DNA of 64,000 nucleotides from the NCBI GenBank assembly GCA_016748015.1, contig JAAOMT010000710.1, positions 620,001 through 684,000 on the forward strand, given 5' to 3'. The notes below the pieces were generated by a model. It had not been told where the DNA came from. It made no database searches and saw only the letters and a list, made by a program, of their open reading frames with translations. Position numbers and translations under genes: made by a program. Positions 1 through 64,000 of this stretch are shown here, piece by piece. The first letter of the stretch is position 1. Every line of letters starts with the position of its first letter. The stretch is from Geosiphon pyriformis uo1. Its lineage: Eukaryota > Fungi > Glomeromycota.

Positions 1-1960
1 AGTCCAATAAAAAGATAGCACAGGCAATATTCCTGCCTCTGGTTAGAGTAGCTCAGTTAGTATTAGTGAGAAAGAGGGAGAAATTAGGAATAACAGCAAG
101 AGAAATACAGGGATTTGGGTCAACAGGTAAAATAGATGTACCAGTAATATGGCGGAGGAAAAAATTGTTGGCCAAGAAAAAATTATCTCAACTGGTCAAG
201 CTATTTTCATTCCACTATATAACCAGTACATGCTAGCAATAAAAAGGAAGAAAAAAGACCAAGCACAAATTTTTGAAGCAGAAGCCAGTCTTTGTGAATC
301 AAGAGAAGTTGGACTCATCAATCTTCACATACCAACCAAAAATTACAGCCACATTAAAATTCTTATCTACAACAACACAGGAAATGTCATAGTAATACCA
401 GCCAGAATCATTATTGGATACTTAAACACTAAAATAGAGGATTAACCACCAAACTTCATTTCAGACTTTCCACAACTTTGTGATTATGTTAATATCACAT
501 CACAAACAATACAGATGAAGTGAATGTTATTTGCTCCAATCAAAACAATTAAAACAAATAAACATGGGAAACTTAGATCCACTTCAACGTATGCAACTCA
601 AGATGTTGCTCAACCAGTTCAATGACATCTTTGCCAGTGAAAATGAGTTTGGCCAAACTGACATCATCTAACATCAGATCAAGACTGGAGATGCAATGCC
701 AATTAAACAAAAAGCATACAGAGTGCCACCAGCCAGTCATGAGATTATTTGTCAAGAAATAAACCAAATGCTTGACAATGGGCTAATTCAGCCATCAATA
801 AGCCCATGGTCATTACCAGTGGTACTTGTTTATAAGAAAATTGGAAAGATTCAATTTTGTGTAGACTACAGAAAACTCAATGGTGTAACTCATGGAAACA
901 GCTATCCAACTCCACGGATACAGGAATTATTCAATGCTTTTGGCGGAAACAAATGGTTCTCAACATTAGACTTGGACAGTGGTTACTGACAAGTGGCTAT
1001 GAATCCAGCTAACAAAGAGAAAATGGCATTCACCATAAGAGAAGAGAATTTCGATTTTTTGAAGTAATGCCATTCAGTTTAACCAACACACCAGCCACTT
1101 TCCAATGGCTAATGAAAATTGTCTATACTGGCTTATTATGGAAATCAGTAGTTGTATACTTGGACAATACTAACATATTCTCAAAAACATTTGATGATCA
1201 TCTTCATTATTTTCAACAAGTGTTTGAAAGACTAAGAAAAGCAGGACTAAAATTAAATGCAATAAAGTGCTTTTTCAGCAAGACAGAACTAAAATTCTTG
1301 GGACACATAGTCAGCAAAGACAGCATCAAAATAGATCCAGAGAAAATAGAGATAGTAAAGAACTTTTCAGTGCTGACCAATATGACAGAACTGAAATCAT
1401 TCTTAGGATTCGCCAGCTACTATTGACATTTTATCAAGAATTTTTCCAAGATAGTACAGCCATTCAACCAACTGCAAACCAAGAATACAAAATATAAATG
1501 AACAGAAAGTCAACAAAAAGCTTTTGATATTCTGAAAAGAAAACTCATTCAAGCTTCAGTACTGATTTATCCAAATCACAGCAAACCATTTATCATTACC
1601 ACTGATGCATCCGGCCAAGCATTGGAAGCAGTATTATTTCAGAGAGAACCAAACAGCAGAGAACATCCAGTAGCATATGCCAGCAGAGGTTTAATACCAG
1701 CCGAAAAGAACTATAAAACACCGGAACAAGAACACTTAACAATATACTGGGCAGTCATGAAATGGAAAGAATACTTGAGCCAGAAGTTTGAAGTATACAC
1801 AGATCACAAGAGATTAACATCACTCCAAAAACAAAAATTTGGAGATGAAAAACAGTCAAGATAGAAAATGACACTTGTACCATACAATTATACTATACAT
1901 TACAAAAAAGGAAAAGACAACAGAAATGCTGATGGTTTGTCACAAATAAGACAAATCTAA
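1..1960 (+). pseudogene. pol of element A (dUTPase C-term, dUTPase-like spacer, RT, RNase H), ending at TAA 1958-1960
   Basis: ORF fragments 149-445, 696-989, 1067-1426, 1622-1864; ends NADGLSQIRQI*. Confidence 0.9.
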
Positions 1961-2022
1961 GAACATTTTAACACAAAAATATAACAAAACCAGAACAATA
2001 CCAACGAAAAATATAACAAAAG

Positions 2023-3405
2023 ATGAACATACAAAAATATCAACAACTTCAACATTATATAAACACTCAGCAGTTCAAGGAGAATTTATCTCAAATAGAA
2101 TGAAAGAGTATCAAACAACAATCAAAATATTTTATCACTCACCAAAATATACTTTATCAGAAAAATAGAAAAGATCCAGATCAACCAACCAAAGTAATTA
2201 CAGAGCCAGAAAAAGAAACAATATTATTCAACATGCACTCAAATCCAACAGCAGAACATTTTCATAAAGAAGCAATCATGGAAAGAACCAGAAAAAAATA
2301 CTATTGGCCATTAATGTATCCAGACATCATCCAATATGTTCAAAATTGTGATGTTTGTCAGCAAAGAGGAGATACAAAACCCAGTAAACTGTTAAGACCA
2401 ATCAAAGTAGGACAACCATTTGACTGTATTGAAATTGATTTAGTTGGACCATTAACAATCACCAGCGGAGGAAACAGATATATAGCAGTAGCCATGGACT
2501 ATCTCACTAAATGGCCAAAGGCAAAAGCAATTCAAAAAGCGGATGCAGAATCCGTTGCTGAATTTGTTCATCAAGATTTGATCTGTCAACATGGATGTCC
2601 AAAAGAATTATTATCAGACCAAGGAACTCATTTTGTGAACAAAACATTAACAGAATTGAGCCAAAGATTCGGAATTAAGAGGCCACTATCATCATTATAT
2701 CATCCACAAACCAACAGATTAGTCGAAAGATTCAACAGAATATTGTGTGAAACAATAGCTAAACTCAGCCAAGAAAACCAGAATGATTGGGATTTGTTGA
2801 TACCATCAGTTCTATTTGCTTATTGGACAATGAAGCAAGATACTACACAAGCAACACTATTTGAATTAGTATATGGTAGAACAGCAACACTACCAGTGGA
2901 AATAGAAGTCAGCACATACCCAACTGAACCAATAACAAAAGAGAATTTCAAAAATACATTGTTGAGAAGAACATATGACTTAATGGAAACATTAGAAAAC
3001 AAACGATGAAGAGCAGCTGATAACATATAAAAGTCACAAGAGAAACAAAAAGAAAGACATAATAACCAACTACCAGATAAACCAGTTGAATTCAGGATTG
3101 GAAACAAAGTACTACTACATTGTACCAAAGCAGAAAAACAATGAAGTGGAAAATTTGATTTCAAATGGGACAGACCATTTCACATAGAAGAAATTCTAGG
3201 AAATGGAGCTTACAAATTAAGACTGGATAACAAAATTTTAACCAAAGCAGCACATGGAGATCGACTAAAACCATACCACACCATTACACTACCATCTACC
3301 AGTAATATTCTACAATTAAAAGTATAGAGAATATTAGTCCAACCAGATGAGATTCTACAAGATCTGGAACCAATCATGATTATTGACAACAACACGTTAA
3401 ATTGA
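2023..3405 (+). pseudogene. Stand-alone integrase ORF of element A (HHCC, DDE core, GPY/F tail)
   Basis: Starts ATG AAC at 2023 in a different frame from RNase H; ORF 2233-3009; tail WDRPFHI..GNGAYKL..HGDRLKPY..LEPIMII. Confidence 0.88.
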
Positions 3406-3459
3406 TTCATAACAAAAATATATAAAGACATGGTAGACGTGACAGGAAATATCAGAAAA

Positions 3460-4077
3460 ATAGAAATTACAGACAACATTCACTCACTAGCACAACAACT
3501 CTTTCAATTAATCCAACACCAGGAAATGGAAATTACAATCAATCAACAAACCATTCGATATCAAAATACTAGAAAGACATTGCAACCCAGAACACAGAAG
3601 AAAACTGAAAATACAGTGGACAAAATCATTGTGAAAGTAAAGTTAGCAATAAAAAAGTCACTATATCAAGAGTTGACTAAAGAAACTTGGAATTGGTGGA
3701 TACAACAATTTCCACAAAACTATTGTTATTTTTATTTGAGACAACACGTAAATATTCAGAATCTATATACGGATAAAACAAAGCGATTATTTGACAAAAG
3801 AATACTATGACAATTAGAACATTTTGTGGGAAAGAACAACTTATCTACACAGACCTGAGCCATATACCAAATACACACAGCATTTCAGGATAGACCAGAA
3901 ATATTACTCAACAAAGCAATGGATATGGTTACCAGTAATCAATTGGAAAAAATTACCAATGCTCAATTTGAAAAATTACAGACCCAAATAACACAAGTAA
4001 TTCTCGAAAACAAAATCCAGGAAATACTTCAAGAGGGAGAATTAAACGAGGTGGATTTTGACAGAGCTCAATATTAA
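3460..4077 (+). pseudogene. ORF3 of unknown function between integrase and PPT (element A)
   Basis: (M)EITDNIHSLAQQLFQ...YCYF.L.Q...RAIY..F.DRPEILL...DFD(G)AQY*; homologues in elements B, D, E, G. Confidence 0.8.
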
Positions 4078-4090
4078 AAAGAGAGAATAA

Positions 4091-4883
4091 TATTACTCAT
4101 AGAAATATAAGAAATATATTAGTATAATTATTAGCCAATCAGAAGTAGGTGTAGTAAATATGAAATTCCAGAATTCCTTTCAGAAATTGCAGGATTCTAG
4201 GAATTTCAGGATTTCCATTGTGAAGAATCAAAAAATTGGGGAATCTCAAATATGTATATATAGCAGTAGTGATAGAAACAGAAAAGACAGAACTGATACC
4301 ACAGAATTCTTAGCCTAGAAACAAAATCATCAAATAAATAATTATTTCATATCTTAACTTACTCTCTACTATTAACATTTCATGTTGATAGTAATTGATA
4401 CTTAACTACGCTGGAACAATAGCTCTTGATCACAGCTATTGACAAGATACTAATGTACCAAATTGTCTTGGCTTATTTTCTCTATTTTCTTTATTTTATT
4501 TTCTTTATTTTATTTTCTTTCTTTTTTTGATTTTGTTGTTGTATACTAATTGATTAAAAGATTAAGCACTGAGTTATTAACGTTAAGGATAGCCTGGTAA
4601 AAGACCCAGAAATAAAGGTAGGATTTTATATATTATTGGATAGCTTACCAGAAGGGCACAACTGCCAGACTAAATCTGATCACCATGCTGAAAAAGAAAT
4701 TGGGAAAACTCTTGAAAAGATACATCTACTATCGACACTATTGAATCTCTGTTCATTATACAAAAGACTCCATCAAAACCTTCAGATACAACACTTATAG
4801 AACATTATCAACGGAAGTAGCTTTTGAGCACCAAGTTACAGGTTTGTTATTCAATTCAACAGCAAAAATAATCATCTGTAACA
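4091..4883 (+). repeat. 3' LTR of element A
   Basis: T(A)TTAC...GTAACA termini, PPT directly upstream, TATA-like tatgtatatatag, similarity to LTRs at 14018, 25301 and 52310. Confidence 0.9.
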
Positions 4884-6439
4884 ACGTGACAAAAGCAACC
4901 AAGAAAATGGAAATACCAGATCATATTCACATTATAGCTCAACAATTATTCCAGGCATTAATTCAACAACCATTAGACATAGAAATTATCATTAACAACC
5001 AAACAATCTGCTATCAAAACACCAAAAGAAAAACAAAAAATACACCATATTAGCAGATACCAAAGAGTAATAAAAACTGGTCAAATAACATAATAGAAAA
5101 AGTGAAGAACACTTTTGGGAAAATATTTATTATGACACTAACAGAAGAACTCACAAAAGAGAATTGGAAGCAATAGACAGAACAACTTCCAATATTATAT
5201 TGTTACTACCAGTTAGGTCGAAAGTTGAATATTCAGGAGTTGTATATCAACGAATCCAAGAGAATATTTAACTAAAACATAATACAGCAAATTAAAAAAT
5301 TTATTGAAAAAAAAACAAACTCAACACTACATGTGAGAACAATTTATCAACTATACAATATATTTCAGAACTATCCAGAAATACTATTACACTCTAACAT
5401 GAAAACCATAACCATTAACCAATGAAGAAAAATGAACAATGTACAAGTAGAAGATGTAAAAAATAAAGTCGAACAAACAATACTAGAAAAAGAAGTATTA
5501 GAGCTAATTCAGAATGAAGATTTTGATGGAGCTCAATATTAAAAAGAAGGAAATAATATTACTCATAAAAAGAAAACAGATATAGGGAAATAGTAGACCA
5601 ATAAGCAAATAGTATATAACATGTGAACATATTGCTTAGCAATATAGAGCAATAACAGAAATCACAGCACATTGTTCAGCAATGTGGAGCAATAACAGAA
5701 AACATGGCACATTGTTCAGCAATGTGAAGTAATGTTAAAAAATTAGGGCACATTGCTCAGCAATAAGAGTATTGCTCAAGAAATCATAGCACATTGCTCG
5801 GAAATGTGAGCAATCTCATAGAACATTAATTATGTATATATAGTGGTAACATTAGAAGTAAAAAAAGCAGAATCTTTTAGTTAGCAATCTTCCTCCACAA
5901 ATATTAAATAAATAAATTATTTACCATCCAAATCTACTCTCTACTATCAACACTTCATGTTGATAGTAATTGATACTTAACCACACTAGAATAATAGCTC
6001 TTAATTATGGCTATTAATGAGATACTAATTTGTGTATTACCTTGGCTCATTTCTTTATTTTTTTTTATTTTTCTCTTTCTTTGATTTTTTATTGTTGAAT
6101 ACTAATGGATTAAGGATTAAAGCACTGAGTAATTGACGTCACAGATAGCCTGGTAAAAGACCCAGAAATAAGGATAAAATTATATATATATTAATGGATA
6201 ACTTACTAAAAGGGCACAACTGCCAGAATAAACTGGCCACCAAGCTGAAAACAGAAATTAGGAACACAACTCACCAACCAACTACATCATCATTGAATCT
6301 CTGTTCATTATACAAAGAACTCAACTCTAAAACCTTCAGATACAATCAACATACCAGTATTATCAGCATTGTCAAGATATTGAACACCAAGTTACAGATT
6401 TGTTATTTGATTTGAGACCCCAAATAATCATCTGTAACA
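4884..6439 (+). mobile_element. 3' end of Gypsy element B (ORF3 4907-5542, PPT, LTR 5557-6439); target of element A; itself inserted in the RNase H region of a LINE
   Basis: MEIPDHIHIIAQQLFQ...DFDGAQY*; PPT aaaaagaaggaaa; LTR tattac...tgtaaca; LINE sequence begins at 6440. Confidence 0.88.
5620..5815. repeat. ~38-bp tandem array of palindromic CACATTGCTCAGCAATGTG-type units in LTR B
   Basis: About five degenerate copies of acattg(c/t)tcagcaatgtg. Confidence 0.8.
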
Positions 6440-9400
6440 ATGTCCACAATATGCTGATGCTCAACCCAACACCAAACATGAAAATCCAGACAAATAAAAC
6501 ACAGCTCCGATTTGCATGCATCCAGAGCAGCCTGACTATTAGAGTGTAAGTGAATTGAGCTAAGAAAAGGAACACATTCCAATACCAGAACTATAGCCTG
6601 TAGCTCCACCAAAGTAAAAAACAACAAGCCAGTGACTCTCATGCCCAAACCCAAACCAATGTTGTCAAAAAAGACAGCAGCACCAGTCTTCTTCCATATA
6701 GTGTTCAAATCTCTTAGAGAACCATCCATATAGACAGACAGATTACCAGTACTAATACAAAACAACTGATCACATACCAACTTAAATTCCTGAAACTCTA
6801 GAATGTTCAAAGGCTTACCAACACCCCCAAGAAAAGATGAACCAGGAAGACAGGAAGCCACACTACTAAGAAAGGTGACAGAAAGACCAAACCACTCAGG
6901 GACCAGACCACAAGGATCCAACTTCTTCCAGTGCTTAAAGATTTTCCAATTAAAAATAGCACCATGGCAATCATAGAGCTAATTCACAAAGACAACACCA
7001 TACTGATATAAAGAGGGGAGACACACACAGAACTTAGCTTTCCCAAAAACCACTGACATAAAGATTCCACCCTGATGACAAAATGAATTACCCGAAAATC
7101 TGCTCAGAGAAAGATTATTTTTTGCCAAAATATGGACCACACCAGCTAAAAAATTATTTAAAAAACTAATGCAAACATGCACTGGGGAACTCAGGGGTGA
7201 ATAGAATGCCAACACAAAACTTGTAAGTCGTGAGACTTATAAAAGAACATACAACCCAAAGTCCCACCAGAGTTTGCAAAACTCACAAGTACGGCTATTT
7301 TGTCTTCAGATTGCACCTGCTCAAAAGACTTTAAACCATAAAAGAAAAGGTGGTGGATCGAATCATTTGGGAAGTCAAGAGGAAGGCCAGATTTCAATAT
7401 AAGGTCTTTTCAAACCAAAGTATCTTATTTGTTGTACACATTAAAAGATGTGAAGCTGAATTGAGTCCTATAGCTTACAACAGGATGGAGAACAGCCAAA
7501 ACTAAATACAAAAATTGTTTATTTGAAATGGTCTTTCTCAGCACAAGGTTAAAGAAAAACTGAATATCCAACTGTGCTTTGGCCAAGTTAGGCTTTAAAA
7601 AACCCTCAGTTGAAAAAAAGATGCCCAGGTATCGATGAGATTTCCTTTTTTTCACAATAGCAATAGGCGAGCCACTGATAACCAAAAAAGAACTACCAAC
7701 TTTACAATTAATAGGAATGACAACAGTCTTGTCTGTATTAATAGAAATGTCATTAACCCGAAAAAATTCACTGGCAACATTGAGAATATGCTGAGTAGCA
7801 CTCTGACTGCTACCAACCCAAATCATATCATTAACAAAAGCTCTAGCAACAAAGAAAGAAAACAACCCAACAATGGGTTTTGAACAACTATTTTTTGAGA
7901 TGAAATAAGAATTCAATTTGTACTTGCACACACTTTCCTGTCTTTTAACTTCACAAAGAAGAGGATCATAGAATATGCACCAGAGAAGTGGTGAGAAAAC
8001 CTCCCTTTGATTCAAGCTATTATGAACATAATATCTATCAGTTAAGCCAAAGTTAGTCATAACTTTGTTGATGTGGTTGCAATGAATACTACCAAAAAAA
8101 TGTATGAACTTGCTATACATTTTAATTCTAATTAAACTCTTTCTAAGATGCTTCCAGCCAACAGAATCATATGCTTTTCACATGTCCTATAAAACTAGCC
8201 AGAGTTCATGGTTCTTTTCTAGAGCATCTTTTATTACCAAGCCAACTGCAAAAATGGGTAATTGTGTAGAAGTATCCTACAAAACAGAAAAGTTGTTACC
8301 ATGAAAAACATTGAATCTGCTATATGCCAGAAAAATTCTATTAGACAAGATCTTGAAAAGAATCTTATGGGCTGTTTCAATTAGAGCAATAGGATAGGTG
8401 TTTATGAGAACTTTCTCCCATTCATATGGTTTAGGGATCATCAAGATCCAAGCCTCTTTCCAAAAACTAGGCACAAATTCAATAATCAAACAAGTGTTCA
8501 AAAGCTCCAAAAGCATACCTATAATAGACTTGTCACAGTGTTTCCAAAATTTGTTGAGAATACTGGAGAAACCAGCAGCTTTGTCATCAAGCAGATCAGA
8601 AATCACACCAAACAATTTATTGAAATCAACTGGCCATATCACATCCAAAAAAGCACTATCAAAAACATACTCCAGAGGCTGGTATTGACCAAACCATTTA
8701 CTAGAGACATCAAAAACCACCTTGTGTCTCCTAGTCCATTCCTCCATAATCACATCTACCTTAGCCTTGACCAATTCAGGCTCCAAAATCAATTTGTCAC
8801 CAACAACTAGATGATCTAATTCCACCTTATGGAATGAATGTTCTAAAATACTCCTGATAATGTGACCCTTATCAGAAGCAAAGCCCTCCATATGCCTATT
8901 AATAGCAGACCTAATATTTGACTCTCAAGCTCTCAAAGATTTGGCAAGTTTGGAGGCATGATAAGATTTTCACACACCAAAAAGAGCAGATCTAACACAA
9001 TCAAAATTCGCACCAAAGTCCAAAAGAACCTGTATTGCCAAGACTTTGCCAGAGTCCAAAGAAGCCCAATGACTCATCAAAGATATAAACCTCACAGAGT
9101 TCTGTCCACAAAACACTTTGACTATTCACAAAACCAAAATTTCCAATCTGTGAAACCTAGAAGAGCCCTTGGTAAAGACGCTATCAAAGCTTTTGAACCA
9201 TTTTTTTTTAAATGAATCATTAGCTGAAAAAACCATTATCTTATGAACAGTATCCCACATAGAATCTAGATTAAAAGAAACCACAGAGGAAGCAAACTCC
9301 TCAGAAAACATAGCAGCATTCACTGTTGTTGACATTTTGAACCCACACTACTTAACATTGTTAACACCTTTGATATCATACTTCCAATAATCTTTATTTG

Positions 9401-12100
9401 CTTGCTTGTGAATGGAATTCAGATGCACATCCAAAAGTCTATCCAAACCCACATGCACAGAAACTGCTCTATGATCAAAGTCAAAATGGTCACCAATATC
9501 AGCTACACCATGATTAATTACTGTACTAACCAAGTTGTAAGAAACAAATATGTAATCAATAGTCTTAGAAACACCTCAAGAGTTAGTCCACATTGGCATT
9601 TTAACAAACAAGCTCCCACCCAAAGAATTAACCAAGCTGAGATCCAAGCATTTCTTGAAACTAGCACTCTTACATAAACTATTTTCATTGAAATCACCAC
9701 CCAGCACAATGAAAGAGGATTTATTCACAGCTCTGGCAATCAGCAAATTGATGTTACCAGCCTGAGAAAACTGAACATCCAAAGAAGTGCCAGCATACAG
9801 TCCCAAAATTGTAACAGAAAGTTTGTTATTAAAAAGTAATCTAATAGAGAAGAGCCTTCCAGACACCTCAGAAACCTTACAAACATATCTTGCCAGAGAG
9901 TTGTCCATGATGATTGCTACACCAGAACCCAAGTGACCAGAATTCAGACCAGAGGTAAAAACTCGAACACCATTGAATTTATTAATAATCCAAGAACAAA
10001 CTCTGTCTCTTAACTTTGTTTTAGTAAAAATTGAAATCAAATTGTTCATATTTTTGTGCCAATGAATAATGTCATCCTGCTTGGCAGGATTGTTTATCCC
10101 TTTAACATTGCAAGTGGCAATCTTCCAAACTAGACTGGTCATTAAGATGGAAGAAGAACTAAAGAACCCGCACCCGAACACAAACGATCTAACCTTTCCA
10201 AAACTGAACCAATTAAGACCTCAAAAGCTACCATTTTCGATTCCAATTCACCCACTTTGGAGGTCAGAACCTTGGAAAAACTTGAACTAGAATCATGGAC
10301 AATGTCATCAACAGCTAAGGGAGGAGAAGTAGAAGCCAATATCATATTATCCAAAACCATATCCACATCCAAACACAGTACCAAGAGGGTGGGATTGGCT
10401 GGGGGAAAAACACTAGAAGAGGTTACCATTGGTACCAGTTCCATGCCATTTAACTTTTTCAATATGTTGGACATCTGATCCATTAAAAGCTCCAAGGAGC
10501 ATTCCAAAATGTTCAGACAAGCATTCAAAAAAGAGTTATCAGCTAAGATGAGAGGAGAATCATTGATTGAATCTGAGACACCAAAAAAGGGGGGACTAGT
10601 ACTGGAACCATTACTGAAATGAGAACCACCAGAAAAACCAGCAAGTGAGACCACTTAAGCCCAAGATTTGCCACCAAAGGCAGTGGGCCAAGATATCAAA
10701 ACATCTTTTTTTTCATATAGCTTTGCCAATTGAAGATGACATTCATCAGGTGCAACTCTTTTAAATATTCTTGAAGGCCTAAATGGGGATGCAACAGGTG
10801 CATCACATTCCAGAGCAGAATGACCAAACTTCCTGTATTTTTCACACCAAACCAGATCCATCCTCACCCAAGAAAGTTTAATGCCACCAAGAATTGGCTC
10901 TGTACAAAAAGCAGATTCTAGATCATTATTAAATTCAAAACCAACTACAGCACAACGAATCCTATTACTGGTTTCCAAAGATCTGTTTATAACACAAGTT
11001 TTTCCACCAGTCTTATTCAGAAGAGTTCCAAGATCATGTGCTGTTGTTCTCACCAGCAAAGTAAACAAAAGTGCTCTAAATTAATTCCTCGAAGCCCAAG
11101 TCTTATGATCTCCCACTGCTTTGGCCACATGCACAGAGTCCTTACCAATCAAGAAAAACCACTTAAAGGCCAACAAATTAGCTTGGTCAAGCTTAGCAAA
11201 CTCTACCATAGCTTTTTGCCACATTCCAATTAGTTGAATTTTGATTGACTTAATTTTCCCAAATTTGGATACTGTGACAATGATCATATCTTTAGGTGTA
11301 TCCATGAGAATTTCTTTAATTATCACAGCCTGATCTGACCTCATTTTTTGTCTCTTAAGATCGCTGTTTACGTCAATCCCTTTTTTTCTGGCCAATGATA
11401 CAGCCATTTCTATGCTCTGTTCAGAAATAAATGTTGATTGGATGATCTCTTCAAATTTTGAGAGAATAGTGGCCCCCCCAAAACCATTGACTGAAAAAAA
11501 TAATTTCCTGATGACTTGAGTTTTGGCTGTTGCAGATTTCTCTTCCACAGCTAATAGATTAATGTCTAAAGCAAAAAACTTTTTGACTAACACTTCTATT
11601 GGGGTTTTAATGATATTTGGGTCAATCCACTTTTTTTCCAGAGAGATAGACAAGCAAGGAAGAAGCACAATTTCATCATCATCCATAGTGAAATCAGGAG
11701 ACCCAAGTGGAGAACCAAACATAGTACTAGTATTAACATGTTTCACCTTGGGAGTAGTTGCAGCTAAACCCAAAAGAGACCTTCCATTCACACCTGACAT
11801 GCCAACATCCTCATTATTACCAGACAGACTATCCAAATCAGAATACACACTATCACTAAGCCCAGATTTACTCAAAGAAATATCCTTCTTGTCACCAGAG
11901 TATTTAACATTTCCAAGAACCACCTTTTTTTTCTGAGTGAAAGAACTATCAGCAGGACCATGGAAAGCACTTTTGGGCGCCTTTTTTTTTGACATATTAC
12001 CACCCAAAGCAGTTTTTAAATCCATGACAAAAGAGTTATTATTTAAAAAAATATTGAAAAAACTAACAAGAAAAAATAAAAAACTTCTATTTCAGAAAAT
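6440..12100 (-). mobile_element. LINE (non-LTR retrotransposon), degenerate: ORF1 (RRM-like + CCHC knuckle, 12025-10142) and ORF2 (APE endonuclease, RT, RNase H)
   Basis: ORF1 SIKIQLIGMWQKAMVEF and CEKYRKFGHSALEC; ORF2 WKIATCNVKGINN, GGDFN, FDHRAV (APE); MIPKP..PIALIE, KAYDSV, FVNDMIW, RYLG (RT); VYMDGSL..ELQAI (RNase H). Confidence 0.93.
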
Positions 12101-12119
12101 GTGCTTTTTTGAGAATTTT

Positions 12120-12560
12120 TAGAGGTAAGAGAAAAAGAAGTTTTTTTTATATTTTTTATTTTATAAAATTTTTTAAAATTTTATTATCTTTTATTATTTT
12201 TATATTATTTTATTATTTTATATTTATATTATTTTGTATTATTATTATTATTTATTTTATATTATTTATATTTATTTTAAATTATATTTTTGTCCTATTT
12301 TTTTTGTAATTAATTGGTTTTTTATTTAAATAATATATATAAAATTAAAAATATTTTATAATAAATACAATTTATGTTTTGTTTATATATTATTAATTAT
12401 TTAAGTTATATTATATATTACAACTTAAATTTTTAAATAATTTATTATTAATTAACATATAATTAACTAATAAATAAATACTTAAAAAAAATTAATTTTA
12501 TTATATAAATTAAAATAACTTAAATACTTAAATTTAAAAATAATTTTAATATTTAAATAT
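12120..12560. repeat. Extremely AT-rich low-complexity block between two divergently oriented LINE pieces
   Basis: Almost no G/C over ~440 bp. Confidence 0.8.
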
Positions 12561-14017
12561 TGCTTAGAATAGTGGAGACATTTGGTGTTTGTTTTGGTTT
12601 TTGTAAATCTTGTTGTTTTTTTTCTGGTGTTAATAGTATAATATCAATCAAAATAGACTTATAGTATTGTTTTGATCAGTCCAAGTGACTGGTTACATAT
12701 AAAAAGTATAATATATACCTAGTTTAGATTACTTAGTTTAATGTATTATGCTAAGTGGTATTTGGGTCTTATTTGTAAAATGTCAAAAAAAAATTATGAT
12801 TTAAATTATTATTATATAATATTTTTAATATTTTAAGTTTATTCTAAAAAAGATAAAGTTTAAAGTAAACAATATCATAATAAATTGGACAAAAAAGCAC
12901 AAAATCTTATTAGTTCTGTCTAATTTATAAGCTTATCAATATGTATCTTTAAAACATATAAGAAATAATGCATTTTTTAGTATTATGAATAATATTAACT
13001 TGGATAAGTTGGCTTTAGTGATAAGTAGACTGTTTAATGACAAGATTACTGATTTTTCTGGTATATTAAATAAGCTATAAAAACACTATAATGATAATTT
13101 AATAAAATACCTCTTGATTTTGTTGAATTCATATCTAAAACTTGGTAATATTTCAGATCTATGAAAGAAGACATGGATTTCAATAATTCTTAAGCCTTAT
13201 GAATAAGATGGTATTCTGATTAACATTTGTCTCATTGTATTAATTAAAACTAAGAAAAAAATTTTGTTCAAGATTCTGTTAAATCAAATTTCTTCTGTTT
13301 GTAACAAGCTTAATATTTTTTATAAAAACAATTTTTTGGTCCTAAAAAATACTTCTACTTAGTTTTTTGTGTTTGTTATTGGCTTATTAATTGAAGATGC
13401 TCTTAAAAAAGGCCGAAAAATCTGGTTAATTCTATAAAATATGTGTAAAGCTTATGATTCAGTTGGTTAGCATTATTTGAAATTAAGTTTGAATTATACC
13501 AAGATATATAACAGGTTTATTAAGTTTTTTGGAAATATTTATAAGAACAGAGTTAACAAGATGATAACAAACTTCTGTTTTTTAAATAGTTACAAAGTAC
13601 ATAATAAGCTATATTAGAGTGAAGTTTTTTTATTACTTCTTTAAAAAAATTTTTATGATTTTTTATTGTGTGAGATTAAGAGATATGAATATTTGTGTGA
13701 ATATAAAATCAACTCTAATTTTGTGGCAAAAATAGGCAAAGTAGAAGTTAGTAAGAGCAGATCCTTATTCTTTGTACCAAGTGTTTTTGTTGATGATATA
13801 ATATAAGTAGAGAATGAACAGACTTTAACACAATATATTTTGAACATTGCAAGTGAATTTTTTAGTGTTAATAACATTTTTATCAATAATAACAAGACAG
13901 TAGTAATTTTCATTAACCAAAGAATAATTAAAGTCTCTTTATGTATTAGTGATTAGCTGATTTCTATAGTTAAGCATAGTATGTTTCATAAATATTTAAG
14001 TATTTTTTTGTTGACAA
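12560..14017 (+). mobile_element. Highly decayed LINE ORF2 (RT) fragment
   Basis: Remnants MCKAYDSVG, FVDDII, HKYLSIF in register with the LINE at 6440-12100; cut at 14017 by an LTR. Confidence 0.75.
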
Positions 14018-17000
14018 TATTACTCATAGAATATAATAATTATATATTAGTACATAAATTAGCCAATCAAAATAAGATGTAATAAAAAGTAGAATTCCAG
14101 AATTTTTCTTAAAAGAATTGCAGAATTGCAGAATTACAGAATTTCAATATAAGAAATCACAAAATTCCAGAATTTCAGGATTTCTCTTAAAGAATTCCAA
14201 GATTTTTGACTAGAAAATTAAAGAATTCAAGAAATCTTGTATAATAAAATTTATGTATATATAGCAGTAGCATTAAAAGCAGAAGAAAAAAATACTTAGT
14301 TTAGAACTTACAGTTCTAATTCTCTATTTATCTTTTTATATGATAGTATTTTATAACTTGAAATAGAAACATCAAATATTAAATAAAATACTTATTATTA
14401 TTACAATTTATTTGTTCACTATTAACAATTCATGTTAATACTTGCCAATACATAATTACACTAGATCAATAGCTCTTAATCATGATTATTAATAGAATAT
14501 TAATTTTTTTTTGTTTTGACTTATTTTCTTATTTTCATTTATTTATTTATTTTGTTTTGTTGTTATATATTAATTGATTTAAAAAATTAAGCATTAATTA
14601 AATTAATGTTAAAAATAACTTGGTAAAAAACCCCAAAAAATTTAAGGATAAGCTTATCAAAAAAGCACAACTGCCAAATTAAACCAGTTATCATGCTGAA
14701 GACAAAAATTGAATGGAATTGTAATTCTGAAAAAATACTAAACAACACTTAAATCTCTGTTTATTATACAAAAAACTCAACCAAAACCTTCAAATCACAA
14801 AATCTTTAGATCACAAAATCTTCAGAAATTACCAATAATATTAGCTATTAAGCACCAAGTTACAAGTTTGTTATTTGTATCAACATCCCAAATAATCACT
14901 TGTAACATTTAGTGTTCTCTGTAAAATATAATTCTACAAAGAATTAGCACTAACAACAACTATTTAAAAGTAACAGAATTATAAAAAAGAGGAACAAATC
15001 ATCTAAAATTTGCCAAATCTTTATTTCAATATTACTGTCAATACTTGGAATTAACCAACAACCAACTATTAGCAGAATTAGTCTTCAACTTTTACATCAA
15101 CAAAAGAATTAAATATTTTCTGAGAGAACCAGTAAATACCAAATCAGCAAGAAAAAATTTCTACAATAAATTAATTCAATACATTAACTTATTATTAAAC
15201 TACAACTTTGTCCCAATTATAACTAAAATCAACAGAAAAATTAAAAATCACACCCAACAAACATTTCCTATTACCTATGCAGAAAAAAACAAAAAAAACT
15301 ACAAACACCAGCAAGAACTCCAAAGCAAATACACTTATCTACTTGGAAGAAACAGAAAATTGATTTACCAGCTAATCCATCATATTATTACACACCTAGA
15401 AATATCATTAATATAATATCAATAGGCATGTCCACAATAAACATGACAACACCACTAAACAAAATTCTGTTTTAAAGTAAACAGAAGAAAGCAGAGTTAT
15501 TAAGAACCTACAGCAATTATTTTAAAAGATTTAAATCATAATTTTTAATGCCATCAGAATTTTAATTACTACCACTTCAACCAAATTTTGGAATTGCTAG
15601 TTCTTGAAAAGTAACAGAATCAAAAAAAAGAAAGATGAAGATCAGGAATTTAATTACCAAGACCTGATTCCAAAAAACCTAGAAATATAAACCCCAATTG
15701 TTCAAACTCAGCAAAACCCAAACAATCTAAACTTTGTTTCTATTGTTCACCAAAACTTACTTCCAGTAATTGTGATAGACCCACCAGTTGTCCCAATTGC
15801 CAAACATCAACAACAATAACCACAACCATTATCTCAGCAACAATTTCAACAACAATCACAACCACAACAATTACTATTAACACCAATAATATATACACTA
15901 ATCACAAAACTCAAAAAATTTACTGGTGAGAAAGACAATACACAAGTATGGCTCAATAATGTAAAAAAAACTATTGTAGCCAATGGATAAAATGATGCCA
16001 AAACATTATAAATGATCTTATATTTTCTTTAAAATACTGCTAACTTATGGTATCAAAGTCTAATCAAGAAATTCTAAGACTTTAATGTGTTTAAACTGGA
16101 ATTTTTCAGATGTTTTAATAATAATAATAGTATTAACCATCTAACAAATACATTTACAACTATCAAACAAAAAAATATTGAAGCAGTTACCATATACCTA
16201 AGATGTTTCTATAAAAATGTGCATTAAATACAAGCAATTGATGCAAATTACTTTACAGTACCACAAATCTTAAACCAATTTATTTATGAGCTACACAATA
16301 GCATCCTCCAGCACATATATCCAATGTATTCACAAACTCTCTAAGACACAGTTACCAATGCCCAAGATTTTAAATTAGCCAAGCTAAAAGCTAATCATGT
16401 CCATACTATTAATCTAGTAATGAATGAATTATCTGAATTAGACTTTAAGTTAAACAATTCAGTAATTCTATTAATCAAAAATTAAAGAGATACTTAGCTA
16501 ACAATCAGACAATTTATCAACTACCACAATATTATAATAATCCAGAGAACTCAAATAGTCTCCAAAATCAACCATGTCTATCATTATTAATTAATCAACA
16601 GTGATAACAAAAGATACATAATTGCCATTATTGTGGTAAACAAAGACATTTGTAATTCAAATATTATAAACAATTAAACAATCAATGATCAGGAAATCAG
16701 TATTAAAACTCTAATTACCAATTTTAAATCCAGAATTACATCAGTAATCATTTATCCAAACAATTTTAACATTAACCACATTACACTCAAGTAATGCAGC
16801 CAATTTATTAACCCCCAATCTATCAAACTTCAGCTCCAGTTATTTATCAACCACAGCCATAAGTAATTTATTACCCTAATTTATTTCAATACTATCACAA
16901 AACCCAACTCAAATATTATTCAGAAACCAAAAACTGAAAACTACTCAAATTTATTAGAATTGACAATTGGCAATAGTAATACATCAACCAATCTTTAGTT

Positions 17001-18489
17001 CAGCTGCCCAGTAAACTAGATCTCAACAATAAAATTCAGGAACTAATTATGTTAAAAACCCAAATGCTTAACACTATTTAAGTTTTTTGGTAGTCTTAGA
17101 AACAGCCACATCCAATTCATTAGAAATCAATTAAGAAGAAACCATATCTATTAGCAATATCTCATTAACTGCCATTACAGAAAATAAATTGCTCATTGTA
17201 ATATTCCTCTTCAAAATTGAAGAATCAGTCCCTATACTTTTATTTAGTAAAACTGCCCTAGAATGAAAACTCATCACAGCAATATATACTGATGTTACAA
17301 TAGATGTTTAGTTTATCAAACTGATTTTGAACAGTGGATCAGCTGGCAGCATCATTATACAATAACTTATAGACCAATTAAATTACCAAATTGATTGTGC
17401 TGTCAGTATCAGAATTATTACCACCAATAAAACAATGAAAATATCTATTGGTAAGATTGACAATTTCCCATTTGAAATTAATGACATTATTACATTCATA
17501 AAGGTTTTTATTATAAAAGCCACACAGTACCAAACTCTAATTGGTAATAACTAACTGTCTAAAACCAATGCTATATTTAACTAAACCACCCAAAAATTGC
17601 AACTCAACCAAAATGATTAATACACTTAAGTACCAACCACCTGTGGTTATTTTAAACCCAACACCACACTGGTACCATTTATTGAATTTAAAAAAAAAAG
17701 AGAAAAAACCTACTTGGAAAACTTATCAAGTCTTTTAAATTAACAATGACCACAACAATTTATCACCAATATCTATTTAAAAAGAAAAGAAAAAAAAAAA
17801 GAAAAAGAAAGAGAAAAGAAAAAACTCCAAGCAACTATCTTTACATATATTACATATATTGCTACCACTCAATGCCAGCCAAATTATTATCAACCCAAAC
17901 TAATTTGTGTCAATTGTGATAAAAAATTGTTAACAATAAGCACATGTTGTGGTAACAATGAGAAATGGCCAATTACAACAAAATATTACTGTCACTCATG
18001 CATTTTTAAACACTTTGAATAGCCAAAAAAACAAGAAAAATAGGACAATAAACTATGTCTTACTTGTAAAGAAACTCTCCTAGATGAAGGAATGTGAAAC
18101 GACATTCCTAATCATAGAGAAACATGCAACAAATTATGTCAGTACATGATTCTGATCAGCAATTGGGTAAGAAAAAAAACACCAATAGACACTGTTTGAA
18201 AAAAAGCTGTTAAATGTTTAGATAATTGTTCATATAATAACAACAAAATCTGGAGAATCGCAATTACCAAAATTGAAGACATAATGTTAGAAGAAATAAA
18301 AACAATTAAAAACAACCCACCAGAATCCAAAAAAATCATTTGAATCCTAAACTCTGATATTATCCTTGATGTTATAGATCCAGAACAATTTCACAAACAC
18401 TACCAAGAATTGGCACCCACTAAAAAAAAGCTAAACACCCAACTATGTGACCATTATTTAATACTATGTGACTTTCAATATTGTAATAA
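14018..18489 (+). mobile_element. Gypsy element C, 5' part: LTR 14018-14907, decayed PBS, gag, CCHC knuckle, protease, Cys-rich domain; heavily AT-mutated
   Basis: tattactcat...tgtaaca; tttagtgttctctgt matches PBS of D; LILNSGSAGSII protease motif near 17320; ends CDFQYCN at the island junction. Confidence 0.88.
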
Positions 18490-18710
18490 TTACGTATTGT
18501 AGAAGCCGCAACAGTCTTTTCTTTAAGTAATTTATAAATTTCGAACGCCAATTTGTTAAATGAGAATTTTGGATCCGATTCGGTTCTTTTATCGTACAAT
18601 TGTCTTAGATGCCTCCACAACGTTTCGACATCTGGCGAATAAATTTTGTTCTCTGTTCGTTTCGTTATTGGTAAATTTCTGGACTTCATAGTCTTATTTA
18701 ATATTCTCAT
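18490..18710 (-). pseudogene. 3'-truncated putative helix-turn-helix protein
   Basis: FSFNKLAFEIYKLLKEKTVAASTIRNYY fits an HTH helix pair; CpG-rich; cut by the Gypsy junction at ~18490. Confidence 0.5.
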
Positions 18711-18997
18711 ATTGTGAGAGTTGGCTATTACAGAGCATGCCAAGAACGAAACCAAATAATATTCCAATGAAGAATTCGCTTGTGAATGTGAACATTTTTC
18801 GCAAAGCGAATCGATGAAACTGTTTGATATATTTGTTGATATATTTTGGTTATTTAACGATATTTAACGTGTTGTGGTTGCTTTTTCTGAAAGTAAGCGA
18901 CTAGTGCTTGCTTCTATAATAAAATCTTGCGCGATGATGCTTAAATAGACAAATGCGCGTTGCTGCGCATCAATTATCATTGGTCATTCTGCATACA

Positions 18998-20994
18998 ATG
19001 GACAATCGTGAAAGATCTCGAATGTTCCTACAAATACGTCATTGATTAAGCCACTGATCAGCGTTAGTATATTACGGTATTAGATCGCATTGCGCAGCAC
19101 TCTTCCTTACGAAAAAAAAGAAGGTCGAAAAAGTTGAACAAGCATTGACGAAGGCGGAGAAGGAGCTAGAAGATGCGAAGATGGCGTTGCAAGAGTTTAA
19201 TATGGGAGAGGACGGACAGTGGTTGGCTGAGCTGAAGAGGAAACTACGGAAGGAAGAAGGGACGGAGGCGCAGCGAGCCAGGTGGGAGACGGAGAAGACG
19301 GCGCTGGCGGACGAGGAGACCAGGCTGAAAGCAGAAGTGACCAAGTGGAGTGACGAGGTGCTGAAGAGGAGTGAAGACCTGCGACGGGCGCGGGCTCAAC
19401 CAGGTAACGACTTTGTGACTCGGGCGTTGGGGACATAGGGTAGAGTAGACGTAGAACAGTGTTAATGCGTTTTATTCTATTAAGTATTCCATACACACTC
19501 TTATTGCTTGCACCTTGTAATGTTATCCAATGTTTATTTAATCCGTTTTTTATACTTTCAGAACGTCTCCTAAATGAAGAAGAATATCTATCATCTATTC
19601 CTCCAACCATTGTTTATCCTCTGGATGCTAGTACTTCGACACGTTCTACGCGTAACGGGGGTCTCTGGCCATCAAGAATAATTCCCTGGAATGGATTTCT
19701 TGAAGAAGTAACTCAATTCAGCTTCGATCAAAAAGAGCGAAAGTTCAGTAGGCCCCAATTCGTTGAAGGTTTAAGAGCTCGTGTCGAAAATAGTGTTGAA
19801 ACTGCTATGGAAGTTAATATTTTTCATATATTGAACTCGCCTTTGTCCCCAACATTTGAGTTTTCGAAACAAAAAGATTCTGACTTTAATCCCGATGACC
19901 CGAACATTGGCCTTGGAAAACCAGATTTCACTTGCCGAAAGTATGATGGTCCTAATGATCATACAGGAAAAAGGATCATAAACATAGAAATCAAAAGAGA
20001 TTGTGTTATGACACAGTTACGAGAGACTAATTTAAGTGAATTATTTGATGAACACTTTACTGGTCATGCACGTGGCGATTTGGTTAACGTAATTAGTCTG
20101 ATTTACAACTATATGGTCGCGGACGAATTACAATATGGCATACTTGCAACCCATGATTACCATTGGTTCCTTTGCCGTCCAAGTGCTAATCCATCAATAC
20201 TATTAATTTCTAAATCTCTTCCGTTACAGTCAACAAGTCCGCCAGTACTCAAAACTTATGCATACTTGGTCGGCCTGGCAACAAGTGAACCTAATTCACC
20301 TCATCCAAATGTAATTTCAGGACGAACTAGACAAGATATCAGAGTACAAGGTTCCAGAATTCAAAACTCGGGTTTCTATAACCAAAGTTTCAGTCAAAGT
20401 TTGGGTCCAGATAGTAGTTATCACAACCAGCAAGGTTCCAGGGACCAGAGCTCTGAAGATCAAGATTCTATAACAGGAATAGAAGAACAGACTTATGGCT
20501 ACAAGGATTTCAAGCTTGAGGGTATTCTAGGATGTGGACAAACTGGGAGGACATTTCGAGCCAGATTCCATGGAGAGCCAATTGCTTTGAAGGTTATTGA
20601 TCTATATAAGGAAGCTGATCTCTTGCATAAAATTCGAAAAGAAATTGAAATATACAAAAATCTTGTCAAAATTCAAGGAATATATATTCCCAAATTGGTG
20701 TGTCATGGTTATTACGGATATGGGATGGGCTATTTTATGGGTGTCACTATTGTTGGTACTACTTTGAACAACCATAAAGTAAGTAGTAACCAAAAGTATA
20801 GAGCATTGGAGGCCTTAAATGCTATTCATAGTTATAATATTCTTCACAATGATATCCGACAAGAGAATATTTTGATTAATGAAAAAGGTGAAATTTATAT
20901 CATTGATTTTGGGATGTCTGTTGTAACTGATAATAGGGAGCTATTTTGTGAAGAGGAATGTGAATTATCCAGTTTATTAGATCGCTATATGTAA
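18998..20994 (+). CDS. Crinkler-like protein: coiled-coil header + PD-(D/E)xK nuclease-like domain + short atypical protein kinase; intron 19404-19561 (first micro-exon 18998-19007 and intron 19008-19067 tentative)
   Basis: CAG|GTAACG...TTTCAG| splice joins ORF 19145 to ORF 19459 in frame; KPDFT..IEIK..IYNYM..YGILAT..WFL; kinase GCGQTG, ALK, EIEIY, HNDIRQENIL, IIDFG; all six Trp are TGG. Confidence 0.82.
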
Positions 20995-21109
20995 TGAATA
21001 TTTGCACTATTAAAAGTAATAAAAACCTATTTGCTTAGAAAACGAATAAATGTATGATTGTCATGATTAGTGTGTAGAATTAAAATTATATATATAGGAT
21101 TACCCGTAT

Positions 21110-22614
21110 ATGGAAAATGATAACTATAATGGTTCTACCGAATATGAAAAGGCAATACGTTTTTTGGAGATAGGTTGCAATTGTGATTGTTCGAAAAAGA
21201 TTCCGAGAGAAAGGTTTGCTGAATTACGTGAAGCGTTTCAAGCACTCTCTGGACCCGAGCAAGATATATTTTTAATGGCCCAACTGAAAGCAATGAATGG
21301 CGGGGAAATAACTGCCAGTCAACGTCTTAAAAAGAAAACGCGAACTAATAAGCGAACGTTTTACTACTGAGATCGCAATACGCAGCTTTGTCAGAAAACG
21401 TATCTCAACATGTTAGGAATTGGTCGCACTCACTTCGAAAACGTCAGAAATCACCTAACGACGAATGGTATAATACCGCGTGTTCATGGTAATGTAAAAA
21501 GAGTGCCGCGATGGAAAACTAAAATAACCATTGATATAACCGTTGCTACCGCCGTGAAGAATTTTCTCGAAAACTATGCTGAAATTCATGGACTTCCAAG
21601 TCCTGGCAGAAACGTCAATCGCATTACTCAATCGCTTACACTTTTGCCAGCTGAAACAAGTTACAAGTCAGTCTATCGTGATTTTATTGCAGGTCTCGAA
21701 AATGATAGCACGTTAAAATTGTTAAAATATGACGCATTTCGCAAGTTATGGCACCAATTAATGCCTTATATTCAAATTATGAGTCCAAGAACGGATTTAT
21801 GTGACACGTGCCAACATTTTCGGAACGGCTTACAGTATAACGCTCGTAAAGAAGAAGAGGCAAAAGACTTACTAAAGAAATTCAAAGAACATCTGGTTAA
21901 GGCTAAATTAGAGAGAAATTATTACAACAAAAATACGAAATTAGCAGAACAACAGAGGAAATTGGTAAATGAACATTTTATAACAAGAGGTAAAGCTGAT
22001 TATTGTAGCGTTGACGCTACTGCTCATTACAGTTACGATTGAGCGCAAAACGTTCACGTACCCCATTCCGATCAACAGGTAAGTAAAATTTATTATCTTA
22101 GTCCGCGTAAAGTACATTTATTTGGTATCCAAGATGAAGCAGTACGCGAACAAATCAATTACGTTCTTGATGAGAACGAAATAATAGGGAAAGGCCCTAA
22201 TGGCACCCTGAGCATGGTATTCAATGGAATTAAGAGACTGAATAAAGGCGAAAAACATCTAAAGATTACTTGTGATAATGCGGGTGGTCAGAATAAAAAT
22301 AATGCCACCATTTGATTTTACCTATATTTAGTAATTTGCGGTTATTACGAAAGTATCGAATTAAATTTCATGGTACCTGGACATACCAAATTTAAGTGTG
22401 ATGGTAGGTTTGGATTGATTAAAAAGCTTTATCGAAAAACAACAGTAGATTGTGTGGATCACATTGTTGAAGTTGTGAAAAAATCAAGTACAGCGGGATT
22501 AAACAAAGTTCAGTGTTATGAAAACGGCAAAGGCTTTCAATACTTAGATCTTAATTCCGTGTTGGGAATTTTTTTTAAGAAATTGAGTGGTTTACAAAAG
22601 TATCAGCATTTTCT
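21110..22614 (+). mobile_element. Sola1-like DDD transposase, continuous only if TGA=Trp; runs into N-gap
   Basis: One frame of ~500 codons; DLCDTC, HYSYD*AQNVH, TCDNAGGQNKN, VPGHTKFKCDGRFG; only stops are TGA at 21368, 22040, 22313. Confidence 0.85.
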
Positions 22615-23161
22615 NNNNNNNNNNNNNNNNNNNNNNNNNNNNNNNNNNNNNNNNNNNNNNNNNNNNNNNNNNNNNNNNNNNNNNNNNNNNNNNNNNNNNN
22701 NNNNNNNNNNNNNNNNNNNNNNNNNNNNNNNNNNNNNNNNNNNNNNNNNNNNNNNNNNNNNNNNNNNNNNNNNNNNNNNNNNNNNNNNNNNNNNNNNNNN
22801 NNNNNNNNNNNNNNNNNNNNNNNNNNNNNNNNNNNNNNNNNNNNNNNNNNNNNNNNNNNNNNNNNNNNNNNNNNNNNNNNNNNNNNNNNNNNNNNNNNNN
22901 NNNNNNNNNNNNNNNNNNNNNNNNNNNNNNNNNNNNNNNNNNNNNNNNNNNNNNNNNNNNNNNNNNNNNNNNNNNNNNNNNNNNNNNNNNNNNNNNNNNN
23001 NNNNNNNNNNNNNNNNNNNNNNNNNNNNNNNNNNNNNNNNNNNNNNNNNNNNNNNNNNNNNNNNNNNNNNNNNNNNNNNNNNNNNNNNNNNNNNNNNNNN
23101 NNNNNNNNNNNNNNNNNNNNNNNNNNNNNNNNNNNNNNNNNNNNNNNNNNNNNNNNNNNNN
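22615..23161. other. Assembly gap (others at 35067-35282, 40674-40693, 41453-41968, 46327-46664)
   Basis: Runs of N. Confidence 1.
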
Positions 23162-23974
23162 TTTTGAGAAAATTCCCAAATTGTTTATTCTACTACCCGT
23201 GGTTCTAGACTAAATGAAAAGGCATGAGAATATTCTTATGTTGACAAAGATGATCCAAATGAGAAAAAGAATATTGAAATGTTAGCTAATGGAAATTTAA
23301 AAAGAAGAATAAAAGCCAATCTAGAACCTCACTATAGTAATCTTCCCAAATTCTATGACCGAACCTTTTATCTTTCATTAGCCCAAGAATTATTGCAGGC
23401 TTTAAAAGAACTAATTAGTGAATTAGTGATTATCAGTGCTATGGTCAAAGGTCGGAAAAATGCTGGAAAAGCAAAGAAAGACAAATTCATTAAAAATTTT
23501 GCTAATTTTTCTCAAAGCAGATTGGTTTTAATAGAAACAGTAATTCCCAAAAAAAGTGAAGAAGAAAGAAGGGATGGCTATAAATCTACTCGCTGAGATT
23601 ATATAAAAGAAAATATTCCTGATTTTGATATTTTTATTGATGATTCTCTGATCATTATTGAAGAAACTAATAAGTTATTACCTGATAAAACTTATGTCAT
23701 ACCAGCTTATAAATGCAACCAAAATCTCAAAGCTCCCAACATCTATCATGTAGCAACTAGTGCCACTGATTTAAAAGACAGTGATTTTGTTATTGCTGTC
23801 TTTGAGATGAAAAATAACCAGTTAAAGAAAAAATTAAAATTTCTGCAAATACAAGAGAGAAACAGTTGAGTTTTTTGGATGATAATTAGTGGATCACTAA
23901 TTTTTATCTTAGTTGCTTTAGTATTAGTAGTTAAAATTACAATAGTGCAGAAAAAACGTTTTAGAAAGAATTAA
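23162..23974 (+). CDS. Mollicutes-like (code 4) HAD-fold-like protein with C-terminal membrane anchor, 5' end in gap
   Basis: 270 codons with TGA at 23165, 23225, 23594, 23867 as the only internal stops; LVIISA and DFDIFIDD resemble HAD motifs II and IV; hydrophobic helix followed by KKRFRKN; no introns. Confidence 0.7.
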
Positions 23975-24161
23975 AAATTATTGACAAAGATCAGATCAAG
24001 CCATTATTTTTTGTTCTTGGTAATTCATAAGTGATTTTTTCTTGATCTAGATATTTCTGGAGAGTTTGGGTATCATTGATTTTAAAAACATAAGGGGCAA
24101 TTTTTTCTCCTTGAGCTTTCTTTAAAATGCTTCTAATGGTGCTGTAATTTTTGAATTCCAT
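23961..24161 (-). CDS. Short convergent code-4 ORF (probably a 3' remnant), overlapping the previous stop by 14 bp
   Basis: MEFKNYSTIRSILKKAQGEKIAPYVFKIND...GLI(TGA 23993-23991)SLSIIFNSF*; bacterial-style tail-to-tail overlap. Confidence 0.45.
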
Positions 24162-24439
24162 AGTAGATTTAATGTAAATTAGTTTTATATTAATATTTTT
24201 TTATATAGTAATAGAGATAATCCTATATTAATTATGTTATGGTTTATATTCATCATATTCTGGTATAATAAAGTGAACATTAAAATTTACAAGTTCATAA
24301 GTTATGAATGAACACCATTATTACTTTTCAAAATGTCATCAATCATACTAGTCAATTTTACAGTCATATTACAATCAGCTTCTCATTTATGTCACATAGT
24401 AAAATGTTTACTTTGTCTGGTTTTGTTATAGCATGCCCC

Positions 24440-25300
24440 ATATTATTAAACTAAATGAAAAAATAGCACAGGCAATATTCTTATTTTTGGTAAAAATAAA
24501 TCAGTTAGTATTAGTAAAAACAAGAGATTACAACAAGAGAAAAAAATAAATTTGAATCAATAGATAGAATAAATATATTAGTTAATATGACAGAAAAAAA
24601 AATTATTAACAAGAAAAAAATTATCTTTACTAGTTAATTGATTTCCATTCCACCATATGATTAGTATTTAATAGCTATAGAAAGAAAAATAAGAAATTAG
24701 CCCCAAATTTTTAAAGTGGAACCAACTATTTGTAAACCAAGAGAGATTGTTATTACTAATCTCTATATACTGGTTAAAATTAACAAGCATATTAAAATTT
24801 TTATCTACAACACAATAGAAGACACCATTAAAATATCAAGTAGAATAATCATTGGATATTTGAGTACTAAAGTTGAAGACCAATCACCAAATACCATTTT
24901 AGATTTTCTATAACTGTACAAATATGTAGACATTACATCACAAACCATATACAAATGAGAAAAATACTATTTGCTCCAATTAGAACAATTAGAACAAACA
25001 AACTTGGGAAATTTAAACTCATTTCAATGAATACAGCTCAAAATTTTACTTAACAATTTTACTAATATCTTTGCAAATAAAAACAAATTTGATAGAATTG
25101 ACATTATCTAGCACTAAATTAAGATTGGAGATACAATGCTAATTAAACAAAAAACATACAAAATATTACCAATAAGCCATGAAATTATTTGACAAAAAAT
25201 CAGATGTTAGATAATGGGTTAATTCAACTATTTATAAGTTCATGATCATTATTAGTGGTATTAATTCAGAAAAAGAATGGAAAAATTTATTTTTGTGTGG
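24440..25300 (+). mobile_element. Continuation of Gypsy element C pol (dUTPase C-term to RT N-term); resumes at 53238 after element D
   Basis: IIKLNEKIAQAIFL ... KIYFCV| and |DYRKLNSITYGDSY at 53238. Confidence 0.85.
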
Positions 25301-26168
25301 TGTTACAGATGAGTCTTCGGGGTGTCAAATGAGTAACAAATCCATAACTTGGTGCACAAAGTGATTAGTGATGATGATAATCTGAAGGTATTTTATCTAA
25401 AGGTTTTCCAATTGAGTTCTTTGTATAATGGACAGAGATTCAATGGTAACAGTTTATCAGTAGTTTCCTGAAATTATAGTTTTATCAATTGCTTGCTCAG
25501 TTTGATGGTTGATAATTCTTTTGATATAATATCCTCCATAAGTATATACCAGTGCTGTTTCCTGATGTCAGTTCCTCTGTAAGTCCTCCAAGAGTAAGTA
25601 TTGTTTAAGCAAGTTTATTTCTCCGTAAGTCCTCCAAGAGTAAATCTTTTAATTAAGTTAGTAGACAACAAAGAAAATAAAGAAAGATAAAAGAGAAAAA
25701 ATAAGAAATCAACCAAGGCAATTTGCAAGTTAGTATCCCATCAATAGCCATGATCAAGAGCTATTGTTCCAGTATGGTTAAGTATTAGTTACTATCAACA
25801 TAAAGTATTGATAGTGAAGAATGAATTTAATAAAGTGAATAATTATTTATTTGAGAATTGTGGTAACTAAGCTAAGAATTCTTAATGTCTTTTTTTTTTT
25901 TTTTCTGTTTTTACTGTTACTGCTATATATACATATTTGAGATTTCTCAATTTCTCAATTCCTTGTGACAGGAATCCTGGAATTTCTGATAAGAGGAATC
26001 CTGGAATTCTAGAATCCTGTGATTCTTTGTCAGAGAATTCTGAAATTTCTGGAATCCTGCAATTCCTCTGAGAGGAATCTTGAAATTCCACATTTTACTA
26101 CATTTACCTCTGATTGGCTAATATCTACTGACTAATAATACTATATTTTCTATATTCTATGAGTAACA
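25301..26168 (-). repeat. 3' LTR of element D
   Basis: Pairs with 52310-53237; PPT at 26171-26183. Confidence 0.95.
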
Positions 26169-29100
26169 TTATTCTCTTCTTTTAATATTGAGCTCCATCA
26201 AAATCTAATTCCTTTAATTCCTCTTCTTAAATTATTTTTTGAACTTCTTTTTCGAGTATTACTTGTGTTATTTTAGTTTGTAGTTCTTTAAATTAGATGT
26301 TGGTCATTTTTTCCAATTAATTATTCGTAACTGTATCTATTGCTGGATTGAGTAAGATTTCTGGTCGGTCTTGAAATCCCATATATAGCCAGTAAATGGC
26401 TTGAGCTTGTGTGATTAGATTGTTTTTTCCCACAAATTGTTCTAGTTGTTTCAGTATGGTTGTGTCGAATAACCATTTTGTTTTGTCAGTGTACAAATTC
26501 TGGATATTTATGTGTTGTCCCAAGTGGAAATAACAATAGTTTTTTGGAAATTGTTGTATTCACCAAGTCCAAGTTTCTTTGGTAAGTTCTTGGTGTAATC
26601 TGATTATTTGTTGTTCTTTTATGGCCAATTTAATCTTGGTCATGATCTTGTCAACAACATTTTCAAGTCATTTTTGTGCTTTGTTTTGTGGTATCTTTGC
26701 TGTATTTTTGTAACAAATCATTTGTTGATTGATTGTAATTTCTATTTTCTGGTGTTGGATTAATTGAAAAATTTGTTGGGCTAGTGAATAAATATTGTCC
26801 GTAATTTCCATTTTTCTGATCTCTTCTGTCATGTCGACTATGTTCTTATATATTCTTTTGTCAATCAATTGGACATGTTGTTGTCAATAATAATAATTAG
26901 TTCCAGATCTCGTGGAATCTCATCTAGTTGGACTAGTATTTTCTGTACTCCTAATTGTGGAATATTACTGGTAGATGATGATACTATATAGTAGTATGGT
27001 TTCAGTCGATTTTCATATGCTGCTTTGGTCAAGCTTTTGTTATTTAATCTTAATTTGTAAGCTCCATTTCCTAGAATTTTTTCTATGTGAAATGATCCAT
27101 TCCATTTGGGATCAAATTTTCCACTTTATTGTTTTTTTGCTTTGGTACAATGTAGTAGTACTTTGTCTTCAATCTTGAATTTAACTGGTTTATCTAATAG
27201 TTGGTTATTATGTCTTTCTTTTTGTTTCTTTTGTGACTTTTGTATGTTATCAGCTGCTCTTTGTCATTTGTTTTCTAATGTTTCCATTAAGTCATATGTT
27301 TTTCTCAACAATGTGTTTTTGAAATTCTCTTCTGTTATTGTTTCGGTTGGATATGTGCTGACTTCTATTTCTACTGGTAGTGTTGCTGTTCTACTATATA
27401 CTAATTCAAATAGTGTTGCTTGTGTAGTATCTTGCTTCATTGTCCGATAAGCAAATAGTACTGATGGTATCAACAAATCCCAATCATTCTGGTTTTCTTG
27501 GCTGAGCTTAGCTATTGCTTCACACAATGTTCTGTTGAATCTTTTGACTAATCTGTTAGTTTGTAGATGATATGGTGATAATAGTGGTCTCTTAATTCCG
27601 AATCTTTGGCTCAATTCTGTTAATGTTCTGTTCACAAAATGAGTTACTTGGTCTGATAATAATTCTTTTGGACATCTATGTTGACAAATTAAATCTTGAT
27701 AAACAAATTCAGCAATGGATTCTGCATTCGCTCTTTAAATTGCTTTCGTCTCTGGCCATTTAATGAGATAGTTCATGGCTACTGCTATGTATCTGTTTCC
27801 TCCACTAGTAATTGTTAATGGTTCAACTAAATTAATTCCAATATGGTCAAATGGTTGTCCCACTTTAATTGGTCTTAATGGTTCACTGGATTTTATACCT
27901 CTTCTTTGTTGACAAACATCACAATTTTGAACATATTGGATGATGTCTGGATACATTGATGGCCAATAGTATCTTTTTTTGGTTCTTTCCATAGTTGCTT
28001 CTTTGTAAAAGTGTCCTGCTGTTGGATTTGAGTGCATGTTGAATAATATTGTCTTTTTTTCTGGCTCTGTAATTACTCTGGTTGGTTGCTTTAGATCTCT
28101 TCTATTTTTTTGATAAAGTATATTTTGGTAAGTGATAAAATATTTTGATTGTTGTTTGATACTCTTTTGTTCCATTTAAGATAAATTCTCCTTGAACTGT
28201 TGAGTGTTTATATAATGTTGCAGTTGTTAATATCTTTGTATGTTCATCTTTTGTTATATTTTTCGTTGGTATTGTTCTGGTTTTGTTATATTTTTGGGTT
28301 GAAATGTTCTTATATTTGTCTTATTCGCAACAAACTGTCAGCATTTCTGTTGTCTTTTCCCTTTTTATAATGTATAGTATAATTATATGGTGTGAATGCC
28401 ATTTTCTATCTTGACTGTCTTCCATCTTCAAATTCTTGTTTTTGAAGTGATGTTAATCCTTTGTGATCTGTGTATACTTCAAACTTCTGGCTCAAGTATT
28501 CTTTCCATTTCATGACTGCCCAGTATATTACTAAGTGTTCTTGTTCCAGTGTTTTATAGTTCTTTTCGGCTGGTGTTAAACTTCTGCTGGCATATACTAC
28601 TGAATGTTCTCTGCCATCTGGTCTTTTCTAAGATAGTACTGCTCCCAGTGCTTGGCTGAATACATTAGTGGTGATGATGAATGGTTTGCTGTGATCTGAA
28701 TAGATCAGTACTAGAGCTTGAATGAGCTTTCTTTTCAAAATATCAAAAGCTTTTTGTTAACTTTCTGTCCATTCATATTTTGTATTCTTGGTTTGCAGTT
28801 GGTTAAGTAGCTGCACTATTTTGGAAAAGTTCTTGATAAAATGTTGATAGTAGCTGGTGAATCCCAAGAATAATTTCAGTTCTGTCATATTGGTCAACAC
28901 TGAAAAGTTCTTTACTATCTCTATTTTCTCTGGATCCATTTTGATGCCGTTTTTGCTGACTATGTGTCCCAAGAATTTTAGTTCTGTCTTGCCAAAAAAG
29001 CACTTTGTTGCATTTAACTTTAGTCCTGCTCTTCTTAGTTTTTTGAACACTTGTTGAAGATGATGAAGATGATCATCAAACATTTTTGAGAACACATTGG

Positions 29101-30135
29101 TGTTATCTAAGTATACAACTACTGATTTCCACAATAAGCCAGTATAAACAATTTCCATTAGCCATTGGAAAGTGGCTGGTGCATTGGTTAAGCCAAATGG
29201 CATTACTTTAAATTCAAAATTCCCTTCTCTGGTGGTAAATGCTGTCTTTTCTTTGTTGGCTGAATTCATGGCTACTTGCCAGTAACCACTGTCCAGGTTT
29301 AATGTTGAAAACTATTTGTTTTCACCGAAAGCATTAAATAATTCTTAGATCCATGGAGTGGAGTAGCTATCTTCATGAGTTACTCCATTGAGTTTTCTAT
29401 AATCCACACAAAAGCAGATTTTCCCATTTTTTTTCCAGACAAGTACTACTGGTAATGACTATGGGCTTATTAATAGCTGAATTAGCCCATTATCAAGCAT
29501 TTGGTTTATCTCTTGACGGATAATCTTGTAGCTAGCTGGTGGTACTCTGTATGCTTTTTGTTTAATTGGCATTGCATCTCCAGTCTTGATCTGATGCTGA
29601 ATGATGTCAGTTCAGCCAAACTCGTTTTCACTGGCAAAAATGTCATTGAAATTGTTGAGCAACATCTTAAGTTGCATATATTGGAGTGGATCTAAGTTTC
29701 CCATGTTCATTTGTTCCAATTGTTCTGGTTGGAGCAAATAACATTTGCTTCATCCATATATTGTTTGTGATGTGATATCAACATATCCACAAAGCTGTGA
29801 AAAATCCAGAATGGTGCTTGGTGGTTGATTCTCTATTTTAATGCTTAAGTATCCAATGGTGGTTTTGGCTGGTATCACTATAACATTTCCTGTCTTATCA
29901 TAGATAGGAATTTTGATATGGCTGTAATCTTTGGCTGTTATATAGAGATTGATGAGTCCAATCTCTCCTGATTTACAGAGAGTTGGTTCTGCTTCAAAAA
30001 TCTGATTCTGTTCTTTTATCTTCCACTTTATCCCTATCATGTACTGGCCATATGGTGGAATAAAAATTGTTTGACCTGTTGAGATAATTTCCCCTTGGTC
30101 AACAATTTTTGCTTCTGCCATATTGACTGGTATAT

Positions 30136-31099
30136 TGTTACCAGACAAAATTAAAGATATTATTTAGCATGAAATTATCTTATAATTCCTATCATTAATT
30201 AGCATATATTATTATTCCAAATGATCACTTATTACATTAGCAAAAAAAATGTCCAAAATTATCATTTAATTAATAACTCAAATTGTACACAACACAAATG
30301 TAACCTAATTGCGATGATCAATCATGCAATACCCTGAACTATGTAACATTCAGAAGTTTGCCGAAATTTGTAGAAATTCACCAAAATAATTGATAGTTCA
30401 CCAAAATAACTTGTAGTTTGCCAAAATGTATCTTTAGTTTAGCAAAATTGTAGAAAATAGCAAAGTTCAAGTTCATAGAATAGTGTTACAACAAGTTGTA
30501 TAAAAGAAAAGCTTCTCTCTTCGAGAAAATGTATCTTACTTTAGATTTATTACTTAAAACCATTTCTACACACACAAAAAGAAATAAATACCAAATAATT
30601 TGAAAAACCAAATTCTTTAATTATTGCCCTTGGAAAATCCCCAAAACCCAACTAACATTTCGAAATTGATTAGCTACCAATTTCAGTAAAACTGTTAGTG
30701 ACTCCAGGCCTGGATAAAAAAACGTTTTCCTTGATAAGATCCTATTTCTTTTACACTTCTTTTATTTTTTCTTTCTTTTCTTATTACAATCATTAAGGTA
30801 GCCTACAGACAAGATTTCTGTAGAAGAGTTGACTTTCACAGCAAAGTAACTACACATTTTTAGTGAGCTTCCAGACAAGCAATTCCTGGGAAAGAATTAA
30901 CGTTTACTACAATGTAACTACATAAAGCAACTGGCACGGAATTGGCCATTCCACTTATAAGCCCAGCAGTTCAAATTATAGGAGATAATTTGAAGATAAA
31001 TTCAGTTACTGGAGGTTCAACCACATCCAGAAAATGTGAATTCACAGCAAATAAGTATCAACAATATTACAGAAAAGAGACCAAAAACCTCCGGTAACA
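30136..31099 (+). repeat. 5' LTR of element E
   Basis: Near-identical to 46906-47889 except for transitions and one missing 20-bp repeat unit. Confidence 0.95.
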
Positions 31100-34000
31100 T
31101 TTGGTGCTCTCCCACGGAAATAACACAGCAAAAACAAATTCAAAGTGGCAATCACACCAGACGCAACAACTCTAGAGTATTACCAATTAATTTACATCCA
31201 CTGCAAGCAAAGATTCAACATTCCAGACGGAATTAAAGTTGTCAAGAAATCAGTATAACAATACATTGAAAACCACATCAACAATTATCTTTTTGGAAAT
31301 TTTAATATCTCAGAAGTTAGAAGCAATCTTTACAATAATTTAGTACACTATTCACAGTTGGGAACTGAAGACCTTAATAGTGAAACACTTGCCACTTACT
31401 TTCACAAACTTAATTTTAACATTATCAAATACTGTGAAGAAACATATCCAGTGCAGTCTCAATACACTATTGATTTTGAATCGGAAACAGAAACAAGCAA
31501 CAAAGGCAAAAACAAATTAAAGCAATATTCAAAAACCACTCCAAATACTCCAACACTACCAAAAACAACTGCCAAACATTTACAAACACCTGAACAAGGA
31601 ACCAGTTCAAAACTTCCACTTACTATCACACTTTTTCCAGCTTCGCTTGCATAAGCACAAACACCTAATTCACCCTTGAATCAATTTACAAGACCAAAAG
31701 ATTTTACATCACTCAGAAGTTCCACCAAACAACAAGAACCTCTTCAAACTAGTTCTAATCTCCTTGATTTTCTAGCTGAAAATCAAAGTGAACACTCTGA
31801 GACAGCAGCAAATGAAGAAAACAACTCTGAAATAACCAAAGAAGAATCAATAGACAGTGAAAATAAAGAAAACAAAATGACAACATACATTGCAAAAATC
31901 CCTGAATTCAATGGAGAAGATATTGAGACCAGTCCTCAAGAATGACTCGACCAAGTTACTAAAGCTGGAGATGCAAATGGATGGAATGCTGCCAGAATGT
32001 TAAGAACAATTCCCTACTTTCTCAAAGGAACAGCAGAAGAATGGTTTGAAAACCTTGCCGCCTCATTCAATGATTGGAATGCTTTCAAAGCAGCCTTCCT
32101 TGAACAGTTCACTGACAATAATACCTCTATTACTCTTCACAATCGTTTTCGAAATATCAAACAAGAACCCTCTGAATCCGTTATGACTTATATTGGGAAA
32201 TTCAACAAACTTCTCAGACGGATTCGCCAACTCGAGACAAACAATTATTATTCCAATGCTCAAATCTTGGATCAATTTATTGCTGGTCTAAAAGATAAAC
32301 TAATTAAAAAAGTTTGCCCACATGTGCCAGAAGATTTAAACTCTGCAATACAGCACGCGAAAAGATACGAAATGGCCATAGAAGAAGCCAATCGTACAAA
32401 ACTTGTAAATTTGGCAATTGGAGAAACCAGCTCAGCAGCTGAGGAAAAAATTGACCAATTCACAAAGAAGGTCGAAAACTATTTTACCAACCAACAACAA
32501 CAACCCCAAAGATATCAATCACCCCAAAGACAAAATCAAAATAACTTTGCACCACTTTCCAATAACCAGCCCCAAAATTGCCATTACTGTGGAATCTTTG
32601 GCCACTGGAAAAGAGATTGCAGAAAGCTGCAACGAGACCAACAAAATAGGGGTAATCAACGTTACTCTCCACCACAGCAATCTTATTATTAACCATTACC
32701 ACCAGCTTACTATTCACCAAGACCCCAATACCAAAATAACTATTATCAGCCTGCCCTACAACCAATCCAACAGCAATACCAATAACCACCCACACAACAT
32801 TATCAAGTCCCTGCTTGAAGACTGATTACATAAAATCAATTCACACCACAAAACCGATACCAAGTAAACAACAGTAGAATCAGTTCGAACAACCAATTGG
32901 TTCCCCGAAATACCACTCAATCAAGACCCAACCATTACCACACTCAACCCAGTTATTTAACAATGTTAGAAGAACAGGATTTTCACCATACTGTACTCTC
33001 AGAAGGTAGAGCTGCAGCACAACAACAACGAAACCCTTCTTATAACCACACCACTATTCCACCAGCCCGAATTGCTGAAAACGCCAATCTCTCTGATATC
33101 TTTCCTTTTGAATTTGAAGCAAATAAATCACTATTCTTGCTTAGCAATACAGCGGCCAATGAGCAAAAAGCCATCACTGCAATGTACACAGAAGCTGAAG
33201 TAGAAGGAAAGCCAATTCGCTTGATCCTAGACAGTGGATCTGCTGGAAGCATTATTACCTACCAGTTAATGTAACAGTTGAAAAGAAATGTCGACCAACC
33301 AGCTCAAACAGTAATTGTCACTGTCGATGGCATAAAAAAGACACCAGTAGGAGAAATTGACAATTTTCCATTCACTTTTGATAGAATCACCATTTCAGTT
33401 AAAGTTCTTGTAATGGACGCACCCCAGTACCAAGCTCTCGTCGGAAATGATTGGCTTCAAAAAGCCAATGCTAATCTGAATTGGGAAACACAAGAGTTAA
33501 CAATCTCCTACCAAGGACAACACACCCGAGTACCTGCAATTTGTAGTACATTCAACAAATGCTCTGAAAAAGCCCCAGCTTTTGAATTTGAACCGGAAGA
33601 AGAAAAACCAATAATCAAAACATTCATGGCTCTTGGATCAACGTCCAACTGGGCCGATGAAACAGAACAAGAACATTTTACCACACACACTAAACCTGAA
33701 ACCTCTGGATGAAATATATCTTACTCCAAACCTGAACCAAGAAAACAACGCCCCTATATTCCCCTTAAATGTAAGGACTGCTACAAAAAACTATTGTCAA
33801 TGGGAGCCTGCATTTCACCTGAAGAAGAATATGAGAATCATACTTGTTATTACTGCAAGGCCTGTCACAGAGAGCGATAGGGCCACCTAATAAAAAGGAG
33901 CAGAAAATAGGACAACACTGCTTGTTTGACTTGTGGAGATATGCTACCGAAAGAATGCAATTGGATTAATGTAGCAATGAGAGGAGGCATCTACAATCAG

Positions 34001-34488
34001 ATCTGCCAATATGCCTTATCAATTTCAGAAAAAGTAAAAAGAGGAACACCCTTTAATGCAGCATACAACAGTGCTTTCAACAAACTTTATCACTACCCTC
34101 ATGATGCCAAGATGATTTTCGACTTAGCAATGGCATTAATTAATGGAGCTACCAAAGAAGATGTTCATCAAATGAAGGAAGCAGAATACATTGAATACAC
34201 TATGGAATTAGCTGGATTCGATTACGAAGATGAAGTAGAAGTCTATCACCAAATTGCAAGTCACACCTATCCAACCCAAGAAGGTCAAATTCAACAATTA
34301 GAGCAAATGAACATTAGGCTATATGAAGAATGCATTATGTCTTGTGATGAACAATAATGTCCTGAATGCTATGCTCTTAGTATCCCCTTGCCCAGCGAAA
34401 ATGATGAGAATGAAATTGAATTTGGAGAACCTGAAGAAATGGAAAAAATTGAAACAACTCCCATCTACCTTATTGAAAATCAGCCTGC

Positions 34489-37400
34489 TGTTACAGTTTA
34501 AGAATTTAGCAAAAAGAATCATAAAAATAATACAAACTATTCAATCATAATATAGCACAGTAATAATCTTAGAAAGGTAATGATTAACATAGTAGCAAAC
34601 ACCATCTCGCGATAGTGGCAAGCACCAGTTCACAATAGCAGCCAACACCAACTGGTGATAGCAGCAAGCACCAGGTTGAAATATCAAAAAGAAAGTATTT
34701 TCTCGTAGAACTACAAACATGTATATATACAGTAGTTTTAATATTGGGAAAGGATAAATCAAGTAATAAAAATCATAACTTATCAAGCAATAGATCCAAT
34801 TTTATCCAACAAACTCCACTTTAAATCATACTTTCAAATTAAATATCCCAAGAAACCTTTAAAATCAAAAAGAAATGAAAAAGAATATTTAAAACTGAAC
34901 TATTACAACCCAAAGTATTAAGAAACCTACTTGTATTATTTATTGAATGAAACTATCATTCATCAACTGAATCTCTTGGAAGAATAATCCTTGATCAAGA
35001 TTATTCACGTTGTTACTAATTGATAAAAGCTTTATTGTGAGAATTAGAAAAGCGCTAAAGACCATTNNNNNNNNNNNNNNNNNNNNNNNNNNNNNNNNNN
35101 NNNNNNNNNNNNNNNNNNNNNNNNNNNNNNNNNNNNNNNNNNNNNNNNNNNNNNNNNNNNNNNNNNNNNNNNNNNNNNNNNNNNNNNNNNNNNNNNNNNN
35201 NNNNNNNNNNNNNNNNNNNNNNNNNNNNNNNNNNNNNNNNNNNNNNNNNNNNNNNNNNNNNNNNNNNNNNNNNNNNNNNNNNTAACATTTGGTGAACCCT
35301 ACGAGAAAAGAAAATCAAAAAGGAAATAATAATTAGCAATAATTCATTGCTAAAAAGGAAAAGACAAAAGTGGCAACAAAAACCCCTAATCTTACTGTTC
35401 TTGAATTCTGCCGTGCTATTTACACACAAAATCAAAGTGATCTTGGATTACCAGAAGGGTGTTGTCCAGCAGAATCTGCTCTCACTTATTATATCAACGC
35501 CAGAATAAATTATCATATAGGAAAGGAAGAAGAACCACACGACGCAAAACTTGGATTGTATAGAGAATTATCACAATACACTACAAAAGAAGTAGCAGTA
35601 ATAGCCGCAACTATTGTCAAAATCCATCGAGAAATTGAGCAATACGCCAACGAAAATTTTCCAATATCCACAGGAAACACTAGGGAACGCGCCAACAAAA
35701 CCAAAGAAAATTTAGAAACTAATCAGGAAAGTAACCAGCAAAAACTAGAAACACCAGCTCAAACGCCAAAGAAAACTGTCACTCAATCAATAAAAAAACA
35801 ACGTATTTATTCACCAGAAGATAAATCATACCATTTTTCACCAGAAAATAAGATACAAATTCCATTAGGAGCTGCATCATCATCAACATCAACTCCACAA
35901 ATGCCAAGAACTCCTAGTTATATTGATAAAATTAAACAACGTAACTGGGGAGACATACCAATTACAGAAGGATATTCATCACTATTCCAAAACCCTCTTT
36001 TTCAGCCAAAATTTAGAACGGAGTTTGAAAACCGTGAAGAGGAGTCTGAATCAGAATCTGAAAAAGAGACCAGCGAAAAAACAATCACAAGACCAGTCAC
36101 TGGAACAAGCAGCCAGTCCAGAAACCAAGAAACTGGTGATCAAGAGGAAGAACCGGATATAAGGGAAGCCACCTTTAGGAACGCTCAAAGAAATATCATC
36201 CCACCTCCTCTTAGACCAATAAACCCACCAGCAGAAAACGGCAACGAAATGACCACACCATACATTGCAAGACTAACAGATTTCTCAGGAGAAGAAGAAG
36301 AAACGGACGTGCACACATGGCTCAAAGAAGCACAAAAAGCCATCCAGGCAAATAACTGGAATGACCAAAGAGCAATTCAAACATTACCTTTTTTCTTGAA
36401 AGGCACAGCCGACTCGTGGTATCAAAGCCTGGAAACAAAATCCACGAGCTTCGCCAAATTTAAAAATGCACTCCTGGAGTATTTTAGTGACCCAAACGCC
36501 GTAATTCAACTACAGAACGAATTCAATACTATCAAGCAAAATACCGGTGAAACTGTCACCCAATACCTTGCTCGATTCAATCGAATTCGCCATCAGATTG
36601 AAGCGATTGAACAAGGATACTATACTGATCCTCAGGTTTTAAATCAGTTTATTAGAGGATTAAAAAGCAGCATTTTAGGAAGAGTACGCCCTGCTCACCC
36701 TAATTCCTTACCAGAAGCCGTTACGCTCGCCAGAGCCCTTGAATCGGCTGAGAAAGAAGCTAACCATAGTCAAATGGTTAACATGGTAATGGAGGAAAAT
36801 AAGACAGAAACATTAGAGAAAACAGTAACGTGATTAGGGGAGGAACTTTCTAAGAAAATAGAAAGTTACCTCATCCCGGATCCGAGAAAAAATACATACC
36901 AACCACCCCAAAGACGCAGCCAGGAAGTCAGCGACAGTCAAAATAATCACTTGTTGCGCCAGGAATTCAGAACAGAAACATGCGCCTGCCATTTTTGCAA
37001 ATGCATAGGACATTTGATTAGTCAATGTCGAACGCGAATGATGCAGGAAGCACGCGAAAATAATTACTACGCGCCACCCCAAATGCCCAGAAACCAGTAC
37101 ACGCCAATACCACGCCAATATCCCACCACGTATCAAAATCAAGGAGCTTACCAGCAACAGCCCATGATAGCCAACCCGAATTGGCGTCCCGAGGCCCAAA
37201 ATCAGCCCATGTGGAACCAGAACGCGTTGGTCCAGAGGAATCCAAACCGCGCTGGAACCAATCAGCAAACCAATCCAAACTACCAAAATTATCAACAAAC
37301 TTACCTTAATATACCGGAAAACCTGATCATCGGAAACAATAACAGTAGAAACATAAACAGAACCAAGAATTCCTCCAAATTGAGCCAGACAATACCACCA

Positions 37401-40400
37401 GCAGTTGCCACTGAAGATAGCAGCCTCGCAGCTATTTTTCCTTTTGAATTAGAGGAAAACGAGACTATGTTCAGTGGAGCAGCATTGGACGAAAAACGCC
37501 CAATCACTGCTATGTATACAGAAGCCACTGTAAACAATACTCCAATCAAACTTATCTTAGACAGCGGATCCGCTGGAAGCATCGTAATGCTTCAACTAGT
37601 AAACCAACTGGGTTTCAAAGTTGATCGTGCCGCGACGTCCCAAATCATAACAGCCGATAGAAGTACAAAGCTGCCTTATGGCAAAATCAACTCATTCCCT
37701 TTCAAAATTAACGGCATAGTAATACCTACAAAAGTATTAGTAATGGACGCTACACAATATCAAGTGTTAGTAGGGAATGACTGGCTAACAAAAGCCAACA
37801 CCACCCTAGACTGGACCACCCAAGAGCTTCTGATCAATTATAATGGCCACCAGGCCAAAATTCCAGCCATCTGTGGCCACTTCCAAAAACCCAGCGCCAA
37901 CCAAAGACCTACCTTCGAATTTGAGGAAAATCCAGCACTACCAGCCATCGAAACCTATCAGCTTTCTTGGGCTGATAACCAAAGAACAGGACTACCAGCC
38001 ATACCAACATGGACCAGCAAAGAAAGATCTGAATGGAACCAGGTAAGTTCACGAAGAAACCACCAGCAACGCAGACCAAAGCTAGAATGCTCGGTTTGCA
38101 AGAAGAAACTCTCATCTATGACTGCATGCAGCACACCAGACGAAGACCCAAGAAACCCCACCCATTATTATTGTAACCATTATAACAAAGAAAAATATGG
38201 TTACCCAGAAAGACACGGAAAATGGGACGAGGAACTGTGCCTCACTTGTGGAGAACCGTTACCAAGAGGGTGCGACTGGAACGACTTACCAGGCAGAGGA
38301 AGAACGTGTGACGCAACTTGCCAATACACGATCCTCATCTGTGACTGGATAAGAGGAGGAATGCCGTTCGAAGCAGTGTTCAACAGAGCGTTAAAAAGAC
38401 TACAGCACTACCCACACGACGAGAACGAGTTGTACAACACTGCACAAGCCAAAGTAAGAGGAGGAACCGCCGAAGAAATATGACGTTGGAAAGAGTCAGC
38501 CAAAGTAGCCGATGAAGTCGCCAGCTACAACATGTTCGACCCAGTAGACAAATTCCAGGACTACTACCAACAACTATGCCCCACTCGACAAGAGCAAGAA
38601 CAATATCTCACCCAAATCAACACTTACCTCTGCGAAAACTGTCTCATCCCGTGCCAAAGTCAGTGCTGTGAAGAGTGTCAAGACGAAAGGGACTTAGAAA
38701 GAAAAATGGAAATTGAGAATCAGCAGTCTCAAAATCAATCAATAAATCAACAAGACTCACCTGACAGTCCCGAATCAGAAAAATTTGTAGCCTATACCGA
38801 CCTAGAACAGGTAACCGACATCTGATACTTTGACAACAGGCACTTAGGAATAATACCCAAAAGAGCCCATCCAACCGATGTCGGATTTGATCTACATTAT
38901 CCGGAAGACCAATCCACAACGTTACCACCCAGGAGCATCACCAAAATCAACCTAAAAATAGCGGTTGAAATTCTGCCAGGAATAATGGTTCAAATGGCGT
39001 CGCGATCAAGCCTCGCGAAAAAAGGAATAAGCGTTCAAGGAGGAGTAATTGACTCCGGATACACAGGAAATTTGATGGTTTTGCTACAGAACAATTCGGA
39101 AAAGCCTTATACCATTGAATCTAAGGAAAAGATTGCACAAGCAATTTTCCTACCATTGGTAAAAATTGGGAAATTCGTGCCAGTGGAAAATCGTGAGGAA
39201 TTGTCACAAACAACGAGAGGAACTTTTGGTTTCGGATCGACAAGAAAAGGAATTGAAGCGAATTTCGCTGAAACAATAGAGGAAAAAGGCGAAGTAATTA
39301 AAAATGAGCAGTCCATCACGCTCCTACCATATGGAAATCAGAAATAAGAATAAAAAGAACAAGTAAAGAAAAAGACCTAATATTTGAGCCCTACCCAGAA
39401 ACCTGCCAACAGTTTCTCATAGGACTTACTAACCTTTTTATTCCAGCTGATAAAGCTCAATGGATAAAAATTCCTATCGCAAACACTACAGAAGAACCCG
39501 TCTACATTCCGGAAGATACCATCATGGGATACCTCGGAATGGAGCTAGAAAACGCGTCAACACCACAAGAAATTCTAAATTTCCCAGAAATCGCCCTCTA
39601 CTGTAAACTTACTTCAATAAATTGGCAACAACTGGTAGAATGCTATCAATTTATGCCAGAAGAATTGGCCAAATTAAACATTGGAACAATGGATCCTGAC
39701 CAACAGCGACAATTAAAAGCATTAATTTTAAAATACTCTGATATATTTTCAAGAAATAGCGAATTTGGAAGAACCAACTTGGTTCAACACCAAATCCCCA
39801 CTGGAGACGCCAGACCTGAAAAACAACGCGCTTACCGTGTCCCACCAATGGAGCATAATTTTATTAGAAAAGAAGTCCAAAGCATGTTGGAAAAAGGAAT
39901 AATACAACTATCAATGAGCCCATGGTCCTCACCAGTTGTTTTAGTAAGGAAAAAGAACGGAAAAATTAGATTTTGCGTCGACTATCGCAAACTAAACAGC
40001 AAAACAACCAAAGACTCATACCCAATACTGTTAATTGACGAAATCTTCAACATTTTTGGAGGAGCAAAATGGTTTTCTACACTGGACTTGACCAGTGGGT
40101 ACTGGCAAGTGGAAATGAACCCAAAGGACAGACATAAAACAGCATTCACAACACAAAATGGCAATTATGAGTTCAATGTAATGCCATTTGGATTAACAAA
40201 TGCTCCCACAACATTCCAAAGACTAATGGATGTAATTTACTCCAGAATCCTGTGGCAATCCGTTGTTGTCTACTTGGATGATACAAATGTTTTCTCGTCA
40301 AAATTCACGGATCATCTCCAACATTTACAACAAGTTTTTGAAAGATTGAGACACGCTGGACTTAAACTAAATCTAGAAAAATGTTTCTTTGGGAAAAATG

Positions 40401-42349
40401 AGCTAGCATTTTTAGGACACGTAGTTGGAAAAGATAGAATAAAACCAGATTCATCAAAAATAGACAAAGTGAAAAATTTTTCAGTACCTCAAAACATTTC
40501 AGAAGTTAGAAGCTTTTTAGGACTCGCATTTTACTACTACTGCTTTGTAGAAAATTTTTCAAACATCACCAAACCTCTTAATTACCTACTATCTAAAAAT
40601 GTGAAGTTTGAATGAACTGAAGCACAACAAAAAGCTTTTAAGTATCTTAGACAAAAGCTCATTGAATTACCAANNNNNNNNNNNNNNNNNNNNCGCTGGA
40701 CTTAAACTAAATCTAGAAAAATGTTTCTTTGGGAAAAATGAGCTAGCATTTTTAGGACACGTAGTTGGAAAAGATAGAATAAAACCAGATTCATCAAAAA
40801 TAGACAAAGTGAAAAATTTTTCAGTACCTCAAAACATTTCAGAAGTTAGAAGCTTTTTAGGACTCGCATTTTACTACTACTGCTTTGTAGAAAATTTTTC
40901 AAACATCACCAAACCTCTTAATTACCTACTATCTAAAAATGTGAAGTTTGAATGAACTGAAGCACAACAAAAAGCTTTTAAGTATCTTAGACAAAAGCTC
41001 ATTGAATTACCAATAATGATCTATCCGAATTTCAACAAGAAATTCATTTTGGCCACAGATGCCTCTGGAACTGGACTTGGAGCCATTCTGTCACAAAAAG
41101 ATAATAATGGAAGAGAACGTGTAATCGCTTATGCCGGCAGAAGTCTCAGTATGGCAGAACAAAACTATGCAGCACATGAACTTGAATGCTTAGCAGTAGT
41201 CTGGAGTTGTGTTCACTTTGACACATATTTATGGTACCAACCCTTTGAGATTATGACAGATCATAGAGGTCTGGTCTGGTTAAATAACAAGAAAGCACTA
41301 AAAGGAAAATACGCCAGATGGTCACAAACATTAGCACCATACGATTATATTATCAAATACAAAGAAGGTACCAAAAATGCTAATGCCGACTGTTTGTCAA
41401 GAATGAGACACACATAAAAATCACCAACCCACCCGCCACAACAACAATGAACNNNNNNNNNNNNNNNNNNNNNNNNNNNNNNNNNNNNNNNNNNNNNNNN
41501 NNNNNNNNNNNNNNNNNNNNNNNNNNNNNNNNNNNNNNNNNNNNNNNNNNNNNNNNNNNNNNNNNNNNNNNNNNNNNNNNNNNNNNNNNNNNNNNNNNNN
41601 NNNNNNNNNNNNNNNNNNNNNNNNNNNNNNNNNNNNNNNNNNNNNNNNNNNNNNNNNNNNNNNNNNNNNNNNNNNNNNNNNNNNNNNNNNNNNNNNNNNN
41701 NNNNNNNNNNNNNNNNNNNNNNNNNNNNNNNNNNNNNNNNNNNNNNNNNNNNNNNNNNNNNNNNNNNNNNNNNNNNNNNNNNNNNNNNNNNNNNNNNNNN
41801 NNNNNNNNNNNNNNNNNNNNNNNNNNNNNNNNNNNNNNNNNNNNNNNNNNNNNNNNNNNNNNNNNNNNNNNNNNNNNNNNNNNNNNNNNNNNNNNNNNNN
41901 NNNNNNNNNNNNNNNNNNNNNNNNNNNNNNNNNNNNNNNNNNNNNNNNNNNNNNNNNNNNNNNNNNNNCCTTGGAAGAATAATCCTTGATCAAGATTATT
42001 CACGTTGTTACTAATTGATAAAAGCTTTATTGTGAGAATTAGAAAAGCGCTAAAGACCATTAACATTCTGTGTTTCTAGATTAGAGAAACACATCAGGCA
42101 ATTGCAAGGATAGCTTCAGAGAAGACCCCAAACAGTGGGTAGATTTCAGTTCAGCTTCTGAGAAGGAGTACATAAACACACACAACAATCAAGAATTAAA
42201 GAATAACTTACATTGCAACAGTAAAAAGAAAGCCTTCAGTGTAACAGTAACACTATCACACAAATAGAATTGAGGAACTCATGAAAGACTGATTGCAATT
42301 AAAGCGGGATATTAGCAATTAAATATAACAAGAAAACCATCCCGTAACA
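34489..42349 (+). mobile_element. Gypsy element F (youngest, CpG-rich), TSD CTGC; 5' LTR 34489-35287, 3' LTR ends 42349; integrase and ORF3 fall in the N-gap
   Basis: CTGC at 34485-34488 and 42350-42353; host frame ENQPA|LQLKYF rejoins; LTR segment 34973-35066 repeated at 41970-42063; PBS TGGTGAACCCTACGAG at 35290. Confidence 0.95.
35370..41417 (+). pseudogene. gag-pol of element F: Gag, CCHC, aspartic protease, Cys-rich domain, dUTPase, RT, RNase H
   Basis: ORFs 35370, 36951, 38532 and 38985 share one frame, broken by TGA stops, then one frameshift near 39340; CHFCKCIGHLISQC, ILDSGS, GFDL/SRSS/GVIDSGYTG/KIAQ/RGTFGFGST, YLDD, ATDAS. Confidence 0.93.
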
Positions 42350-45300
42350 CTGCCTTACAACTTAAATACTTCAACAACAACAGACAAGGAATAAAACCTG
42401 AAAAAGCACACGAAATTGATGCTGGATATGACTTAAGATATCCAGGCAAGGATACTCTTGTTCTCAAACCCAAATCTCTCACAAAAATCAACCTCAAAAT
42501 TGCACTCGAAATCCCGCCAAGAGCAATGGTTCAAATCGCCTCTCGGTCCTCTCTGGCAAGCAAAAAAATCAATGTTAGAAGAGGAATAATCAATGCTGGA
42601 TATACTGGAGACATAACAGTAATGCTTCAAAATGAGACTGACAAACCATTCAAGATCGAACATGCTGAAAAAATTGCCCAAGCTATTTACCTACCCTTAA
42701 TCAACATTTCGGGTTTGCAACTAGTCAATCAAAGAGAACAATTAGGAAAAAGTGATAGAGAAATCCAAGGTTTTGGTTCAACTGGACAATTCACAGTTCC
42801 AGTTAATATAGCTCTTAACACACAGAATGAATTCTACCAAATTCTCAGACTTCCACAATCGATTACCATCTCACCCTTTGGAGAACATCCGGAAATTTAC
42901 ACTTGCACAAAGCCAACAACCACACAACAAATTTTTGAGTCCAATGAACAAGTCTGCTTGGAACATAATATTTCGATCCCAAACATTTATATTCCAGAAG
43001 GAACAAAGAAAGTCCGAGTTACTTTTTACAACCCCAATAATTACCCCATAATTTTATTAAATAATTTAGAAATTGGAGTTATTCACAGTAATATATTTCA
43101 ACAAGAATTACCCCAAACAGTCCCCAATTTCCCTGAAATTATTGGACATTCACTACCGAAAATCAACCCAAACCCTAACTCTGAAAACTACCATGTTGTT
43201 ATGGAAAAACTATCTTGAATCAACATGGGACAACTTGAACTACAACAACAGACCCAGCTCAAAGAACTAATTGCAGAATTTGCTAATATTTTCGCTGAAA
43301 ACAACAATGACTTAGGAAGAACTGATTTGGTTCAACACCAAATTTATACAGGAGATGTCAAACCCAGGCAACAACAAGCCTACCGAGTTGCTCCAGAAAG
43401 TCACCAATTTATCTGAGAAGAAGTACAACAAATGCTTAACAATGGGCTTATTCAATCATCAATGAGCCCATGGGCCTCATCTGTGGTTCTAGTTAAAAAG
43501 AAAAATGGAAAGATACGATTTTGTATTGATTACCAACAACTTAACAGTGTTACCATTGGGGATGCCTATCCTCTTCCCCGAATTGATGACATGTTGGATG
43601 CCCTTGGGAAGTCCAAATACTTTTCAACATTAGATTTAGAGAGTGGATACTGGCAAGTTGCTATGGATCCCAAAGACCACCCCAAAACAGCATTTACCAC
43701 TCAAGGAGGAAATTACGAGTTCAATGTAATGCCTTTCAGATTATGCAATGCACCAGCAACATTCCAAAGACTCATGGATGTTGTTTACAAAGGCTTCTTT
43801 TAAAAATCAGTAGTAGTTTATCTTGATGACACTGATGTTTATTCACCATTTTTTGAGCTACATTTAATTCACCTGTGAGAAGTTTTTCAACGATTACAGA
43901 AAGCAGGATTAAAACTGAACATTGAAAAATGCTACTTCGAAAAAACAAGTTTAGCTTTTCTTGGTCACATTGTTAGCAAAAATGGAATTAAACCAGACTC
44001 CAGAAAAATCAGTACTGTTAAAAACTTCAAAACTCCATGAAATACCACAGAATTAAGAGGATTTATTGGATTAGCATCCTATTACCGAAAATTCATCAAA
44101 GGATTCTCAGAAATTGCAAAACCCCTCAACCAGCTCACTACGAAAAATATCAAATACAAATAGACAAAAGAACACCAAAATGCTTTCGAGATACTTAAGG
44201 AAAAACTCACAACAGCTTCAATCCTGGCCTACCCAAATTTCAGCAACTGATTCCGGTTAGCAACTGATGCCTCTTATACTGCCTTTGGTGCCATCCTATC
44301 ACAATTAGATGACAATGGAAATGAGCGAGTAATTGCTTATGCTAGTAGAACTTTAAAGCCAGCCAAAAAGAACTACTTCACAACAGAATTAGAAACTGCA
44401 GCAGTAATCTGGGCCCTACATCACTTCAACCTTTACTTCAGACCCAAAGAATTCGATATTATCACTGATAATATTGGACTTAAATGGCTTCAAAACAAAA
44501 ACACCCAGCTGAACGCAAAACAAACCCAATGGACAGGATTTTTAGCTAATTACCGATACATTGTACACCACAAACCAAGAAAACTCCACACCAACGTTGA
44601 TTGTCTCTCAAGGATGAGGCAAGATTAGAAACAAAACCAACACCCAATTGAATTAACAGCATCAAAACAACAAACAATGAACCCCAAAAACTACAACAAT
44701 CTCAAACAATATTTGGAGACATTAACAATCTCAACAGATTGGTCCCCAGACAAAAAACATCAGTTACAACAACAAGCCAAACAATATTTTCTACACAACA
44801 ACATTATCTATTATCGAAATTTCAAAAACCCAACCAAACCACTCAGATTAATACAAGAACAGGAAAAAGAGACCATTTTATATAACATGCACTCGGATCC
44901 TTCATCAGCACATTTCGGAAAAGATAGCACCACCCAAAGAACACTAGAATACTACTTTTGGCCTCGAATGAGAAAAAACATTCACGAATATGTCGAATCT
45001 TGTGATAGTTGTCAAAGAAGAAGAGGAACTTGCCCTACAGAATCTTTAAATCCAATCAAAGTTGGACAGCCTTTTGACAGAGTTGGTATCGATTTAGTCG
45101 GACCACTATCTATCACCACTCAAGGAAACCATTATATTGCAGTAGCTGTAAACTATCTTACTAAATGGCCTGAAGCCAGAGCCATTCAATGAGCAGATGC
45201 AAAATCAGTAGCAAATTTTATCTATGAAGACATCATTTGTAGACATGGATGTCCAATTGAACTTTTATCCGATCAGGGAACACACTTTGTGAACAACCTG

Positions 45301-46905
45301 ATACAAGAAATTTGTGAACAATTCAATGTCAAAAGACCTCTGTCTTCGCCTTACCATCCACAAACAAACAGACTTGTGGAACGTTTTAACAGAACATTGT
45401 GTGAGTCATTAGCCAAAGTCTCAACCGATTTTGAGCAAGAATGAGATCTCTTTATTCCATCAGTGTTACTAGCATATAGGACATTAAAACAAGATACCAC
45501 GAAACACACACCATTTGATTTAACTTATGGAAGGACGGCAACGTTACCAATTAGTTTCACAGTGGAAACATACCCAGCACAACTGATCGATGAAAACAAT
45601 TTCTAAAAAACGCTTCAGCAAAGAGCCTATACTCTGCTTAGTACATTGGAAGGAAAACAACAAATAGCAGCCACCCATATTGAACACTCCCAAGCTCAAC
45701 AAAAAGAATGGCATGATAACAAATTACCTTCAGTTATCAATAAATTCAAAATTAGAAACAAAGTTTTCTTACACAGAACTAAAGCTGAAAAACAATGGAG
45801 TGGAAAATTTGAAAATAAATGGAATAAATCATTCTTTATCCATGAAGTCCTAGGCAATGGATCATACAAGCTAAGACTTGATGACAAAATCCTAGCAAAA
45901 GTTGTACATGAAGATCGTTTGAAACACTATCATTCCAGAAGCAATCCTGAACCATTAATTCCACAAATTGGTACACATTCTCCTTTGGTCAGTCCCGAAG
46001 ATATTCCCTGAAACTTAGAACCAATAGTTGTCATTGAACAACCTTCCAACCTGAATACTTAATTTAATTTTACTAGTCATTCTCTTATAATTTAAAAACA
46101 ATCTCACAAAAACAAAAACAAAAATAACATAAAAAACCCATACACCAAAAATAATTTTTATTTTTTTCAATTGCTTATAATGACTATTCCTCAAAACATT
46201 CAACAATTATCCCAAAAACTAATATTAGCTTTAAAAACAATACCCGAATTATCTATTACTGTTACTGGAAACCACATTAATTATACCCAAACAGAAGTAG
46301 TTACAAATTTAGCCCCAAACTCACGANNNNNNNNNNNNNNNNNNNNNNNNNNNNNNNNNNNNNNNNNNNNNNNNNNNNNNNNNNNNNNNNNNNNNNNNNN
46401 NNNNNNNNNNNNNNNNNNNNNNNNNNNNNNNNNNNNNNNNNNNNNNNNNNNNNNNNNNNNNNNNNNNNNNNNNNNNNNNNNNNNNNNNNNNNNNNNNNNN
46501 NNNNNNNNNNNNNNNNNNNNNNNNNNNNNNNNNNNNNNNNNNNNNNNNNNNNNNNNNNNNNNNNNNNNNNNNNNNNNNNNNNNNNNNNNNNNNNNNNNNN
46601 NNNNNNNNNNNNNNNNNNNNNNNNNNNNNNNNNNNNNNNNNNNNNNNNNNNNNNNNNNNNNNNNTCAACAAACAGTCGCTACAGGCTTAGAGCTGCTCTT
46701 AGACTTTATGACTTATTCCACACCTGTAAAAACGTACTACAAAACCCAATTTTTCAATCTTTGAAGATTCAATACATTAGAAAGCTCACAGAACTGAAAT
46801 TTCAACAATTTTCAGACCAAATTTCTTCAATAATTTTGGATTATTATCTGGAAATAACAGACAGTACTTGGACTTCGATGGAGCTCAGTCTTGAGGAGGA
46901 GGTTA

Positions 46906-47889
46906 TGTTACCAGACAAAATTAGAGATATTATTTAACATAAAATTATCTTATAATTCCTATCATTAATTAGCATATATTATCGTTCCAAATGATCACTT
47001 ATTACATTAGCAAAAAAAATGTCCGAAATTATCATTTAATTAATAACTCAAATTGTACACAACACAAATATAACCTAATTGTGATAATCAATCATGCAAT
47101 ACCCTGAACTATGTAACATTCAGAAGTTTGCCGAAATTTGTTGAAATTCGCTAAAATAATTGATAGTTCACCGAAATATCTAATAGTTCGCTGAAATAAC
47201 TTGTAGTTCGCCAAAATGTATCTTTAGTTCAGCAAAATTGTAGAAAATAGCAAAGTTCAAGTTCATAGAATAGTGTTACAACAAGTTGTATAAAAGAAAA
47301 GCTTCTCTCTTTGAGAAAATGTATCTTACTTTAGATTTATTACTTAAAACCATTTCTACACACACAAAAAGAAATAAATACCAAATAATTTGAAAAACCA
47401 AATTCTTTAATTATTGCCCTTGGAAAATCCCCAAAACTCAACTAACATTTCGAAATTGATTAGCTACCAATTTCAGTAAAACTGTTAGTGACTCCAGACC
47501 TGGATAGAAAAACGTTTTCCTTGATAAGATCCTATTTCTTTTACACTTCTTTTATTTTTTCTTTCTTTTCTTATTACAATTATTAGAGTAGCCTACAGAC
47601 GAGATTCCTGTAGAAGAGTTGACTTTTACAGCAAAGTAACTACACATTTTTAGTGAGCTTCCAGACGAGCAATTCCTGGGAAAGAGTTGACGTTTATTAC
47701 AACGTAACTACATAAAGCAACTGGCACAGAATTGGCCATTCCACTTATAAGCCCAGCAGTTCAAATTATAGAAGATAATTTGAAGATAAATTCAGTTACT
47801 GGAGGTTCAACCACATCCAGAAAACGTGAATTCACAGCAAATAAGTATCAACAACATTACAGAAAAGAGACCAAAAACCTCTGGTAACA
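46906..47889 (+). repeat. 3' LTR of element E
   Basis: Follows PPT; TGTTAC...GTAACA. Confidence 0.95.
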
Positions 47890-50800
47890 ACATCTACTTT
47901 ACCTGTCAATCCGAATCTCTATATTCTTCTTGCTGTTATTCCTAATTCCTCTCTCTTTCTCACTAATACTAACTGAGCTACTCTAACCAGAAGCAAGAAT
48001 ATTGCCTGTGCTATTTTTTCATTGGGCTCTATTATATAGATCTTTTCTGAGTCATTTTGTAGCATAGCAATGATATTTTCTATATATCCCATGTCAATTA
48101 TTCCTCCTTTTATATTAATCCCTCTTTTTGCTAAACTATTTCTAGATGCTAATTGAACCATTGTTGTTGCTGGAATTTCTAGTGCTATTTTCAAATCAAT
48201 GCAGGTGCATGAATGTGGCTCCAATTTGATGACATCTTTTTCTGAATACCTCAGATCAAACCCAGCATCAGTATTATGTGCACATTCTGGCCTAATATCT
48301 TCATTATTATCACTAAACCATTTAAGTTTCTGTTCCTTGGTAAGGTCAGGAAATGCAATATATTGTTCATAGTTTGGATCAGAGTTTAAATCTGAGTTGG
48401 AATTGTTGTTATTGTTCTCATTATATTAGATAGAGCTGGAACCAATGTTTTCATTGTCATCGTTATCGGAGTTTGAATTGGAATTAAAAATCAATTCCGA
48501 TTCTGATGCACAGCTGCTGATTGGTTCCTTTTCCTTTGGAATCATGTAGATCATGCATGTTAATGAATTGTAGATAAGGTCACACTCATTACAATACTGA
48601 AAGTCATATAGGATTAAGCAATATTAACATAATCGAGTGTTTAACTGCTTTAAATGTTGCTCTTGTTCTTCCCTAGTAAGTGCCAAATGCTGGTAATGTT
48701 CATGAAATTCTTCGAGGTTGTCCTCAATATTACCAAAGACATCAAAAGTTTGAACATATTCGGGTTCAGGAAGAGATAGAGGATTATTTTTAATCTCTAG
48801 TAGTTCACTGGTTGTCACATCTTCTGCTTTTGCATACACCATTCTCCATAGTTTATCTTCGTCATGAGGATATTCTTCCAATTGTCACAACACTCGTTTC
48901 CAGGTGTCGTCAATTGGTGTTCCTTTGCTTACCCAATCATTTATTAGTATGGTGTACTAACATGTCTCATTGCACATTCCTCCATGCCCAGGAATGTCAT
49001 TCCACATTCCTTCATTTGATAGAATAGTTCTACATGTGAGACATGGTTGGTTATCTTACTTTTCTTGTTGTTTTGGTTGTCCAAAACGCTCTATGACGCA
49101 TGGGTGGCAGTAAAATCTTGTGGCTGTGGAGTATTCCTCGTCATTGCCACAGCATGCACCCATTGACAACAATTTTTTACCACAATTAATGCATTCCAAT
49201 TTTGGTTGACAATAATTGGTTGGTGGTGATGAGGTGTATGTGTCTAAACTATAAGTGCTGCTGGTAAGAGTAGTTCCTTCTTCTTTTTCTTTTCTCTTTC
49301 CCTTATCAGTTTTTTCTCATTTCCAGTTGGCTAGTTTGTTTTAGTTATTATCAGTTTCCCAGTTTTGGTCGGTTTTCCAAGTAAGTTTTTTGTTTTTCTT
49401 CTCTTTTCCCTTATCGTCCTAAGAAAGTATTGGTGGTAGCTTGTTGTGGTTTTTGTCAGCCCATGAGACTTGGTAGGCTTTTCAGGTCAGTTTTCTTAAA
49501 CTCGATAAGTGGTTGGGTGTTGCTTGGCTTAAAGTGGCCACAAGTGGCTGGTGTTCAAGTATGCTGACCACCAAAGGTTAATTGTAGTTTTTGGGTGGTC
49601 CAATCAAGAGTAGCATGAGTTTTTGACAACCAATTGTTGCTCACCAGAGCCTGGTATTGTGTGACTTCCATTACAAAGACTTTGACAGGTACCATGATGC
49701 CATTAATTTCAATAGGTAGGTTGTCTATTTTGCCTATTGGAGTTTTGATTGCTCCATTAGCTGTAATGATCCTTGCACTGGCAGCTCGGTCAACTCGGTG
49801 ACCTAATTGATTCATGAGTTGTCTTGTTATGATGCTGCCAGCTAATCCACTATTCAAGATCAGTTTGATGGTATGGCCATCGATTTTGACATCCGTATAC
49901 ATGGCAGTAATTGGCTTCTCTTCCAGAGCTGCTCCACTAAATAACAGAATTTTGATTGTTTCTTCCAAGTCAAAGGGAAAGATGGCTGCAAGCAATTTGT
50001 CATTGGTGACAGTTGCTGGTGGAATGTTGTTGGTAAGTGTTTGTTGTTGGTTGGATCCCGAGTTGTTGGTGGTGGCATCTTCTGGGATAACCAGTAGACT
50101 TAAATAGTTCTGGGAATTTGGGTTTTGGGTGGCACTAGTACTCGAATTCCGAGAACGTGATTCTGATAGTAAGTTGGAAGAACTGGGGATCAGTTGGTGA
50201 ACAACCATCACCGATTTCCAGTTTTGTGTGATTCTAGGTCTGGAGTGGCCTAATGTCATATTAACTGAATTTTGGGGCAGTGTCTAAATTGATTGGAGTT
50301 GATAGATTACTTGTGGCTGCGGTTGATATATTATGAGTGGCTGCAGTTGATATATCACTGGTGGCTGCGGTTAATAAACTGGAGTCTGATATACTGGTGC
50401 TTGGTAAATTGGCTGTTGTGTCATTAGCAGGTAAGTGTTTTGATATTGTTCCTGATTTTGTTGATATCTTGGAGTTTGAAATTGGTGATCGGGGTTTCTA
50501 TATTAATTTCCTGATTGCTGGTGGTTATAAGTGTTGCAGTTTGCTCTGATGTGCTCTTGTTTACCACAGTTGTGGCAAACATGCTTTTCTGGCTGCCACT
50601 GCTGATTGGCCGTTGTTGAGGTGGTTGATAAATTGCATGATTGTCAGCTAAGTATCCTTCTAATTTCTGATTAATTGAATCACTGAATTGTTTCAATTTG
50701 GAGTCCAATTTAGATGATCTGTTCATTACTAAATTAACGGCTTGAGTGTGGTTGGCCTCAAACTCAGCTAATTTGAAATCTCTGGCACATGTGACTGCAT

Positions 50801-52309
50801 CTTGAAGAGTGCCTGGATGCAATGAGCATACATGTTGCAAAATGCTACTGCACAGGCCATGAATAAACTGGTTGAGGATCTGTAGTGCTGTAAAATAGTT
50901 GGCGTCAATTGCCTGGATCTAGTGCAGATTTCTATGGAAGTGTTTCAGGTAAGTAATGACTGCTTCAGTTTCTCCTTGCTTTATAGTAGTGAATGTATTG
51001 ACTAGGTAATTGATACTGTTATTGTTGCTAAAGTATCTTAAAAATTCCACTTTGAAGGCATTAAAGTCTTGTGGTTTATTGATCAAGCTCTGATACCATA
51101 AATCAGCAGTATCTTTGAGAAAATAGGGAATGGCTTGCATTGCTCGGGCATTATTCTATCTGTTGGTTGTGATGGCTTTTTTCACATCGTTCAGCCATAC
51201 TTGAGCATTGTTTTCTTCGCTGGTGAAATTATCCAGTTTCGCGATTGGTGCATAGGCCATTGGATCTAAGTTGGGTGGTTGTGGTGGCTGTTGAAGTGGT
51301 TGTTGATTTTGTTGAGGTAGTAGTTGAAGTGGCTGCTGTATAGATTCGGCTATTGAATCAATTGGTGGTTAATTGATAATGATTACCAGAGGTAAGTTTG
51401 ATTGATTAATTAGATTGGGGTTTTGATTATTCTGAGTTGGCAGTGTCTGAATATTCGGAGTTTCAACTTCTGAATTTACTGAATTTAAATTTTGCTGGTT
51501 CCGAAGATTCAGGGTTTCAAATTCTGGGTTTTCAGTGATTGGGTTCTGATAAGTAAATTCTTGATCTTCAGTTTCTTTTTTTTCCTCTTCTTCTGATTTT
51601 GTTACCTCCCACAGATCAGAGATTCCAAAATCTGGTAGAGGTGGTAGTGATCAAATTCCTGATGGCATTGGTAATCATGATTTAAATCCCTTGAAATATT
51701 CTTCATATGGTCCTAATAACTCCACTTTTCTTTGTTTACTTTGGAATGTGAATTGTCCAAATATTGATGTCACATTTGGTGTGGATATGCCTGCAGATAA
51801 AATATTGATAGTGCTTCCAGGTGTGTAATGATATGATGGATATGATGGGGATTCAATTCTTTGTTTCTTCCAAGTTGGTAGTTGTATCTCTTTAGGTGTT
51901 ACTGCTGGTGTTTGTAACTTTCTTTTGCTTTTATCTACGTAGGTAATAGGAAATTGTTGTTGAGTGTACCTTTCAATAGTTTGGTTGATTTCTCTGATTA
52001 TTGGTGTGAAACTATAGTTCTTTGGTAAGTTGGTGTGTTGAAATAATTCTGTGTAAAAGTTTTCTCTTGCTGCTTTAATGTTAACTGTTCCTCCTAAGCA
52101 TTCAGTAATTTTGTTGTTGATGTAGAAGTTAAAGGCTGATTCGGCTGGATAATGATTACTGTTTAATCCTAATTGTTGGCTGTATTGTTAAAACAAAAAT
52201 TTCGCGAATCCTAAATGGTTTGCTTCTATATTTTTTGATTCTGCCACTTTTGGTTTGTTTTTGTTGGTGCTAGTTCTTTGTAGAATTATACCTCACAGGG
52301 AGCACCAAA

Positions 52310-53237
52310 TGTTACAGATGAGTCTTTGGGGTGTTGAGTGAATAACAAATCTGTAACTTAGTGCACAAAGCAATTAGTGACAATGATAATCTGAAGGTAT
52401 TTTATCTAAAAATTTTCCAATCAAGTTTTTTGTATAATAGACAGAGATTCAATGATAACAGTTTATCAGTAGTTTCCTGAAACCGTAGTTTCATTGATTG
52501 CTTGCTCAGTTTGATGGTTGATGATTCTTCTGATATGATATCCTTTATAAGTGTATACTAGTGCTGTTTCCTGACATCAATTCCTCTGTAAGTCCTCCAA
52601 GAGTAAGTATTGTTTAAACAAGTTTATTCCTCCGTAAGTCCTCCAAGAGTAAATCTTTTAATCAAGTTAGTAGACAACAAAGAAAATAAAGAAAGATAAA
52701 AAATAAAAAATAAAAAATCAGCCAAGGTGATTTGCAAGTTAGTATCCCGTCAATAGTCATGATCAAGAGTTATTGTTCCAGTATGGTTAAGTATCAATTA
52801 CTATCAACATGAAGTGTTGATAATGAAGAATGAATTTGATAGAATAAATAATTATTTATTTGAGAATTGTGGTAACTAAGCTAAGAATTCTTAATGTTTT
52901 TTTTCTTTTTTTTTTCTGCTTCTACTGCTACTGCTATATATACATATTTGAGATTCCTTAATTCCTCAATTCCTTGTGACAGAAATCCTGGAATTTCTGG
53001 AATCTTACAATTTCTGATAAAAAAAATCCTGGAATTCCTGGAATCCTGCGATTCCTGATGAGAGGAATCTTGAAATTCTGGAATCCTGCAATTCCTTGTC
53101 AGAGAATCTTGAAATTTCTGGAATCCTGCAATTTCTCTGAAAGGAATCTTGGAATTCCATATTTTACTATGTCTACCTTTAATTGGCTAATATCTACTGA
53201 CTAATAATACTATATTTCCTATATTCTATGAGTAACA
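52310..53237 (-). repeat. 5' LTR of element D
   Basis: Adjacent PBS TGGTGCTCCCTGTGAGG on the minus strand; longer U3 repeat array than its 3' partner. Confidence 0.95.
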
Positions 53238-53299
53238 GTGGATTATAGAAAACTCAATAGTATTACTTATGGAGACAGCTATTCAACTTTATAAATTTA

Positions 53300-54870
53300 C
53301 TTTTAAAACAACTATTTGAGACAATTTAACAATTCACAATCCAAATAGAAATCACAATTAATAGATAAAAGATATAATACAGAAACAAAAGCAAGAAAAG
53401 AGTAGATAAAAGTTCAATTAAAACTGAATGTTTTTATCCCTATAAACAATTAAAAAAAAAGGATATATGTTGGACCAAATTTAAAGAAATTAAAAAAGCT
53501 TTAAACAAATCAGCATTAGAACCAGTAACAAAAAAATAGACACCTGAAAACTTCAAAATATGGAAAGAAAGACTTTTACTAGTCTACTGGTTCTATAAAA
53601 TTGGTAAACAAATAGGATTAAGAACACTATATGAAGACTTTAACTAATAAATATTTAACAAAAAAGCTTTCAAACAAGTAGAAGTATTTATAAAAAGAAA
53701 CAACTTAATATTATACTATAAAGCAGCATATTAATTATATGCAACATTAAAATACTGTTTAGTTATATTATTACATAGCTTCTTAAAAACTATTACAATT
53801 AACAATATAAAACAAATAACAAATACACAGTTTAAAGACCTACAAAAAACAATATTTAACACAACAATCAAACATTACATGGGAAATACAAATATTACAG
53901 ATATATATGATTTTGCAGAAGCTCAATTTTAAAAAGAAAAAAATAATATTATCCAAATATAAAAACCAATTCAAATTATAAAAAAATGTAATTAAAACAT
54001 AATAACATAAAATAACACAAGATAATACATAATAACTTAGAATAACACAATACAAAATATAAGAACACAATATAGTACAAAAAAACTAGTCAAACTTAAG
54101 ATAACCAGTAATAATATAGAGAAATAAAGCAATAATTAGCAATAACAAAATAATCAAAAGCAGTTTTATAAAACTAAGAAAATTATATAAAAAAAAAGTA
54201 TTTATAAAAAATAGAAAAAAAAAAAATAGACAAGAATCAACTTTCTTCTAACTAAATCTGGTACATATTTCTTGTTATATCTTATATTTTATATTACTAA
54301 AATAAAAAATATTAACAAACCCAAAATCTATATTTATATGATTTGTGTATTCCTATATTTTAGTTGAATTAATCTTGTTTTTATCTTTGTTTTTAGTCAG
54401 ATGTTTTTAGCATAAAACAGTCTTGAACTATTACAACTTGAACTAATCACTCTTGATTATGGTAATTAATGATACTAATTTTTTCTCTTTTATTTTTCTT
54501 TTTTTTTCTGTTTTTTTTATAAAATGGCAACATAGAAAAATTAACTGTTTGAAAATAGACTTTATGATAGTCTGGTAAAAAAATAAAGCTTTTTTTAAGA
54601 TTAGATATTAATATTATCTTATTAGCTTATTAGAAAAGTAAAAAAACATTACTGAATCTTAATAACTATGCTCGATTAGCTTGAAAAAGATAGTTCATTT
54701 ACATAAAATTACAATACTATAAAACCATTTTTCTGTGTTTTATAACCAAAGAACTCTATAAATAAATTCACATCAACCAAAAAACTTTTAGAGACTGATA
54801 ATATTGATATATTGAACAAGTTTACCAAAAAAATCCTCTAAAAGCTTCCTAGAAACCCAAATTTTGAGCA
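53300..54870 (+). mobile_element. Very decayed Gypsy 3' end (element G): ORF3 remnant, PPT ~53930-53944, LTR from ~53947
   Basis: YDFAEAQF* before an A-rich PPT; LTR keeps the CTTGATTA hairpin and GATACTAAT; its U3 does not match LTR C. Confidence 0.6.
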
Positions 54871-55530
54871 CTAAATATTACTCTCATATACTATTAAGTT
54901 TACTCATAATATTGTTAATAAATTTTAATAAAAAAAAAACTTTTATTTAAAGCCAAAAAAATGTTTTATTAGTAATTAAAAACTGTTTTTATATTTATAA
55001 AGACTTTTTGAGCATTAAAACTATTAAAAACAAAAAAAAAGCTTTTTTTGTATTATAAATTAAAATATAATAAAATTACTATATTAAAAAATTAAAATAA
55101 TTACAAAATTCTAAATAATTATTTTATTATATTATTTTTTAAATTTATATTATTTACATTTAATAAAAATTCTTAAAATATTAAACATATATATATTATA
55201 AAAACAAGTAATAAAAAGAATATATTCACTTAAGTAATAAAAAAATTTAATATACATATTTAAATTTTTATTGTTTACAATAAGTTTTTTAAATTCTATA
55301 TTATAATAATTAATATTAATTTTTGAACTAAAATAATTATTTGATTTATAATATTAATAATTAAACAGAAACTTTTAAAAATTGTTAAATAACAATATAA
55401 TTAATAGTAAAATAAAAACTCATATTATAAAATAATAAATTTCTTAAACATAAAATTTATTACAAATAATAAACACATTGATAATTTTAAATATAATTAA
55501 AATAAAATGTAAAAGTTATAATCAAATATT
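54870..55530. repeat. Extremely AT-rich block at the edge of the TE cluster
   Basis: Nearly G/C-free; abrupt switch to CpG-containing DNA at ~55530. Confidence 0.75.
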
Positions 55531-55533
55531 GGT

Positions 55534-56097
55534 TTGTCTGGTCTGCCGGCCGGTGAATCTGCTGTTGTGCGTATGTTGTATGAGATAAGATCTGATAGCC
55601 GATTATATATGGCTGTTGCCAAGGGTTTTGTCTTGAAGGATTGGTTGTTGGAAGCTTGTGATTTGTGTGATGGTAAGTCGGCGGCGGTCGTGAAGGTTGT
55701 TAATTTTGTGAGAGGTTTTGCGGTTCAGCACAGACTGGACATTTGGGTACCCAATGCTTCTTTGAGGCGATTCTATGAGACTAACGGTTTGTTATCATCG
55801 GATGATGTTGTATTTTCTGATGTTTGTGGCCTGTCATCTCGATACTCTGATAAGGACATTCGTAGTTTGGGTTTCATTAGAGGAATTTTAATCAATTTTG
55901 GCACAGAATCTCCTTTGTCATAAGTGTCGTTTGGGTCACGCGATGACGCCTACGCCGTTCGCAACATTAACATGTAGTGCAGCCTTGTCTGGCTCGAGTG
56001 GCTGGTCACGTGTAGAAAAAGCATGAGCCACACTTATTTTAGTTGTATTGTAATAGGTAGTTGGGCTGCGCTCGTTAAATATATTAAAAAAAAACAA
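55534..56097 (+). mobile_element. 3' end of a LINE (ORF2 C-terminus 55534-55923, 3' UTR, A-rich tail), CpG intact
   Basis: AKGFVLKDW..FVRGF....DIW.....R..YE..GL recalls LINE ORF2 C-termini; G/T-rich sense strand like the other LINEs here; A-run at 56086-56097. Confidence 0.6.
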
Positions 56098-56248
56098 ATA
56101 TTGTTTTTAATTGCCCAAAATTACAAATGTTATCATTTTTAAATTAAGATATTATTTTAATAATAAAAAATTGTAAATAACAGATATCCATTTATAAATA
56201 GGTCAAATAAATTACTTAATTTATTATATAAGATGTAAACATTTCTAA

Positions 56249-59200
56249 TTACAAAGTTTGGAAAAATTCTTCAACTTCGGTCACGAGCCCATCCAAAAAT
56301 GCTTGATCTGTGCATTTGAATTCAACTGAAATGCTAGCAATAGATCTGGTTAATGGTTGATCAATTGTTTCCGAAAATGATTGGACTTTGTGAGAAGTAT
56401 ACTGATCAGAATCTTTAACTATTTGCTCCCGCATATTCAATTTTACCATTCCAGCCACTTGGTATCCTTGAACAGTCTTGCCATATATAGTTGCAGCACC
56501 AGATACTTGTTCAACAATGTGCGTTCCCGTATAAAACAAGGACAGTTGATGTATAGTACTTTGGAATAATTGTTCAACGGATTCGGGAGAAGATGTAGAG
56601 TGGATATTGAGCGTACCCGTTGTCGCGCTACTAAAAGGAAAATCTGCAGACTTGGAAACCAGCGATTTGAATTGTTTTGGGGAAATTGATGGAACTTTAA
56701 GCATAAATACTGAAATAGGTATGGGGAATGTAAAGGGTATTTCTGCGGTTGTTTTCTGCAAGTCTTGTTCATCTGCCAAAGACTGTGAAAAAATCCCGAG
56801 GTTATATAGAGTTGATTTTATTTAACGGGAAAAATTCAAAGTGGAGCACGCTTTAAACATAAAATCTTACCTGTTTTTCGTAATTCAATCGCCCACTTAC
56901 GTTTAGTCCGGTTCCAACAATACCAAGCACCCTGAATTCGACTATTGCTTCTTTATCTTCTCCCCTTATCAAGTCACCTTCTAATCTTATCAAAGTGCTT
57001 TCAAACTGAATATCCGAAGATGGGTCAAATTTGTAAACAATTTGTGAAATGGAAGGATCAAGTTCCCCTGTAGCTTCTGTGCGCCTCATATTAAAGACGG
57101 CTATTAATAAGGGTGGTTCACTTTTGGGTTCGATTGATGAGGCTAACCTCAATGTATACGTCTTTGAAAATGTTAATAAATGAAAATTCAAAGAGTAATT
57201 AGGTCTTAGTTTGAGGAATTTCGGTAAATGAATTACTTTTTAGAAATTACTTACAATCTCTATACCATCTGAATGCGCTAATAGTTTTGAAGGAATTTTT
57301 AACATTTCAGCGTTATTTGTGCTTGCTTTCTTTTTATGGGATTTCAATACTAACGTAGGTATCTTTTTTCCTTTCTTTTTGACCTGAATTATAAGGGATT
57401 AGGTGAATGGAAAGAAAACTTTTTGGATTTGAATTTCATATATAGATAGATAGATTACTTCTTTGGCCGTCTTTTCCATCTTTTTCTTCGAAACCTTTAT
57501 TCCTCCCTCCTCTTTATTCTTAGACACCTTTTTGGCTTTTCCTGTATTTTCATCAGTTAACGAAATTTCTCCGACGTCTTGCTTCTTCTTTATTGATTTA
57601 TTCTTTTTAGATCCTTCTCTCTGTGTAAAATTAAAGTTTTTAAAGCATTATTACAGATAATAAATTCAAATTGGACTTCAATATGAGTACCTTCTCTTTT
57701 GAGACACGTTCTGTTGCTCGGGCATGCATCAAACGCCTTTCTTCCATTTTCAATCTGTTAACCCGTTCTTCTTCCCGCCTTCTAACCTCTTCAGGACTAA
57801 GATAGACAGTTGGCTGTGGAAAGATCTCGTCTTCTGCAAGTGGTGTTGATAAATCAACATTGGATATTCCTGAAAAATCTACATCCAAGATTCCTTTATC
57901 TTGTTTTTTTATCCAAACACTTGAAGACTGTGAAGGTATGGTATCCTTTTCATCGTCTGACAGAGTGGCATTCTCAGGCATCTCTCCGACATCTGTATAT
58001 ATAACAGGGCCAGTAGAGGGTGATGGTGGAGTAGACTCTCCCGGATTTGTCTTTTTTGATTTACGGGATTTGTTCGTTGATTTGTGTTTGCGTGCTATTT
58101 AAAAGTTGATTAGGGGGTAATTATTCAAGCGAAAATATTATTCTCCCATATGATAATTAATAAAGCGAAACGAATCTTTACATTTAGTATCAAAATCATC
58201 CATTGTCAAGTGAACGATTTTTATAGAATCTACGTCGATCTCTTCAGGAGAATGATGTGAATATCTTGAAACTTTAGGTTTCTTTGATGAGCCAGAGTCT
58301 CCACCTATATAATAAGGATCATTTTTGATTCTTTCTCTTCGCTCTTTGCGGCGCTAGGTAAATTGAGTTATTGATAAAGCAGGGCTTTGGACTTAGTAAA
58401 AATCATAAAATGCTCCCTAAAAGTGAAATTTATTTACCACTTCATTGACTTCGTCACTTTCATCACTGCCGTATTTTTGTCTTCGAAGTGATTTTCGCCT
58501 CCTTCCAAACGTGGTGCCGTTTCCACTTGAAAAGACAAGATCTCCACTACCACCAATTTTTTGCCCATATCCATGACCATAACTTTCTTCAGGTTCTTCC
58601 CCTCGTTCATTGTCGCTGCATTGAGGATCTGGTATAGGCTCATGAATCCAAGTGTCTAAGTCCAGACCATCAGGTAAAGGAACCTTTTTCTGGGCTTTTG
58701 GTGCAACAGGATTGAGTTCATAAGAAAAGAAGAGTGGAGGTAGCTCGGTTACAATTTTCGGGGGTTTGAGAGTTGAAGCAAAAATTTTATCATCCTGGGG
58801 TGCTCCATTCGTGTCGAGAGTAGTTATATCCTTATATATTACTGTGAAGATTTCACGTACATTATATGCCTAAATAAAATAATGAGAAATTTTTAAAATT
58901 GTATGAAAAAATTGTTAAATTACAAAAAGAAACCATTTTTAAAGAATCTTACACGTTCTTGAACTTCCAAATCAGTACAAGAACAAAACATTGGAATGTT
59001 ATCTTTAACCAATGTCGTGGCACGTATTAAATCCTCTTTAGAGTCCCTGTCCCAATTATATAGAAGACTATTGGCCCAAAAAGAATAGATTTTCAGCACG
59101 TTATGAACGTAGACAGCCTGGACGTTATGAGGTAATTTGGTGACGCCAGGTCGTAGCAAACATTCAATTATCTGAAGTGGATTATCCAGATAGCTTGAAA

Positions 59201-61575
59201 ATTATAAAATTATATTTTGAATCAGGATATAAATGAAATAACAGAGTTTGGCATTTGTTGTTATACCAACCTGCAATATTCTCCGGCAATCCACGCGGCA
59301 GCATAGAGGACCTCACAATTCGAATCAGGAAGGGTACAATTTTCCAGAATGGTTGCATCAAAGAGTATCCTTTGCTAAAAAATTAGCTAAGAATGAGAAA
59401 AAAATGTGCTAACATTAAAATTTATAAGATCCAAATGTGAAATTTTTATTAAAATCTACCATGGCTTTCACACAATACTGTCGAACGCTCTTCACTCGAA
59501 CACCGACATCCATGATTTGATTACTCAATAAGTCTCCAACTTTTGTTCCAGCAATAAAAGTAAGGTCTACTAAAACTGCGACATACCATTCGAAATTTGC
59601 AATATTGTTGTAAGAGTTTTGAGAACATACAAAAACAATACGATTTATGATATCAGCACGATAGGCTGGTTCGAGTAGTGAAGGAGGACTATCATCAGCA
59701 GGAGATGGAAGAAGATGTGCCATCAACCGTTTGACAATATCAGGTAGATTTTTTTTATTAACCTGTAGCGAATAAAAATAATTATGTATAAATAGTCAAA
59801 ATACAATTATTATCATCATTGAATATTTACCATTCCGACAACTAAATCCAAGGCAGGCAATCGAATGCTAATATCAGCATCATCGATACATTGAAGAATA
59901 ATATCTCGATGTTCGGCAACAAGTTTTGGATGAGTGGGCACAATTTTACCCAAGGCCAATAAACCTATATATTTGACTATGGTATGATATCATCTAGGAG
60001 TCAAAAATAAAAGACATGATTTCATAATCAAATCTGTTTGGCCTTAAATCATTAAATAGGATACGATTTTGATCGGGATCCTCCAGGAAAGTCTTTAACT
60101 TGTTGACACACATGGCTGCAAGGGAATCCGAATTTGTTGCCATGCTCAACATCCCTCCAGTAATAACAGTATGGACACATTCATATAACAAGGACATCGC
60201 TTGTGTAGTTTGAATTAGATTGGTAATAGGTGATAAGAGTTTCTTAGCAAGCCGAGGTTCGAGAGGAGTCAAAGCTCCAAACTAATGTCCATTATGTGAT
60301 TTATTATTTAAGATATAATGGTTTTACGATTCTTCAATAATATTTAATTGGATAACATACCAGTTTTATAATTTTAATCAGCATCCAATTATTTGATGAA
60401 TTGGTAAGCAACTTGAACAATTGGGGTGCGAGTGATAAGTAATTTTTGGGATTTTTTCGAGCCAATTCACATATAACATTAACAACAGCTGAGACGACAG
60501 CTGTAAAAATAGAGTTTTAAATTGAAAGGTTAAATCATAAAATCAATAGATACAATGATCTTATGAATTGCACAACATAAAAATTAAAGAATAGCCTACA
60601 AGGATCTGGATCCTCCAATCGCTCTTTCAGCTTGGGGAAACTTAGCCTCAACCCTTCCGGATATTTTAAGAAGACTTTGTACAGAGCAAGAACAACCTTT
60701 TTGCGCACGTAAGGCCGGGAATGATTAAGCATAGCAACCAGATCCTGGCATAGGTCCCGTGCAAGATCAGGAGTAACAATGAGAGAAAGACCGTTGAGCG
60801 CGACTCCCACTTCGAGATGGTTGCTGGACGCAAGGTCCTAATTTTTAGCAGTGATTGATTGGGTTTTAACTTTTTACTGAATTTCTTTTTAAACACTAGA
60901 ACAGGTGGACATAGTAAAATCATCAATTTTTATTTATTTCTGTTTTTTATTGATTTATTCTGATAGCTTAGATGAAAGAATCTAAAGCACAAGTCTTTTC
61001 TAAAAATGGTCTTTGACAACAAATTAAGGTTATGAGAATAAGTTTTACTTGATGTCACAACCTGAGTTTGTGTTCAAGGACTTCAAAACCCATTGCTCGC
61101 AGAGCCCAATTGATGAAAGGAACTCAAACTTCATTTTGATCGAAAGAACCTCGCTTCCTACCTTTTTTAACAGATTAGTTGTCAGCATTAAGACATCGGT
61201 CTCCTGACTAAAGGATTGGGTAGCTGCCAAGTATCCTGAACGTTTGTGATTGAATTTGGCGGACGACATGACTTCAACCACATGAAACGAGGCCCATGAC
61301 ATGTCGTAGCCGAGCATTTGAAGCTAATGAAGGTAATTTAAAACGAAAATGGGTGATTCCTCTTGTTTCTCCTTGGAAATTAATGTATTTGTGGTTCAAG
61401 TCTGGTTTTTACTTCATACATATGTTAATTTAGAGACCGCCGTGGCCTTTACGTCAGGGTCATTGCTCTTCACCTCCTTGCGTATTTCTTGCAATCGTTC
61501 TGCAATGTATCTTTGTTCGTTTTTCTTATTCGCTCGAATACCGCGTATCAGCCCAGATAAAGTCTCCTCAAACAT
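56249..61575 (-). CDS. AP3D1 (APL5): AP-3 complex subunit delta (delta adaptin), about 16 exons
   Basis: MFEETLSGLIRGIRANK, LGYDMSWASFHVVEVMSS, LTPLEPRLAKKL, NFEWY, DLEVQERA, ELNPVAPKAQKKVPLPDGLDLDTWI; GT-AG exons e.g. 61575-61420, 61323-61162, 60837-60600, 60500-60361, 60281-60065, 59976-59831, 59762-59460; TAA at 56249. Confidence 0.96.
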
Positions 61576-62117
61576 TTCAGCGTCTCGGAGTAGATTCAAA
61601 AGGTAAAAGTCAGTATAAATATCAGAAAATCTAGCCTATTGTTTATATGAATTAAATTAAAGGATTCTTTATTATATTAAAATAATAATTAAATTTAATT
61701 AGATTTTTATTTATACTAATTAAATAATTTAAACATAAATAAATTTAAACAAAAAAGTTATTTAGAAAAATACAATTTTTACAATTAAATGATAAAAATA
61801 TTAATATAACTATTGTTATTAATTAAAATCTATAATAAAAATATGTAATATTAATTTTTGTTTATGTAAAATAAAATAAAATTTAAATTTAAATTAACAA
61901 TATTAATTGTAACAATATATGGTTTAAAAAAATTTTATTCCAAAAAATAAATGAAATAAAATCATGTGGTAATTCATATTAATTATTTTTTATAATATTA
62001 TTTAATTATTAAAACGCGTCACGGAATAAAAGACGCCGTAGAACTTATATTTACCTCCACTCTTTGAAATTCTTAGTTCTACCGTTGCACACTTCTACCC
62101 CCACCTTTACAGTGACT
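61576..62117. promoter_or_regulatory. Bidirectional promoter region, AT-rich, with an MCB-like ACGCGT at 62014-62019
   Basis: Divergent start codons at 61575 and 62118; lone ACGCGT about 100 bp upstream of the DONSON-like ATG. Confidence 0.55.
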
Positions 62118-64000
62118 ATGCAGCCCAAGGAGGAGTCGCAAATCCCGCGAAAGGTCAAAGAAATGCCAGAAGCTTTGACTGCTCATGATTCAATTATAAA
62201 TGTCCGTAAACCTGGCCAAGGGACAATTCCAAAAGCTCATTCAAACCCTATCAACAACAACAAAACGCACTTAGCTCAACCAGAAAAGAAAACTTCTTCA
62301 AGAAAGAATAATAAGACGCGAGAACCTAAAAGTGGGAAAAAATCCCATGAGAATGCCTTAAAAGAAAGTGCTAGCATCCTTGACAAGAAAAACTCTCGCG
62401 TCAGGAAACCGGTACAATCGTCACGAAAGAAAAATGCAAAAGAGAATTCAAAGCCTTTGTCTCCTCTTAAAGCAATCGAAAACGCCAATGAAAGCGATAA
62501 GTCAGCAGGTGAAGAAGCTCCTATAAATCTTCTTGAACAAGTAAACATAGTGGACGCGCTTGCTATATACGAGAAAGAGAATGAGGTGAATGTTTTTCTT
62601 TTGCTAATATTCCTTTTTACACTTATCACTTTCACTTTAGTAATATGTTGATTTTAGAAACCTTATCAACTCATGGATCCATGGATTCTTGAAGGTATAA
62701 TATGAGAAACAATTTTATTCTTCTCGGATTCTCGAATGTTATTTGATTCGCCTTAATGATTTTAGATATAGTGGCTGGTGTTACTGATCCCACCAAATGG
62801 TTAAAACCGTCACCAAAACGCAAGGTAGATATCCTTAAAAGAAAGATAATGCTTTTCTGTTCAAGTCTTCAATATCTCATAGAATATTGTTCCTCAGGCT
62901 TGCGATGAACACTCTTCATCCGCTCCAGATCCCAAAAGGTCATATCTTGCTTGGCCTAAATTACTATGTCCTTAAATCTCCCTCTGACTTATCAAACCTT
63001 TTTATTTTAGGTCAGCGATGAAAATAGTTAATTCTCACTACATCATATCAACTCCCTGAACCAATACAATCAACAATTGATTTCAACAGGAACACACAAT
63101 CAACGAAAGGTTTGAAATTAAAACGTCCTCAGCAACCGGCTTTCTGGTCTGGCAAGTCTGAACCTAAACACAGGGACGTCACAAATTCTAATTTTATTTC
63201 TGATGGAATCCTTAATACCGATACAAATGAGATTTCTCTAACTACTGGTAACGAGGAAATAAATGTAGAAAATATTGATTCCTTAAAGTTATCTGCATAT
63301 GGTGCACTAGATGAGAATTCTTTATCCGCTGCAAACACAAAGAAATCACCTATCGCTGAACCAATACAAACTATTGTTGACTCAGATATGGACGCAAGAC
63401 GAAAACAAAATCTGAGATTGAAGCGTGCTTCGCAACCTCTATCTTTAGGTGGGTTCGAAGTCAACGCTAATATTGACATAAAGGACGATTCTAATTATTA
63501 TGGGGAGGCCAAAATTGATGCCAATGAGATCCCTTTACTAACGGCTAAAACTGAGGAAATAAATGCAGAAACGGTGAAAACCACAAAAATATTAGCATTT
63601 GGTGTACCTGAGCATAAATCTTATCCGATAAAAAAAGGAAATAGGTCTTATTATGTCATGAATCAAGCGATACATTCGGTTAATTCAAAATTGGCGATTC
63701 CCACTGTACTGGATGATTGGACAATCAAAGATCATGTTCGAATATCGTCCAAGAAGCCTTTTACCTTTGATGAACTACTTGTTTACACTAGTGATTTCCG
63801 TCGTAATCGGATAGGCACACCCAAAGATTTTGAGCTCGAGGTACGTGTATATTATTAATTAATCAGGATTTGATATAGATTCCCTAGTAAAACTTTTGTC
63901 TCATGTTTATCAAGGAATCTCGATATTATGAGTTTAGAGACTGCTTAAAATATTGGATTTACCCACAAAACGAACTTTACGCCTTGGTGGAACGAAATAC
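62118..64000 (+). CDS. DONSON: DONSON-like replication protein, multi-exon, continues beyond window
   Basis: Long disordered N-terminus, then PTVLDDWTIKDHVRISSKKPF and next exon FRDCLKYWIYP, in the same order as the DONSON motifs I recall (P.DWS.K...F.S..PF and FQQSL.YW.HP). Confidence 0.65.

Follow-up and report, generated by a model that had tools for sequence, protein, structure and literature searches.

A Sola1-like transposon family common to fungal nuclear DNA and endobacterial genomes, with TGA as a tryptophan codon in its core genes

The window (the whole stretch of 64,000 nucleotides of Geosiphon pyriformis DNA that was analysed) contains a locus that is best explained as a Sola1-type (DUF7869, DDD) cut-and-paste transposon at about 18490-24442, truncated on its 5' side and situated inside a Gypsy element in the nuclear genome. 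Gypsy homology stops near 18490 and restarts near 24440. The following features were assigned:

18490-19458, plus strand: 5' interior, adjoining Gypsy on the left; this copy lacks the outermost ~350 bp of the long 5' terminal inverted repeat (TIR)
19459-20994, plus strand: cargo open reading frame (ORF) of 511 codons, kinase-like (Pfam Pkinase, E 9e-16), in standard code (3 TGG, 0 TGA, TAA stop)
21060-21109, plus strand: leader TAAAAT..TATATATAGGATTACCCGTAT directly 5' of the transposase ATG, with T at -3, conserved across clades with saturated synonymous sites
21110-22614, plus strand: transposase gene (DUF7869, Sola1-like), codons 1-501 of 583, cut by an assembly gap
21368-21370, plus strand: TGA at Trp column 87 (TGA in 26/31 nuclear copies and in the copy from Mycoplasma-related endobacteria, MRE; W in P0062)
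21512-21514, plus strand: TGG at Trp column 135 (nuclear copies 18 TGG, 7 TGA; TGA in many metagenome copies)
21749-21751, plus strand: TGG at Trp column 214 (nuclear copies 19 TGG, 10 TGA; TGA in the MRE copy)
22037-22042, plus strand: first catalytic Asp, D310 (GAT), and directly after it the TGA of Trp column 311; D310 invariant in 31/31 distant homologues
22274-22276, plus strand: second catalytic Asp, D389, in the motif CDNAGGQNKN (invariant in 31/31 distant homologues)
22313-22315, plus strand: TGA at Trp column 402 (nuclear copies 19 TGA, 2 TGG; TGA in the MRE copy, annotated W)
22400-22402, plus strand: third catalytic Asp, D431, in the motif GHTKFxCD (invariant in 31/31 distant homologues)
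22615-23161, no strand: assembly gap (N) that hides transposase codons 502-583 and the start of ORF2; the stretch is present in copy C673 (L031)
23162-23974, plus strand: visible part of ORF2 with a C-terminal hydrophobic helix; in-frame TGA at 23165, 23225, 23594, and 23867, one TGG, TAA stop at 23972
24010-24438, plus strand: long 3' TIR ending ...TTTACTTTGTCTGGTTTTGTTATAGCATGCCCC, an inverted match to the 5' TIRs of L031, L036, and L041
24439-24442, no strand: ATAT flank, presumed 4-bp target-site duplication of AWWT type, after which Gypsy resumes

In the window translation, 21110-22614 (plus strand) is a single frame of 501 codons without frameshifts and without TAA or TAG, which contains exactly three stops, all of them TGA (21368, 22040, and 22313, in the contexts FYY*DR, YSYD*AQN, and NATI*FYLY), together with two TGG codons (21512 and 21749). 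A preliminary description of the locus had stated as much, and its further remarks that CpG is retained and that a TGA adjoins the first catalytic Asp agree with a CpG observed/expected ratio of 1.33 and with the direct succession of the invariant D310 and the TGA of column 311. The frame is still open at 22614, where it runs into the gap; complete copies have a transposase ORF of 583 codons ending in TAA. A stop-free piece (L085:3270-4076) matches DUF7869 (PF25273) with 66.8 bits (E 2.5e-18), the window piece 22316-22612 with 34.3 bits, and the window locus read through its TGA with 63.9 bits, all of which exceed the Pfam gathering cut-off of 26 bits; DUF7869 is the sole Pfam family for the transposase, and NCBIfam has none that matches it. 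An AF2 model of the protein (pLDDT 90) was compared by VIA-align, where RNase H-like DDE transposases or integrases make up the entire top 25 and the match to Mos1 extends over 140 aligned residues (Z 7.7, rmsd 2.6). As Z is below 8, the fold call leans on the consistency of this list; Foldseek returned nothing significant for the model against the PDB. The predicted structure and the three invariant aspartates point to a DDD triad (D310, D389, and D431) in an RNase H-like fold.

Inverted termini of 300-430 bp, which start with GG and have the common end ...GTTGCAGCAYGCCCC, are found in copies L031, L036, L041, and L038. The window copy has the 3' one only: no counterpart was found within 18000-21200, and 18508-19444 matches at 75% the stretch immediately interior to the 5' terminus in metagenome copy L065. 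ATAT or one-off variants of it (ATTT, ATAC) flank both ends of L036, L041, L031, and L038 as well as the 3' end of the window copy, and these matching flanks suggest a 4-bp target-site duplication of the AWWT type, a hallmark of Sola1 (PMC3845634). The probable assignment to Sola1 rather than to another Sola group is accordingly one by target site and triad, not by Sola1 reference sequences. Among fungi, Sola elements are reported essentially from Glomeromycotina only. The genes of the element are compact, intronless, and co-directional, with spacers of 25-140 nt and a conserved -10/SD-like leader; a related AAAGTGAA..TATAAAATATAT..ATG arrangement precedes the MRE copy.

TGA is a tryptophan codon in the transposase and the other core genes. 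For the transposase, this follows from W in homologues, from the interchange of TGA and TGG as synonymous codons, and from strong purifying selection across and downstream of every TGA. Column 214 is a Trp conserved across the whole DUF7869 family (W in 27/31 distant full-length homologues) and is TGA in many metagenome copies. Of the three columns with TGA in the window, for which the preliminary description had asked whether homologues carry Trp or another aromatic residue, all have W in close homologues: column 311 is W in P0047, P0051, P0067, and P0068, F or Y in distant homologues, and TGA, annotated W, in the MRE copy, and column 402 is W in P0047, P0067, and 8/31 distant homologues. These three columns read TGA in almost all of at least 30 other, diverged nuclear copies (72-94% identity), which chance would not produce; the TGAs do recur in the nucleus, and an Ambispora leptoticha copy has them too. 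Over five Trp columns, 31 nuclear copies contain 81 TGA, 47 TGG, 11 TAA, and 1 TAG (TGA versus TAG, binomial p = 3e-23), and metagenome copies have 216 TGA versus 0 TAG. The shared TGAs occur in 80/80 soil metagenome copies, none of which is all-TGG; these copies reach saturated dS, yet 73/80 are without TAA or TAG or any other stop.

At Trp, TGA makes up 63%, to be compared with A-ending codons at Lys, Glu, Gln, and Leu, which account for 63-83% in these ORFs; the sequence contexts 3' of TGA are diverse and identical to those 3' of TGG, and the transposases terminate with TAA (37) or TAG (1). The dN/dS ratio is 0.05-0.14 for the transposase as a whole and lies within 0.02-0.24 for every one of the four segments that the TGAs delimit, with 0.16-0.19 for close nuclear pairs at dS 0.03-0.06. 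The earlier claim of TGA = Trp thus stands, and none of the findings that had been named as contrary to the earlier reading (near-identical nuclear copies with TGG at these sites together with many further G>A changes in the window copy, residues other than Trp in homologues, no relatives in code-4 contigs) was obtained.

A different codon usage characterises the cargo upstream of the transposase. The window cargo belongs to a Glomeromycota family of Crinkler-type kinases (89% to Ambispora gerdemannii, ~50% to Rhizophagus, Funneliformis, and Paraglomus), and homologous ORFs lie 5' of the transposase in L078, L041, L042, L062, and L072. Pooled cargo ORFs contain 112 TGG and 0 TGA, and 3/21 end in TGA (TGA/TGG usage of cargo versus transposase, Fisher p = 9e-36); their reading frames are open and avoid TGA at a dN/dS near 0.25, which suggests expression in the fungal cytoplasm. 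In the mosaic pair L113/L116, the cargo differs by dS 0.002 versus 0.30 for the transposases, which shows that modules recombine where the cargo stays in standard code. The pooled downstream ORFs (ORF2/ORF3) have 168 TGA versus 34 TGG; an ORF2 homologue in L116 has 5 TGA and 0 TGG, and ORF2 matches no Pfam family. The element is best read, judging from codon usage, as a chimera of two genetic codes with a code-4 core (transposase and ORF2/ORF3) and standard-code upstream cargo. Some upstream cargo ORFs had appeared to contain one to four TGA as Trp codons, which was rejected as these TGAs precede the start Met or are likely terminators. A kinase homologue of R. irregularis was likewise dismissed as element cargo, being an ordinary host gene with no adjoining transposase.

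The surroundings of the nuclear copies are those of the host. Standard code is used in host HSP70 and tubulin exons and in the flanking Tc1-like element (TGG only), and the context-resolved copies of the 68-99% clade all lie in eukaryote-like DNA with Gypsy and Tc1-like elements, an SNF5 gene, and low coding density; intact main-clade copies are likewise found in eukaryote-type DNA. Copies sit on contigs of 0.2-2.7 Mb, none of them seen on an organelle-like contig. Kinase-like, LRR, and Crinkler-type genes occur inside or beside the elements in fungal DNA. Old decayed copies of the family show mixed TAA/TAG/TGA stops, low GC3, and evident GC-to-AT mutation pressure. GC3 is lineage-specific (0.07-0.44) even among copies within one Geosiphon genome, and the Ambispora copy nests inside the Geosiphon diversity at dS 0.42-0.47, both of which argue for repeated entry from outside pools. 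Single-base 'frameshifts' in many Geosiphon copies may be assembly errors, in which case intact nuclear copies would be common. Relatives are also present, as assembled contigs, in rhizosphere and soil RNA libraries. Contig L075, which starts at codon 2 and ends in A17, was considered and rejected as a polyadenylated transcript: its sample also gave DNA contigs with several genes, and an A-rich stretch occupies this position in related genomic copies.

Geosiphon harbours MRE (PMC13315312), a group with abundant transposases (PMC4916391) and with multi-copy kinase and LRR genes from Glomeromycotina (PMC10507103). Relatives in code-4 genomes, which the preliminary description had anticipated, were indeed recovered: three 'Candidatus Moeniiplasma glomeromycotorum' MAGs hold a transposase that shares 59-62% identity with the window copy and has TGA at columns 87, 214, 311, and 402, of which 311 and 402 are given as W in the NCBI code-4 translation. 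Their context is densely bacterial, with ribosomal proteins S19, L2, L23, and L3, type I restriction-modification genes, and an ABC transporter adjoining P0428 and P0485. The MRE copies are split by a frameshift or truncated and followed by the type I restriction-modification genes, a search that allowed up to 3 mismatches did not detect the nuclear TIR motif at their locus, and they stand as an outgroup to the nuclear clade, of which they are not the direct source. Kinase/LRR/Crinkler-type gene classes also lie near the transposase in MRE, and an MRE-resident LRR-kinase gene of fungal type has 16 TGA and 5 TGG. One transposase family is therefore common to MRE genomes and fungal nuclear DNA, and properly formed Sola1 ends are found on copies in the latter.

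No lineage was found with near-identical copies in both an MRE chromosome and a fungal nucleus, and no member of the 68-99% clade was seen in bacterial context, in a search that left Geosiphon's own MRE outside its scope; with the best MRE copy at only 57-62% identity, the earlier idea of one element shuttling both ways is not supported. Outside the family, the closest relatives of full length are IS-like genes, present in multiple copies on Desulfobulbaceae-type bacterial contigs (L125-L127), a finding that makes the former label 'eukaryote-type' doubtful and would be compatible with transfer in either direction; the other half of the label, 'Sola1-like', holds by virtue of the ATAT flanks, the GG termini, and the invariant DDD. 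What is supported of the original interpretation is hence TGA = Trp, the Sola1-like class, and the MRE relatives, but not the fungal transposon recoded in the symbiont and then returned, nor the two-way shuttle. Pattern scans of 185,579 prokaryote species genomes for the transposase and the kinase cargo yielded nothing; since the MRE copies surfaced by protein search only, the pattern method must have missed them or the collection lacks the genomes in question. Among 1.84 billion representatives, no full-length protein exceeds 45% identity, and neither an IMG/VR scan nor a PLSDB plasmid tblastn returned anything.

On balance, we lean towards the view that the core genes were shaped and selected in a UGA = Trp system, likeliest that of MRE, and that the elements reach the nucleus and join fungal cargo there. 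The transposase and ORF2/ORF3 would still be under purifying selection in such a translation system, for which 'Candidatus Moeniiplasma' is the likeliest candidate, as its genomes harbour this transposase family and have TGA at the Trp columns concerned. Core lineages would evolve mainly in a diverse MRE population, and elements or excised transposon-transposase complexes would repeatedly reach the nucleus, integrate, and recombine with fungal genes, the upstream cargo presumably being a fungal nuclear-type gene of the kinase-like, Crinkler kind in standard code. The full-length transposase of the window copy would not be producible on fungal ribosomes. The element looks like a vehicle or a trace of host-symbiont DNA traffic, and the same transposon family may carry the reported kinase/LRR gene exchange between fungi and MRE.

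Some observations speak against an MRE reservoir: the MRE copies are a diverged outgroup with no nuclear TIR motif found at their locus, the close clade is seen only in eukaryote-like DNA, the prokaryote pattern scans and the protein search above 45% identity came up empty, the cargo pattern suggests cytoplasmic expression, and modules recombine in the L113/L116 pair where cargo keeps the standard code. Moreover, the precise ends with ATAT flanks imply that the transposase acted in the nucleus, and an enzyme made in a bacterium would have to get there.

It appears rather unlikely that the element is a true nuclear transposon whose core genes are expressed by fungal cytoplasmic ribosomes with UGA efficiently decoded as Trp, be it through a suppressor tRNA, a UGA-reading tRNA-Trp variant, a weakened eRF1, or a condition-dependent switch. 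In that case the TGAs would lock the transposase at the level of translation and leave the standard-code cargo free, in parallel to the early/late switch of recoded phages, and the MRE copies would be a side branch. The exclusively eukaryote-type context of the resolved main-clade copies (intact ones included), their proper TIRs and ATAT flanks, the strong purifying selection between close nuclear pairs, and the standard-code cargo with its TGA terminators and modules shuffled beside the core are all in line with such decoding, as would be common intact nuclear copies if the single-base 'frameshifts' were assembly errors. However, no tRNA (ARAGORN, the window plus 59 loci) and no known RNA (Rfam) was found in ~112 kb of elements with flanks (60 loci, window); genome-wide, beyond these stretches, a tRNA scan lists 63 tRNAs. 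Host HSP70 and tubulin exons and the 112 cargo Trp codons never use TGA, and decoding would have to be near-complete with as many as 5 TGAs in a transposase and 9 in an ORF2, yet TGA usage looks neutral rather than costly and post-TGA contexts are as diverse as post-TGG ones. Furthermore, the family does occur in a natural code-4 host. To our knowledge, no cytoplasmic UGA-to-Trp decoder has been described in fungi.

A rescue at the mRNA level, either by A-to-I editing (UGA to UGG) or by low-level near-cognate read-through that inserts Trp, is very unlikely. UGA is read through by tRNA-Trp in yeast, stop-correcting A-to-I editing occurs in some ascomycetes, and a transposase is needed in small amounts only; read-through of 3-14 leaky stops per element, however, would leave negligible product, and a TGA share equal to that of neutral synonymous codons fits neither process. 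Editing, which the preliminary description had listed under stop correction as an alternative, is improbable because fungal editing favours U before the edited A and hence UAG, a codon that is avoided here (TAG:TGA 1:81 in nuclear and 0:216 in metagenome copies). No well-supported A>G was seen at the three TGA sites in contigs assembled from RNA libraries, a type of data that cannot exclude editing.

Even less credible is a mitochondrial origin, in which the core would descend from a mobile element or plasmid of the mitochondrion, and organelle DNA inserted in the nucleus would account for the copies there. Fungal mitochondria read UGA as Trp, and long terminal inverted repeats and compact intronless genes would suit such a source, but all copies lie on the 0.2-2.7 Mb contigs and none on an organelle-like one, the enzyme is a DDD transposase with target-site duplications and not part of a polymerase-encoding plasmid, and relatives turned up in MRE genomes rather than in mitochondria. 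Finally, the chance that the TGAs are nonsense mutations of a dead master copy amplified in trans, or parallel G-to-A hotspots, is virtually nil despite the GC-to-AT pressure of decayed copies, this reading being refuted by the selection and codon-symmetry tests (dN/dS 0.02-0.24 downstream of every TGA, TGA:TAG 81:1, no TAA/TAG in 73/80 environmental copies up to saturated dS) and at odds with TGA at a family-wide conserved Trp and at the same columns in a bacterial code-4 genome.

Returning to a core shaped in MRE, one may tentatively go further, to a possible though doubtful arrangement in which a single family resides on both sides of an ancient symbiosis under two codes, its core being expressed only in UGA = Trp endobacteria (or upon a hitherto undescribed UGA = Trp switch in the fungus) and its cargo only in the fungal cytoplasm. 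If true, the transposon would be the physical vehicle of a known trans-kingdom gene exchange, and the difference in genetic code would work as a switch that ties the expression of a mobile element's genes to the compartment. We know of no carrier for the documented gene exchange between Glomeromycota and MRE. The present data offer a concrete transposon family in both genomes, located beside the exchanged gene classes (kinase, LRR, and Crinkler), and with such a candidate on both sides DNA movement between the partners becomes testable. In addition, hundreds of nuclear and environmental eukaryote-resident ORFs are kept intact under a code that the host cytoplasm is not known to read; either symbiont-to-nucleus transfer is frequent and ongoing or these fungi possess an unrecognised UGA decoding, and both would be notable. 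Standard-code gene callers chop these genes into 'hypothetical proteins' of 80-300 aa in public databases, and TE annotation of AM fungi misses the family for this reason.

How does the family compare with known systems? Sola1, as characterised by Bao, Jurka and Kapitonov (2009) in the accounts cited in PMC3845634 and PMC5751038, likewise has TIRs starting from GG, 4-bp AWWT flanks, and a DDD triad in an RNase H-like fold, and shares the patchy distribution and the signs of horizontal transfer. The window family differs by TGA for Trp in its core, TIRs of ~300-430 bp, standard-code cargo, one or two extra TGA-coded ORFs, and bacterial relatives. Among the latter, bacterial DUF7869 (PF25273) copies resemble it over the whole length (Desulfobulbaceae, 35% over residues 10-582) and the copies of MRE MAGs (L134-L138) share TGA at the same Trp columns; unlike the nuclear ones, however, these copies lie among bacterial genes, and those of MRE are frameshifted or truncated, with no nuclear TIR motif found at their locus. 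The kinase/LRR exchange between Glomeromycotina/Mortierellaceae and MRE (PMC10507103, with Naito 2015 and Torres-Cortes 2015 cited there) involves the same gene classes that adjoin the elements; whereas this literature reports transferred genes but no carrier, a transposon family with a code-4 core is found here on both sides.

Two further analogies concern the mixture of codes itself. In stop-codon-recoded phages, reportedly the subject of Ivanova 2014 and Borges 2022, early genes are said to follow the standard code and late genes to be recoded, so that, as in the window element, one mobile genome holds two gene sets under different codes. The phages, however, have suppressor tRNAs and switch codes within one cell, whereas no tRNA was found in the window element and its two codes would correspond to two cohabiting organisms. 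Wolbachia inserts and NUMTs are endosymbiont or organelle DNA in a host nucleus and, like the window family, exemplify foreign-code DNA in this compartment; in contrast to them, the window family consists of discrete transposons with their own ends and target-site flanks, in many diverged lineages with TGA-only interruptions and cargo in the code of the host.

The stretch that we analysed in Geosiphon pyriformis translates as a single frame of 501 codons and belongs to the transposase gene of an element whose parts in the window are the following:

About 18490-24442: window copy of the element, lying inside a Gypsy element, outer 5' terminal inverted repeat missing.
19459-20994: cargo ORF of this copy, Glomeromycota Crinkler-type kinase family.
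21110-22614, forward strand: transposase gene (DUF7869, Sola1-like), codons 1-501 of 583.
22615-23161: assembly gap (N) that interrupts the transposase frame.

As stated in the preliminary description, the frame contains three stops, all TGA (21368, 22040, and 22313) and no others, together with two TGG codons and no frameshift, and CpG is kept (observed/expected 1.33). Full-length copies encode a 583-codon transposase ORF terminated by TAA. A stop-free copy was assigned to DUF7869 in Pfam (E 2.5e-18), the catalytic triad D310/D389/D431 shows no variation, and the AlphaFold model (pLDDT 90 for residues 312-580) retrieved exclusively RNase H-like DDE transposases or integrases among its best 25 structural matches (Mos1, Z 7.7). 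Complete elements measure 6.3-7.2 kb and have inverted termini of 300-430 bp, terminating ...GTTGCAGCAYGCCCC, with ATAT on both flanks. This AWWT-type target is the hallmark of Sola1 (PMC3845634), so the proposed Sola1-like class fits and nuclear copies have canonical Sola1 ends. In fungi, Sola is known essentially from Glomeromycotina only (PMC5751038).

The label 'eukaryote-type', in turn, is doubtful for the protein family, which is not specifically eukaryotic, since the nearest full-length relatives outside the clade are bacterial, that is, identical multi-copy genes on Desulfobulbaceae-type contigs with TonB receptors, histidine kinases, and acyl-CoA dehydrogenases as neighbours. In one ENA sample, an identical 651-aa DUF7869 gene occupies at least nine different places on such contigs (including L125:8001-9956, L126:8001-9956, and L127:8001-9956) and has the appearance of an active IS-like family, one without a name in NCBIfam. 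Two further arrangements were seen: elements placed tail to tail with ~350 bp between them and an identical junction in two metagenome samples (L050:6716-7107; L063:5475-5866), and DUF7869 matches within very long open frames of 1036-1163 aa in Geosiphon (C692:618193-618591, C692:1351592-1351909, and C596:351142-351423); such frames might combine DUF7869 with other domains.

At least 46 matches to the transposase stretch were found in the Geosiphon genome (128 Mb, 792 contigs). In 30 fetched copies (72-94% identity), the three columns in question are nearly always TGA; the TGAs of the window copy are not private decay. When 31 copies were projected onto the full coding sequence, five Trp columns (codons 87, 135, 214, 311, and 402) comprised 81 TGA, 47 TGG, 11 TAA, and 1 TAG in total, and 19 copies of the nuclear set lacked any TAA or TAG. 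The TGA share at these columns (63%) matches the A-ending share of 63-83% for Lys, Glu, Gln, and Leu-TTR in the same ORFs, and polymorphism at the columns is as high as at those synonymous sites. Simple G-to-A decay of TGG does not fit, as it would give equal numbers of TAG, which is far rarer than TGA (binomial p 3e-23). Pairwise dN/dS between copies is 0.05-0.14 (dS 0.28 up to saturation), and each of the four segments bounded by TGAs gave 0.02-0.24, so that the entire ORF, 3' of every TGA, was translated during the history of the family. Close homologues with TGG at columns 87, 311, and 402 have W there. Of 31 more distant DUF7869 proteins, full-length and 31-45% identical, 27 have W at column 214 and 8 at column 402, with F or Y at column 311. 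The family-wide conserved W214 column itself is TGA in many copies. In the core genes, TGA thus stands for Trp.

The one or two ORFs 3' of the transposase carry TGA at plausible Trp sites (pooled, 168 TGA vs 34 TGG; four TGAs in ORF2 of the window). In several lineages, the coiled-coil ORF2 shares one frame with ORF3, which is Cys-rich and zinc-finger-like and likewise has a coiled coil, and a single stop codon lies between the two (L095:4339-5790; also L050, L054, L063, L083, and L093); this stop is TAA in L095, the sole lineage where the codon was read.

On the 5' side of the transposase lies a variable, mostly kinase-like cargo ORF of 250-870 codons. Across 21 non-redundant cargo ORFs, Trp is encoded by 112 TGG and 0 TGA (Fisher p 9e-36 vs the transposase, 6e-55 vs the downstream ORFs), and three of them are terminated by TGA. 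These frames are open without TGA for Trp, with dN/dS near 0.25, and in Rhizophagus the homologue of the window cargo is a host gene of the ordinary kind. The cargo is fungal and follows the standard code; one element accordingly combines two genetic codes, with a code-4 core and a standard-code cargo. The loci L113:1108-3384 and L116:6994-9147 have identical cargo (dS 0.002) next to transposases at dS 0.30 and share a junction of 138 nt, which indicates recent module exchange between diverged elements. In L080 and L086 the pattern is the opposite; the cargo thus has a history of its own, separate from that of the core.

Two diverged elements contain a conserved set of extra standard-code ORFs 5' of the cargo (L116:81-4352; L103:974-4266, minus strand), with sizes of 559-600, 211-253, and 231 aa in both, and L116 has a 313-aa ORF whose counterpart in L103 may be one of 293 aa. 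No Pfam family was found in these ORFs and no 5' terminus over 9 kb, so that composite elements of far greater size may exist in some lineages. On eukaryote-like contigs of JGI sample 3300063414 (65-119 kb, GC about 41%), ORFs with Crinkler-domain and LRR products, and not a kinase, flank the transposase (L139:4421-5083; L140:8770-9117 and 11693-12358).

The host cytoplasm uses the standard code: TGA-only interruptions were absent from host HSP70 and tubulin exons, a Tc1-like transposase adjoining an intact element has Trp as TGG only, and code 4 does not open up reading frames in the element flanks. Of the 35 DUF7869 matches in the Geosiphon genome, by contrast, 17 are interrupted by a single TGA and by no further stop. 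Elsewhere in this genome, at least 13 tRNA matches fall within about 10 kb (C202:239-10491) in a pattern that recurs after about 9.8 kb (239/373/475/575 vs 10072/10209/10314/10420). The contig may be organellar or bacterial, or else the assembly of a circular molecule may have run on past its end.

Mollicutes-related endobacteria (MRE), which are present in Geosiphon (PMC13315312), devote 1-8% of their annotated genes to transposases (PMC4916391). The suggested search for MRE relatives was successful, with two 'Candidatus Moeniiplasma glomeromycotorum' proteins among the protein-search matches. The transposase resides on contigs of three MAGs (up to 125 kb) densely packed with bacterial genes (ribosomal proteins S19, L2, L23, L3, and L9, ABC transporter, type I restriction-modification, PemK, LRR proteins, and an LRR-kinase). 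Against the window transposase, the MRE gene reaches 62% identity over codons 2-86 and 59% over codons 403-501; it has TGA at columns 87, 214, 311, and 402, the latter two appearing as W in the NCBI code-4 translation of its downstream frame (P0428). A frameshift near codon 275 splits this gene, and a second MRE copy is truncated. The family is therefore present in MRE chromosomes as well as in fungal nuclear DNA. In MRE, type I restriction-modification genes (N6_Mtase, Methylase_S) come immediately after the DUF7869 gene (L134:11020-13579, L136:8629-11274), and beyond them LRR or LRR-kinase genes lie within 3-8 kb. Transfer of kinase and LRR genes from Glomeromycotina to MRE, where they are multi-copy, has taken place repeatedly (PMC10507103). 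In the MRE LRR-kinase gene, TGA outnumbers TGG by 16 to 5, which shows the effect of long MRE residence on a fungal-type gene, in contrast to the TGA-free nuclear cargo.

The family extends beyond Geosiphon. An Ambispora leptoticha copy (93.5% protein identity) has TGA at columns 87, 214, 311, and 402 and a TGG-only cargo, with dS to Geosiphon copies (0.42-0.47) within the range among the latter. Further fragments came from Diversispora eburnea and Gigaspora rosea, and soil and rhizosphere metagenomes (JGI, NCBI) yielded at least 180 stretches; among the best 80, TGA is the sole stop in 73, each has 2-5 TGAs at the five Trp columns, and none is all-TGG. In the tree, Geosiphon copies split into four or more deep lineages, with environmental lineages in between. 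Their GC3 follows lineage (0.13, 0.32, 0.39) without a common Geosiphon value, which favours arrival more than once, from environments that differed in mutation.

The core lineages were probably, though by no means certainly, shaped in the MRE population and entered the nucleus repeatedly. They would evolve in a diverse, fast-evolving, recombinogenic endobacterial population, reach the fungal nucleus again and again, and there become joined to fungal genes. This would explain why TGA usage looks neutral, why GC3 follows lineage, and why Ambispora nests within the Geosiphon copies, as well as the compact prokaryote-like gene layout and the conserved -10/SD-like leader. It does not account for the outgroup position of the MRE copies found (about 60% identity), for all main-clade members with resolved context lying in eukaryote-like DNA, for precise-ended insertions, which need transposase in the nucleus, or for TGA avoidance in open cargo frames. 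Its main rival, a rather unlikely one, is that the fungi decode UGA as Trp for element mRNAs, the TGAs serving as a translational lock; against this, no tRNA or Rfam family was found within the elements. Editing of UGA codons is a weak explanation given the avoidance of TAG at Trp columns, as is a mitochondrial origin of the core genes given the contig contexts of the copies. Plain decay as the source of the TGAs is refuted by the selection tests.

Our literature search returned no report of a transposon with core and cargo in different genetic codes, nor one naming a carrier for gene exchange between MRE and fungi; Sola1 transposons, endosymbiont-to-host DNA transfer, and MRE-fungus gene exchange as such are already known.
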